From IMG/VR virus record IMGVR_UViG_3300032205_000001, positions 1 to 44,217 of that record: a stretch of 44,217 nucleotides of DNA; one strand, given 5' to 3'. Of the stretch, positions 1 through 44,217 are shown one piece after another. The stretch is from a virus. Lineage: Duplodnaviria > Heunggongvirae > Uroviricota > Caudoviricetes. The position numbers and the translations under genes were made by a program. Each line of letters starts with the position of its first letter. The first letter of the stretch is position 1. The notes below the pieces were generated by a model. That model saw only the letters and a program-made list of their open reading frames with translations. It was not told where the DNA came from and did no database searches.

Positions 1-285
1 CCAGCCCCCGTATTTATCGGTGACAGCGACGAGCTTCTTGCTGCTTTCTCGCAGCATTTCCTGCATGCCATTGAGGTTCAGCTCGCCTTCTCCGGCGATA
101 GCCATGGCCACAGCTGCGCCGCCGCCGTGGCATACGGATCGGACATCATCGAGAGCGAGGAGATCATCGTCGGACATCGCAGCGTTCTGCAGAAGCGCAA
201 CGCTTCTGCATAGGTCCATGTATTCAGTGCAGTAGACGCAGTACTCAAGGTTGGTTTGATCTGTACCGCAGCGATTGCAGCTCAT
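1..285 (-). CDS. hypothetical protein, N-terminal CxxC..CxxC (partial, runs off window start)
   Basis: Hand-translated MSCNRCGTDQTNLEYCVYCTEY..., open to position 1; ATG overlaps stop of 282..563 (ATGA). Confidence 0.75.
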   Translation of the reverse strand, partial: MSCNRCGTDQTNLEYCVYCTEYMDLCRSVALLQNAAMSDDDLLALDDVRSVCHGGGAAVAMAIAGEGELNLNGMQEMLRESSKKLVAVTDKYGGW

Positions 286-563
286 TTCTTGCTCTTTTTC
301 TCGGTAGCCTTGTGAACTTCCGGGCTGGTGTACGGAAGTAGATCGCGCACCATGTTCCAGCGGGCGATGGACTCCGTGATGCCGGCAGCGTTGACGACGA
401 GGTGAGCGTCAAGAGCCTTGCCGTCCCGGAGAGATTCGACGGCGTTGTTGACCCGAACCTGGAGGTTCTTCAGTTCGGACAGAAGAATAGCGGCAACCCG
501 CTCGTGTTCCTTCTGCAGCCGGCTTTTCAGCTGGCCGTATAGCCATTCCTCGTCGGGGCTCAC
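282..563 (-). CDS. hypothetical protein (93 aa)
   Basis: ATGA overlaps at both ends. Confidence 0.8.
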   Translation of the reverse strand: MSPDEEWLYGQLKSRLQKEHERVAAILLSELKNLQVRVNNAVESLRDGKALDAHLVVNAAGITESIARWNMVRDLLPYTSPEVHKATEKKSKK

Positions 564-1120
564 AGCGGCTTACCGCCAAGCTTCAGCATGCGCTGAAGGC
601 TCTTGCCAGGAACCGGCGAGATGTCGACGACGGCCACATCACCATCGCAGGTGGTGACATACAACGGCAGCTTGAGCTGCTGTGCATCGCTGATGGCATG
701 CGCCCATTCACGGTGCGGGACCGTGATGTGCGGCTTGCCTTCTTGGTCGTAGCGATCGACGAAAGAGCCTTCCCGCCCGTTGCGCTTGGTCTGACCGAAG
801 GGGACACCGACAACGGCCGGATCACCGTGACCGGCAATCTTCTTGATGCCGAGGTAATGTTCGTAGACGAGCATGTACGTACAACGGGTGTTGTACCCAC
901 GCGGATCGTCACGCTCCCAGTGCATCTGCAGGCGAGGAAGCGGAAGGTCGCTGTACTCCATCTCGCGACCCAAGGACCAGCCGAGGTTGTCGTCCTTCAG
1001 CTGCCGCTCGAAATGCTTGGCGTTGTCCTCGGCCTTGAGCGCGCGTTCCTCGCTAGCCTGAAGCTTCTGCTTCAGTTCGTCGATGAGGGTGTTGAGCTGC
1101 TCCTCAGTCTTCGGCGTCAT
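560..1120 (-). CDS. hypothetical protein, N-terminal coiled coil (186 aa)
   Basis: Long ORF; promoter motif 6 nt before ATG. Confidence 0.85.
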   Translation of the reverse strand: MTPKTEEQLNTLIDELKQKLQASEERALKAEDNAKHFERQLKDDNLGWSLGREMEYSDLPLPRLQMHWERDDPRGYNTRCTYMLVYEHYLGIKKIAGHGDPAVVGVPFGQTKRNGREGSFVDRYDQEGKPHITVPHREWAHAISDAQQLKLPLYVTTCDGDVAVVDISPVPGKSLQRMLKLGGKPL

Positions 1121-1476
1121 GCCTTATCTACAGGCGACTCAGGCGGCTTTTCCATCCCTGGCGGGGTTGTTCCGCCGCACCGCTGGCAGTAGCCGCTGTA
1201 GAAGCCAATGCATCCAATGGCTTCGCAAGCCACACGAGCGCCTCTCAGATGCCCGTGGATGTATGCAGAGGTGAAGTCCTTGCACTTCTGGTCGTACTCC
1301 TTGAACTGCGCCTGAGAGCCTCCGATCGAGCCCCAGGGGCCACGGAGAACGGGTCCGCCGGTATAGGCGTGGTCGCCGACCATGTACGGCGTGCGGTCCA
1401 GGCCGATGATCTCGCGTTCCTTGCGGAGCACGAGCACCACGCATTCAAGGGTCCATTCGGTGACAGCTGCGCTCAT
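1117..1476 (-). CDS. hypothetical protein with C-terminal Cys cluster (119 aa)
   Basis: Stop overlaps ATG of 560..1120; start uncertain (1476 or 1518). Confidence 0.65.
   Translation of the reverse strand: MSAAVTEWTLECVVLVLRKEREIIGLDRTPYMVGDHAYTGGPVLRGPWGSIGGSQAQFKEYDQKCKDFTSAYIHGHLRGARVACEAIGCIGFYSGYCQRCGGTTPPGMEKPPESPVDKA
1121..1154 (-). promoter_or_regulatory. ECF-like promoter
   Basis: TGGAAA-N16-TGTAGA-N6-ATG. Confidence 0.7.
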
Positions 1477-1777
1477 GGTCTTTCCATAGGTTGATGCCCC
1501 AGTCGCTGACGCACTCACGTGCGTAGTAGAGGCCTTGGTTTTGTTCCTTGGTGTCTTTCAGCTCTTGTTCGAGAACCTTGACCCGTTGGTCCATCTTGGT
1601 CACCGCATCATGGTAGCGACCAACCTGAACGATCATGACGATGGTCCAGGTCACGAATGCGAATCCGAAGAAAAAGATGGAGGCCGGAAGCCAGCGGATC
1701 CAGTTCGCCACGATCTTGTCGATCGGCGTCTGTGGGTCCCGAATCAACTTGGCGATGGGTGGCTCGTTTTCCTTCAT
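1445..1777 (-). CDS. single-pass membrane protein with coiled coil (110 aa)
   Basis: Start at MKENEPP gives ATGA overlap; hydrophobic run LPASIFFFGFAFVTWTIVMIVQV. Confidence 0.75.
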   Translation of the reverse strand: MKENEPPIAKLIRDPQTPIDKIVANWIRWLPASIFFFGFAFVTWTIVMIVQVGRYHDAVTKMDQRVKVLEQELKDTKEQNQGLYYARECVSDWGINLWKDHERSCHRMDP

Positions 1778-2001
1778 TTCTGAGTAAGTAATCCGATGAC
1801 GTAGCGATTGGCAAGGCAGCCTGCGCAAAGCGTCGGAGATCCTGGCTTCGCTGCGCAACTGTCGCACTCCACGAACTCGCCGCGAAGGAAGTCAGCGCCT
1901 CGACACTCTCCAAGCGACTTGGCAATCATCGAGACCCAGTAGACCTCCTCGTCCCTGGAGTCCGGTCGGTCAGCAGCAACGATTGTGATCTTTGTGGGCA
2001 T
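1774..2001 (-). CDS. hypothetical CxxC..CxxC protein (75 aa)
   Basis: CDSC...CAGC; fits gene run. Confidence 0.65.
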   Translation of the reverse strand: MPTKITIVAADRPDSRDEEVYWVSMIAKSLGECRGADFLRGEFVECDSCAAKPGSPTLCAGCLANRYVIGLLTQK

Positions 2002-2107
2002 GGGTCTTCTTGGGGAATTTGGAACGAAGCCAGACGAGGCTGAAGCCGACGAACGGCATGCTCATTAACAGAACCTGGGCTTCGTCCCAGCAGAAATGAA
2101 AGGGCAT
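1970..2107 (-). CDS. small hydrophobic protein (45 aa, not in ORF track)
   Basis: MPFHFCWDEAQVLLMSMPFVGFSLVWLRSKFPKKTHAHKDHNRCC; TAATG overlap with upstream gene. Confidence 0.6.
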   Translation of the reverse strand: MPFHFCWDEAQVLLMSMPFVGFSLVWLRSKFPKKTHAHKDHNRCC

Positions 2108-2484
2108 TATTTGATCTCCGCCGCAGCCTCAACGAGGTCATGGGCTTCCTGCTTGGATACGACTCGACTTGGGATACAGCCGTGCGGGCACAGCATTCCG
2201 TCAGCGACTCCATAGAGCCGACAGATCATTGGCCGTGCCGAATAGATGGTGCAGCGCTGCTTCTTGAGATAGCTGCAGTTCAACTCTTCCGTCGGCCGCA
2301 ACATTACGTGGTTCTTGTGAATCGGCGCCACGACATCCGGGATGGTCTTTACTCGACGTCCCGTGAGGACAGCGATGGCATCCTTCTCGGCCTTGGAGCA
2401 CATGATGACGCCGCAGGCATCATGGCAGAGGCCCTTGCACGAGATCGAAGGCAGCTTCGCGTATAGGTCAGCGAGCTTCAGCAC
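2107..2484 (-). CDS. YkgJ-family (CxxCxxCC) Zn/Fe-chelating cysteine cluster protein
   Basis: CKGLCHDAC ... C.YL....CTIYSARPMICRLY pattern. Confidence 0.8.
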   Translation of the reverse strand: MLKLADLYAKLPSISCKGLCHDACGVIMCSKAEKDAIAVLTGRRVKTIPDVVAPIHKNHVMLRPTEELNCSYLKKQRCTIYSARPMICRLYGVADGMLCPHGCIPSRVVSKQEAHDLVEAAAEIK

Positions 2485-2837
2485 CAGCCGAACATCTTCG
2501 TGGTGATCTTGTGAAAGGCGTCATAGCGAGCCTCGTAATACTTCTCTTGTTCGAGCTGCTGCTTCTCGGTCAGCTTGTCGTACTTCTTGGGATGCTTCAG
2601 AAGAGCGAGCCGCATAGGCTCCAACTTCTTGAACTTGTCCGGTGCAAGCAGCTTGATGACGATATCTGGAACTTCGAGGCCGTTCTTGGCTTTGAGATCC
2701 TGACTGCCGCCGGAATCGATGTCTGTTCCGCGATAAGGCTCAAGCAGGATCTTGAGTAGCCTTACCTTGAGAAGACCGGCGTTATATGCCCCCATGACGG
2801 TCTCTTCCATGAACCTGTATGCCTGATTGTTACCCAC
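2478..2837 (-). CDS. hypothetical protein (119 aa)
   Basis: ORF in coupled run. Confidence 0.8.
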   Translation of the reverse strand: MGNNQAYRFMEETVMGAYNAGLLKVRLLKILLEPYRGTDIDSGGSQDLKAKNGLEVPDIVIKLLAPDKFKKLEPMRLALLKHPKKYDKLTEKQQLEQEKYYEARYDAFHKITTKMFGWC

Positions 2838-3192
2838 GCTTTTTCCTTTTGCTGACCATCTTGATTTTGACCGGCTCTTCGGTGTGCCGGTCTGCGGAAT
2901 AGCAGGCGCTGGATAGCCGCTCCCAGCCGATGACCATCATGTCCATGATGGCGCTGAGGTCAGGCCGGTACGTCAGCTTCTGAAATTTCTTCTCAGCCTT
3001 GGACTTCATCATCCATGGGTTGAGGTCACGAAGACCGGGTTGAGCGAAGATCGTATGTCCTCGTTCGAGCTTCGTGGTCCCGTCGCTATAGAACACCTCA
3101 TAAAGGAGATGGACGTGGCAGCCGGCCTTCCCCTTGCTGAGGTACATGCCGATCTCGCGGCGGTCCAGCACTCTGGGTTTACGCTTAGCCAC
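2830..3192 (-). CDS. hypothetical basic protein (120 aa)
   Basis: 8-nt overlaps with neighbours. Confidence 0.75.
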   Translation of the reverse strand: MAKRKPRVLDRREIGMYLSKGKAGCHVHLLYEVFYSDGTTKLERGHTIFAQPGLRDLNPWMMKSKAEKKFQKLTYRPDLSAIMDMMVIGWERLSSACYSADRHTEEPVKIKMVSKRKKRG

Positions 3193-3598
3193 GGAGCCCT
3201 GCCTTCCGCAGCACGTCGCTCGCGCGCATGAAGATGCTGGTCACCTGGCTCTCGGTCATGCCCAGCGCCTTCTGGAGGTCTTGCTGCATGACCGTCCACT
3301 GGCCTTCGTCGATCGACTGCATGGCCATGATCTCGTAGATCAGACGAGCGAACTGCAGCTCGTTGTTGAACCAGGGGTCGTCCTTACCGTCGCGAATCTC
3401 CAGCTTCTGAATGCCGCCAGGCTGGTTTGTCCAGCGGGTGCCATCTGCCTTGAGAGCGCCCTCCTTGGGCTTCAACCGGCGCGGCTTCTTGTTGCGCGCT
3501 TGATTGTCGTGGTACTCGGCCTCCTGGCACGTGCTCTTGAGGCACGTCACCGTGGAGCCGGTCTTCAGAGGTTCGCCGCATTGACGACAGCTGGGCAT
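3185..3598 (-). CDS. hypothetical protein with N-terminal CxxC (137 aa)
   Basis: Promoter motif 6 nt before ATG. Confidence 0.8.
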   Translation of the reverse strand: MPSCRQCGEPLKTGSTVTCLKSTCQEAEYHDNQARNKKPRRLKPKEGALKADGTRWTNQPGGIQKLEIRDGKDDPWFNNELQFARLIYEIMAMQSIDEGQWTVMQQDLQKALGMTESQVTSIFMRASDVLRKAGLRG

Positions 3599-3632
3599 AA
3601 CCTACCTACAGACCTACTCCTCAACTATTTCA
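3599..3632 (-). promoter_or_regulatory. ECF-like promoter
   Basis: TGAAAT-N16-TGTAGG-N6-ATG. Confidence 0.75.
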
Positions 3633-3799
3633 TCGAACATGTGGCCGTTGATGCCGCTGTCTTTGAACCAGCGATCTGGCGGTGGGGCCTTGATGCAGAC
3701 CGGCAGGTCAGACTTCACGCCCTTAGCCAGGTCTTCGAGGGTTATCGATTCATCGCCTGGCCACGGCAATTTGCAGTAGCGACACACCTTTTTTGACAT
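3614..3799 (-). CDS. hypothetical protein (61 aa)
   Basis: Promoter motif exactly 6 nt before ATG at 3799. Confidence 0.75.
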   Translation of the reverse strand: MSKKVCRYCKLPWPGDESITLEDLAKGVKSDLPVCIKAPPPDRWFKDSGINGHMFDEIVEE

Positions 3800-3833
3800 C
3801 ACCTGCCTACAATCCGCCTAGAACGGGCTTTCA
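3800..3833 (-). promoter_or_regulatory. ECF-like promoter
   Basis: TGAAAG-N16-TGTAGG-N6-ATG. Confidence 0.75.
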
Positions 3834-4282
3834 CTAAAATCAGACAGGCTGTCGACCGGGCAACGAATCTGGTAGCCGGAGTCGGCGTTGAGATTCTTCG
3901 TGCAGCCGACGTCGCCCATCCGGCTAGCCATCACCACGCGCACTCGGTCTCCTTTGGAGACGCCCAGCCAGTCATTTCCTTGGTAGGTGGCGAATAGCTT
4001 TGGGTATGGTTCCTTAAGCAGCATCCCATGCGCTGGCATGCGAGCGCGATCAAGGAACTTGCGCAGGCATTCCGGCTGAGACTGGTCTTCGATGTACTCG
4101 TCGCAGTGCTTGAACGACTGCGAGATTAGATCGAGCGTAGGGTCCAGTTCTTTGCCGGGTTCGTCGGCCGGCGTTGTCCTTGTGGCCAGAGGATCTCCTC
4201 CTTCTGGCACAACGTCCGCCGGGATTAGAAGTGCCACAACTCCGGCGAGACCCTCGCTACGCTGCTTTTTTCTTTTGGTCAT
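3818..4282 (-). CDS. hypothetical protein (154 aa)
   Basis: Likely start MTKRKK; start uncertain. Confidence 0.7.
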   Translation of the reverse strand: MTKRKKQRSEGLAGVVALLIPADVVPEGGDPLATRTTPADEPGKELDPTLDLISQSFKHCDEYIEDQSQPECLRKFLDRARMPAHGMLLKEPYPKLFATYQGNDWLGVSKGDRVRVVMASRMGDVGCTKNLNADSGYQIRCPVDSLSDFSESPF

Positions 4283-5297
4283 CTGGGAAGGCCTGGTGCT
4301 GGACGCCGTCCAGGTAAGGCCTCTCGATAACACCGCCGGGCTTGATTTTCGAGCCATTTCCGCCGCTGACCACGTCGACCACTTCCGAGCGTGCAGCCTG
4401 TCCGCTCGGATACAGCCTGTGTCCGCCCTCTTGCGCAGCAGTTGCCTGCTTCAAGAAATACGGAACGCCAGCAGCCTCACACTGATCACGCAGCAGCCTG
4501 AGCCATCTGTGGTCGCACGCACGCATTCCAGGTCCGCTCTCGCAACCAGCAATGACCCAGCCCAGGCCGTGGTTAAGCTTGATCTTGAGCTGGTACTGGC
4601 GCGTGTTGTTGTGCGTGCGGAACTTGCCCGTCGGCTCCATCAGCCACTCGGACAAGTCAACCTGACCGATCAGCGGCTCACAGGACAGGAACCGAACAAC
4701 AGCCGGCGTCGCCAGCAGGTCGGGAATGCGCTTGTCGGCCGCTTCCTGGTCCTCTACAGACACGCCAAGCCACACGTTCGGCAACGGCCACACGTAGCCG
4801 CCCATGTTCGAGTCGGCCTTGGCGAACGCCTTGAGGTCGTCAGGACGGTCCTTGAGCGCTCTATACGCGTATCCGAGCAGCTCTGGCATCGAGAGCCTGC
4901 CGGCCCACGCAAACCATTCCTTCATGCGCGCAGAGCGCTTGGTGAGAACCTGGAACGTGTGCTGCTTACAGACCGCCATGATTCCGAAGATGGCGGCGAT
5001 TTCTTCGTTTGTGAGCTTCTCGAAGAACAAATCGCTCATCGAGTTAACGAAGATTTTCCTCGCTTTGCTCCAGCGGACCGGGTCGATGAGATGCTCGGTG
5101 ATGAACCGGACTTCACCCGTCCAGCGAGCCCCTTTGGGGGTGCGCTTGACGAGCTGATAGTACGGCTGACCCTCGTCGGAGAAACGGCCAGCCATCGTCT
5201 CGGCGTAGCAGTGCCGGCAACCTTCAGAGACACGTGCGCAGCCTCTGATTGGATTCCAAGTAGCTGAGGTCCATGAGATTCCGGTCTTATCGCCCAT
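4257..5297 (-). CDS. phage Gp37/Gp68 family (DUF5131) protein, radical-SAM-like Cys motif
   Basis: TGISWTSATWNPIRGC..VSEGCRHCYA; IFVNSMSDLF; HTFQVLTKR; NVWLGVSVE; RFLSCEPL; WVIAGCESG; YFLKQ. Confidence 0.92.
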   Translation of the reverse strand: MGDKTGISWTSATWNPIRGCARVSEGCRHCYAETMAGRFSDEGQPYYQLVKRTPKGARWTGEVRFITEHLIDPVRWSKARKIFVNSMSDLFFEKLTNEEIAAIFGIMAVCKQHTFQVLTKRSARMKEWFAWAGRLSMPELLGYAYRALKDRPDDLKAFAKADSNMGGYVWPLPNVWLGVSVEDQEAADKRIPDLLATPAVVRFLSCEPLIGQVDLSEWLMEPTGKFRTHNNTRQYQLKIKLNHGLGWVIAGCESGPGMRACDHRWLRLLRDQCEAAGVPYFLKQATAAQEGGHRLYPSGQAARSEVVDVVSGGNGSKIKPGGVIERPYLDGVQHQAFPDDQKKKAA

Positions 5298-5517
5298 CTA
5301 ACTTTCTCCGCTTCACACAAGAGGAACAGTCACAGTCAGGCGGGATTTTGGCTGGACCGTCGCGCCCAAGCAAGAACTTCATGACGGACTCTCGGGATTT
5401 CTTGTCCAACGTGTGGAACGTCTTCACAAAGAAATCCTCGACAGCCTTGTCATCCTTCGGGTCGACGTCGCCCCACTTCTGAGCGGCCATGTTGTACCAG
5501 TGCATTGCGGTCGGCAT
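5287..5517 (-). CDS. hypothetical protein (76 aa)
   Basis: TAATG-type coupling; C-terminal CDCSSC. Confidence 0.75.
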   Translation of the reverse strand: MPTAMHWYNMAAQKWGDVDPKDDKAVEDFFVKTFHTLDKKSRESVMKFLLGRDGPAKIPPDCDCSSCVKRRKLDGR

Positions 5518-5714
5518 TAGAGCTTCAACGCGTCAAGCGCCTCCTGAATCGGACGGTTTGCATCGCTCGCTCCGCAGTTGCACGGAGCGTAGCTCTCTGG
5601 ATCTTCCATCGGACAGAAGTTGCTATGCCCTCTGCCCCTTGGAGCCTTCTCTAGAGCGATCTTTGCGCGGATGATTTTCTCGATTAGCTGTTCGTATGTG
5701 TATTTCTGGTTCAT
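5517..5714 (-). CDS. hypothetical protein (65 aa)
   Basis: Start MNQKY gives ATGA overlap. Confidence 0.75.
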   Translation of the reverse strand: MNQKYTYEQLIEKIIRAKIALEKAPRGRGHSNFCPMEDPESYAPCNCGASDANRPIQEALDALKL

Positions 5715-6202
5715 TGGTAAAACAATTTGAAGCGCTCCATGAGCCCAGCAACGCGATCCGGTCCCATCGGGGATAGCGGTTCGTTGCTGCGCGGCGCTTC
5801 TCGCTCCCACGGCTTGCCGGTGACCATCAGACTGAGCGATGGAGCGTTGATGGGCCGGACGTAGTGCCATCCGTCGGGCTCGATCATCTCGTAGCAGAAG
5901 GCCGTGTTTGCTAGGATCTTACAGGCCACAGGTGGAGGATCTATCCCCTTGCCGTAGCCGATTCCCATCTCGTAGGAGCCTTCAAGAACTCGAATCGCCG
6001 ACGGCCACGGATGCGGATGGAAGAGCGCTTGTTCGGGCGTACACGGATGGATGCGGTGCAAGTACACGCGATGGTCGCCAAGCTGTCGCCAGAGCCGTTC
6101 GACGACAGGCGGGTGGTAGTTGATGTACAGGCTGTGCCAGCCAGGCAGCATCAACAGCGTGTGCATGTCGTCTTCGATTCTGTAGAGCACGTCAAGCATC
6201 AC
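5711..6202 (-). CDS. cupin-fold protein
   Basis: YLHRIH...FHPHPWPSAIRVLEGSYEM ... WHYV ... LSLMVTG. Confidence 0.7.
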   Translation of the reverse strand: MMLDVLYRIEDDMHTLLMLPGWHSLYINYHPPVVERLWRQLGDHRVYLHRIHPCTPEQALFHPHPWPSAIRVLEGSYEMGIGYGKGIDPPPVACKILANTAFCYEMIEPDGWHYVRPINAPSLSLMVTGKPWEREAPRSNEPLSPMGPDRVAGLMERFKLFYQ

Positions 6203-6429
6203 TCACCTTCCAGGTGTTTCAGCTCGGCAAGGCGAGCCTCCAATGCTGGGATGCTCGCTGCGAGCCTTTGGGCGTTCTCTAATTGCACTTCGAGACAGCA
6301 GCGCTCGCAACGGGGCGTAAACATGCCGTGTACAGCGGCAATGATGCCCTCGTCGGTCCACCAGGCGGTAGCGGGCCGCTTGTTACAACGAGAGCATGTT
6401 TGTCCGTTTGGCTTCTCGGTCAGCATCAC
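6199..6429 (-). CDS. hypothetical Zn-finger-like protein (76 aa)
   Basis: CSRC...CERCC; ATGA overlaps. Confidence 0.75.
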   Translation of the reverse strand: MMLTEKPNGQTCSRCNKRPATAWWTDEGIIAAVHGMFTPRCERCCLEVQLENAQRLAASIPALEARLAELKHLEGE

Positions 6430-6935
6430 TTCTGGTCCTGGCGGTTCGCTTCCTGCCCGGCGGCGATGCCTTTGCTGAGCTGCTGTACGAGATACAGGGC
6501 GATCGAATCGACGATGTGCTCTTCGATAGACGCACCGAGGGCAGTCCTGAGAGTCGAATGAACTGTCTCTGCTGAGACGACCTGTTCAGCTGAAACGCCA
6601 GCTCGTACGCTGTTGACACCAAGCCGGAAAGCAATCATGCCGGCTTCTTTGACGTGCGCTGCCATTCGGACAGCCGGCCCAGGATCTGCTTCGTTTGTGC
6701 GCTTGGCATCTTCGCTGGCGTCCTCCTGATCGGTTTGACGATTGATCTGTGCGGCATAGGCTGCACGTCCCTCGGGAGTGATCGCAAAGAACACAATTCC
6801 CTCGAAATCATGAAACTCGGCGAACTTCTGCTTGAGAAGTGCGTCTCCCACTGGATTCGGCTTGTAGTTCTCGCGCCGAATGCTGCCGACGATCAGCTGC
6901 TTGAGTAGTTCCATCTGTGGCTGGGGGATTCTCAT
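6426..6935 (-). CDS. hypothetical protein (169 aa)
   Basis: Start MRIPQ gives ATGA overlap with 6932. Confidence 0.75.
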   Translation of the reverse strand: MRIPQPQMELLKQLIVGSIRRENYKPNPVGDALLKQKFAEFHDFEGIVFFAITPEGRAAYAAQINRQTDQEDASEDAKRTNEADPGPAVRMAAHVKEAGMIAFRLGVNSVRAGVSAEQVVSAETVHSTLRTALGASIEEHIVDSIALYLVQQLSKGIAAGQEANRQDQK

Positions 6936-7096
6936 TTTGTCTCGTCCGTTGGTGGGAATTGTTTTCTTGCAACGAACCCTTTTCCGTTGCAGATCTTGCA
7001 AGCTGTCTTCTTCGGCACCCAGAGAAAACCACGACCTTCGCAGTTCGAGCACTCCATGAGTCGATCGTCGCCAGGCTTAGCTTCGGTCTTCCTCAT
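6932..7096 (-). CDS. small DnaJ-type zinc-finger-like protein (CxxCxGxG x2, 54 aa)
   Basis: CSNCEGRG...CKICNGKG; ATGA overlaps at both ends. Confidence 0.75.
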   Translation of the reverse strand: MRKTEAKPGDDRLMECSNCEGRGFLWVPKKTACKICNGKGFVARKQFPPTDETK

Positions 7097-7347
7097 AGAT
7101 AGATGTACTCCTTGCTCTTGTCTCCGTTCGGCCTTCTGCGACCCGTGTACGGGTGTCGCATCCAACCCTCGGGTTCAGAGCTGCCGTCCCAGGCGATCAG
7201 GGTAGCGACCGCTACCGCAGGTTCGTCGTATCACCAGCCGTCGTCAACCACTGCACCATCACCGATGATGATGCGGGCTCGTCCGAAGGTTAGTTCAACA
7301 ACCTCGGCGATTCTGCCGTCGGGCATGATCTTCTTGTAGAGCGTCAT
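7093..7347 (-). CDS. candidate selenoprotein (84 aa; in-frame TGA at codon 39); not in ORF track
   Basis: MTLYKKIMPDGRIAEVVELTFGRARIIIGDGAVVDDGW-(TGA 7233-7231)-YDEPAVAVATLIAWDGSSEPEGWMRHPYTGRRRPNGDKSKEYIYL; ATGA coupling at both ends; SECIS-like hairpin downstream of the TGA. Confidence 0.72.
7201..7216 (-). promoter_or_regulatory. SECIS-like RNA hairpin
   Basis: mRNA GGUAGC-GGUC-GCUACC beginning 14 nt after in-frame UGA; resembles E. coli fdhF SECIS GGUUGCA-GGUC-UGCACC. Confidence 0.65.
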
Positions 7348-7805
7348 TGTGGGAACTTGCACTCGTTGCCCTTACCGTCGCCGTGCCAGTCGTACTTGGG
7401 ATGGGCCCAGGTTTTACAGACCGGACACTGCCTGAATTGGGCTGCGTTCTTCTCGAATTCTTCTTTGTATAGCTCTTCTAGGCTGTCGATTTGATCGATG
7501 AGGTCTCGAAGTGCTGACCGTACGCTGTCAGCATCGCCGTCGATGTAGAGGCAATCGCCGGAGAAGAACGGCTTGGTCTCCTTGCCGTTCTCATCGTGCT
7601 CCGGCTGGCTGCTGTCGACCACGAGGCACTCGACGCGCATGCCCTTCCACTTCGGCGGGGCGTCGATGGTGCTGCCATACGGATGGGCGCTGCACGTCGC
7701 CTGAGGCTGCTTGCCATGGAACTCGTGGACGATTCTCATCGAGGGCACTATCTCGCTCACAACCCCAATTGTCCAGTGGAGCGCAAGCGTTTGCGCGCTA
7801 TCCAC
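7344..7805 (-). CDS. hypothetical protein, C-terminal CxxC (about 153 aa)
   Basis: Start uncertain (GTG 7805 or a later ATG). Confidence 0.7.
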   Translation of the reverse strand: MDSAQTLALHWTIGVVSEIVPSMRIVHEFHGKQPQATCSAHPYGSTIDAPPKWKGMRVECLVVDSSQPEHDENGKETKPFFSGDCLYIDGDADSVRSALRDLIDQIDSLEELYKEEFEKNAAQFRQCPVCKTWAHPKYDWHGDGKGNECKFPQ

Positions 7806-8193
7806 TCTCGGGCGGGCTGATGACGTTCTCTTCGACGAGCAGCTTGTTTGTGAGGTTGTCGGCACCCTTGAGCAGCCGCTGATGGGTGGCTCGGTATCTC
7901 AGGTATTGGTAGCCGGAGTCCCTAAAGTCGGTGGCCCGCCAGAAGAGGCCAAGGACGCCAGCGGTGCCGATCGGAATCGAGCCAACAAGTGGTCCGGCAG
8001 CCACGAGCGCACCACACCCAACGATGAACAGTGCATTGAACGCCAGCGCAAGACGCGCAAGGCTGAGCTGGCGCTGTACTTGTTCGATTCGGACCAGCTT
8101 GCGTTCGAGTTTCTCGTCGGTGGTCGGCTGAGATCTTACCTTGGCTAACGCTTTGGTAAACCTACCCTTGGCATCTCGACGCATCTTACCCAT
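7798..8193 (-). CDS. two-TM membrane protein (131 aa)
   Basis: Hydrophobic LALAFNALFIVGCGALVAAG and IPIGTAGVLGLFW; N-terminal RDAKGRF motif. Confidence 0.75.
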   Translation of the reverse strand: MGKMRRDAKGRFTKALAKVRSQPTTDEKLERKLVRIEQVQRQLSLARLALAFNALFIVGCGALVAAGPLVGSIPIGTAGVLGLFWRATDFRDSGYQYLRYRATHQRLLKGADNLTNKLLVEENVISPPESG

Positions 8194-8489
8194 CAGCCTA
8201 TCGGATCTGGCCTATGATAGTCCATCGAACGCTGCTGCGCCTCGTGGAGCTTATTCTCCTCCTCGGCGAGGTTCTCGCTGAACTCGGCGGCGATTTCAAT
8301 GTGGCGCATGGCAGTGGCCATACAGCTTTCGAGCTTCTCGTCGTCGGTGAACTCCGGCCCGTTGCTGGTGACGGGTCCGTGGAAGATCTGGCGCTGCTTG
8401 TAGTGGCCGCTCTGAGCAGAGGCAAGCCACCACTGTGCTCGCAGCATCGAGAGCTGAATTTGACGCCGACAGTATTCGAGGTTCTTCAC
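8193..8489 (-). CDS. hypothetical protein (98 aa)
   Basis: Promoter motif 7 nt before GTG. Confidence 0.75.
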   Translation of the reverse strand: MKNLEYCRRQIQLSMLRAQWWLASAQSGHYKQRQIFHGPVTSNGPEFTDDEKLESCMATAMRHIEIAAEFSENLAEEENKLHEAQQRSMDYHRPDPIG

Positions 8490-8524
8490 AGGTCTATCTA
8501 CAGGCCGGGTTGACGAGGTTTACG
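8490..8524 (-). promoter_or_regulatory. ECF-like promoter
   Basis: CGTAAA-N16-TGTAGA-N7-GTG. Confidence 0.6.
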
Positions 8525-8817
8525 CCCTTCTTGCCGCGTTCCTTCTTGGAAACCTTCTGGAGGTGCTGGAAGCGCGGCTTCGGGTTCTCGATGAAGTTGC
8601 GAAGGTCCCGAACGACTCGGTCACGCTCGACGATCAGAGCCTGGATGGTGGCCATGTCGTTGAGCTGGTCCCGCTGCCAAATGCCCTGAGGGTTCATCTG
8701 GTTCGGGTTGTTCTTGATGTGCTCGACGATGTTCTCCCAGGCACGCTTGGCCTCATTCAGGTGGTATTCCTGAAGCGACAGGAAGTCTTCGAGCAACCTC
8801 TTGGACTCGGCGCGCAT
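8494..8817 (-). CDS. hypothetical helical protein (107 aa)
   Basis: TAATG coupling. Confidence 0.8.
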   Translation of the reverse strand: MRAESKRLLEDFLSLQEYHLNEAKRAWENIVEHIKNNPNQMNPQGIWQRDQLNDMATIQALIVERDRVVRDLRNFIENPKPRFQHLQKVSKKERGKKGVNLVNPACR

Positions 8818-9185
8818 TACTCTTCCACGCGCTCGTAGACCAGATCGTCATCCGCCTCGATGGTGAGCCGGGTGCTGTACTTGTGCTCTGGCTGGTCGAT
8901 CGTGTACTTCCACGGCGGGATACTGCGCTCCTCTTCGACCATGGACACGGAGAAGCTCCAGGTGCCGTCGTAGAAGGCGTAGACGAAGCACACACGCGAA
9001 CCGCCGATGTTCGACACTTTGATCTTGGTTGGCTTCTCGTCGGAGCCGTAGGAGCCAAGCTCGTCATCATCGTCGCGTACGGAGTCGCCACGAGCATCGC
9101 AATATTCGACCGTTTTCACACGGTGAACGCTGATGATGTCGTCGGAGTGTCCGGTGAATTCCAGCCTGCAGCTTGATCCGCTCAT
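8817..9185 (-). CDS. hypothetical protein (122 aa)
   Basis: Start MSGSS gives ATGA overlap. Confidence 0.8.
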   Translation of the reverse strand: MSGSSCRLEFTGHSDDIISVHRVKTVEYCDARGDSVRDDDDELGSYGSDEKPTKIKVSNIGGSRVCFVYAFYDGTWSFSVSMVEEERSIPPWKYTIDQPEHKYSTRLTIEADDDLVYERVEE

Positions 9186-9469
9186 GTTTCGCACCATTCT
9201 GGACGCCCGCAAAACGGGCAAACGGGTTCTCTGAATCCTGCCTTTCGCCACCAGGCAGGGAAGTTCCTTCCCTGTTCTCTCCAAGTTCCCCGCCATTGTC
9301 CACACGGGCAGCGGGTCGGCGTGTTGTGTCCGCAGAGGCAGTTCGCAGGAAGGCAGGAATGCGCGATTTTGTACAGAAGGTCGTCTGGAATCTCAGAACG
9401 CTTGCAGATGCGTTCCGCCATACCGGGGAACAGCTGCTTATACTGCTCAGCGACCTCTTCCCAGGTCAC
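9182..9469 (-). CDS. hypothetical Cys-rich protein (95 aa)
   Basis: Coupled ORF. Confidence 0.7.
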   Translation of the reverse strand: MTWEEVAEQYKQLFPGMAERICKRSEIPDDLLYKIAHSCLPANCLCGHNTPTRCPCGQWRGTWREQGRNFPAWWRKAGFREPVCPFCGRPEWCET

Positions 9470-9798
9470 TTTGTAACTCGACGGATGCCATCCATCACGA
9501 ACCGAACCTCATCCCAATCCAGGTCCGTCGGGTTACTGAACCAGTTCTCGGCAACGGCTTTCAGATCGGCCAGGGAGTCGATGGGCTTCCACTGGGCACC
9601 TGGCGCGCGGGGAGATGGAGGCTTTGGGCGTTCGGACATGTCTGGCATTGTTTTTTCTTCGCGTGGCTGCGGAAACTTGAACCACTTTGAACAAGAAGGA
9701 CACAGCGCTTCTGGTCCGTTGTAACCAGTGTCCGGGTTGAGGCCTGACACCACAGAGCAGTCGTTTTCTTTATGGCAACGTGGACATGTCGCTCTCAT
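9466..9798 (-). CDS. hypothetical Zn-ribbon protein (110 aa)
   Basis: CPRC...CPSC. Confidence 0.75.
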   Translation of the reverse strand: MRATCPRCHKENDCSVVSGLNPDTGYNGPEALCPSCSKWFKFPQPREEKTMPDMSERPKPPSPRAPGAQWKPIDSLADLKAVAENWFSNPTDLDWDEVRFVMDGIRRVTK

Positions 9799-9810
9799 CC
9801 AGTCGCCATA

Positions 9811-10263
9811 TCACAAGATCCCAATGAACTCCTCGGCGTGCTTCTTGTTCTTGAACAGGAAGAACGGACTTTCCGCGAGAGCCCACCAGGCATCGTACAG
9901 GTTGAAGTTTTTGCCCTTCACGGGATGGTAGCTCTCGTAGATGTATGTGATCTCTTTGAACTTGAACTTGCGCTCGCTCCAGGTCTCCTTGAGCTGGTCC
10001 TCAAAGACCTGAGTGGCGATGCCGATCATGTCGGGTGCGCCGTAGAAGTACGCGGTGTCCTTGCCGACGGTGATCGACCGGACCTTCCACTCGTCGCTCT
10101 TGTTCGCGCGCATCGCCTTGAGCGCCTTGGGAATGGTCCCGAACTCGAACTCGGAGCTACCCATGTAGTCCAGCTCGAAGATTCGATCGAAGCCCTTTTG
10201 GTGCTCTGCGACCTGGGACCGGCGGCGAACGCGCTGAATCAGGTAGGGGATTCCGTCGGCCAT
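9811..10263 (-). CDS. hypothetical protein (150 aa)
   Basis: DYMGSSEFEFG motif; promoter 6 nt before ATG. Confidence 0.85.
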   Translation of the reverse strand: MADGIPYLIQRVRRRSQVAEHQKGFDRIFELDYMGSSEFEFGTIPKALKAMRANKSDEWKVRSITVGKDTAYFYGAPDMIGIATQVFEDQLKETWSERKFKFKEITYIYESYHPVKGKNFNLYDAWWALAESPFFLFKNKKHAEEFIGIL

Positions 10264-10297
10264 GCTGTACCTACAGTTGAGGCCGACAGTTCTTTCA
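10264..10297 (-). promoter_or_regulatory. ECF-like promoter
   Basis: TGAAAG-N16-TGTAGG-N6-ATG. Confidence 0.75.
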
Positions 10298-10795
10298 GAA
10301 AAACAGTCGATAGGCTACGGGCAGGGCGCTGATCAGAACGGCAGCCACTGATAAGACACGGAGCATGCTGATGTTCTTGATTTCAGCCAGTTCGGCGCAC
10401 GTCCAAGCGTCGTTTCTTCGCTCTGGCCCGTAGAAGATGCCGACCGTGTTGAATGAGAAGTCCATGAGCGCCGCAATCTGCCAGGCCTGCAGAATGGTGT
10501 TCGCCCAGGCGTTGGCCGGCTGCACGGCGACTGTGACCGCAATGATCAACAGGTCGACGATCCGTGGCGCTGCCGAGATGACCAGACGAAGCTTCTGAGG
10601 CAGAAGCGTTTGGCACTGCCACGTCGAGAAGGCCATGTACCAGCGTCCATTCTCGAACTTTGGCCACGGGTAGATCTTTACCTTGCATCCCTTAAACAAC
10701 GGGATGAGGGCGTGGCTGCTTTCGTGGACGACGTTTTGTAGAAACCAGACGACTGGGATAATCGCAAGCCCGAACCAGAGGATGATGTTGTGCAT
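10295..10795 (-). CDS. membrane protein with HExxH, M50-like putative metallopeptidase
   Basis: TM then VVHESSH; later ISAAP and NDA motifs; several hydrophobic segments. Confidence 0.65.
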   Translation of the reverse strand: MHNIILWFGLAIIPVVWFLQNVVHESSHALIPLFKGCKVKIYPWPKFENGRWYMAFSTWQCQTLLPQKLRLVISAAPRIVDLLIIAVTVAVQPANAWANTILQAWQIAALMDFSFNTVGIFYGPERRNDAWTCAELAEIKNISMLRVLSVAAVLISALPVAYRLFF

Positions 10796-10812
10796 CCCCG
10801 GAGGGTATCAGA

Positions 10813-11430
10813 TCAGTCCCAATAGGCGGTGCAGCTGTTGTAGTCCGGGTATCCGTTATCGACGAGCCACTGAGCGCACTTGGCGCGCAGTTCCTTCTCG
10901 ACTTCCTCACTGGCCGAATAATCCCGGCGCCCATCCTTCTTGGGCATCGGGGCCTCGACGCTGAACACAGCCTTCTTGGCGTCCCGAACCTGCATTTCGA
11001 TGAGGTCGTCGGTGTCCTTGCGCTCGTAGTTGCGCTCGATCGTGAACCGACGAACCGGGTGGATGTTCGCATCGCGGTCGTAGAATGCCGCCTTGTAGAA
11101 GAAGCTGGCGCGGACACGGCCCTTGTTGTCGACCACGTTGTTCCACATCGAATGGTCGGTGGCGACTTTCTTCCAGCCCTTGGGCAGCTCGACGAACGTG
11201 AACAGGCTGTCCTTGGTCGGAAGGTCATCGCGGATCTTGATGCCCATCGCTTCCCAGACGGGACGATCAGCGCCCAGAAGGCCACGGGTAGGCAGCTGGT
11301 CCGAGTTGACGGCGTCTTGCTGACCACGTGCTTCCTGCGCCTGGATCATTGGTCCGGCGCCACCACGCGCCATGGCGTCGAGAAGAACGAAGGCAGGGTC
11401 AGTCTTGCTGGTATCTGGAACTTTCTTCAC
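10813..11430 (-). CDS. hypothetical protein (205 aa)
   Basis: Long ORF; GTGA overlap. Confidence 0.85.
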   Translation of the reverse strand: MKKVPDTSKTDPAFVLLDAMARGGAGPMIQAQEARGQQDAVNSDQLPTRGLLGADRPVWEAMGIKIRDDLPTKDSLFTFVELPKGWKKVATDHSMWNNVVDNKGRVRASFFYKAAFYDRDANIHPVRRFTIERNYERKDTDDLIEMQVRDAKKAVFSVEAPMPKKDGRRDYSASEEVEKELRAKCAQWLVDNGYPDYNSCTAYWD

Positions 11431-11588
11431 ACAATCCTCTTTTTGATGGCGTATTCGAATTCGAGCTTCATCGCCAGCTCCGTGACGATGACATCCAGCT
11501 CGTCTGGGTTGTTCAAGTCGAAGTCAGTGCGGTTCTTCAACACCCCACGGATTGTGTCGTAGAAACCAGCCCGGTCTTTGAGCTTCAC
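11427..11588 (-). CDS. small hypothetical protein (53 aa, not in ORF track)
   Basis: MKLKDRAGFYDTIRGVLKNRTDFDLNNPDELDVIVTELAMKLEFEYAIKKRIV; promoter 6 nt before GTG. Confidence 0.75.
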   Translation of the reverse strand: MKLKDRAGFYDTIRGVLKNRTDFDLNNPDELDVIVTELAMKLEFEYAIKKRIV

Positions 11589-11622
11589 GTTCTATCTACA
11601 GTGCGGCTAGTCGCCTGTTTCA
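11589..11622 (-). promoter_or_regulatory. ECF-like promoter
   Basis: TGAAAC-N16-TGTAGA-N6-GTG. Confidence 0.75.
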
Positions 11623-11819
11623 GGCTTTACGACTTCGCAGTATTCATCTAGGAATTCCTGGTCATACGAGCTAACTGGCGTGTTGTTGTCCCAACGGACG
11701 CAAATGTCGCCTGGTAGCTTGAAGTTGGGAACGACGGTGCCGTAGACGAGCTTGTCGCCATAGTCCTTGCTGCGCTTGAACAGCAGGCGAGCGCCGACTG
11801 GGTACTTCTCATCGGTCAC
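11607..11819 (-). CDS. hypothetical SH3-like small protein (70 aa)
   Basis: YPVG...GTVV...VRWDN pattern. Confidence 0.7.
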   Translation of the reverse strand: MTDEKYPVGARLLFKRSKDYGDKLVYGTVVPNFKLPGDICVRWDNNTPVSSYDQEFLDEYCEVVKPETGD

Positions 11820-12009
11820 GCTGCACCAGCTTGAACTCAGTCTCGGAGAGACACGGGTTGACCTCGTTCAAGATCTGCTGAACCGTGAAGCACATGCCAC
11901 GATGGCCGCCACGGGCGTCCTTGATGGCCTTCGCAAGGTCGAATGCAGCTCCGAATACGGCGTCGATCAGTCTGCCTTCAGCGGCGGCGTCGTGTGGTCC
12001 AGAACTCAT
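11809..12009 (-). CDS. hypothetical protein (66 aa)
   Basis: Coupled ORF. Confidence 0.65.
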   Translation of the reverse strand: MSSGPHDAAAEGRLIDAVFGAAFDLAKAIKDARGGHRGMCFTVQQILNEVNPCLSETEFKLVQRDR

Positions 12010-12200
12010 TTCTTTTTGTTCCTTTTGTCCTTCTTGCAGGCTTCAACGGCTTGGTCGTGTGTTCCGAACTCGCCGATAAAGCGTCCGCGCACCGTTCTGG
12101 CGCTGTACCAGCGGTCTGGCGAATCGTAGCCACGTATCTCGTGGTACGAGATCTTGTAGCCCTTTGGGGCGCTACAATCGGTCGTTTCTTCCCAGGTCAT
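12006..12200 (-). CDS. hypothetical protein (64 aa)
   Basis: Start MTWEE immediately after apt stop. Confidence 0.7.
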   Translation of the reverse strand: MTWEETTDCSAPKGYKISYHEIRGYDSPDRWYSARTVRGRFIGEFGTHDQAVEACKKDKRNKKK

Positions 12201-12201
12201 C

Positions 12202-12732
12202 CTAGTACTTGATGAGGCTGGCAACCTTGTAGTCGCTCAGCGGCTTGCGCCCGTTGAGAGCCTGAATCTCGACTACAAAGACGACGCCCGCCACCTTGCC
12301 GCCGAGACGCTCCACGAGCCGGCAAGCAGCTGCAGCGGTACCACCAGTGGCAAGCACATCGTCCACGACCACGTAATTGGCACCAGGACGAACGATATCA
12401 GCGCCGACCTCAATGGTCGCCGTGCCGTATTCCAGGGCATAGGACTCGCTCTCTATCTTGCCAGGGGTTTTGCCCGCTTTGCGCAGCATCACCTTGCCGG
12501 ACTTGGCAGCCTGAGCCAGGGCAGCGCTGAAGATGAAACCGCGCGATTCGATGCCGACGAAGGCGTGTGGATTGCCAGACCACTGCAGCATCAGCTCGAT
12601 GGTGCGATTGAAGAATGCGCCGTCCTCTAGAAGCGGCTGGATGTTGCGGAACAGGACGCCCTTGACCGGGAAATCCTGGTGGTCCGTGATGAGCGCGCGG
12701 ATATTGTGGTCGTCTTCTGGATGGAGCTTCAT
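12202..12732 (-). CDS. apt: adenine phosphoribosyltransferase
   Basis: DFPVKGVLFRNIQPLL, GIESRGFIF, LRKAGK, YALEYG, PRPP motif VVVDDVLATGGTAAAA. Confidence 0.93.
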   Translation of the reverse strand: MKLHPEDDHNIRALITDHQDFPVKGVLFRNIQPLLEDGAFFNRTIELMLQWSGNPHAFVGIESRGFIFSAALAQAAKSGKVMLRKAGKTPGKIESESYALEYGTATIEVGADIVRPGANYVVVDDVLATGGTAAAACRLVERLGGKVAGVVFVVEIQALNGRKPLSDYKVASLIKY

Positions 12733-12738
12733 GTTGTC

Positions 12739-13257
12739 CTACTTGACGGGGACTGGGCCGCCGACGATTTCGAAGTACTTGAGGTCGCCGATCGCCTTCT
12801 GCACCTTGGCCAGGTCGCCTTCGAGCTTGCGCTTGGCGTCGGTCATTTGCATTTGCACCTTGGCGGATTCTCCAAGCTGCTTCGTGCGCGTGTCGGCTTC
12901 CTCTTTGTACGTATCGCGCTCTTTGCGAACCTTGTCGAACTCGGCCAGGTTCTCTTTGTGCTTCTCGTTGGTGTTCTTGATGATGTTCTCCAGCTGGATT
13001 TCGCGAGATTCGATATCGCCATCCTTCCAGAGCAGGAACATCGGCTCGCGAACGATCACGGGAGATTCCACCGGAACTGTCATGCCGGACTGGTAGCTGC
13101 TGTACCCGCTGTTGTTGGGGTTGTTGTTCACCACCTGAGCCGGGGCCGAGTGATGGTGGTTCGTGGCCTTGTCCTGGCTGAGGATTTCCTTCAGCTCCCA
13201 GCCTGACCGTGTGAGGTTTTCTAGCTCGTGAGGTGAGCAGCACTTATAGATCTTCAC
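12739..13257 (-). CDS. coiled-coil hypothetical protein (172 aa)
   Basis: Heptad-like C-terminal half. Confidence 0.8.
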   Translation of the reverse strand: MKIYKCCSPHELENLTRSGWELKEILSQDKATNHHHSAPAQVVNNNPNNSGYSSYQSGMTVPVESPVIVREPMFLLWKDGDIESREIQLENIIKNTNEKHKENLAEFDKVRKERDTYKEEADTRTKQLGESAKVQMQMTDAKRKLEGDLAKVQKAIGDLKYFEIVGGPVPVK

Positions 13258-13802
13258 TTGGGCCTCATGTGCGGATTGATGGCGCGGAGCTTGTCCAGAA
13301 ACTCGTTGTCGGCGAACTTCGGATCACGTGCGGAGATGTACACGCCGGTTTGGGTGTCTAGGTAGCCCCACTCGTTGTTTGGCGCTGCCTTTCCGCAGGT
13401 CAAACGAGTGACGGTCTTGGGCTGCACGTCATGAACGACGTGGAAGACGTTCGCGGGCATGTCGTTGATGTCGCCAGCCCGATAGGTCTTCGTTTCGGTT
13501 TTGACCACCCTGCCAGCGTGCGGGAAATGGGTCTCTTCCGCAGTTTCCTCGACCCAGTAGCGAGTCTCGCTGTAGCCGCCGCTGAGGATTTCCGACTTGA
13601 ACGGCCACGGGTGGTTGTGGGGCTCCGGGCGCGGGTCGTCGGAGTGCCACCACAAGATCTTGACGGTCTTGTCTGGCGTGCGCTCGATGGCCAGCTCGGT
13701 CTTGTAGGCGCCGCCCTTCCCGTCAGGGATGTGGATCGGCGGGCTTTCGAGCTGTGCGGATTGGAGCGGCTGTCCGCCAGTGGTTGTAGCTACCTTTTCC
13801 AT
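13254..13802 (-). CDS. cupin-fold protein
   Basis: WWH...PHNHPWPFKSEILSGGYSE ... FHVV. Confidence 0.7.
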   Translation of the reverse strand: MEKVATTTGGQPLQSAQLESPPIHIPDGKGGAYKTELAIERTPDKTVKILWWHSDDPRPEPHNHPWPFKSEILSGGYSETRYWVEETAEETHFPHAGRVVKTETKTYRAGDINDMPANVFHVVHDVQPKTVTRLTCGKAAPNNEWGYLDTQTGVYISARDPKFADNEFLDKLRAINPHMRPK

Positions 13803-14389
13803 GGTCCGACTCCTCTGATGTCGCGCAGGATGAGAAACAGGAACGTCCAGACCTTGTATTCAGATCCAATGCACAGCGAGAACTTGCGCTTGTCCTGGCT
13901 GTACGGTCCGAACTGAAGCTCCTCGGGGAATCCTTGGAAGAAGCAGTAGCCCCAGGAGCGGCCTGCCTTCCAGGGCTCGCTCTCGAAGCGCTTCTTGTCG
14001 CTGTCCGAGAAATCCAGCTCGAAGCCACTGAGATCTGTCTCGATGGGCTTCTCGGAGACCACGGAGACGTTCCAGTCATGGTAGTTGTCGCGGAGGACGA
14101 TCTGGATGCCAAGATCTGGCCGCTCCAACGAATACACCGGAAGATTCACGCTCTTTGAGCTGTGCTCGCCGACAACAAAACAGCTCACCCTACAGTCGGT
14201 GCGCTCGGATTCGTTTTCCCGCTTGTCGTACGGGATGTCCGCCCAGAGCATGCCGCAAAGGTCGTCGCGCACGAAGTGAAGCTGATGCAGCGATGGCTCC
14301 CCACGACTATTGACGGGGACGAAGCGGCGGTTGGTGTTGTCAGGATCTTTAAGCCACTTATCATACCAACCCTGCAGATGGATTTTCAT
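13790..14389 (-). CDS. hypothetical protein (199 aa)
   Basis: Long ORF with ATGA coupling. Confidence 0.85.
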   Translation of the reverse strand: MKIHLQGWYDKWLKDPDNTNRRFVPVNSRGEPSLHQLHFVRDDLCGMLWADIPYDKRENESERTDCRVSCFVVGEHSSKSVNLPVYSLERPDLGIQIVLRDNYHDWNVSVVSEKPIETDLSGFELDFSDSDKKRFESEPWKAGRSWGYCFFQGFPEELQFGPYSQDKRKFSLCIGSEYKVWTFLFLILRDIRGVGPWKR

Positions 14390-14859
14390 CGAAATTCCTC
14401 CCTCGGCTTAGACGGTTTCCGGTCCGCCCACTCTTGGTCGTCCCAGTCGGGTAGATTGATTTCTAGCGATGGGTCTCTCTCCCATTCGGAATCGTATCGG
14501 CGCCAGTACTCGATCACTCGCCAGTCGATGCAGTTCATCGTGGAACCTGCATGATCGGTCTCAACGTGGCTGGGCGGATCTCCGTAGTGCAGGTGACCTT
14601 CACGAATCGAGTGCGCAAGGGTCATGGGCTCGTTGCCCATCAGCTGAGCCCGCACCATGTCCATCGAATCGAGCGTGAAAGAAACCAACCAGGTCTGGTC
14701 GCATCCCTGGCAGCCGATTTCCACCAGTGCAACCTCATTTGCGTAGATGCTCGGGGCATTTTTAGGATGGAACTTGCCGTAGCGAGGGACGCCGTTGTCG
14801 TCGTACCAGGTCGGCTCCTCCGCAATCCGGCTGCGGATATCTGAATACTCTGGCGTCAT
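14386..14859 (-). CDS. hypothetical protein (157 aa)
   Basis: Start MTPEY gives ATGA overlap with 14856. Confidence 0.8.
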   Translation of the reverse strand: MTPEYSDIRSRIAEEPTWYDDNGVPRYGKFHPKNAPSIYANEVALVEIGCQGCDQTWLVSFTLDSMDMVRAQLMGNEPMTLAHSIREGHLHYGDPPSHVETDHAGSTMNCIDWRVIEYWRRYDSEWERDPSLEINLPDWDDQEWADRKPSKPREEFR

Positions 14860-14987
14860 CTTCTCTGCTTTGGGCGCTCGCACGGACAGACCGGACCGAT
14901 GAAGCTACGCCGGCAGTACCGACACGGCTTCCAACTCGTGGCCCAGGCCATGAACTCTTCGTCGGAGATGATTTTCTTGTAGGCCAT
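14856..14987 (-). CDS. small Cys-rich protein (43 aa, not in ORF track)
   Basis: MAYKKIISDEEFMAWATSWKPCRYCRRSFIGPVCPCERPKQRR; coupled at both ends. Confidence 0.65.
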   Translation of the reverse strand: MAYKKIISDEEFMAWATSWKPCRYCRRSFIGPVCPCERPKQRR

Positions 14988-15178
14988 TACTCAGTGACCC
15001 TCCGTTGACAGTGCCTACACACAAGGCCGTTAATTGTACAGCTCAGGCATGTGAAGGCACCGCAGTACTCGCATTTGTGCGGCTCCCTGCCGCAAGCGGT
15101 GCATTCGTAGTGAGCCGGTATAGGATAACGGCGTTCCCCGTCCGGCTTCACCTTGCGCTTGAACCGCTGACGCTGCAT
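14987..15178 (-). CDS. small Cys-rich protein (63 aa)
   Basis: Four CxxC pairs; coupled. Confidence 0.7.
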   Translation of the reverse strand: MQRQRFKRKVKPDGERRYPIPAHYECTACGREPHKCEYCGAFTCLSCTINGLVCRHCQRRVTE

Positions 15179-15459
15179 CAGTACGAGTTGTAGAAGCGGA
15201 TGACTGTGACGTCGGGCGGAAGCTTCTTAATGTCGACCTCGAAGCCATCCCGCATATCGTCGCTGTACTTCTTGGTGCAGGGATGCTTCTCAATGGCGAC
15301 TTCGACACCACGGTCATCAGGCGGCCCGTTGCTGAAGAAATCCTCGACATCCTCGGGCGGATTGATGCCAGCAGCATGACAGGCGTCGTAGACGGCCTTC
15401 ATCTTCTTCCACTTGTCGTCGGGCGGCTTGAAGCCGAGGACGTGCGTACTCATGCTCAT
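15178..15459 (-). CDS. hypothetical protein (93 aa)
   Basis: SD-like GGAG upstream. Confidence 0.8.
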   Translation of the reverse strand: MSMSTHVLGFKPPDDKWKKMKAVYDACHAAGINPPEDVEDFFSNGPPDDRGVEVAIEKHPCTKKYSDDMRDGFEVDIKKLPPDVTVIRFYNSY

Positions 15460-15468
15460 GATGTTCTC

Positions 15469-15813
15469 CTAGTGCCAGTGCAGGATGATCTTGGTATCTG
15501 GCGGCAGCGACCTGAGATAGGCAGCTGCGCCAGCTTGAGGCTTGAAACGTTCAAGAACGGCAGCGAGGCGCTCGGCAGTGACCCAGGTGTAGTCGCCGCC
15601 GTACGGATCCTTCTTTAGCTGCTTGCCGTCAGGCGTGAGGTTGGCAGCGAGAACATCCGAGCCCTCCGGGATTTTCTCTGGCTTCAGCTCGTCGATAGCT
15701 TCCCAGCACAGGCTTTGGCGCCCGAGTGCGAGCTGCGTCTTGCACATGGCGTCCCACTTGCCATCTCGAACGTGGAAGTGGGAAACCGGCAGAAGCGTCA
15801 GATCGACGCCCAT
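15469..15813 (-). CDS. hypothetical protein (114 aa)
   Basis: Start MGVDL gives TAATG overlap. Confidence 0.8.
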   Translation of the reverse strand: MGVDLTLLPVSHFHVRDGKWDAMCKTQLALGRQSLCWEAIDELKPEKIPEGSDVLAANLTPDGKQLKKDPYGGDYTWVTAERLAAVLERFKPQAGAAAYLRSLPPDTKIILHWH

Positions 15814-16151
15814 TAGCGCCTCCGATCCTGGAGCTGCGCGAGCGCCTTGGTTGCGACGGTCTTTGCCTTGTTGATGGCCGTCTGGATGTCGTCGTCCTTG
15901 GTCGCCGTGGAATCGGCGTGGTACTCGACCATCACGTAGCCGTGCATGACCTGGTTGTCGACCTGAGCGCGCCAGCCGATCATGACGGGCATGTGGGGCT
16001 CCTGGTAGCCGCCGCACCAGCGGTCCACGCGGGCCAGCTCGGTGTTCATGCCGTCGAGCTTGACGTAGTTGGACGGGTGGCTGTTGTCCGTCTGCCAGTC
16101 CGTGACCATCCCCTTGAGCCGTGCCTGAATGCTCGCAATCGTTTCCGCCAT
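15813..16151 (-). CDS. hypothetical protein (112 aa)
   Basis: Promoter 6 nt before ATG. Confidence 0.85.
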   Translation of the reverse strand: MAETIASIQARLKGMVTDWQTDNSHPSNYVKLDGMNTELARVDRWCGGYQEPHMPVMIGWRAQVDNQVMHGYVMVEYHADSTATKDDDIQTAINKAKTVATKALAQLQDRRR

Positions 16152-16185
16152 GCCCTAACTACAACCCAGCTCTATCCCTTTTTCA
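16152..16185 (-). promoter_or_regulatory. ECF-like promoter
   Basis: TGAAAA-N16-TGTAGT-N6-ATG. Confidence 0.8.
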
Positions 16186-16965
16186 CAGCGTCCTGGTGTC
16201 AATGAACCAAGTGATGAGAAACGACAGCGTTTTCTCGTAGTCGGTCCTGACGGGATTCCACTTGCGATGGGTGTGCGGGTGGCAGTGGATGCGGCCAATG
16301 ATCATTGGGTCGCCGCGACGAGCCTTACGACGACCTGGAACGCAACCCATATCGTCGAAGATCAGGCTGTCCATCGCCTGCTTGGTCGCCATCATGATCT
16401 CAGGCTTGACCATCTTGAACGGGAACTCGACGATGTCGTGCTTCGTGGTCCACGCCTGCTGCAGGTAGTGCTGCTGGCCCTGCTTGTCGACAGCGCCAGT
16501 GATCTTCCTCTGCTCGTAGTCGGCCGTGGCATTGACGAACTGCCCCTCGCCCTGAGGCGGACATTCGCTGGCCTGGTCGCTGGGGATCACAGTGCCGTGA
16601 ATGGCGTCCTGAGAAACCCAGTTACGGTCAGGACGGCCCTTATCTGTGCGGATGGCGAAGATGTCGATGTCGTCGAAGTTTGGGATGATCGTGTACCCCA
16701 ATTCTAGAGCGCACTTGAGCTTCTCGTAGAACTGGTACTGCTCGACGCAGCGGTTGACGATCTTGGAGAACGCAGAAGACTTCCACTTGTTCTTCTTGGC
16801 GGTCTCCAGGTTGTCCCAAGCCTCTTTGCGCTCGGCAGAGATGACTTCGAGCTTCTTGTCGACCCAGCTGACGAGCTGAGCCTGAGCGACCTGCATCTGC
16901 TGCGGATTGCTCGCAACAGCAATCAGGTGCTTTTCGGGTTCGCCAGGTTGTGCGTCATCGGTCAT
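16183..16965 (-). CDS. hypothetical protein (260 aa)
   Basis: Long ORF. Confidence 0.85.
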   Translation of the reverse strand: MTDDAQPGEPEKHLIAVASNPQQMQVAQAQLVSWVDKKLEVISAERKEAWDNLETAKKNKWKSSAFSKIVNRCVEQYQFYEKLKCALELGYTIIPNFDDIDIFAIRTDKGRPDRNWVSQDAIHGTVIPSDQASECPPQGEGQFVNATADYEQRKITGAVDKQGQQHYLQQAWTTKHDIVEFPFKMVKPEIMMATKQAMDSLIFDDMGCVPGRRKARRGDPMIIGRIHCHPHTHRKWNPVRTDYEKTLSFLITWFIDTRTL

Positions 16966-17497
16966 GGTGCGTCCAATCGCTGACGATACTGTCGAATTTG
17001 ACCGTAATTGTCTTGCCGTTTTTGGTGTTCTTCATCAGGTAGAACACCGGACGCGCACCGTTCGGAACGGATTTCCAGCCGACACAGGCGTACTGCACAC
17101 GCCGGCTTCCTCGACGAGCCCAGACGCCGTCCTTGGTGGCCAGCTCTTGGGTGTACGCCTCAGCGCGGTCTTTGGGCTTTGGGCCATTGATCACGACCTT
17201 GCCGGAGCCTTTGATCACCTGCGTATAGCCGTTCTTCGAGTGACCGTTCTTTGGCGACCCGTGAACTTCGAGCGGCTTGGGTGGTTCGATGGACGGCATG
17301 GTGGCCTTGGCTTCGTTGCCGTCCCACGAGAGTCGGCCGACAGCAATCGCCTTCGGCATGTCGGAGATGATCTCAGCGGCGTATTTCCACGCCAGCGCTG
17401 TGACCTCAACCCGGAAGGCGATTGATAACTGTTCCATGCTCACCACGTACTTGTCGATGAGCCTGTTCGCCTCGTCCATCATCCTCTTGGTCGACAT
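16955..17497 (-). CDS. hypothetical protein (180 aa)
   Basis: Long ORF, AGGAG upstream. Confidence 0.8.
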   Translation of the reverse strand: MSTKRMMDEANRLIDKYVVSMEQLSIAFRVEVTALAWKYAAEIISDMPKAIAVGRLSWDGNEAKATMPSIEPPKPLEVHGSPKNGHSKNGYTQVIKGSGKVVINGPKPKDRAEAYTQELATKDGVWARRGSRRVQYACVGWKSVPNGARPVFYLMKNTKNGKTITVKFDSIVSDWTHHDR

Positions 17498-17502
17498 GTC
17501 GG

Positions 17503-17820
17503 CTACTCCTGGATCCAGGCCTTGTCTTTTTTTGCTTGCTCCGTGATCTCTTTGACGAGGTCACGAAGCAGCTTCGCAGTGGAGTCTTGGTCTTTGACGT
17601 ACGCTTCGCCGGCTCGCTTCTTCAGCTCGGCCATGACCCATTTGAAGCCAAGGTCGAAGCCTTCCTTGCGGCCCTTGTCCCATTCGCGAGACAGACAGGC
17701 GTCGCAGCGAAGCTTGCGTTCGTGCTCGCACGGATCGAACTGTTCGTCTAGTTCTTCCAGCTCTTCGGAGCTGAAAAGCGGCTGCAAATCGGCGATGTGG
17801 TCTTCTTTACGCTTCGGCAA
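17503..17820 (-). CDS. hypothetical protein (105 aa)
   Basis: Coupled ORF. Confidence 0.8.
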   Translation of the reverse strand: MPKRKEDHIADLQPLFSSEELEELDEQFDPCEHERKLRCDACLSREWDKGRKEGFDLGFKWVMAELKKRAGEAYVKDQDSTAKLLRDLVKEITEQAKKDKAWIQE

Positions 17821-18223
17821 TTTGCCGCTCCTGAGCGACGATGATGCACGGATCGTCGAGCTGGTGACCAGGCTTGCGCAGCTCGATCTGCCAATCCCTG
17901 GGAATTGGAATGGTGTCGGTTGGTTCGCCTGTGAAGCCGAAGAGGCCGGCGATCAGTAGAACCGACTGAGGCGAGGGGTAGTCCTTGGGCGTGCTGATGG
18001 ACAGGTGCCGGTAGTAGATCGACTTGCTCGGTCCCAGCGTATAGCTGAACACACAGCGGTATCCATCAGGGATGACCAGCTGCAGGTTCGCGTTGTTGCC
18101 AGGAATGCGGTCCATCCAACCATCGGACTTGTCCGTTGGGTCGAACCGATTGTCTTCAGCGTAATCCAGGATGGCGCCGATGCGCTCCTTGACCACCTCG
18201 TCGATGATGAGGAAGCGCTTCAC
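17807..18223 (-). CDS. hypothetical protein (138 aa)
   Basis: GTG start gives GTGA overlap; RHLSIS motif. Confidence 0.75.
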   Translation of the reverse strand: MKRFLIIDEVVKERIGAILDYAEDNRFDPTDKSDGWMDRIPGNNANLQLVIPDGYRCVFSYTLGPSKSIYYRHLSISTPKDYPSPQSVLLIAGLFGFTGEPTDTIPIPRDWQIELRKPGHQLDDPCIIVAQERQIAEA

Positions 18224-18417
18224 TTGGTGATGTTGAGCAGGCGGCAGCGACCAGCGATGACAGCTGACCGAGCCTCCTTGTTGGTGAGCGCAAAGAAGGC
18301 GAAGCGAGGCCACGAGCGAAACTGCACCATCTTCGATGGTGAGACGCCTGGCGGCTTCGAGACGTCCGTGGCGTAGTGCAGGACGTACTTGGTCTTTGGG
18401 TCAAGCTCGTCGGTCAT
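18220..18417 (-). CDS. hypothetical protein (65 aa)
   Basis: Coupled; promoter upstream. Confidence 0.7.
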   Translation of the reverse strand: MTDELDPKTKYVLHYATDVSKPPGVSPSKMVQFRSWPRFAFFALTNKEARSAVIAGRCRLLNITK

Positions 18418-18623
18418 GGCTTGGTCTTCTCTAGTCCTCTACAAATGGCCCGCTTGATTCTTTCATCGGCAAGCGATTCAGCGTGCGCTCTCAGCTCGCT
18501 CTCGGTCACCGGAACGCCGTAAAGACGCATAGTTCCGCCGGCTTCCTCGACGAGGATGCACAACGCTTTAATGGGGTCCGTCTTGATGAGGACGTCCATC
18601 TCCTCGTCAGACAGCTTTGCCAC
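18414..18623 (-). CDS. hypothetical protein (69 aa)
   Basis: Coupled ORF. Confidence 0.7.
   Translation of the reverse strand: MAKLSDEEMDVLIKTDPIKALCILVEEAGGTMRLYGVPVTESELRAHAESLADERIKRAICRGLEKTKP
18432..18465 (-). promoter_or_regulatory. ECF-like promoter (14-nt leader)
   Basis: TGAAAG-N16-TGTAGA; ATG at 18417. Confidence 0.6.
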
Positions 18624-18981
18624 GCTTCTTCGCTACGGCCTTGGGAAGTGTCGGCTTCTCAGGCTTCTTTTTCTCGGAGGTTTGGCCACGAGCAAGTTTG
18701 ACGGCGTCCTTGTGGCCGGACTTGGCGTCGCGTTCTGACGTGTAACGCTTGCACCACTCGTCGTATGGGCCGCCGAAGATCATCGTCTCCCAGAGCACAG
18801 GCTTGCCCTTGCCTGTGAAGTTGTGGTCGATTCCGAGGAAGACGGTGGAGACGCGGACCTTCCGGCCGATCTGTGTTTCAGCAACGCTTCGGTCGGTATT
18901 TTCGAACCACGCTGCAAACTGGAAGATGTCCACGACCTTCTGCGGTCGTCCCCACTTGTTGAGAATGTAGTTTCGGCTCAT
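18607..18981 (-). CDS. conserved-type phage hypothetical protein (124 aa)
   Basis: VSTVFLGIDHNF..LWETMIFGG..RY motif. Confidence 0.8.
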   Translation of the reverse strand: MSRNYILNKWGRPQKVVDIFQFAAWFENTDRSVAETQIGRKVRVSTVFLGIDHNFTGKGKPVLWETMIFGGPYDEWCKRYTSERDAKSGHKDAVKLARGQTSEKKKPEKPTLPKAVAKKRGKAV

Positions 18982-19241
18982 GGATACACCGTGAATCTGA
19001 TCATGCAGGTTTGCTTGTTCAGGTAATTGGCCATGCGGTACAGAAAGAGAGGATCTCCGAGCGGCGTAAACCTGGGGTATGCCTCGCCCGGATGTGTGTC
19101 CCAGACCATTTCATGCAGGCCACCGCTGTCGACGTGCCGCTTGAGGTCTTTCACCATCCCAGAGTCGCCCACGACTGTGCCGTCCTCGAACAACGTAACG
19201 AGCAGCTTAAGCTCTGGATTTCGGCACTCCATGCGGTTCAT
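18978..19241 (-). CDS. hypothetical protein (87 aa)
   Basis: ATGA coupling. Confidence 0.75.
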   Translation of the reverse strand: MNRMECRNPELKLLVTLFEDGTVVGDSGMVKDLKRHVDSGGLHEMVWDTHPGEAYPRFTPLGDPLFLYRMANYLNKQTCMIRFTVYP

Positions 19242-19435
19242 GGATCCTCGTAGACGATGTGTTTCTCTAACTTTCGGTTCATTTCTTCGACGACAGCATC
19301 CGGATCTTTACCGTTTAGCTCGATACGAGCCCTACATTGGTCGCATGGGCCAAGAAAGCGAATGCAGTCCTCATGGTCGTCGAGCTTCCAGCCGCGCGCG
19401 ATCCAACGAAGCCGAAGCCAGCGGAAGACCGTCAT
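19238..19435 (-). CDS. hypothetical protein (65 aa)
   Basis: ATGA coupling. Confidence 0.7.
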   Translation of the reverse strand: MTVFRWLRLRWIARGWKLDDHEDCIRFLGPCDQCRARIELNGKDPDAVVEEMNRKLEKHIVYEDP

Positions 19436-19776
19436 GGAAAGTTGCCCTCGATGCGCGTTAGATCTCCCGCAACCACACGTTCGCCGATGCAGTTATCGCA
19501 GACCGGATCTGCAGCGGCCTTTGGTGGGTTTTGGACCCAGCGCCACAACGTGCAGTCGTCGTTAGATCCGTAGTGGGCATTGGCCATCCATTCGCCAACC
19601 GTGGAAATGACGCCTTTCTCGGCAAGGCGCAACCGAGTCTCCTCAGTAACCTGCCAGACGTTCGTGGCGCAGCTATCTCCAAGCGTTTCATCGCCATCCA
19701 TGACGCTGCGATGCTTGTTGTTGCACCACTGGCACACGACGGGCCGTTCGAAGCGGCTGTTGTCCTCGGCGATCAC
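19432..19776 (-). CDS. hypothetical protein with CxxC pairs (114 aa)
   Basis: GTGA coupling. Confidence 0.75.
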   Translation of the reverse strand: MIAEDNSRFERPVVCQWCNNKHRSVMDGDETLGDSCATNVWQVTEETRLRLAEKGVISTVGEWMANAHYGSNDDCTLWRWVQNPPKAAADPVCDNCIGERVVAGDLTRIEGNFP

Positions 19777-20147
19777 TTGAACTCCTGAAGCAGCTCTTCG
19801 ATCTCTTCGATTTCATCAACAGCCGAAGTCCAACGTTTGCCGTAGACCGGAACTTTGTCGATGATCGCTTGCTGTTCTTCGGCCTTTTTCTGCAAATAGG
19901 AGCGCACAAGCTTGAAGCCTGCCTTTGTCAGCTGCTTGTGCTTCTTCCTTTTGACCCAGATGACATAGAGGCCGCACGTCTGGCACCGAATCTGCCGGTG
20001 CGTCTTGCTCTTTTCCTCGGCAAAAGCATGCCACTGAAGGTAGCCCTCTGGCTCCTTCGAGTGTTTGCTGCGCGCTGGACAAGTATCCTTGTCGTACAGC
20101 GACTCCTTGAGCTTCTTCCGCATCCGTGAACCAGATGCGTGCAACAT
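19773..20147 (-). CDS. hypothetical protein (about 124 aa)
   Basis: Start uncertain (20147 or 20123). Confidence 0.75.
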   Translation of the reverse strand: MLHASGSRMRKKLKESLYDKDTCPARSKHSKEPEGYLQWHAFAEEKSKTHRQIRCQTCGLYVIWVKRKKHKQLTKAGFKLVRSYLQKKAEEQQAIIDKVPVYGKRWTSAVDEIEEIEELLQEFK

Positions 20148-20161
20148 TCTCGGCTAATTGT

Positions 20162-20665
20162 CTAGGTCTGCTTGATGGACACAGCCGGAGGAGCCGGCTC
20201 CCAGAACTTTAGGCAGTCTTTAAGCGGCAGATACTGCATGGCAATTCCGCGCTCCTTGGCTATCGCCTCGACGTCGACGCTGGTTCCACCGATGTACTCG
20301 GTGCCGTAGACCACCCGGCAGATGCCGACCTGCGCCACCCTCTTGAGGCAGTTGTAACAGGTGCTGGCCGTCGTGTAGAGCGTGCCTCCCAGGAGTGGAA
20401 CGCCGTGCTTTGCAGCTGTGACGATGGCGTTTTCTTCGGAGTGGATAGTACGGACGCAGCTCTGCCGGCCGTTGATCTCCATCATCTCGTGGCCAACCTC
20501 GTCGCAGCTTGGCCAGCCGCTGGGAGCACCACCGTAGCCAGTGGAGAGAATTCTCTTGTCGGCTGATACGACGATGGCGCCAATGCGAGCACGGTCGCAG
20601 GACATCCGCAGCGAAACGGCATCCGCAATGATCATGAAGTAGCTATCCCAGTCAGGTCTCGTCAT
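20162..20665 (-). CDS. dCMP deaminase (cytidine/deoxycytidylate deaminase family)
   Basis: RPDWDSYFM, ILSTGY, HSEENA zinc motif, CYNC, RVVY. Confidence 0.9.
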   Translation of the reverse strand: MTRPDWDSYFMIIADAVSLRMSCDRARIGAIVVSADKRILSTGYGGAPSGWPSCDEVGHEMMEINGRQSCVRTIHSEENAIVTAAKHGVPLLGGTLYTTASTCYNCLKRVAQVGICRVVYGTEYIGGTSVDVEAIAKERGIAMQYLPLKDCLKFWEPAPPAVSIKQT

Positions 20666-20906
20666 CGATGATGTCCTTGATCGTTACCGTGCCGTAGTAG
20701 TCGGTTCTCAGAACTGCCTCTGCATAGCGCGTAGTAAGACCAGGCCGGTTCTTGATAGCCTCGTCGATGGCTCGCTTCAACTCAGCGTCGTGGCAGTCGT
20801 AGCACTCCAGGACGCGACCTATGACCTTGTTCTCAGGATAGAGAACCTGATCGTAGATGACAAAATTAGGCCCTTTGCACTTCGGGCATTCCGTCGGGTC
20901 GGCCAT
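20652..20906 (-). CDS. hypothetical Zn-ribbon protein (84 aa)
   Basis: CPKC...CYDC. Confidence 0.75.
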   Translation of the reverse strand: MADPTECPKCKGPNFVIYDQVLYPENKVIGRVLECYDCHDAELKRAIDEAIKNRPGLTTRYAEAVLRTDYYGTVTIKDIIDDET

Positions 20907-21218
20907 TTAGTCTACGAAGGTAACACGGTCAGGCTGCTGATCGATCATTGTCAGCACGCGCATGATGATGCCTTCGCGTAGTCCCCGGTTTCCACAGTTG
21001 TGGTTGGAACCCCAGATGTCCTCGCCCAGCTCGACGCCAATGGTGATCTTGTAGACGTCGTGCTGTTCGGGCGGTGCTGTGTCCTTGCCGGTTCCGACTT
21101 GAGCATGGAGGTAGTCTTCAAGAAGGTCGATGACCTTCTCATGCTTGGCGTTGGTCTTGATCTGGACCTTGTCCGCCTTCATGTCGAATTCCATCTCGAT
21201 CACGATGTCTGGCTTCAC
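20907..21218 (-). CDS. hypothetical protein (103 aa)
   Basis: GTG start gives GTGA overlap. Confidence 0.75.
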   Translation of the reverse strand: MKPDIVIEMEFDMKADKVQIKTNAKHEKVIDLLEDYLHAQVGTGKDTAPPEQHDVYKITIGVELGEDIWGSNHNCGNRGLREGIIMRVLTMIDQQPDRVTFVD

Positions 21219-21547
21219 GGGATAGCGGTCGCCTTGTAGTTGTTCGAGTCGATGGCGATGTGGTGCAGGTACTGACCAATCCGCTCCCACTTGCGGTTCC
21301 TACCGAAATTGATCTCGGTTTGACTGATGACGCCAAGCTGGACCATCATTTCGGATACGGCGATGAGCTGGCCGATTTCCTTGGCGATCTCAACACGGTT
21401 CAGCTCTGCGTATTGGATCAGTGGATGCTTGGAGTCGATGCCGTGCCGCATCGCCTTCATGATGATTTGCACGATTTCCCCGGACTCCTCTGCGGCACAG
21501 CAAAGGATTTCGTGCTCGTGGGGAGCGAGTTTCGCGAATTGGGACAT
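21215..21547 (-). CDS. MazG-like nucleotide pyrophosphohydrolase
   Basis: AEESGEIVQIIMKAMRHG ... IAKEIGQL, all-helical EExxE...ExxD/Q pattern. Confidence 0.75.
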   Translation of the reverse strand: MSQFAKLAPHEHEILCCAAEESGEIVQIIMKAMRHGIDSKHPLIQYAELNRVEIAKEIGQLIAVSEMMVQLGVISQTEINFGRNRKWERIGQYLHHIAIDSNNYKATAIP

Positions 21548-21783
21548 TACTCAGTCTCACCGCGAAACTCGCCAAAAACGCTCGCCTGTCGATCGGGAAG
21601 CTCTTCGAGCGTCTTAATCATGGTGGCCGCATCCCATTTGCTGAATGGGTTTGGCCATTGGCCGTGCCGGTTGATGGGCTTCCCCTTCTGCTGGCACAGC
21701 TTGAAGATGATGTCCTTCTGCTCCTCAGTCGCAGCTTCGTTCATGAATTCGAAGCCCTTGACCGGAAAGTCCTCGTGTTCCAT
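21547..21783 (-). CDS. hypothetical protein (78 aa)
   Basis: TAATG coupling. Confidence 0.75.
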   Translation of the reverse strand: MEHEDFPVKGFEFMNEAATEEQKDIIFKLCQQKGKPINRHGQWPNPFSKWDAATMIKTLEELPDRQASVFGEFRGETE

Positions 21784-21827
21784 ACCGCAAATGGGTACGA
21801 GGAGCAGGCGTAAATGTCAAACGCGGA

Positions 21828-22433
21828 CTACTTCGCGTCTGCCTGAGGAATGCTCTGCTGTACGGCCGGGAACTCCTTCTGGTAGTCCTCGATCGTAAGG
21901 AACCGAGCAACTTTCTTCCCGAGCCGTCCCTTGTGGACGAACTGCGCCCACGTCTTCTTGCCGATGAACTCCTTCGGGTCGCCGATGCTCAGGTTCTCGA
22001 CGAGGTACGAGAGCATCTCGGCGGCTTCGGAAGAGGCCTCGGGGTCCTCGGTGGTGACGAAGACGTACGGGTTACCCTTCCACTGGCAGGTGCCTTCCAG
22101 CCTCGTCTTGGTTTCGCTGCCCTTGCCCTGTCTCACCGACGTGAACTCGACCATGACCCATCCGCCATCTTCGATGACGTCGGCGATGTTCTGCCGGCCT
22201 TTGGTGAAGTTCCACAACTCCTTCTCGGTCGGTGGAACGACCGCAGCAGGAGGAGCCTTGACCTCAACGAGCTTCGGAGCAGGCGTGTTCTCCTTGAGTC
22301 CGGTCAGTACAGCCTCGACATCAACTGCGTTGATCCGGTGAGCAGCCGAGTGGGCGTGTCGCTCAGGAATGCCGAAGCGCTCGAAGGTCTTGAACAATTC
22401 GATTCTCAGATCCGTCATCTCTTGCGTAGCCAT
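21828..22433 (-). CDS. hypothetical protein (201 aa)
   Basis: Strong SD AGGAGG upstream. Confidence 0.85.
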   Translation of the reverse strand: MATQEMTDLRIELFKTFERFGIPERHAHSAAHRINAVDVEAVLTGLKENTPAPKLVEVKAPPAAVVPPTEKELWNFTKGRQNIADVIEDGGWVMVEFTSVRQGKGSETKTRLEGTCQWKGNPYVFVTTEDPEASSEAAEMLSYLVENLSIGDPKEFIGKKTWAQFVHKGRLGKKVARFLTIEDYQKEFPAVQQSIPQADAK

Positions 22434-22531
22434 TTTAGTGGCCTCCTATGCCCCTTGTTGGGCGCATCGTTGATACGCTCCCCCTCTGACAAATGTCTAG
22501 ATCTGGTCAGCAAACATTCAACATGAAAGCG

Positions 22532-22565
22532 AAAAGGGCCATCGCAATCATCCATGCGATGGCCC
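22532..22565 (-). terminator. Rho-independent terminator after peptidase gene
   Basis: GGGCCATCGCA-N8-TGCGATGGCCC followed by TTTT on minus strand. Confidence 0.75.
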
Positions 22566-22601
22566 AGCGGCGAGCAAACGACTTGTCGTGCTCGTGGAGC
22601 A

Positions 22602-23564
22602 TCAGATCGGCGCGCTGACGACAGCCCAGAAGTCAGAGCACAGGTTCGTGTTCTGGACGTAGTCGTACGACATCCAAAAGTATCCCTGAAGACCCCAGCT
22701 GGGACCCCACGAGTTGCGAACCAGGAACATCTTCTTCGTGTCGTCATAGCCGACGAGCACCACGGCGTGGCCGCCTTCCTGCTGTTCGGTTGCCGTTGGG
22801 AGATGGAGAACTCCCTTCGTGGCCATGTCCTGGCTCATGAAGTAGCTGTAGACGGTGAAGCCGAACTCAATCAGGTAACCCTGCGCGAGCGTCGCCTTCA
22901 TCGTGGCCAGGTCACCGTCGGCGATCGAGTGGTAGCTCGTCACCTTGTGGCCGGCAGCAGCTGTCCAGATCGCTTGTGGCGGGTTCTGGGTGAACTTGCT
23001 GACGTCGTACGGGTATGCAGCCTCGTCGGCCACGCCGTACGTCACGCCGCATTTGATGGCGTCACGGATTGACGCGCCAGAGTCCTCGCCCGTGGTGCCT
23101 TCGATCTTGCGCGTGCCGTAGTACTCGAAGAGACGGCTGACCCGCTCCAATGTGGCCGGCTTCGGCGGAGTGGGCGTTGGCGTAGGAGTCGGGGTAGGAG
23201 CAGGAGCTGATGGCGTCACCGCTACATGAAAACCAACCACGCCGTTGACGTTGGTGATGCTCGAAACAGCGACAGCCGGAGCGCCGGTTGGCGAAACCAC
23301 CGCCTTTGCGTTACCGCCGAGTCTCTTGATCTCGTTGCTCTCAATGAGAGCAGAGAATGCGTTGGCCGTGCAGCTGCCAAGATCACCCTGGTCGACGATC
23401 GGACTGCAGATGTTTCGGTTGTCCCAGCTTGGTGGCGTTGCGGTGAACGCGCTGTGGAACTTGAGGCGGTAGGCCTCGTCCCGTGAGTCGTTCATCTGCT
23501 TCTTCCACCCCGCCATGTGGCGAACGTGGACTGATCCGTCGGCGTGGTGAGCGTTCTTGTGCAT
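22602..23564 (-). CDS. papain-like cysteine peptidase (C1 family) with Pro/Thr-rich insertion
   Basis: DQGDLGSCTANA, GGHAVVLVGYDD, RNSWGPSWG, GYFWM; start MHKNA follows AAAGGGGA (alternative start 23594). Confidence 0.92.
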   Translation of the reverse strand: MHKNAHHADGSVHVRHMAGWKKQMNDSRDEAYRLKFHSAFTATPPSWDNRNICSPIVDQGDLGSCTANAFSALIESNEIKRLGGNAKAVVSPTGAPAVAVSSITNVNGVVGFHVAVTPSAPAPTPTPTPTPTPPKPATLERVSRLFEYYGTRKIEGTTGEDSGASIRDAIKCGVTYGVADEAAYPYDVSKFTQNPPQAIWTAAAGHKVTSYHSIADGDLATMKATLAQGYLIEFGFTVYSYFMSQDMATKGVLHLPTATEQQEGGHAVVLVGYDDTKKMFLVRNSWGPSWGLQGYFWMSYDYVQNTNLCSDFWAVVSAPI

Positions 23565-23640
23565 GCTATCCCCTTTGGGGCATAGCTTATCCACGCATGC
23601 AGATCCAAAATCAAGATCTTTGGATCTACTTAACAGTCGC

Positions 23641-23910
23641 TTATTGGCGCTGTCCTCGAATCAGATCTGCTAGAGCAACCTCTTCCGCTGTTGGTGGACG
23701 ATTGATTTCCGCCAAGTTTACGCGAAGTCCGTTCCAATGCTCTGGGCAGCGCACGTTGACGAGCCTGCCGTTACTGTCGAACTCGTGGCCATTGACGACG
23801 ATGGGTCCAGGACGAATGCATCCACCTCTGTACTCATAGTCGTACGCAACAACAGGACGTCCGCAGATTTGGCAGACGCCACGCGACGGTCTCTTATTGG
23901 GCCCGTGCAT
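23641..23910 (-). CDS. hypothetical protein with CxxC (89 aa)
   Basis: Likely start MHGPN. Confidence 0.65.
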   Translation of the reverse strand: MHGPNKRPSRGVCQICGRPVVAYDYEYRGGCIRPGPIVVNGHEFDSNGRLVNVRCPEHWNGLRVNLAEINRPPTAEEVALADLIRGQRQ

Positions 23911-24139
23911 TGATTTTCTCCATCCTGCAACCCTCACCGATTCCAGGATCTCCAGGCTGGATTTTGTAGATGGGCGTGTACTCGACTTCGCAGATCTGGA
24001 TGTCCTCGCAGCCTTCGTCGAGCAGCTGTAGGGCGATGGTCTTAGCGCTTAGTTCATTGAGCGAATCAAAGCGATAGACGAGCGGAGAGGTGGTCTTGTC
24101 GCCATCCGAGTCTATGTACGTGACGATGTAGCCCTTCAT
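23894..24139 (-). CDS. hypothetical protein (81 aa)
   Basis: Coupled ORF. Confidence 0.75.
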   Translation of the reverse strand: MKGYIVTYIDSDGDKTTSPLVYRFDSLNELSAKTIALQLLDEGCEDIQICEVEYTPIYKIQPGDPGIGEGCRMEKINARAQ

Positions 24140-24567
24140 TTAAGGCCGTGCATCCGACGGCTGGTCCAGTCGTGGAACCGGAAGAAAAACCGCACAGGAA
24201 TGAAGGCGATCAGCGGATGAGCTACCGCATTGTGCAGAACCCACCAGAACGTGTGCCGTGCCCACGGCGTCTTGGCTCGACGGTCGGCGTAGCGCTTCCC
24301 TGATCCATCCTCCGGCGTCTTGAAGCCGAACTCCTGCTGGAGTGGATGAGCCACAGGCGCAGGCGGCGTATCGTCTTTGACGACGCGGAGCGGCACCTTA
24401 TTGAAAGGGAACTCTGACCTCGGCTCCGACTTGGGCAGGGCGCATTTGCCGTCAGGACAACGCCAACCGCCTCCAATCGGCTTGCCATCTGTGCCCGTCA
24501 TACGGACCATGCCCATCCGGTAGTCTTCCTTGCCGCAGAGAGCGCAGGCCACTTCCGTGAAGTCCAT
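24136..24567 (-). CDS. hypothetical protein, N-terminal CxxC, C-terminal HNAVAHP (143 aa)
   Basis: Coupled at both ends. Confidence 0.8.
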   Translation of the reverse strand: MDFTEVACALCGKEDYRMGMVRMTGTDGKPIGGGWRCPDGKCALPKSEPRSEFPFNKVPLRVVKDDTPPAPVAHPLQQEFGFKTPEDGSGKRYADRRAKTPWARHTFWWVLHNAVAHPLIAFIPVRFFFRFHDWTSRRMHGLK

Positions 24568-24812
24568 CAGTTCATCCCCATCTGGTTAGTCATCCCGAAA
24601 GCGCGCTCGATGGTGAGCAGCTCCCAGACCTTGTCGAGCTGCTTCTTGATCTTGACGTTCTCTTCCCACTCGAACTCGAAAATTGTTCCAAGTTCTGGGT
24701 ACTGATCAAGCAGATGAACGCTCTGTTTCCAGGCGAAGTACGTCTTGTACGCTTGGATTTCCCACTTCAGCAGCTTGATTTTCATCCGAGTCATCAGACG
24801 CATAGCGTCCAT
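24567..24812 (-). CDS. hypothetical protein (up to 81 aa)
   Basis: Several in-frame ATGs; start uncertain. Confidence 0.7.
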   Translation of the reverse strand: MDAMRLMTRMKIKLLKWEIQAYKTYFAWKQSVHLLDQYPELGTIFEFEWEENVKIKKQLDKVWELLTIERAFGMTNQMGMN

Positions 24813-24830
24813 TGACTCGCATAACCAAGC

Positions 24831-25040
24831 TCAATTGTACAGCTGTTCCTCGGGGATAAACCTGACAACCTGGCCGGTCACGCTGAGGATAGGGCACTCG
24901 GTGCAAGTCGTGGCGTGGGGGGCTGGCCGCCTCCGCGCAGGCGTTTTCGCCGTTGGTTCGTAGCGCATAAACCTGCAGCAGTGCGCGCATTTCACCCGGT
25001 AGTCTTTGGCGCGGTACTCGTCGAACTTGTTCTTCTTCAT
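24831..25040 (-). CDS. small Cys-rich protein (69 aa)
   Basis: CAHCC...CTEC; ATGA coupling. Confidence 0.7.
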   Translation of the reverse strand: MKKNKFDEYRAKDYRVKCAHCCRFMRYEPTAKTPARRRPAPHATTCTECPILSVTGQVVRFIPEEQLYN

Positions 25041-25297
25041 GACTTCCATTCCTTGGTGAGCAGCGGTTTCCCCTTGGCAGCGCGTTCCTTGTTGATGGCC
25101 GCCAGCGACATACCCCAGGAAAGGTCATAGCAATCGCAGCACAGATCTTTGTGCTCGCTCACGTGGTCGCAGTCGATGATGAACATGCAATGCTTGCAGC
25201 GCACCACGGAATGGATCGGGTGCTCGGGCGTAAGTCCGCAGTCGTTGCACTCGTAGTCGGGCAGGCTGGATGCCCAGCAGAATTCATGTGGCTTCAT
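25037..25297 (-). CDS. Cys/His-rich hypothetical protein (86 aa)
   Basis: Multiple CxxC. Confidence 0.75.
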   Translation of the reverse strand: MKPHEFCWASSLPDYECNDCGLTPEHPIHSVVRCKHCMFIIDCDHVSEHKDLCCDCYDLSWGMSLAAINKERAAKGKPLLTKEWKS

Positions 25298-25478
25298 TCA
25301 GTTCTCGTTGGAATCGTTTCTTCAGCACGGCGCGTTCCTTCATCAGGATGCGCTTCCTGTACTCTTTAACGCCACGAGCTGGCTTTCCGTGAGGTGTGAC
25401 GCCCTTCTCCAGCATGAGAATCTTGGCGCCCTTCGAGATGTCGCCAGGCAGGTGCCCGTGTTTGATGCCGCGTTTCAT
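25284..25478 (-). CDS. basic hypothetical protein (64 aa)
   Basis: ATGA coupling. Confidence 0.7.
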   Translation of the reverse strand: MKRGIKHGHLPGDISKGAKILMLEKGVTPHGKPARGVKEYRKRILMKERAVLKKRFQRELNEAT

Positions 25479-25927
25479 TTTTGTTCCGGTGGCTTGGGTG
25501 GATCGTAGCGGTAGCCGGCCTCATGAAGCAACGCGCTGCCCACGTTGGTCACGATCCACTGGATCAATGTGGTCGCCACCAGCCAGTCATGTGGTGTAAC
25601 CTTGTCAAATCCAAGGATATTTGCCAGCTTGAAGTCAGGCGTTCCCGTGCCGATGCCCTTGAAGTATCGGCGCCAGGCGTCAGCGATGGCAGCCTCACGT
25701 GGGTTGAACTGACGGCGGTGTTCGTGGTTGCCGACGTACCGCCACTCGGTCTCGGTTTCGAGCGCACGTTTGGCTACACATACAGGGCACATGCAGACAG
25801 GTTCATCCTCGTCGGGATGCATCTCGTGCAGGCAGTCGCCGTAGTTGGCGATGATCCGTAGCGCCATGTCGGCGTTGGCCATCCGGCGTTCGATCGTCTG
25901 TTCACGTTCGTAATTAGGGCTCGTCAT
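25475..25927 (-). CDS. hypothetical protein (150 aa)
   Basis: Likely start MTSPN. Confidence 0.75.
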   Translation of the reverse strand: MTSPNYEREQTIERRMANADMALRIIANYGDCLHEMHPDEDEPVCMCPVCVAKRALETETEWRYVGNHEHRRQFNPREAAIADAWRRYFKGIGTGTPDFKLANILGFDKVTPHDWLVATTLIQWIVTNVGSALLHEAGYRYDPPKPPEQK

Positions 25928-26216
25928 TTTTACGTTCCTCGCAAATCCACTTCCTGTCGGATCCGTACACGGCGTACACATGATCAGCGCCGAAGAACAC
26001 CCTAGCCTTGCAGTTCGGGCACCTGATGTCCGGCATCTCCATCGGCTTCACCTCGATCAGCGTGACCTCGAACATCGGGGTCGGCTTCACCATTGGAGGT
26101 GGCTGCGCAAATGGCGCGTGACAGCACCAAAGAACAGCTCCAGTCAGCTCTGAGACGTGGATATCCCGTTGCGGATTCGTGTGACACGGACAGCGGCACG
26201 GAACAAGGTCGGCCAC
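25914..26216 (-). CDS. Cys-rich hypothetical protein (100 aa)
   Basis: Coupled ORF. Confidence 0.7.
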   Translation of the reverse strand: MADLVPCRCPCHTNPQRDIHVSELTGAVLWCCHAPFAQPPPMVKPTPMFEVTLIEVKPMEMPDIRCPNCKARVFFGADHVYAVYGSDRKWICEERKNDEP

Positions 26217-26440
26217 TACTCAGGCTCCAGGGCCATGATCGTGACATTGACTTCACCGCACTGATAGATGTTGGCCATGCCCAGCGTCGTGTTGACACCC
26301 ATGCTGAACTGATCTTCCCAGCCAATTTCCTTGGCTGCGATGACTGCCGACTTCCAGCTCTTGAACAGTCGGTACTGTTGGTTGTACGGCAGGAACCGGC
26401 TCTTCTCGTCCGTGTTCTTGTTGATGACCAAGATCATCAT
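26216..26440 (-). CDS. hypothetical protein (74 aa)
   Basis: ATGA coupling. Confidence 0.75.
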   Translation of the reverse strand: MMILVINKNTDEKSRFLPYNQQYRLFKSWKSAVIAAKEIGWEDQFSMGVNTTLGMANIYQCGEVNVTIMALEPE

Positions 26441-26649
26441 GCGCTGCCGTACCTGAACGACTTGAACTGCTCTTCGCCGTAGCTCTTGCTGACGAAGAAC
26501 CCGAGCTTGTCGAGCTTCTTCTTATCGGCTTCAGAGACATCCTTGGGCTCGATGCCGCAGATAATCAGCTCGTCGTGCTCGCAGTGCGTGGGATTGGCCG
26601 GATTGCCGTATTTGAGGAGAATGGTCAGAGCTTCGATCAGGTCTTTCAT
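26437..26649 (-). CDS. hypothetical protein (70 aa)
   Basis: Start MKDLI gives ATGA overlap; PTHCEHDEL motif. Confidence 0.8.
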   Translation of the reverse strand: MKDLIEALTILLKYGNPANPTHCEHDELIICGIEPKDVSEADKKKLDKLGFFVSKSYGEEQFKSFRYGSA

Positions 26650-26822
26650 GGTTTCCTGGGTTGTCGACACGCTAGGTGCCAGCAGCTTGCCGGACCAGAT
26701 GTCTTGGTTGATTCGTCCAAGATCGCCTTGCAGCATTTAGCGATCAGCTGGCCGTTGATTCGTTTCTGCATAGCGACATGGGTCTTTGGCCACTTACTGC
26801 CCCTAACACGGTAGACGTTCAT
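26646..26822 (-). CDS. small hypothetical protein (58 aa, not in ORF track)
   Basis: MNVYRVRGSKWPKTHVAMQKRINGQLIAKCCKAILDESTKTSGPASCWHLACRQPRKP; ATGA at both ends. Confidence 0.65.
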   Translation of the reverse strand: MNVYRVRGSKWPKTHVAMQKRINGQLIAKCCKAILDESTKTSGPASCWHLACRQPRKP

Positions 26823-27337
26823 TTGTCGTAGAAGACCACATGCGTTGCCCAGCTGGGAGGCTTGAACCCTTCTTTGATCTCACTCGGCTGAACAACGATG
26901 TTCGAGCACTGCGTAGCGGTAGCCAGGTCGGCGTGGCACTCGCTGTCGAAGAAACCGCCGCCCTTCATCATCTGTTCGAACTCAGCCCACGGAATGTGAT
27001 CGCCGAACTTCTTCTTGATGGGACGGAAGTCGACGTTTCTTAGGTCTTCCAAGTCCAGACGGCTTGGAGATGGTTCACGCTCGTTTTGAGCGTCCCACCA
27101 GACGCCACCGTTGACGTCCTCGTGCTTGCCGCCATGGTTCTTGTCCTGGCCACAGAACAGGAAGTACGTGTGCCCGTTGATTTCGACGGGCTTGCTGTTG
27201 AACTCGTGCAGGCACATCTTCGGCAACCGCGAGACGTATACATCCACCATCGAGATGTGAATGTCGATGCGGCCCATCAGGATGGAGCGCCAGTACGCCT
27301 CGTTCTTTACAGGCTGTCCTTGTCGATTCCGTCCCAT
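26819..27337 (-). CDS. hypothetical protein (172 aa)
   Basis: Promoter 6 nt before ATG. Confidence 0.85.
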   Translation of the reverse strand: MGRNRQGQPVKNEAYWRSILMGRIDIHISMVDVYVSRLPKMCLHEFNSKPVEINGHTYFLFCGQDKNHGGKHEDVNGGVWWDAQNEREPSPSRLDLEDLRNVDFRPIKKKFGDHIPWAEFEQMMKGGGFFDSECHADLATATQCSNIVVQPSEIKEGFKPPSWATHVVFYDK

Positions 27338-27585
27338 CCCTTACCTACAGTCGAGCTGGTGTCCTGTTCCAGGACTAATGGCTGTAACGACTTGACCTCA
27401 AAGATTGTGATGAGAACGCTATCTGGTTCGCACACCTGGAGCTTGTGGGGCTCCCAGAACTTCGGATTGAACGGATAGGTCTTCATGAACGTGTACGCCG
27501 CCTCGTACGCGCTCTGGCCTTCCACGGATGCTGAGGCATCGAACTTAGAGAGGCCTGCCCAGCCCCAGACGTGCCATATCTTCAT
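27307..27585 (-). CDS. hypothetical protein (92 aa)
   Basis: ATGA coupling. Confidence 0.7.
   Translation of the reverse strand: MKIWHVWGWAGLSKFDASASVEGQSAYEAAYTFMKTYPFNPKFWEPHKLQVCEPDSVLITIFEVKSLQPLVLEQDTSSTVGKGWDGIDKDSL
27338..27371 (-). promoter_or_regulatory. ECF-like promoter
   Basis: TGGAAC-N16-TGTAGG-N6-ATG. Confidence 0.75.
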
Positions 27586-27920
27586 GTCCGGCTCAGGATG
27601 GTTTCAACCATTGAGAACATGGCGAGCAGCAGGATGTCGCGATCACGATCCAGGTATTCTTTGTACGTGTCCACGTGGTGGTAGAGACGTGCGCGTGCTG
27701 TCTCGATCTTGTTCTTGTTGTGATGCGTGTACATGGGCGCCACAAAGCGATCGACGAATGCGCCGATAGAAGCCTTGTCGCGCTTCTCTTTGCGTTCCTT
27801 GCGTTCCTGGCTGCGCTGATAGGCGTACGGATCTGCAGCGCGAGCCTCACGAGCCTCCTTGCGCTTCTGTCGTTGTCGGAAACTTCCGACACGTGAAGGT
27901 GTTTTTCGACGTGACGTCAT
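27582..27920 (-). CDS. basic hypothetical protein (112 aa)
   Basis: Start MTSRR gives ATGA overlap. Confidence 0.75.
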   Translation of the reverse strand: MTSRRKTPSRVGSFRQRQKRKEAREARAADPYAYQRSQERKERKEKRDKASIGAFVDRFVAPMYTHHNKNKIETARARLYHHVDTYKEYLDRDRDILLLAMFSMVETILSRT

Positions 27921-28300
27921 TCTGGCAGCTTGCTTTCCCAGCGCGAATCGCTGGAGTGACCGGGCCTGAAGCGAACGATGCACGTGCGCTTTGTCTTGAA
28001 CATCCACGTTTCATCGTGGCTGTCGATGATTGCCTGGATATCCTCGGCAGAGATGTGATCGCCGGGGAAGTTGATGAACGAATTCGTGATGCCGAACAGG
28101 AACGCTCGCTCTCTGAACGGCGGAGCATACTGATCTGTGTTCTCTGGCGGTTTGTGAAGCGTATCGTGCGCGCTGATCAGTCCTCGTGAGCCATCGCGCC
28201 ACCACACAGCATGACGCCCGCACTCACAGAACCGTGGTTTTAGGTTCTTTCGTGACGGCGCAATGATGTCACCACATTCCTGGCAGAACAGGACTTTCAT
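27917..28300 (-). CDS. hypothetical protein, N-terminal CxxC..CxC (127 aa)
   Basis: MKVLFCQECGD...CECG; ATGA overlap. Confidence 0.8.
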   Translation of the reverse strand: MKVLFCQECGDIIAPSRKNLKPRFCECGRHAVWWRDGSRGLISAHDTLHKPPENTDQYAPPFRERAFLFGITNSFINFPGDHISAEDIQAIIDSHDETWMFKTKRTCIVRFRPGHSSDSRWESKLPE

Positions 28301-28536
28301 TTCCACTCCGAGTCGTTGGGGTCGTACCAAGATGGAAATTCACCCCGTGTAGCCCTCTTGATCTCCCAGATGAGATTCTTGCGAGCCTCCTCGGAAACCA
28401 CGGACTGCACAGCCGTGAGCGCCATCAGTTCGATGAACTTCAGGCGATCTCTGAGCTTCTCGACTTCCTCGATGAGCTGAGGAATTGGTTCAGCAAGATG
28501 CTTCCACCAATCGAGTTGCTGTTGGGTGATGGCCAT
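28297..28536 (-). CDS. hypothetical protein (79 aa)
   Basis: Start uncertain (28536/28548/28551). Confidence 0.7.
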   Translation of the reverse strand: MAITQQQLDWWKHLAEPIPQLIEEVEKLRDRLKFIELMALTAVQSVVSEEARKNLIWEIKRATRGEFPSWYDPNDSEWK

Positions 28537-28599
28537 CCTGTGGCACATCACTGCGTTAGCGCGCCATTGTCAAGAACAGCGCAAGCGTCTGCGTTCTAC

Positions 28600-28800
28600 T
28601 TACGGCCGGTAACCGTAACGATCGACCTCTTCGTAGTAGCAGTTGCTGCATTTGCGGCGAGCTGTCTCGTCGCCGCTAAAGAGGCCAACGCCGCATTTGC
28701 TGCACTTCTGTTCGGCCTGGGCGCGTCCTCGGCACGAGATGCAGACCTGACCGGCATGGAGAAAGTGGCAGGTACATCCATTTGGGGATACGTCTTCCAT
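28600..28800 (-). CDS. small Cys-rich protein (66 aa)
   Basis: SD GGAGGT before MEDVS; three CxxC pairs. Confidence 0.75.
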   Translation of the reverse strand: MEDVSPNGCTCHFLHAGQVCISCRGRAQAEQKCSKCGVGLFSGDETARRKCSNCYYEEVDRYGYRP

Positions 28801-28802
28801 CG

Positions 28803-29033
28803 CTACCTCCGTTTCAAGATCCATCGTCCACGATCGTCATGGTTGTTGTACGTGGTCGTCCGGCTTGGAGTCCACAGGCGTTTGTACAACTTCTTCAGCG
28901 TGATGCTTGTGCGGATATGGCGGCTATTCTTCGGCTTGTAGCGCGATACCGAGATCACCCTGCGCTCAGCGCCGGACGACACCTCGATGATGATGTCCCC
29001 CGGCAGGAGCTGGAGCCACTCCTCCTTGGTCAT
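28803..29033 (-). CDS. hypothetical protein (76 aa)
   Basis: Start MTKEE gives ATGA overlap. Confidence 0.75.
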   Translation of the reverse strand: MTKEEWLQLLPGDIIIEVSSGAERRVISVSRYKPKNSRHIRTSITLKKLYKRLWTPSRTTTYNNHDDRGRWILKRR

Positions 29034-29176
29034 TGTCCTCTGGCGGATCGAACTCGCAGCGACCACGGCACCAGGACGCACGCTGCGCACGAGGCGTGAT
29101 GGTCACGCCATTCGGCACCGGCTTCGGAACTGCAGCCGATGCGAACACGAGCCGTCGTGGTTTCTTCATCAGTCAC
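29030..29176 (-). CDS. small hypothetical protein (48 aa)
   Basis: GTG start overlapping upstream stop. Confidence 0.5.
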   Translation of the reverse strand: MTDEETTTARVRIGCSSEAGAEWRDHHASCAACVLVPWSLRVRSARGQ

Positions 29177-29534
29177 CCTTGTCACCCTGGAGCGGCTGAG
29201 AGAACGGCATGGAGATCTTGTCGGGCGCAATGATCAGTCGAACCTTGCCCGGAAGACCGCCAGCACCAACGAACATCGTGACGAGCTGGCTGATGTGGTC
29301 CTCGGTCAGGGCGTCACGCATCGCCAGCTTGAGCATCAGGAGGAACGTTTCTTCCTGGTCTAGCGTGCCGGAGAACGAGGACAGTGCTTCGTCGGTCGCA
29401 CAGCACCACGCTTCCCTGGAATCGGCGTCGAGCTGTTCCCAGGTCTTGTTTAGCTGCTTCTTTTTGGCGTACGCAGCAAACGCTACCCTGGCGTAGTTCT
29501 CACGTGCCCTCTTTGGATCCACCTTGCTTCTCAT
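29169..29534 (-). CDS. hypothetical protein (121 aa)
   Basis: Likely start MRSKV. Confidence 0.7.
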   Translation of the reverse strand: MRSKVDPKRARENYARVAFAAYAKKKQLNKTWEQLDADSREAWCCATDEALSSFSGTLDQEETFLLMLKLAMRDALTEDHISQLVTMFVGAGGLPGKVRLIIAPDKISMPFSQPLQGDKGD

Positions 29535-29658
29535 GCGCCCTCTTTTGCTTGTACTCCTCGCGCACTTTTTCGAGATATGCAAGCGCATCCTTAGGATCCA
29601 TGTCGCCTACATCGATGTAGAAGACGTGGCGATTCGGTATTCCTGGGATGATTTTCAT
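29500..29658 (-). CDS. small protein resembling a segment of T4-type portal (gp20) proteins (52 aa)
   Basis: RHVFYIDVGDMDPKDALAYLEKVREEYKQK; ATGA overlap. Confidence 0.6.
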   Translation of the reverse strand: MKIIPGIPNRHVFYIDVGDMDPKDALAYLEKVREEYKQKRAHEKQGGSKEGT

Positions 29659-29849
29659 GGCGCTTTCCTCTGGCCACCTTTTGGGCCGTTCTGACACAGC
29701 GGGGTCATTGCCGCCTTGTAGCTCTCAGGAGTCATCGCTCCGTCGCCCTCGGGGCGCGAGCACCAAATAGCCCTGCAGTTCACACAAAAGATGTAATGGC
29801 CGCCTGAGCCAAAGCTGACGGTCTCATGAGCGCATGGCTCGTCAGACAT
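29655..29849 (-). CDS. small CxxC protein (64 aa)
   Basis: Start MSDEP. Confidence 0.65.
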   Translation of the reverse strand: MSDEPCAHETVSFGSGGHYIFCVNCRAIWCSRPEGDGAMTPESYKAAMTPLCQNGPKGGQRKAP

Positions 29850-30132
29850 TTTGGTCCTCCTTCTCGAAGGTATCAAACAGGTCGTCATAGCCCAGTGCCT
29901 TTAGTTCCTCGTCAGCCTGTTTTTTGCTCTCGGTGACATAGATCTGTAAAGCTTCTGCAGCCGACACCATCTCCTGCGCCTGTGACCATTTCTGGAACTT
30001 GGCGATACAGGTGCCGTTGGCTGCAATCACTTCCCAGGTCCAGTCTTGCTCGACCTTCCAGGGCAGCGGGTTCTTCATGATCTGACGCCAGAGCAGCTCC
30101 CTTGCCCACTCAGTCATGCTGAGATCGTTCAT
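29842..30132 (-). CDS. hypothetical protein (96 aa)
   Basis: ATGA coupling. Confidence 0.8.
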   Translation of the reverse strand: MNDLSMTEWARELLWRQIMKNPLPWKVEQDWTWEVIAANGTCIAKFQKWSQAQEMVSAAEALQIYVTESKKQADEELKALGYDDLFDTFEKEDQNV

Positions 30133-30326
30133 GGCGTTTTCCCTAACGCCTTGGCAACTGCGGAGATGAACTCATCGGGTGTCATCGAGTTGAACTTCTC
30201 GCACATCGGTAGCCCGTGAATAATCCCGTCGGTCTTGTCGGTCTTTGGATCTATAGACTCCGAGAGCAGGAGCCCACAGAACGGACATGGGCATAGCGGC
30301 TTGGCGTGAAATGTCTGTTCAGTCAT
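30129..30326 (-). CDS. hypothetical protein (65 aa)
   Basis: Coupled ORF. Confidence 0.7.
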   Translation of the reverse strand: MTEQTFHAKPLCPCPFCGLLLSESIDPKTDKTDGIIHGLPMCEKFNSMTPDEFISAVAKALGKTP

Positions 30327-30726
30327 TGGGGAGCCTTGTGGTGTGCAGCTCTCGCGCGAGCTTGCCGTTTATCCACACAGACTCGTAGATTTCATGTTTG
30401 AATGCAATTTCGAGCAGCTCGAACAAAGTCTGCTCAGCATCCTCGTCATTTAGCCAGTCACCGATGGGCTGGCGCGTCTTGACCGTGATGGGCTCTCTAG
30501 TGGTGCGCTCTAGGACGAATAGCTCCACAGCCATCTGCCACCGTCGGCTGCCGTTCTCTGTGCTCGTCCTGCCTGCGTCAGCGGGCTCCATGAACACTTC
30601 AACTCGGAACGGAAACGTCAGCTTCACACGCTTGCAGAAGTCTTTCCAGAGCACCTCCTGCATGTCGATCGGTGGACCGCATGTGCAATCGGCAGGGTGT
30701 TGTTCACAGCCTGGGCAGATCGTCAT
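30319..30726 (-). CDS. hypothetical protein (135 aa)
   Basis: Coupled ORF. Confidence 0.8.
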   Translation of the reverse strand: MTICPGCEQHPADCTCGPPIDMQEVLWKDFCKRVKLTFPFRVEVFMEPADAGRTSTENGSRRWQMAVELFVLERTTREPITVKTRQPIGDWLNDEDAEQTLFELLEIAFKHEIYESVWINGKLARELHTTRLPND

Positions 30727-30734
30727 GACTCAGC

Positions 30735-31007
30735 TTACCTCATCGACCACTTGGACTTGCTCTTCCATTGCTTTGGCTTACGATTACCACGAGCGATGCG
30801 ACCACGTTGCTCGGAATCTCGGATGCATCCGGCCCGTTGGAGAATCATCTGAATGTAGCTGACCTTCTGGTTGTATGTCCTCGGTTCATCGAGGTACGAG
30901 AAGATCATGTCGTAGATCTCGTGCGACTTGACGTCACTTCTGTAGAGAGCAACTACACGTTGTTGTTGTTCTGGTGAAGCAATGACTGGTCGACGTTTTG
31001 CCGCCAT
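30735..31007 (-). CDS. basic hypothetical protein, possible HTH (90 aa)
   Basis: Start MAAKRR gives TGATG overlap. Confidence 0.7.
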   Translation of the reverse strand: MAAKRRPVIASPEQQQRVVALYRSDVKSHEIYDMIFSYLDEPRTYNQKVSYIQMILQRAGCIRDSEQRGRIARGNRKPKQWKSKSKWSMR

Positions 31008-31519
31008 CAGTAGTAGCTGAAGCTGTCCTTCTTGCTCTTTGTCCTGTCCTTGCAGATCTTCTCGAACGTGATGTCCTCGCGGATTGGTTGGCCAACTGCC
31101 GCAGCCAGCACCCACTCAGCGTTGTAGACGAAACGCCAGTTCGGCGAACCATCCATGCCTTCGGCCTGCCAGCGAGCATCGGGGTTCCACTCGATGTAGC
31201 CGTGGAAGGTGTCGATGTCGGTGTCCAGGTTGCGGCACCATTCCGAGAACTCCTCGCCATCGAACTCCAGCTCGGAGACCTTGTAGCCGCACTTCGAGCA
31301 GTACTCGGCCTTTGGATCTTTGGCCTTGGTTGCCTCGCAGCACTTCTTGAGCTTCGGTGCGTTCTCGACGAGATATTGTTCTTTGAGGTACTCGGCTAGG
31401 TCGACGAGCGCCTCTTTGGCGTCCTTAAACGTCTTCTTTGATGTCCACGGCATGTACGCGAGCCGCTGGCTCTCGACGTAGCCAAAGTTCAGAACCAACG
31501 TGTATCGTTTTCCAGCCAC
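31007..31519 (-). CDS. hypothetical protein with CC..CxxC zinc ribbon (170 aa)
   Basis: Long coupled ORF. Confidence 0.85.
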   Translation of the reverse strand: MAGKRYTLVLNFGYVESQRLAYMPWTSKKTFKDAKEALVDLAEYLKEQYLVENAPKLKKCCEATKAKDPKAEYCSKCGYKVSELEFDGEEFSEWCRNLDTDIDTFHGYIEWNPDARWQAEGMDGSPNWRFVYNAEWVLAAAVGQPIREDITFEKICKDRTKSKKDSFSYY

Positions 31520-31749
31520 TATCCCTCCAAGTTCTCTTCGATGTATTTGCGCAGCTTGCCAGGCGTTACAGGAAGACCCTTGGCAGTGCAGTGCTCATCA
31601 AAACAAAAGTGACCCTCCGGCGTCCGGCCGCCGATGTACCAGTTCAGAATGCGCAGCTTCTTGCCGGACGGCTTCCACAGTGTGGTGGCCATATTGCCGA
31701 CGAGGTAGCGCCAAATTCCCGATTCGAGCGTGAGCTTCCGTGGTTTCAT
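31519..31749 (-). CDS. hypothetical protein (76 aa)
   Basis: Start MKPRK gives ATGA overlap. Confidence 0.7.
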   Translation of the reverse strand: MKPRKLTLESGIWRYLVGNMATTLWKPSGKKLRILNWYIGGRTPEGHFCFDEHCTAKGLPVTPGKLRKYIEENLEG

Positions 31750-32084
31750 GGCTTCCAGAACCCGCATTCTGAGATAGAGCAGAGCTTGTGCTCGTGGCAC
31801 ATGTCGCAGTGGTGGTCTTTGTACTCGCACCCCTTGAGCTTGCCGCGTTCCCAGCGTGGCTCATGGTCATGACAACCAAAGCATGAGCAGTCGCGTGGTC
31901 CATCACCTGGAACACGTAGTGGCCAAGGATGCGCTGGGTCTTCACAGTTACAGAGTCCCCAGGTTTCGCCATCGGTCCAGCCGTACGAGCAGTTGTGCAT
32001 GTCGTCGACATGCCAAGATGGTGCCGCCGGAAGCGGATAGTTCGGCGTTCCCATTTCCTCTAGCAGCTCGTTGATCGTCTTCAT
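31746..32084 (-). CDS. Cys/His-rich hypothetical protein (112 aa)
   Basis: Multiple Cys/His clusters. Confidence 0.75.
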   Translation of the reverse strand: MKTINELLEEMGTPNYPLPAAPSWHVDDMHNCSYGWTDGETWGLCNCEDPAHPWPLRVPGDGPRDCSCFGCHDHEPRWERGKLKGCEYKDHHCDMCHEHKLCSISECGFWKP

Positions 32085-32105
32085 GGTTTAGGCTAGTGTC
32101 CTTGC
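32071..32105 (+). promoter_or_regulatory. sigma70-like promoter (leaderless) for lone plus-strand gene
   Basis: TTGATC-N17-TAGTGT-N6-ATG. Confidence 0.55.
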
Positions 32106-32402
32106 ATGGTTCCAGCGGACGTCAACACTCTCACTACCGATGGGCACGTTCACCAGGTCTCCAGCAGAGTGCCGATTGAAACCACGAGAAATGTCGGCGA
32201 AATCGGCACAGTAACTGCTGAAGACCCTGAAAATCCTGGACAGTATATTCAGGTGCTGGGTCGATTGACGAACGTTTTTGAGACGGTTCCTGCAACACGG
32301 TACGTCTGCAACTGCAACATCGCGTTTGATCGGGTCGACTCCGACTTGACCGCCGATGAATTCTTTACACAAGGCGCAGCGGTCAACTGTCCGAATTGCT
32401 AG
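32106..32402 (+). CDS. hypothetical protein (98 aa), only plus-strand gene in the left arm
   Basis: Fills the gap between minus genes; protein-like composition, CNC...CPNC; own promoter. Confidence 0.7.
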   Translation: MVPADVNTLTTDGHVHQVSSRVPIETTRNVGEIGTVTAEDPENPGQYIQVLGRLTNVFETVPATRYVCNCNIAFDRVDSDLTADEFFTQGAAVNCPNC

Positions 32403-32794
32403 CGCTCCGACAGAGGCGGCAGGGTGACCTTGGCGCGAATTTCCGCAGCCAGCTCCTTTGCACGAGCCAAAGGCACGAAGCCTGGCTCTTGTGAGTTGCG
32501 AGGCGACGAGAACAGGTAGCCACCCTCGACCTTTTCGACAGCGCACCGCTTGAACGATTCCGAGTGACCGTTCTCGATGGCAGCCGCCAGCTCGATTATC
32601 TCCCAGGCCGTGCCCTCGACGCAGGCATCGGAGATCCTGCCAGAGTACATGAGCGCAGCCCCGTACTCGGTCGGCTTCATCCAGCGCTCGTTCGGGTGTT
32701 CGGCGCGCTCGATCGTCCACCAGTCGCCCATGTGTTCGGACTTGACGACAGCCAGCTTGACGTCGTTTCCAGGCTGCAAAACGTACTCGTTCAT
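32399..32794 (-). CDS. hypothetical protein (131 aa)
   Basis: Start MNEYV gives ATGA overlap. Confidence 0.8.
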   Translation of the reverse strand: MNEYVLQPGNDVKLAVVKSEHMGDWWTIERAEHPNERWMKPTEYGAALMYSGRISDACVEGTAWEIIELAAAIENGHSESFKRCAVEKVEGGYLFSSPRNSQEPGFVPLARAKELAAEIRAKVTLPPLSER

Positions 32795-33069
32795 GACTTC
32801 CCTTTGGATGGTGCCTCGTACTCGTGATCGCAGATTTGGCAGGTGAACAGCCCCGTGTTGGCCGATAGGATCTTGGTCGCCTTCGAGCCGCAGTTCGGGC
32901 ATGTCCGCCAGGTCGAAACCCTCTTGGGCTTCTTCATGTCGGCGACGCACGGAATGATCTCCAGCTCACCCGGGGCCGTAGTTCGCTCGTGGTAGCGCGG
33001 GCCATTCACACCATCCCGCAGCCCAAGCCAGCCCGGCTCTTTGCACCCACGGCATTCTGCGTTCGCCAC
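32791..33069 (-). CDS. double Zn-ribbon hypothetical protein (92 aa)
   Basis: CRGC, CPNC, CQIC; promoter 6 nt before GTG. Confidence 0.75.
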   Translation of the reverse strand: MANAECRGCKEPGWLGLRDGVNGPRYHERTTAPGELEIIPCVADMKKPKRVSTWRTCPNCGSKATKILSANTGLFTCQICDHEYEAPSKGKS

Positions 33070-33103
33070 GAGCTACCTACAGGCTACCTTCGAGATACTT
33101 TCA
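33070..33103 (-). promoter_or_regulatory. ECF-like promoter
   Basis: TGAAAG-N16-TGTAGG-N6-GTG. Confidence 0.75.
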
Positions 33104-33112
33104 AGCTACCCA

Positions 33113-33126
33113 CGCAAGTACTTGCG
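33113..33126. promoter_or_regulatory. palindromic operator type B
   Basis: CGCAAG-TA-CTTGCG, 9 nt upstream of promoter -35. Confidence 0.55.
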
Positions 33127-33130
33127 CGGC

Positions 33131-33334
33131 TCAGCCAATGGTCCAACCTTTGGCGCGCTCTGCCCGTCCCAAAGCCACCATGATGTCCTCGCGATCGTAC
33201 TTTGAGCCCATGGTGTAGAGCAGCACGCGGAACTTCAAGGCTTCTTGAGTATTTGCGACACCGAATTCCTTTTCTAGTTCAGCGAATTGCTCGGCGTTCT
33301 TGGGCTTGTAGTCGGGATAGTAAATAGTGGACAT
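33131..33334 (-). CDS. hypothetical protein (67 aa)
   Basis: Start MSTIY. Confidence 0.7.
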   Translation of the reverse strand: MSTIYYPDYKPKNAEQFAELEKEFGVANTQEALKFRVLLYTMGSKYDREDIMVALGRAERAKGWTIG

Positions 33335-33341
33335 GATTGAC

Positions 33342-33635
33342 CTACCAGTCAGAGAAATCGGTGAGATTGCACCGGGCAGCACCCGTATCGTCTTCCTTGT
33401 CGGTCCTTCGGGTGTCGAAGACAGCCTCTAAGATCCGGTCCTTCAGCTCGTTGCGTACGCAAATACCGCATTCAACAGCTAAAAATGTCCCGAGCCCCGT
33501 TGGCGTGATGACGTACGAAATCCTGCCGCCGGCAGCCCCGCAATAGGGCTCCTCGCCGTCATGAGCCTCAGCAAGGTGCTTCTTGTACCAGGCGTCGTAC
33601 TTGGCGCGCTCAGCTTCATCCAGCTCGAACTTCAT
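33342..33635 (-). CDS. hypothetical protein (97 aa)
   Basis: GAAGG.ISY..TPTGLG motif; ATGA coupling. Confidence 0.8.
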   Translation of the reverse strand: MKFELDEAERAKYDAWYKKHLAEAHDGEEPYCGAAGGRISYVITPTGLGTFLAVECGICVRNELKDRILEAVFDTRRTDKEDDTGAARCNLTDFSDW

Positions 33636-33874
33636 GTGCGCTCACCGGCAGCTTCGGCCTCAGCGATGATCCACGCCGCCAGGCGCTTGCCCTGGACCAT
33701 GTCTTCGGCCATGAGCTTCTCCAGCTGCACGGTCTCGGAACATTCGAGGCCGACCATGTCGTCGTCCTCCAGCTTCTTATACAGCTCGTCTCGGAGCCTC
33801 TGGCGCCCTTCGAACTGGAGGGCACAAACGAGAGCTTCCTGACGTGATGTGATGGGCTCGTGGGACGTAATCAT
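33632..33874 (-). CDS. hypothetical protein (80 aa)
   Basis: Coupled ORF. Confidence 0.75.
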   Translation of the reverse strand: MITSHEPITSRQEALVCALQFEGRQRLRDELYKKLEDDDMVGLECSETVQLEKLMAEDMVQGKRLAAWIIAEAEAAGERT

Positions 33875-33901
33875 GCGCCAGACGAGCTATCACCCATAAT
33901 C

Positions 33902-34159
33902 TCAATTGTCACGCGATACAGAGACAACCACGCGCCCAATGGTGAGGAGGAGCCTCATGCCCTCGCTTAGCTTGTTGATCATCTGCATGAGGCCTGGTTC
34001 AGGAACTCGTGGGTCGATGTGTTCTGAGATATTGAAGTGCGCCTGGAATAGTTCAGACCGCGCCTTACTCAGCGACACGTCGAACGTGGCTTTGCAGGTA
34101 GCTACAACCAGCGCCATGACGTGAGGAGAAACGATTCGTCGACGAGCGAGACTTTCCAT
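33902..34159 (-). CDS. hypothetical protein (85 aa)
   Basis: First gene of minus-strand arm; start uncertain. Confidence 0.6.
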   Translation of the reverse strand: MESLARRRIVSPHVMALVVATCKATFDVSLSKARSELFQAHFNISEHIDPRVPEPGLMQMINKLSEGMRLLLTIGRVVVSVSRDN

Positions 34160-34488
34160 TTCTAACCACCCTTCCTGTTTTGACAATCGTTACTGCTGGC
34201 GGGAAGGAATCACCTATGAAAGTGCTCTGTCAATAGTCTAAGCCTAAGACCTTCCAACGGTCGCCCGCGCAAGTATATGCGTGGATTCACGTACAAAGCA
34301 GGAATGATCATATAATGCCGAGGCATTTCCCATAGGTACCCTCGGTATTTGACGTTCACTTCAAGACTATCCTACATCGATCGATGAACCATGCTTTGTC
34401 CAGCTGTGGTTGAAGCAGGTTAGACTTCGGCGCCGTAAATACTTTCACATCTTGACAACCATCAACCACCTACGCGGACAAGGACTTA

Positions 34489-34506
34489 GAAAACTCACGA
34501 GTTTTC
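34489..34506. promoter_or_regulatory. palindromic operator type A
   Basis: GAAAACTC-AC-GAGTTTTC. Confidence 0.7.
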
Positions 34507-34665
34507 CGAACAGTAAGAGAAGAACTGGAGGCAGGAACTAGGAGGAGAGGGTATTCGTTCCAAGAATAGGGGAGGAGAAGGAGGAGTAGAATCAGGTCGA
34601 CTATCAAGCGCCCGTCCCTCTACGGGGCCTGAAAACTCTCGCAAATGATCGACGCAAGTGGATCG

Positions 34666-34683
34666 GAAAACTCATGAGTTTTC
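34666..34683. promoter_or_regulatory. palindromic operator type A
   Basis: GAAAACTC-AT-GAGTTTTC. Confidence 0.7.
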
Positions 34684-34839
34684 TCGGTTTGCGTTAGATC
34701 TGCCAAGATCCTGCTCAGGCCGCCCTTCTACGCAAGTGGATCTATGGCTGCCCTGTACATGATCGGATCAGATCAAGCCTGGGTAGAGTTTTCCGATTGG
34801 GGTATCCAATCCTGGAGTTTTCCATATACTGTCTGCGTC

Positions 34840-35226
34840 ATGAGTTCTAAGCAGACGCGCAGATCTATTAGTGTTTCTCAGGATGTGTACGACAGGTTGA
34901 AGGCCTGGTGCGACGCCAATGGGCGCTCTCAGTCCGATGTTGTGGAGCAGGAGACTCGTAAGTTCCTAGGGATGGAACCACGCACGAAAGTTTCGGTCAG
35001 ACTTCCTCAAGTTTCGGCGAAAGTCCCCCGAGTTTCGGCGAAAGTGTCTACTGTTTCGGAGAGGTTGAAAGAAACTACGCCCGAGTCCACGTGGACGCCG
35101 GCCATCGAGCTTCCTGCTGGAGTTCGCAACTCCGGCTCACGAGTAGAGACCATCAAGGAGGTCGTGGAGTCCAAGAAGGTAGAGCCGCCGCCTGGGGACA
35201 AGGCTTCCAAGATCTTTACGTTCTAG
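34840..35226 (+). CDS. ribbon-helix-helix (CopG/Arc-like) DNA-binding protein with low-complexity tail
   Basis: RRSISVSQDVYDRLKAWCDANGRSQSDVVEQ; TATACT 9 nt upstream. Confidence 0.75.
   Translation: MSSKQTRRSISVSQDVYDRLKAWCDANGRSQSDVVEQETRKFLGMEPRTKVSVRLPQVSAKVPRVSAKVSTVSERLKETTPESTWTPAIELPAGVRNSGSRVETIKEVVESKKVEPPPGDKASKIFTF
34990..35059 (+). repeat. four GTTTCGG cores at exact 21-bp period
   Basis: GTTTCGG at 34990, 35011, 35032, 35053; AGTTTCGGCGAAAGT identical at 35010 and 35031. Confidence 0.85.
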
Positions 35227-35312
35227 AGAACGTCGTCTACCGATCAGTAGACGTTGTCTGTTCGTGATCGGTCATCGTCTATTGGTTGGATGATCAAGGC
35301 GCCGAGGGTATG

Positions 35313-35330
35313 GAAAACTCATGAGTTTTC
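35313..35330. promoter_or_regulatory. palindromic operator type A
   Basis: GAAAACTC-AT-GAGTTTTC. Confidence 0.7.
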
Positions 35331-35463
35331 TACTTCCCACCCTGATCGCCGGCCCAGACCTTGACAGTTGCTAGTGCCGCCTGCTGGTACAGAACAGCGG
35401 GGATTGCGTTTGATCTCGGAGTATCTCTCCATACTCGCGTACCCTGGACAATGCACGAATCTC

Positions 35464-35497
35464 CGAAAATCCGTACGAGCTGAGCTGTAGTGCGGGA
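35464..35497 (+). promoter_or_regulatory. ECF-like promoter
   Basis: CGAAAA-N16-TGTAGT; followed by GGAGG and short ORF. Confidence 0.7.
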
Positions 35498-35510
35498 ATA
35501 CGGAGGATTG

Positions 35511-35579
35511 ATGGCACTGAACCTAAATCCAGTATCGGGGATGAAAATGTTCTGCTGCTCGCCGGTAGTGTCTCCATGA
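35511..35579 (+). CDS. putative 22-aa leader ORF
   Basis: GGAGG SD then MALNLNPVSGMKMFCCSPVVSP; stop overlaps ATPase ATG. Confidence 0.35.
   Translation: MALNLNPVSGMKMFCCSPVVSP
35542..35575 (+). promoter_or_regulatory. ECF-like promoter
   Basis: TGAAAA-N16-GGTAGT-N6-ATG. Confidence 0.7.
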
Positions 35580-36865
35580 TGAAGCTGCCGCTCACCTTGG
35601 GGACCACGCCCGACGGCGATGAAGTTCAGCTGCCTATCGATGCACTGCGCCGCCACATGCTGGCGCTCGGTGCTTCGGGTAGCGGCAAGACCGTGCTCTG
35701 TAAGGTCGTCGTCGAGGAGTGCATCCGTAAGCGGCTGCCCGTGATTGCGGTCGACCCGCAGGGGGACCTAGCTTCGCTGGCACTCTCGGAGGACCCGGCC
35801 GTGCTGGTCAAGATGGGAGTCGACGAGCGCACGGCCCACGAATTCCGTGAGCGTGTGGACGTGAAAATCTGGACCCCGGGCGCAACCATCGGCATCCCGG
35901 TTTCGTTCACGCCCAACATGACCGTTCCCGACGGAGTGAGGCCGGAGGACAGGCTCCGGGCATTCGGCGCTGTGGCGCAAGCCCTTGCGTCGATGGTGGG
36001 TGCGCAAAACGAGACCACGGCGACGGCTTTCTCCATGGTTTTGGAGTACGCCGACAACAACGGACTGGCCTGCGAAAATATCCAGGATTTCATCAACTTC
36101 CTGGCTGACCCGCCGGCACCGCTCGCGCGCTCGATGGATGTCGTGTTCGATTCCAAGGCCCGGAGCAAGGCCCACAAAGCCTTTCTCATCAAGACCTTGG
36201 GCGCGAATCGCCTGCTCTTTGACTTGGGCGCTCCCATCGATATCGATGAGATGTTCGGCCTGTACACGGGCGGACCGTCGGACACTGGGAAAGCGCGGCT
36301 GTCAATCATCTACCTGAACACCCTCACTTCACAGGAGGACAAGGAAATTTTCGTGTCTCTGCTTTGTAGTGCCCTGTACCAGTGGATGCTGACGCTTGAT
36401 GGTTCGCAGCTCTGGGGGATGCTCTACATGGATGAGGTCGCACCCTACCTGCCGCCGGTCAAGAATCCCGCTTCCAAGCAAGCGCTAATGATGCTGATTC
36501 GCCAGGCCCGGAAGTACGGCTTGTGCTGTCTGCTCGCAACGCAGAGCCCAGGGGACATCGATTACAAGGCGATGGGGCAGGTGGGCACGATGGCCATCGG
36601 CCGCATCATGGGCGAGCGTGCTCTCGGCAAGGTCGAGCCGCTCATTCGTGCGCAGCCGGGGACGGATACGGATGCCATCATTCAAGGGCTGCCGGGCATG
36701 TCCAAGGGTCGATTCGTGCTCGTGAATCCCGACGTGTACGAGCATCCGACGGAGGCGCAAGTGCGTTGGCTGGTGAGCAAGCATGTCAACGTGACGGCGG
36801 ACGGAGTCGCCGACCTAGTTACAGACGAGGACCGTGAAAATCTCGGTCGTGGCGGTTGTAGTTAG
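35576..36865 (+). CDS. HerA/DUF87-like P-loop ATPase (FtsK/HerA superfamily)
   Basis: Walker A GASGSGKT, AVDPQGD, Walker B LYMDE, RQARKYG, ATQSPGDID. Confidence 0.88.
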   Translation: MMKLPLTLGTTPDGDEVQLPIDALRRHMLALGASGSGKTVLCKVVVEECIRKRLPVIAVDPQGDLASLALSEDPAVLVKMGVDERTAHEFRERVDVKIWTPGATIGIPVSFTPNMTVPDGVRPEDRLRAFGAVAQALASMVGAQNETTATAFSMVLEYADNNGLACENIQDFINFLADPPAPLARSMDVVFDSKARSKAHKAFLIKTLGANRLLFDLGAPIDIDEMFGLYTGGPSDTGKARLSIIYLNTLTSQEDKEIFVSLLCSALYQWMLTLDGSQLWGMLYMDEVAPYLPPVKNPASKQALMMLIRQARKYGLCCLLATQSPGDIDYKAMGQVGTMAIGRIMGERALGKVEPLIRAQPGTDTDAIIQGLPGMSKGRFVLVNPDVYEHPTEAQVRWLVSKHVNVTADGVADLVTDEDRENLGRGGCS

Positions 36866-36868
36866 GTC
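36835..36868 (+). promoter_or_regulatory. ECF-like promoter (no ORF downstream)
   Basis: TGAAAA-N16-TGTAGT. Confidence 0.7.
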
Positions 36869-36940
36869 ATTGGAAGCGCAGGCCAGCTGTACCGCGTCGT
36901 GGACGCCATAGGCTCCGGCTGGTTTGCGTTTCCGCTTTGC
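36869..36940 (+). ncRNA. candidate small structured RNA
   Basis: Consensus promoter with no start codon at +1; 16-bp stem 36872-36887/36918-36933 with three G-U pairs. Confidence 0.5.
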
Positions 36941-36964
36941 GCAGAGAGTTTTCCAAATCCTCTG

Positions 36965-36998
36965 TGAAAAAGAAGACTGGCTCAGGAGTAGTAGCACC
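36965..36998 (+). promoter_or_regulatory. ECF-like promoter
   Basis: TGAAAA-N16-AGTAGT-N6-ATG. Confidence 0.75.
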
Positions 36999-37424
36999 AT
37001 GTTCCTTGACGAAGACAACAGCAAGAAGCGCAAGAGCAACATGTTCTTCTCGTGCGGCCCGAGCGAAGAGGACCGCCGAATTGTCCCGTCGAAGTTCTAT
37101 CGAACCGACGATATGGACTGCACCTACTTCAAGCTGACGGCGCCGGTTCATGTTCGTCTCAAGGACATCAACGGAGTCGAGCGGCTGACAGCGGTGAGCG
37201 GCCCGGTCGTCTTCATCGCCAAGGGTGACGATTTCTGGGGCGGCGAGAACGCCAAGGACTATCGCTCGAAGGTTATCGAGCACCCTACCTACAGGGCGCT
37301 GCTGGGAGCCGCTCAGGCTTCTCAGAAGTTCACGCGCGACTACCACCACTCGTTCATCGAGGGCGTGACGTTCAAGGGTTACGAGGGCACCACCATGATC
37401 CTCCAGTTGCAGTTCGGGTCGTAG
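36999..37424 (+). CDS. hypothetical protein (141 aa)
   Basis: Start MFLDE is 6 nt after promoter motif. Confidence 0.85.
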   Translation: MFLDEDNSKKRKSNMFFSCGPSEEDRRIVPSKFYRTDDMDCTYFKLTAPVHVRLKDINGVERLTAVSGPVVFIAKGDDFWGGENAKDYRSKVIEHPTYRALLGAAQASQKFTRDYHHSFIEGVTFKGYEGTTMILQLQFGS

Positions 37425-37509
37425 ACCCCTGCGCCTGGAGTTTTCCATCTGAAAGGAGCGCTTGGTAATTTAGGCCTGCTGGATTGTAGCTATCTCAAAG
37501 GAATCAATC

Positions 37510-37686
37510 ATGACCGACAAGCAGAAGTTAGAACTGGCGTTACAGAACAACAAGAACCTGGAGAAGCGGGTCATTGATCTAGAAGAGCAGATGGCACTGG
37601 TGCTGCGGGCTCTTCGAGTTGTGACAGAGAAGAAGGCACAAGAGAAAGACCCGAGCTTCAAGGTTCACGAAACAAACGAGGCCTGA
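37510..37686 (+). CDS. small coiled-coil protein (58 aa, not in ORF track)
   Basis: AAAGGA SD; MTDKQKLELALQNNKNLEKRVIDLEEQMALVLRAL... Confidence 0.75.
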   Translation: MTDKQKLELALQNNKNLEKRVIDLEEQMALVLRALRVVTEKKAQEKDPSFKVHETNEA

Positions 37687-37701
37687 GGTTGTAGTGCTGC
37701 C
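37668..37701 (+). promoter_or_regulatory. ECF-like promoter
   Basis: CGAAAC-N16-TGTAGT-N6-ATG. Confidence 0.8.
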
Positions 37702-38103
37702 ATGAACTACAAGTGGAAGAAGCTGTTCAAGGCGAAGGGTGGCCACAAGTATTTCCGTGATGAGATCACGGGGATGATTGCGGTCGCCGACGATTCGGGC
37801 TCCACGCCAGACCAGACCGAAGACGGCGTGCTGTGGCTGGACTACAAGCGGTGCGTGTGCATCGCGACCGACAAGAACGGCAGAACCTGGATCACAATTC
37901 CAGTTCTCAAGGAGAGCCGCTACGGTGGTCCGGTTACTCAGAGCTGCACGCCGGCATCAGCTCACGAAGCTGTCGAGGTGTGTGCCCGTTTCAACATGCG
38001 GCTGGTGCTCGACGGTGACAGGTTCGTGCTAGTACGCGAGAAGGTGGCCGATCAGGGCGGTGACGATCACGGCGCTGATCAGCAAGACAGCGTACAGGCC
38101 TAG
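37702..38103 (+). CDS. hypothetical protein (133 aa)
   Basis: Promoter 6 nt before ATG. Confidence 0.85.
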   Translation: MNYKWKKLFKAKGGHKYFRDEITGMIAVADDSGSTPDQTEDGVLWLDYKRCVCIATDKNGRTWITIPVLKESRYGGPVTQSCTPASAHEAVEVCARFNMRLVLDGDRFVLVREKVADQGGDDHGADQQDSVQA

Positions 38104-38208
38104 GCTGCTGTTTCGCTTATCCTTGGGCATTCTGTGTACAATGCCCTTGAGTAGCTCGCGCCGATGCACGCCTCCTTATCGGTGATGCAGCACGTAATGT
38201 CCACTGTG

Positions 38209-38242
38209 TGAAAAAACAGCCAATCACAGGTGTAGTACAACC
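38209..38242 (+). promoter_or_regulatory. ECF-like promoter
   Basis: TGAAAA-N16-TGTAGT-N6-ATG. Confidence 0.8.
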
Positions 38243-38551
38243 ATGATTCTCTTCCTCTGCTACGTGTTCCCGCCGCTTGCGGTGTTGCTCATGGGGAGGC
38301 CATTCAGTGCCGTACTGAATTTCTTTCTCACGTGCTTCATGTGGTTCCCGGGTATCGGCCACGCGCTCGTGTGCTACGCCGACTACAAGGGCGACAAGAT
38401 GACCAACAAGGTTGTGAGAGCCGTCAATCGTCCCACGTGGACGCAAGCTGCACCGGCTCCAGTTCGTCAGCGCAGGCAGAGAGTCGAGGCGGTGTACATC
38501 GATGACCCGGGCGTTGGCATGAACGGTACGCAGTTCCGTCGTAAGGCTTAG
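38243..38551 (+). CDS. YqaE/Pmp3-family membrane protein with extended basic C-terminal tail
   Basis: LCYVFPPLAVLL...LNFFLTCFMWFPGIGHAL. Confidence 0.82.
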   Translation: MILFLCYVFPPLAVLLMGRPFSAVLNFFLTCFMWFPGIGHALVCYADYKGDKMTNKVVRAVNRPTWTQAAPAPVRQRRQRVEAVYIDDPGVGMNGTQFRRKA

Positions 38552-38661
38552 TCGGCTGGAAGGGCCGCATCAACTTCACGTTTGGAGTACTACAAGCGTG
38601 ATGCACTCATTGTGCGCACAATGAGAAACGGTGCTGCCCTTCGAGTCGACCAGGGGGAAAG

Positions 38662-38679
38662 GAAAACTCAGGAGTTTTC
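38662..38679. promoter_or_regulatory. palindromic operator type A
   Basis: GAAAACTC-AG-GAGTTTTC. Confidence 0.7.
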
Positions 38680-38686
38680 TGTTCCA

Positions 38687-38700
38687 CGCAAGGGCTTGCG
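38687..38700. promoter_or_regulatory. palindromic operator type B
   Basis: CGCAAG-GG-CTTGCG, 7 nt from a type A site. Confidence 0.55.
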
Positions 38701-38705
38701 TTGGT

Positions 38706-38724
38706 GGCAGGTTCGACTCCTGCC
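38706..38724 (+). other. isolated tRNA T-arm-like hairpin
   Basis: GGCAGG-TTCGACT-CCTGCC; no complete cloverleaf found. Confidence 0.55.
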
Positions 38725-38792
38725 GGAGTACGTGCTACCGCCGCAGCCTGTACAGCGGTGTAGCGCAGTGCGTCAGACGAATTGCGGACGCT

Positions 38793-38826
38793 ATGAAGAC
38801 TACAATTGAAACGCCCTGATTTTTCA
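38793..38826 (-). promoter_or_regulatory. ECF-like promoter (no ORF downstream)
   Basis: TGAAAA-N16-TGTAGT. Confidence 0.65.
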
Positions 38827-38857
38827 GGGCAAAGAGTTTTCCATCCCCGCCCCGCCG

Positions 38858-39052
38858 TCAGACCTTCTTGCCATAGTTGATGCGAAACCACGTGCCACCG
38901 TGCATCTCGGCATCGCTACGGGCTACGAAGCACTGGAAACCGGCACGCTTTAAGTCCGCCGGCATGGTGCGTAACCCGTATCGTTCGGCTTGCTTACGCG
39001 TCATCGGCTTGTCGAGCGTGGTCAATCCGACCTTGACGGGGAGCTTCTCCAT
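38858..39052 (-). CDS. hypothetical protein (64 aa)
   Basis: Promoter 6 nt before ATG; divergent from 39130. Confidence 0.8.
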   Translation of the reverse strand: MEKLPVKVGLTTLDKPMTRKQAERYGLRTMPADLKRAGFQCFVARSDAEMHGGTWFRINYGKKV

Positions 39053-39086
39053 GCCCGGACTACAACCGGGGCAGGACGATTTTTCT
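39053..39086 (-). promoter_or_regulatory. ECF-like promoter
   Basis: AGAAAA-N16-TGTAGT-N6-ATG. Confidence 0.75.
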
Positions 39087-39095
39087 GAAGTTCGG

Positions 39096-39129
39096 TGAAA
39101 AAGAATCTCCGGCGATTTGTAGTTCGGGC
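39096..39129 (+). promoter_or_regulatory. ECF-like promoter
   Basis: TGAAAA-N16-TGTAGT-N6-ATG. Confidence 0.8.
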
Positions 39130-40584
39130 ATGACGACGAACCTCAACATCAAGGATGCGAACATGGATGACGCTTCGGCCCGCTTCTCTCTCATCGAGAT
39201 GGACAACACCCCGACGTTCGTGGCGAAGCCGGACCCGACTCCGGTTCCCGCCCCGACCCCCGACATCACGGGTCAGGAAATGTACGGCTCGCCCGGTGTC
39301 AGCGCCGAGGGCAAGGCTCGTGCGCTCGCCGACCAGGCTGCCGCCGAGGCCAGCGGCTGGAACCTCGCGCCCCCGGTCTACGAGATCGGCCGTGTGGTCA
39401 ACAGCATGGGCGTTGGCAACTACCGCGCTTCCCGCACGGAGCACGACGACATGCCGAGCACCACCGAGGGGCTCAACAAGCTGATCGACGTGGTCAAGAG
39501 CGAGAACCGCAGGGATCTCGTGTGCGCGGTCCCGTCCCTCAAGATGCTGCCCGATGGTCGCATCACCCGTGGCCAGGCCGTGCTCCCCATCTCGGAGCGT
39601 GCGATCTCCGGTGTCGGCACCCACATCACGCCCGGTGGTGCTGGCTACCTGAAGCAGTGCCCGCCCGAGCTGCGCGCGGTCAACTTCAACCACTGGGCGG
39701 CGAACGGCTTCCGTGAGGACGTCCGCGCCACCGTGGCTGCCAAGGAGGAGTGGGTCAACAATGGTTCCAAGGGGCAGGAGCCTGGCCCGGTCATGAAGGA
39801 GAAGGAGGTCACCGTCCGCACGCGCCTCAACCACGCCACGAATGGCCGTGAGGCATGGAGCATCGTCGGACCCCGCTACGGTGCGCACGACGTCGACAAG
39901 ATCGCCGAGCAGATCTTGACGTCCCCGAGCATCCCGGGCGATGCCAAGTGCGACATCGTGTACGACGGCTACCGTGCCCGGATCGACGTGCTGTTCCACA
40001 GCAACGTTCAGCCGGAGAAGGTGGTTGCCGGCGAGATCTTCAAGGCTGGCATCATGGTCAAGACTGCCGACGACGGCAGCGGCTCGATCCAGATCTCGGC
40101 TCAGGTCTGGCGCAACCTCTGCCTCAACCTCATCATCATCGATCACGCGAAGGATCTCGTGACCCGCCGCAAGCACTACGGCACGGGGATCCAGGCCGAT
40201 GTCGAGGCCGGCATCGTCACGGCGATGGGGAAGATCAAGCATTTCGCCGACAAGTGGTCCGAGGCGACCCTGGAGAACGTGCTGGAGAAGTACGGTGTTG
40301 CCGACGTCGACGCCGTGTTCCGTGGCCTGGTCTACAACAAGGTGGTCCACGTCCCGGGCATCAAGCCGGAGGAGATGATGGAGCGGCTTCAGCGCGCCTA
40401 CCAGGCCGAGCCTGGCTACGGCAAGGATGCCATCGTCAACGCGGTGACTCGTGCGGCTCATACGGAAACGTGGGGCTCGTGGACCGATGTCGAGGACATG
40501 GAGCGGACGGGCGGCGCCCTGCTGTTTCAGCCGGTCTGGAACCTCACCGTCCCGGCGGAAGAGCTGCCCGAACTGGGCTACTAG
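39130..40584 (+). CDS. DUF932-like domain protein (484 aa)
   Basis: VGPRYGAHD, GIMVKTADDGSGSIQISAQVWRNLCLN, RRKHYG resemble DUF932/DUF945 core. Confidence 0.7.
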   Translation: MTTNLNIKDANMDDASARFSLIEMDNTPTFVAKPDPTPVPAPTPDITGQEMYGSPGVSAEGKARALADQAAAEASGWNLAPPVYEIGRVVNSMGVGNYRASRTEHDDMPSTTEGLNKLIDVVKSENRRDLVCAVPSLKMLPDGRITRGQAVLPISERAISGVGTHITPGGAGYLKQCPPELRAVNFNHWAANGFREDVRATVAAKEEWVNNGSKGQEPGPVMKEKEVTVRTRLNHATNGREAWSIVGPRYGAHDVDKIAEQILTSPSIPGDAKCDIVYDGYRARIDVLFHSNVQPEKVVAGEIFKAGIMVKTADDGSGSIQISAQVWRNLCLNLIIIDHAKDLVTRRKHYGTGIQADVEAGIVTAMGKIKHFADKWSEATLENVLEKYGVADVDAVFRGLVYNKVVHVPGIKPEEMMERLQRAYQAEPGYGKDAIVNAVTRAAHTETWGSWTDVEDMERTGGALLFQPVWNLTVPAEELPELGY

Positions 40585-40604
40585 TCAGCGGCTCGCCGAT
40601 TCCG

Positions 40605-40638
40605 TGAAAACGGTCGGCGCCTCGGTTGTAGTAACCCT
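40605..40638 (+). promoter_or_regulatory. ECF-like promoter (no ORF downstream)
   Basis: TGAAAA-N16-TGTAGT. Confidence 0.65.
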
Positions 40639-40658
40639 GAGGGGAGACCCTCGGGGTT
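40633..40658 (+). other. GNRA-capped hairpin (terminator or sRNA)
   Basis: AACCCTGAGGG-GAGA-CCCTCGGGGTT, 11 bp with one G-U. Confidence 0.6.
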
Positions 40659-40700
40659 GTTCTCTTGGCCAAGAGAGTTTTCCTGGCCATGAGAATCCTC

Positions 40701-40734
40701 TGAAAAACGAAGCGACAACGGTTGTAGTGGAACC
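40701..40734 (+). promoter_or_regulatory. ECF-like promoter
   Basis: TGAAAA-N16-TGTAGT-N6-ATG. Confidence 0.8.
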
Positions 40735-41091
40735 ATGGCTGACTGGAAGCAAGATCGCCCCGTCATCAAGCGAGAGCACGTGATGATGGTGTACACCGGC
40801 AAGCAAGGCTGCATGTGTGGCTGCAACGGCAAGTACAAGTACCGCAAGGATGCGGTTGCCGCTGGCAAGACCAATCGCGGCTACGATGTGAAGCCGGATG
40901 AGGTCAACGAAGGCGTGGTCACTCGTGTTCTGAACGAACTCGCTACGCTCGACAATGTCGAGGTGGGTGAGATCTACAGCCGCGAGAAGGGCGACTCCCT
41001 GTTCTACCTCTGGGACAATCCCGAGACCGGCCGTCGTGTCGCTGTGTACACGCTGCCAGGCGCTCCGTACGTCAAGCCGGAGGGTGTGTAA
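40735..41091 (+). CDS. hypothetical protein (118 aa)
   Basis: YTGKQGCMCGCNGKY motif; promoter 6 nt before ATG. Confidence 0.85.
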   Translation: MADWKQDRPVIKREHVMMVYTGKQGCMCGCNGKYKYRKDAVAAGKTNRGYDVKPDEVNEGVVTRVLNELATLDNVEVGEIYSREKGDSLFYLWDNPETGRRVAVYTLPGAPYVKPEGV

Positions 41092-41768
41092 TGGGGATGT
41101 TCAGCTGGAACTGTCTCGCATGTGGTTTCTCGCTGCGAGAGTGCAAGAATTGCTCGGTCGACAGCTGGATGGCCCAAGGCGTGGCGCTCTCGCCGAACGG
41201 CACCCGAGTGATCGGCTGGTACAACAGCTACGGCCAGCTGGGGGACACGTACAATCTCGCCGACCAGATGGGCGATTTCAGCGTGTACCACAAGGCCTGC
41301 TGGGAACTTGTCGGCAAGCCCGAATTCACCAAGCAAGCTTCGCACGCGCACGATCAGGGATTCTGCCTGCCAACGCACGGCAACCCGCTCCCCCTCCCCA
41401 CGCATCAGTGGCTGGAGAAGTGCCCGATGGCTCATGCGATCGATCGTGTGTGCCATGCGTACTCTCGATGGGCTGCTGATCGTCGTTACAACGAAGGCGA
41501 GGCTCAGTTCCTGACGCTCAGCGCAGATGATCAGAGGCTCTGCCTTGCTGCGTACAAGGCCGACGAAGACGCTCGCAACGCTGCCCACCGTGCGGCGATG
41601 GATGCGTACTACAACTCAGACGACGACAACGCTCGCGCGCCAGAGCGCCCGGAGAAGCCGGAGCTGTTCCTCTTCAACGGTGTGAACTACTACGGCTCGG
41701 TGCTGTGGGTTCGCAATCGATGGCTCGAAGACGACGAACTTCGAAAAAACAGGAAGTCCCGGTTGTAG
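41091..41768 (+). CDS. hypothetical protein (225 aa)
   Basis: MGMFSWNC.ACG; YNSYG motif; TAATG coupling. Confidence 0.85.
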   Translation: MGMFSWNCLACGFSLRECKNCSVDSWMAQGVALSPNGTRVIGWYNSYGQLGDTYNLADQMGDFSVYHKACWELVGKPEFTKQASHAHDQGFCLPTHGNPLPLPTHQWLEKCPMAHAIDRVCHAYSRWAADRRYNEGEAQFLTLSADDQRLCLAAYKADEDARNAAHRAAMDAYYNSDDDNARAPERPEKPELFLFNGVNYYGSVLWVRNRWLEDDELRKNRKSRL

Positions 41769-41775
41769 TCGAAGC
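41742..41775 (+). promoter_or_regulatory. ECF-like promoter
   Basis: CGAAAA-N16-TGTAGT-N6-ATG. Confidence 0.8.
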
Positions 41776-42063
41776 ATGCCTAGAGACGCCAAGCCCTACT
41801 GGATCAGGGGAAGAACCAGCGACGGTGGAGCAGCACGGTACATCGAGCACTGGCTGCTCGCCGAGCACGACAGCGAAGAAACCGGCAAGTGGGAGATGTT
41901 CTGCGTCGACTACAAGCCGGACATCCATCACGAAGGTGGAAAATGGCTGGAGTTCTACTGGGAGGGAGACTTCCAGGAGACCATCCCGTACGTGCCCGTG
42001 ACGAACGCGAAGTTTCAGCTCATGCAGTTCATCGAGTTCTGGATGGATGAAAATCGCGGCTGA
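41776..42063 (+). CDS. hypothetical protein (95 aa)
   Basis: Promoter 6 nt before ATG. Confidence 0.85.
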   Translation: MPRDAKPYWIRGRTSDGGAARYIEHWLLAEHDSEETGKWEMFCVDYKPDIHHEGGKWLEFYWEGDFQETIPYVPVTNAKFQLMQFIEFWMDENRG

Positions 42064-42081
42064 TTCAGGTGTAGTGCTCGC
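42048..42081 (+). promoter_or_regulatory. ECF-like promoter
   Basis: TGAAAA-N16-TGTAGT-N6-ATG. Confidence 0.8.
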
Positions 42082-42330
42082 ATGAGCGAAACCAAAAACG
42101 TGCTCGATGTCGAGTACAAGATCTTCGATGCACGGACCGATGCCCTGCTGATCATTCGCGAGAGCCCGGAATGTCCCGGCATCACCGAGTTGGTGATGCA
42201 AGAGAAAGAGGACCGCGCCTCGCACAAGTACGGCACGCACATCACCGTCGATGATGACGATTTGCCGCTCCTCATCGAGGCTCTTCAGCGTCGATGCCAG
42301 GACGTGCAGAGGAATCCCAAAGAGCCATGA
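42082..42330 (+). CDS. hypothetical protein (82 aa)
   Basis: Promoter 6 nt before ATG. Confidence 0.8.
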   Translation: MSETKNVLDVEYKIFDARTDALLIIRESPECPGITELVMQEKEDRASHKYGTHITVDDDDLPLLIEALQRRCQDVQRNPKEP

Positions 42331-42584
42331 CCGAATCCGTTTTCGTTGTTCAGTACACGCACAAGCACGGCGATGGCGTGAACATCTACAGCACGATCAA
42401 GAAGGCGGAGAGCGCCGCTGCCAACCTCATGGACGATCGGATCGCCGAATCATGGGACGACAGCGATCGAGCTGCCTACGATAGGTGCAAGACGTTCGAG
42501 GCGAAGCTGAAGTATTTTCACACGGTCGAGCGAGACGTGAGCTATGGCGAACGGATCAACGTGTTCGAGTGCGTCGTGGAGTAG
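42327..42584 (+). CDS. hypothetical protein (85 aa)
   Basis: ATGA overlap. Confidence 0.8.
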   Translation: MTESVFVVQYTHKHGDGVNIYSTIKKAESAAANLMDDRIAESWDDSDRAAYDRCKTFEAKLKYFHTVERDVSYGERINVFECVVE

Positions 42585-42617
42585 CAGGCCGGCGGTCCCC
42601 ACCGCCTACCAGCAACA

Positions 42618-42635
42618 GAAAACTCTAGAGTTTTC
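42618..42635. promoter_or_regulatory. palindromic operator type A
   Basis: GAAAACTC-TA-GAGTTTTC. Confidence 0.7.
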
Positions 42636-42655
42636 CAGTTTGTACAACGAATGTG

Positions 42656-42685
42656 CGGCTAAGATAAAACCCTTTACCTTAGCCG
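42656..42685. terminator. hairpin between convergent genes
   Basis: CGGCTAAG...CTTAGCCG 8-bp stem plus inner TAAA/TTTA. Confidence 0.5.
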
Positions 42686-42709
42686 ACTGAGCCACCCGTG
42701 CTGCCGGAT

Positions 42710-43174
42710 CTAGAACTCCTCGGCAGCCTCGGTGGTGACGGTCACGCCATGCTCTGCGAGCACTGCTAGTGCTTCCTTGACCTCGGCAGGCTGCTCGGTC
42801 TTGGTTTCGGCCTTCGACGGCTTGTGCTTCTTCGGAGCCGGAGACTCCACTTCATCGGCCAGCTTCTTCAGCTTGTTGAGGCCGGCGAGCGTGATGCGAT
42901 ACTTGCCGTCACCGATGTCCTCGGAGTGCGTGGCCCAGTTCGAGCGCACGAGGCGGCGCAAGGTGTTACGAACCTTGCTGTTTCCACGGGCCTTGCCCAT
43001 GCGCCCGAGGTGCCATCCGAGACCTTCCATGATCTCCTTGATGGTGAAGACCGGGCGGCCTTCGACGCCGAGGAACGTGACGAGCTGCTGCTCGTTCTCG
43101 CTTAGCTCCTCGAACGTGAGACGGAGCGGCGAAGCTTGCTGACCTTGATTCGACTTGAGGGTTTGGGTGCTCAT
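42710..43174 (-). CDS. winged helix-turn-helix protein (154 aa)
   Basis: LSENEQQLVTFL...FTIKEIMEGL...GNSKVRNTLRRLVRSNW...GKYRIT; promoter 6 nt before ATG 43174. Confidence 0.78.
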   Translation of the reverse strand: MSTQTLKSNQGQQASPLRLTFEELSENEQQLVTFLGVEGRPVFTIKEIMEGLGWHLGRMGKARGNSKVRNTLRRLVRSNWATHSEDIGDGKYRITLAGLNKLKKLADEVESPAPKKHKPSKAETKTEQPAEVKEALAVLAEHGVTVTTEAAEEF

Positions 43175-43208
43175 GTCCTTACTACACCCTGGAGCAAACC
43201 TTTTTTCA
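43175..43208 (-). promoter_or_regulatory. ECF-like promoter
   Basis: TGAAAA-N16-TGTAGT-N6-ATG. Confidence 0.8.
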
Positions 43209-43283
43209 TCACTGATCATCGTAATCAAACCACTTTTTTGTAAACGCAAGTGATTACCTGATCTTAGTTCTTCTCGACAATCA

Positions 43284-43318
43284 CGAAAAAACAGAGGATT
43301 TGGCTTGTAGTGCAGGGT
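43284..43318 (+). promoter_or_regulatory. ECF-like promoter
   Basis: CGAAAA-N16-TGTAGT-N7-ATG. Confidence 0.75.
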
Positions 43319-43654
43319 ATGACGCTCCAAGAAATTGTCGATGCGCTGGCCCCGCTGGTGGATCCCGAGTTCGCCAAGCCGACCGGTGACGGCATGAAGA
43401 TGGTCGTGTACCTCAGCCGAGATCAGTACAAGACCATCGAGACCGTCGTGTCTGCGATGCAGCTGGCGAACCTGATGAACTACAAGGCGGCGCAGGATGC
43501 GTTCCCTCGTTTGCTCAATGCGGTCAAGCTGGTGCTGGCCATCGCAGATCATCCCGACCAAAACCCATACGAGCAGATCTCCCTCGCACCGAAAACGCGC
43601 GCTCAACTTGACTCGGCCCTGAAGTTCGCCGAGAACAAAGATCGTCTGAAGTAG
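43319..43654 (+). CDS. hypothetical protein (111 aa)
   Basis: Promoter 7 nt before ATG. Confidence 0.8.
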   Translation: MTLQEIVDALAPLVDPEFAKPTGDGMKMVVYLSRDQYKTIETVVSAMQLANLMNYKAAQDAFPRLLNAVKLVLAIADHPDQNPYEQISLAPKTRAQLDSALKFAENKDRLK

Positions 43655-43889
43655 CGCCTGTGAAATCCTGTGGACAACAACAAGTCACAGGGACTGTGGT
43701 TTCGTAAAACTCCTAGCAACTGCAAATGGTTGCAAGACGTTACCCACAGAATATCCGCAAGTCAGCGAATTCACAGACAATTCACAGCTTAATTCTCTTG
43801 CGCTGTGCGATGCAGCGATGGTAGTACGCGCGAGAATCTGAAAAACATAGGAGCCCTGAGCTGTACATAGGGTGAGGGATACCTGAGCA

Positions 43890-44217
43890 ATGGATGACTT
43901 GATGGTGGCCAGGAATCACAACGAGCTGTCGTTCGAGGATATGCGCTCCGAGGAGAAGATGATCATCAGGGCGCTGGAGCATGCGGCTGCTTCAGGTCAG
44001 CACGAGATGAGAATCGCCGAGCTGCAAATTGCGGCTGGCTGGGATGAGGTGGATGAGCACGAATGCCCCGAGGGTCTTTGTGCTGTCTGCGCGGAGGCGC
44101 TTCGCAAGGGCAACAGCAAGGTGCGCAACAACCTTCGCCGGCTCATGCGGTACGGTTGGATTCATCGTCCGATCGATGGAACGTACGCACTGACCACGGA
44201 GCCCCAGGTCGAAGCGG
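43890..44217 (+). CDS. winged helix-turn-helix protein, paralog of 42710..43174 (partial)
   Basis: Hand-translated MDDLMVARNHNELSFEDMRSEEKMIIRAL...MRIAELQIAAGW...KGNSKVRNNLRRLMRYGWIHRPIDGTYALT; open at window end. Confidence 0.8.
   Translation, partial: MDDLMVARNHNELSFEDMRSEEKMIIRALEHAAASGQHEMRIAELQIAAGWDEVDEHECPEGLCAVCAEALRKGNSKVRNNLRRLMRYGWIHRPIDGTYALTTEPQVEA

Follow-up and report, generated by a model that had tools for sequence, protein, structure and literature searches.

A conserved in-frame UGA coupled to a covarying SECIS-like hairpin points to a selenoprotein family in bacteriophages

The window, by which we mean the whole 44,217-nucleotide stretch of DNA analysed here, comes from an uncultured large phage and is part of a 114,930-base IMG/VR virus record (IMGVR_UViG_3300032205_000001) that is ~60% complete and has 57% GC. 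Its genes are mostly small unknown ORFs, and a HerA/FtsK-like ATPase (35576-36865, plus strand; PF01935 and PF05872 matched above their cut-offs) is among the few recognisable ones. An earlier note on this DNA, made from the letters alone, had described a gap in an operon that is filled exactly by one frame, with ATGA overlaps at both ends and a single in-frame TGA at codon 39. The frame, its overlaps and the internal TGA (7233-7231) are all present, with the following layout.

7093..7347, minus strand: gene of 84 codons plus stop (ATG 7347-7345, terminal TGA 7095-7093), belonging to a phage protein family without characterisation; codon 39 of its translation is the proposed selenocysteine (Sec) UGA
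7231..7233, minus strand: internal UGA at codon 39, proposed to encode Sec; context DDGW*YDE, where strand beta-4 ends
7201..7216, minus strand: SECIS-like hairpin GGUAGC-GGUC-GCUACC, assigned by covariation, UGA-form specificity and bacterial SECIS (bSECIS) criteria
7344..7347, minus strand: ATGA overlap 5' of the gene, made of its ATG (7347-7345) and the TGA (7346-7344) of the upstream ORF 7344-7805
7093..7096, minus strand: ATGA overlap 3' of the gene, made of its TGA (7095-7093) and the ATG (7096-7094) of the downstream ORF 6932-7096

As the TGA at 7346-7344 ends the upstream ORF, TGA terminates translation 110 nt 5' of the UGA that is proposed to be recoded. Within one mRNA, UGA would do two jobs, as the recoded codon 39 and as the terminator of the same gene. 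Standard annotation was expected to split or miss such a gene, and gene callers do split it, while in relatives the codon is miscalled as Trp (see below). The translationally coupled downstream ORF (6932-7096, minus strand) encodes 54 aa and contains two DnaJ-type zinc-finger repeats (CxxCxGxG); its match to PF00684 reaches 27 bits, short of the 32.7 required. The neighborhood is not conserved, as none of 11 flanking ORFs recurs beside the gene in relatives. Arrays of tRNA genes flank the gene in only five of ~29 loci (L006, L007/L008, L009, L012, and L019), and at L007 the family gene sits between tRNA-His and tRNA-Phe. No tRNA genes were found in the 115-kb record that contains the window.

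To the first relatives we added sequences from two IMG/VR scans and one GTDB genome scan, giving a non-redundant set in which the codon at the column of UGA-39 is TGA in 63 cases, TGC in 15, TGT in 8, GAC (Asp) in 2, and TAG in 1. The 63 TGA-form homologs are distinct sequences with 45 to 68% identity, on contigs of 32 to 75% GC, and most of them keep the hairpin as well as the TGA. Where the earlier note had considered that close relatives might have TGG or TGC and lack the hairpin, they instead have TGA with the hairpin.

Several observations bear on whether the ribosome passes this codon. Over the 14 codons that follow the UGA, the entropy among the 63 TGA forms is 0.92, 1.07, and 1.55 at codon positions 1, 2, and 3, and the very next residue is Tyr in 59 of the 63. 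The family's strongest motif conservation, EPxGWxRHPxxGRRRPxGDxxxEY, falls within the 45 codons downstream of the UGA, and no in-frame restart codon is conserved there; 21 of the 63 TGA forms lack any within 19 codons. An AlphaFold2 model of the full-length protein (pLDDT 97.7) is a compact domain of four strands and one helix, followed by a basic GRRRPxGD tail, with residue 39 at the end of beta-4. The entropy pattern, the absence of a conserved restart codon, and the predicted one-domain fold together indicate that translation continues past the UGA, in keeping with the earlier observation that the part behind it reads as protein.

The family is large. A full HMM search returned 1,089 cluster representatives at E≤1e-3 and 310 at E≤1e-10, for a family with the motifs W-C-Y ... 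EPxGWxRHPxxGRRRPxGDxxxEY; searches of Pfam and PHROGs gave no family match. The earlier note placed Cys opposite the UGA (W-C-Y), and Cys is indeed found there in the jumbo-phage proteins described below, in most of the best representatives, and in the nearest non-TGA relatives. Among the best 150 of the 1,089 representatives, 97 have Cys at the column, 19 Asp, 8 Glu, 7 an apparent Trp, 5 Gln, 3 Arg, and 3 His; over the wider family of 1,089 clusters, Cys accounts for ~63%. The nearest non-TGA relatives, which share the LTFGRARI motif, have Cys and are 50 to 55% identical. Cys is also invariant in four annotated homologs from cultured jumbo phages, namely those of Caulobacter phages C2 (UTU08481.1) and CcrBL9 (AXQ69281.1), Brevundimonas phage Kabachok (USN13937.1), and Sinorhizobium phage Phosso (XYS97833.1). 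All four are members of the same family at 37 to 43% identity, are annotated as hypothetical protein, and share W-C-Y, EPxGW, RHP, and GRRR with the window gene, but they have TGC at the column, no in-register hairpin (1 to 5 of the 6 pairs), and longer N-termini.

The fold gives few hints of function. Foldseek found no match in the PDB at E≤0.001, and among AFDB clusters it found only uncharacterised members of the same family; a CxxU or UxxC redox motif is absent from the protein. Because Asp, Glu, Gln, His, and Arg are tolerated at the column, and Leu and Gly derivatives occur (see below), residue 39 seems less indispensable than typical catalytic Sec sites, which suggests a residue that is useful rather than essential.

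In a maximum-likelihood tree, 61 TGA/TAG forms, that of the window among them, cluster together next to Cys forms. Three other TGA forms (L093, L115, and L118, all on viral contigs) are nested inside a well-supported Cys clade, and the branches starred in the tree force at least two changes at the column. As judged from the sequences, this nesting implies an independent switch from Cys to UGA. Of these three, L115 clearly forms a hairpin in the same place, with CGUGU as its loop; the hairpins of L093 and L118 are weaker or different.

The perfect hairpin that had been reported 14 nt after the UGA is present at 7216-7201, with a 5' arm at 7216-7211, a loop at 7210-7207, and a 3' arm at 7206-7201 that pair over 6 bp. 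It folds with -8.2 kcal/mol on its own and with -14.0 kcal/mol within 48 nt. In the window's genome, 39 of 623 TGAs (6%) that bridge two open stretches of at least 30 codons have a comparable hairpin, defined as at least 5 bp with a G-containing loop at that distance from the TGA, and so a hairpin in a single sequence says little and its significance comes from relatives only. A search of the same genome for a second selenoprotein gene, by what is a crude and non-specific scan (39/623 sites), gave no convincing case.

Among relatives the signal is clear. In an ungapped alignment of 28 sequences the helix is in register, with 85% of cells paired versus 69% when shuffled, and the covariation score is 0.527 versus 0.227, a value that 0 of 500 shuffles reach; as a control, sliding the 3' partner collapses the pairing. 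One pair, 27-36, joins two third-codon positions and appears as GC in 8 sequences, AU in 5, UA in 5, CG in 4, and a wobble pair in 4. All six in-register pairs are found in 50 of 63 TGA forms versus 0 of 23 Cys forms, for which the mean is 2.96, and in most of the exceptions this hairpin is retained but has a loop of 5 nt. When the register is allowed to vary, a hairpin is found in 57 of 64 TGA/TAG forms versus 3 of 23 Cys forms (Fisher p = 4.8e-11), leaving 7 of the 64 that fail the hairpin criteria. The loops in the set are GGUC (47), AGUU (7), and CGUG (5).

The loop is also visible at the level of codons. Its synonymous sites are constrained across TGA forms, and the codon that supplies the loop GU encodes Val in 59 of 63 TGA forms versus ~21% of Cys forms, which alternate among Ile, Leu, and Val. 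This fixation of Val in TGA forms indicates that an RNA requirement has shaped the protein sequence, and the comparison as a whole identifies the hairpin as a selected RNA element tied to the UGA. A search of the family loci against Rfam matched tRNAs only and no SECIS family.

The bSECIS consensus has a loop of 3 to 9 nt, a stem of 4 to 16 bp, a distance of 16 to 37 nt from UGA to loop, and a minimum free energy of at most -7.5 kcal/mol (PMC13188914), with G within the first two positions of the loop and most often G or U after it (PMC13188914). Scored against this published description, the hairpin of the window, with its 4-nt GGUC loop, 6-bp stem, 20-nt spacing, and -8.2 kcal/mol, falls within all four ranges. 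The closest parallel is E. coli fdhF, whose element had been quoted as having the same loop; on NC_000913.3, UGA codon 140 is indeed followed after 11 nt by GGUUGCA-GGUC-UGCACC, a string for which a literature search gave no match. Both genes have an in-ORF stem-loop after the UGA with an identical apical GGUC. They differ in that the fdhF loop starts 19 nt after the UGA, compared to 21 nt in the window, and in that the fdhF stem has a bulged U, whereas the stem of the window is perfect.

Like bacterial selenoprotein genes, the phage gene has Cys-containing homologs. Unlike them, it comes without Sec machinery of its own, is unrelated to known selenoprotein families, and has no recognisable redox motif. 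A few eukaryotic viruses redefine UGA as Sec (PMC8310308), and they resemble the present case in that a virus gene relies on the Sec insertion machinery of its host. Those viral genes, however, use a 3'-UTR SECIS with SBP2 and eEFSec and encode homologs of cellular selenoproteins, whereas the hairpin of the window gene lies within the ORF, as in bacteria, and the protein family is specific to phages.

Selenocysteine insertion depends on cellular factors, and we searched for these in the phage records. No selB, selD, or tRNA-Sec was found in the five records G000 to G004, and from this lack of Sec machinery we infer that SelA, SelB, SelC, and SelD would come from the host. One metagenome-assembled genome (MAG) that holds a TGA-form contig encodes a full-length SelB (343 bits). 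A second MAG, which lacks SelB, contains this contig as well; these two are the only bins that hold it, and their taxonomy conflicts.

All sequence-testable features of a bacterial-type selenoprotein gene are present at this locus, and every such test that was run came out in favor of the selenoprotein reading put forward in the earlier note. At the level of sequence, the comparison demonstrates a conserved UGA, apparently translated through, that is coupled to a covarying, UGA-specific hairpin and replaces the Cys of relatives; that the residue inserted is Sec is our inference from these features. We consider it highly probable that the gene encodes an 84-residue phage selenoprotein, with Sec at UGA-39 inserted by the SelB/SECIS route of the host. 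In such a route, a ribosome would reach UGA-39, the hairpin starting 15 nt downstream would be bound through its GGUC loop by the host SelB-GTP-Sec-tRNA(Sec) complex, and this complex would deliver selenocysteine in competition with release factor 2 (RF2). Translation would then proceed to the ordinary UGA terminator. The mechanism would be known bacterial Sec insertion, and the new part would be a selenoprotein family borne by phages.

Other readings of the UGA have to be weighed against this one, beginning with those in which the codon is an accident or the code itself has changed. The earlier note held that TGA is the ordinary stop here and that any recoding is specific to one site. This is borne out, as TGA is the commonest stop in the 114,930-base record, ending 273 of 498 ORFs of at least 80 aa, and it also terminates 37 of 62 TGA-form family genes. 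Reading TGA as sense more than doubles the spurious ORF content of the record, which does not qualify as a case of genome-wide TGA reassignment (NCBI tables 4/25) and has no matching suppressor tRNA. The one observation that favors reassignment, to Trp or Gly, comes from three metagenomic relatives (53 to 68% identity, found by a word-index protein search), whose database proteins have Trp at the column, a residue that, according to the earlier note, would speak against the selenoprotein reading. Their DNA has TGA at this position, and the apparent Trp arises because the gene caller used a code with TGA=W. Such calls wrongly merge adjacent genes. At L007 the call fuses two genes, since the TGA there precedes a GAGG ribosome-binding site and the ATG of a distinct DUF1508 gene, and at L009 the extension runs into a tRNA gene. 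The TGA=Trp calls are a systematic annotation artefact for TGA-form selenoprotein genes. In the public gene calls, proteins P0002 to P0005 (L007:1172-1600 and L009:341-604) have Trp written at the Sec site; the L007 miscall joins a 73-aa ORF to the DUF1508 gene, and the contigs are short. A sequencing error or a nonsense mutation in a pseudogene, for its part, could not turn up at the same position of 63 divergent sequences, let alone alongside a covarying hairpin. Genome-wide recoding, pseudogene, and sequencing error therefore have next to no probability in our estimate, being excluded by the 63 TGA forms and by the TGA terminators.

Two further readings accept the UGA as genuine and dispense with Sec. 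Were it a real terminator, the gene would yield a 38-aa peptide, the downstream part would be a separate small ORF or untranslated, and the hairpin would be a regulatory or stability element. That TGA ordinarily terminates genes in this genome and that standard gene callers split the gene speaks for this, but we hold it to be very improbable given the clear coding pattern and top conserved motifs of the 45 codons after the UGA, the lack of a conserved in-frame start (again, with none within 19 codons in 21 of 63), the single uninterrupted ORFs of the Cys-form homologs, and the joining of both halves in one domain of the AlphaFold2 model (pLDDT 97.7). A programmed readthrough independent of SelB deserves more attention, although it too is unlikely. 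Here the hairpin would slow the ribosome or hinder RF2, a near-cognate tRNA (Trp or Cys) would read the UGA, and the 38-aa and full-length products would be made in a set ratio. UGA is the leakiest stop codon, many residues are tolerated at the column in the wider family, and Leu and Gly substitutes occur. Yet the only hairpin-stimulated UGA readthrough in bacteria known to us is that by SelB and SECIS. Plain readthrough also leaves aside that the hairpin agrees with the bSECIS consensus in every respect, with a SelB-type GU loop held by synonymous-site selection and Val fixation, that sister sequences carry Cys and not Trp, and that a UAG variant retains the same hairpin in a 74%-GC contig, as in hosts that use UAG for Sec.

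This variant, L068 (codon at L068:660-662; IMGVR_UViG_3300031939_000001, genome G007), has TAG at the column, an intact GGUC hairpin, and a contig of 72 to 74% GC. Geodermatophilaceae encode Sec with UAG by means of a tRNA-Sec(CUA) and a bSECIS, according to Mukai et al. 2016 as cited in PMC5330540. The likeness lies in the TAG codon and the retained SECIS-like hairpin of L068; the differences are that L068 is a phage gene known from a single sequence and that the codon in the window is UGA. By this analogy, L068 fits a host that would encode Sec with UAG. TAG terminates 17 of the 54 long high-GC3 ORFs on its contig, although at 72% GC recoding is not rigorously excluded by a test on ORF length. 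The contig carries a single tRNA, Trp-CCA, and no suppressor tRNA.

Other variants leave the stop codons altogether. At the column, L137:301-582 and L138:153-464 carry TTA (Leu) or GGA (Gly), codons that differ from TGA by a single base; both keep the hairpin, whereas a close TGC form lacks it. From their sequences, the TTA and GGA forms seem to have escaped from Sec coding recently. L137 is flanked by an HTH repressor and a phage integrase and so belongs to a temperate element.

Taken across the family, it is likely that phages carry a widespread selenoprotein family (>60 lineages, 32 to 75% GC) whose expression is tied to host SelB and Sec. The family would track host biology by at least two independent Cys-to-UGA switches, by a shift to UAG in one phage of very high GC, paralleling the actinobacteria that use UAG for Sec, and by one-step escapes to Leu or Gly with a relic SECIS. 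If so, phages exploit the 21st amino acid, and the UGA/SECIS arrangement could mark host range or could gate the full-length protein to selenium-replete, Sec-competent cells. The searchable literature treats selenocysteine insertion as a trait of cells and of a few eukaryotic viruses; our targeted searches of it found no report of phage selenoproteins, and phages go unmentioned in a 2026 review of the prokaryotic selenoproteome. The family would show phages using a specialised recoding pathway of the host and would give a sequence marker that predicts Sec-competent hosts for uncultured phages. It also exposes an annotation error, by which such genes are broken up, overlooked, or given a Trp through use of the wrong code, which also fuses neighboring genes. 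With 84 aa and a minimal 16-nt element, the gene would offer a compact and directly testable SECIS system.

The tRNA searches yielded one further observation. Sub-threshold tRNA-Sec matches in the phage records proved to be a tRNA-Ser and an amber-suppressor-like tRNA. A 104-nt tRNA with anticodon CUA lies at L036:1502-1605 on the minus strand, which corresponds to G003:C1:93164-93267 of the 180-kb record IMGVR_UViG_3300032893_000002. It is of the amber suppressor type, with a variable arm of ~30 nt, scores 59 bits against the Rfam tRNA model, was missed by ARAGORN, and is not a tRNA-Sec. The phage that carries it has its own copy of the family gene (L034), which keeps the C-terminal half only.
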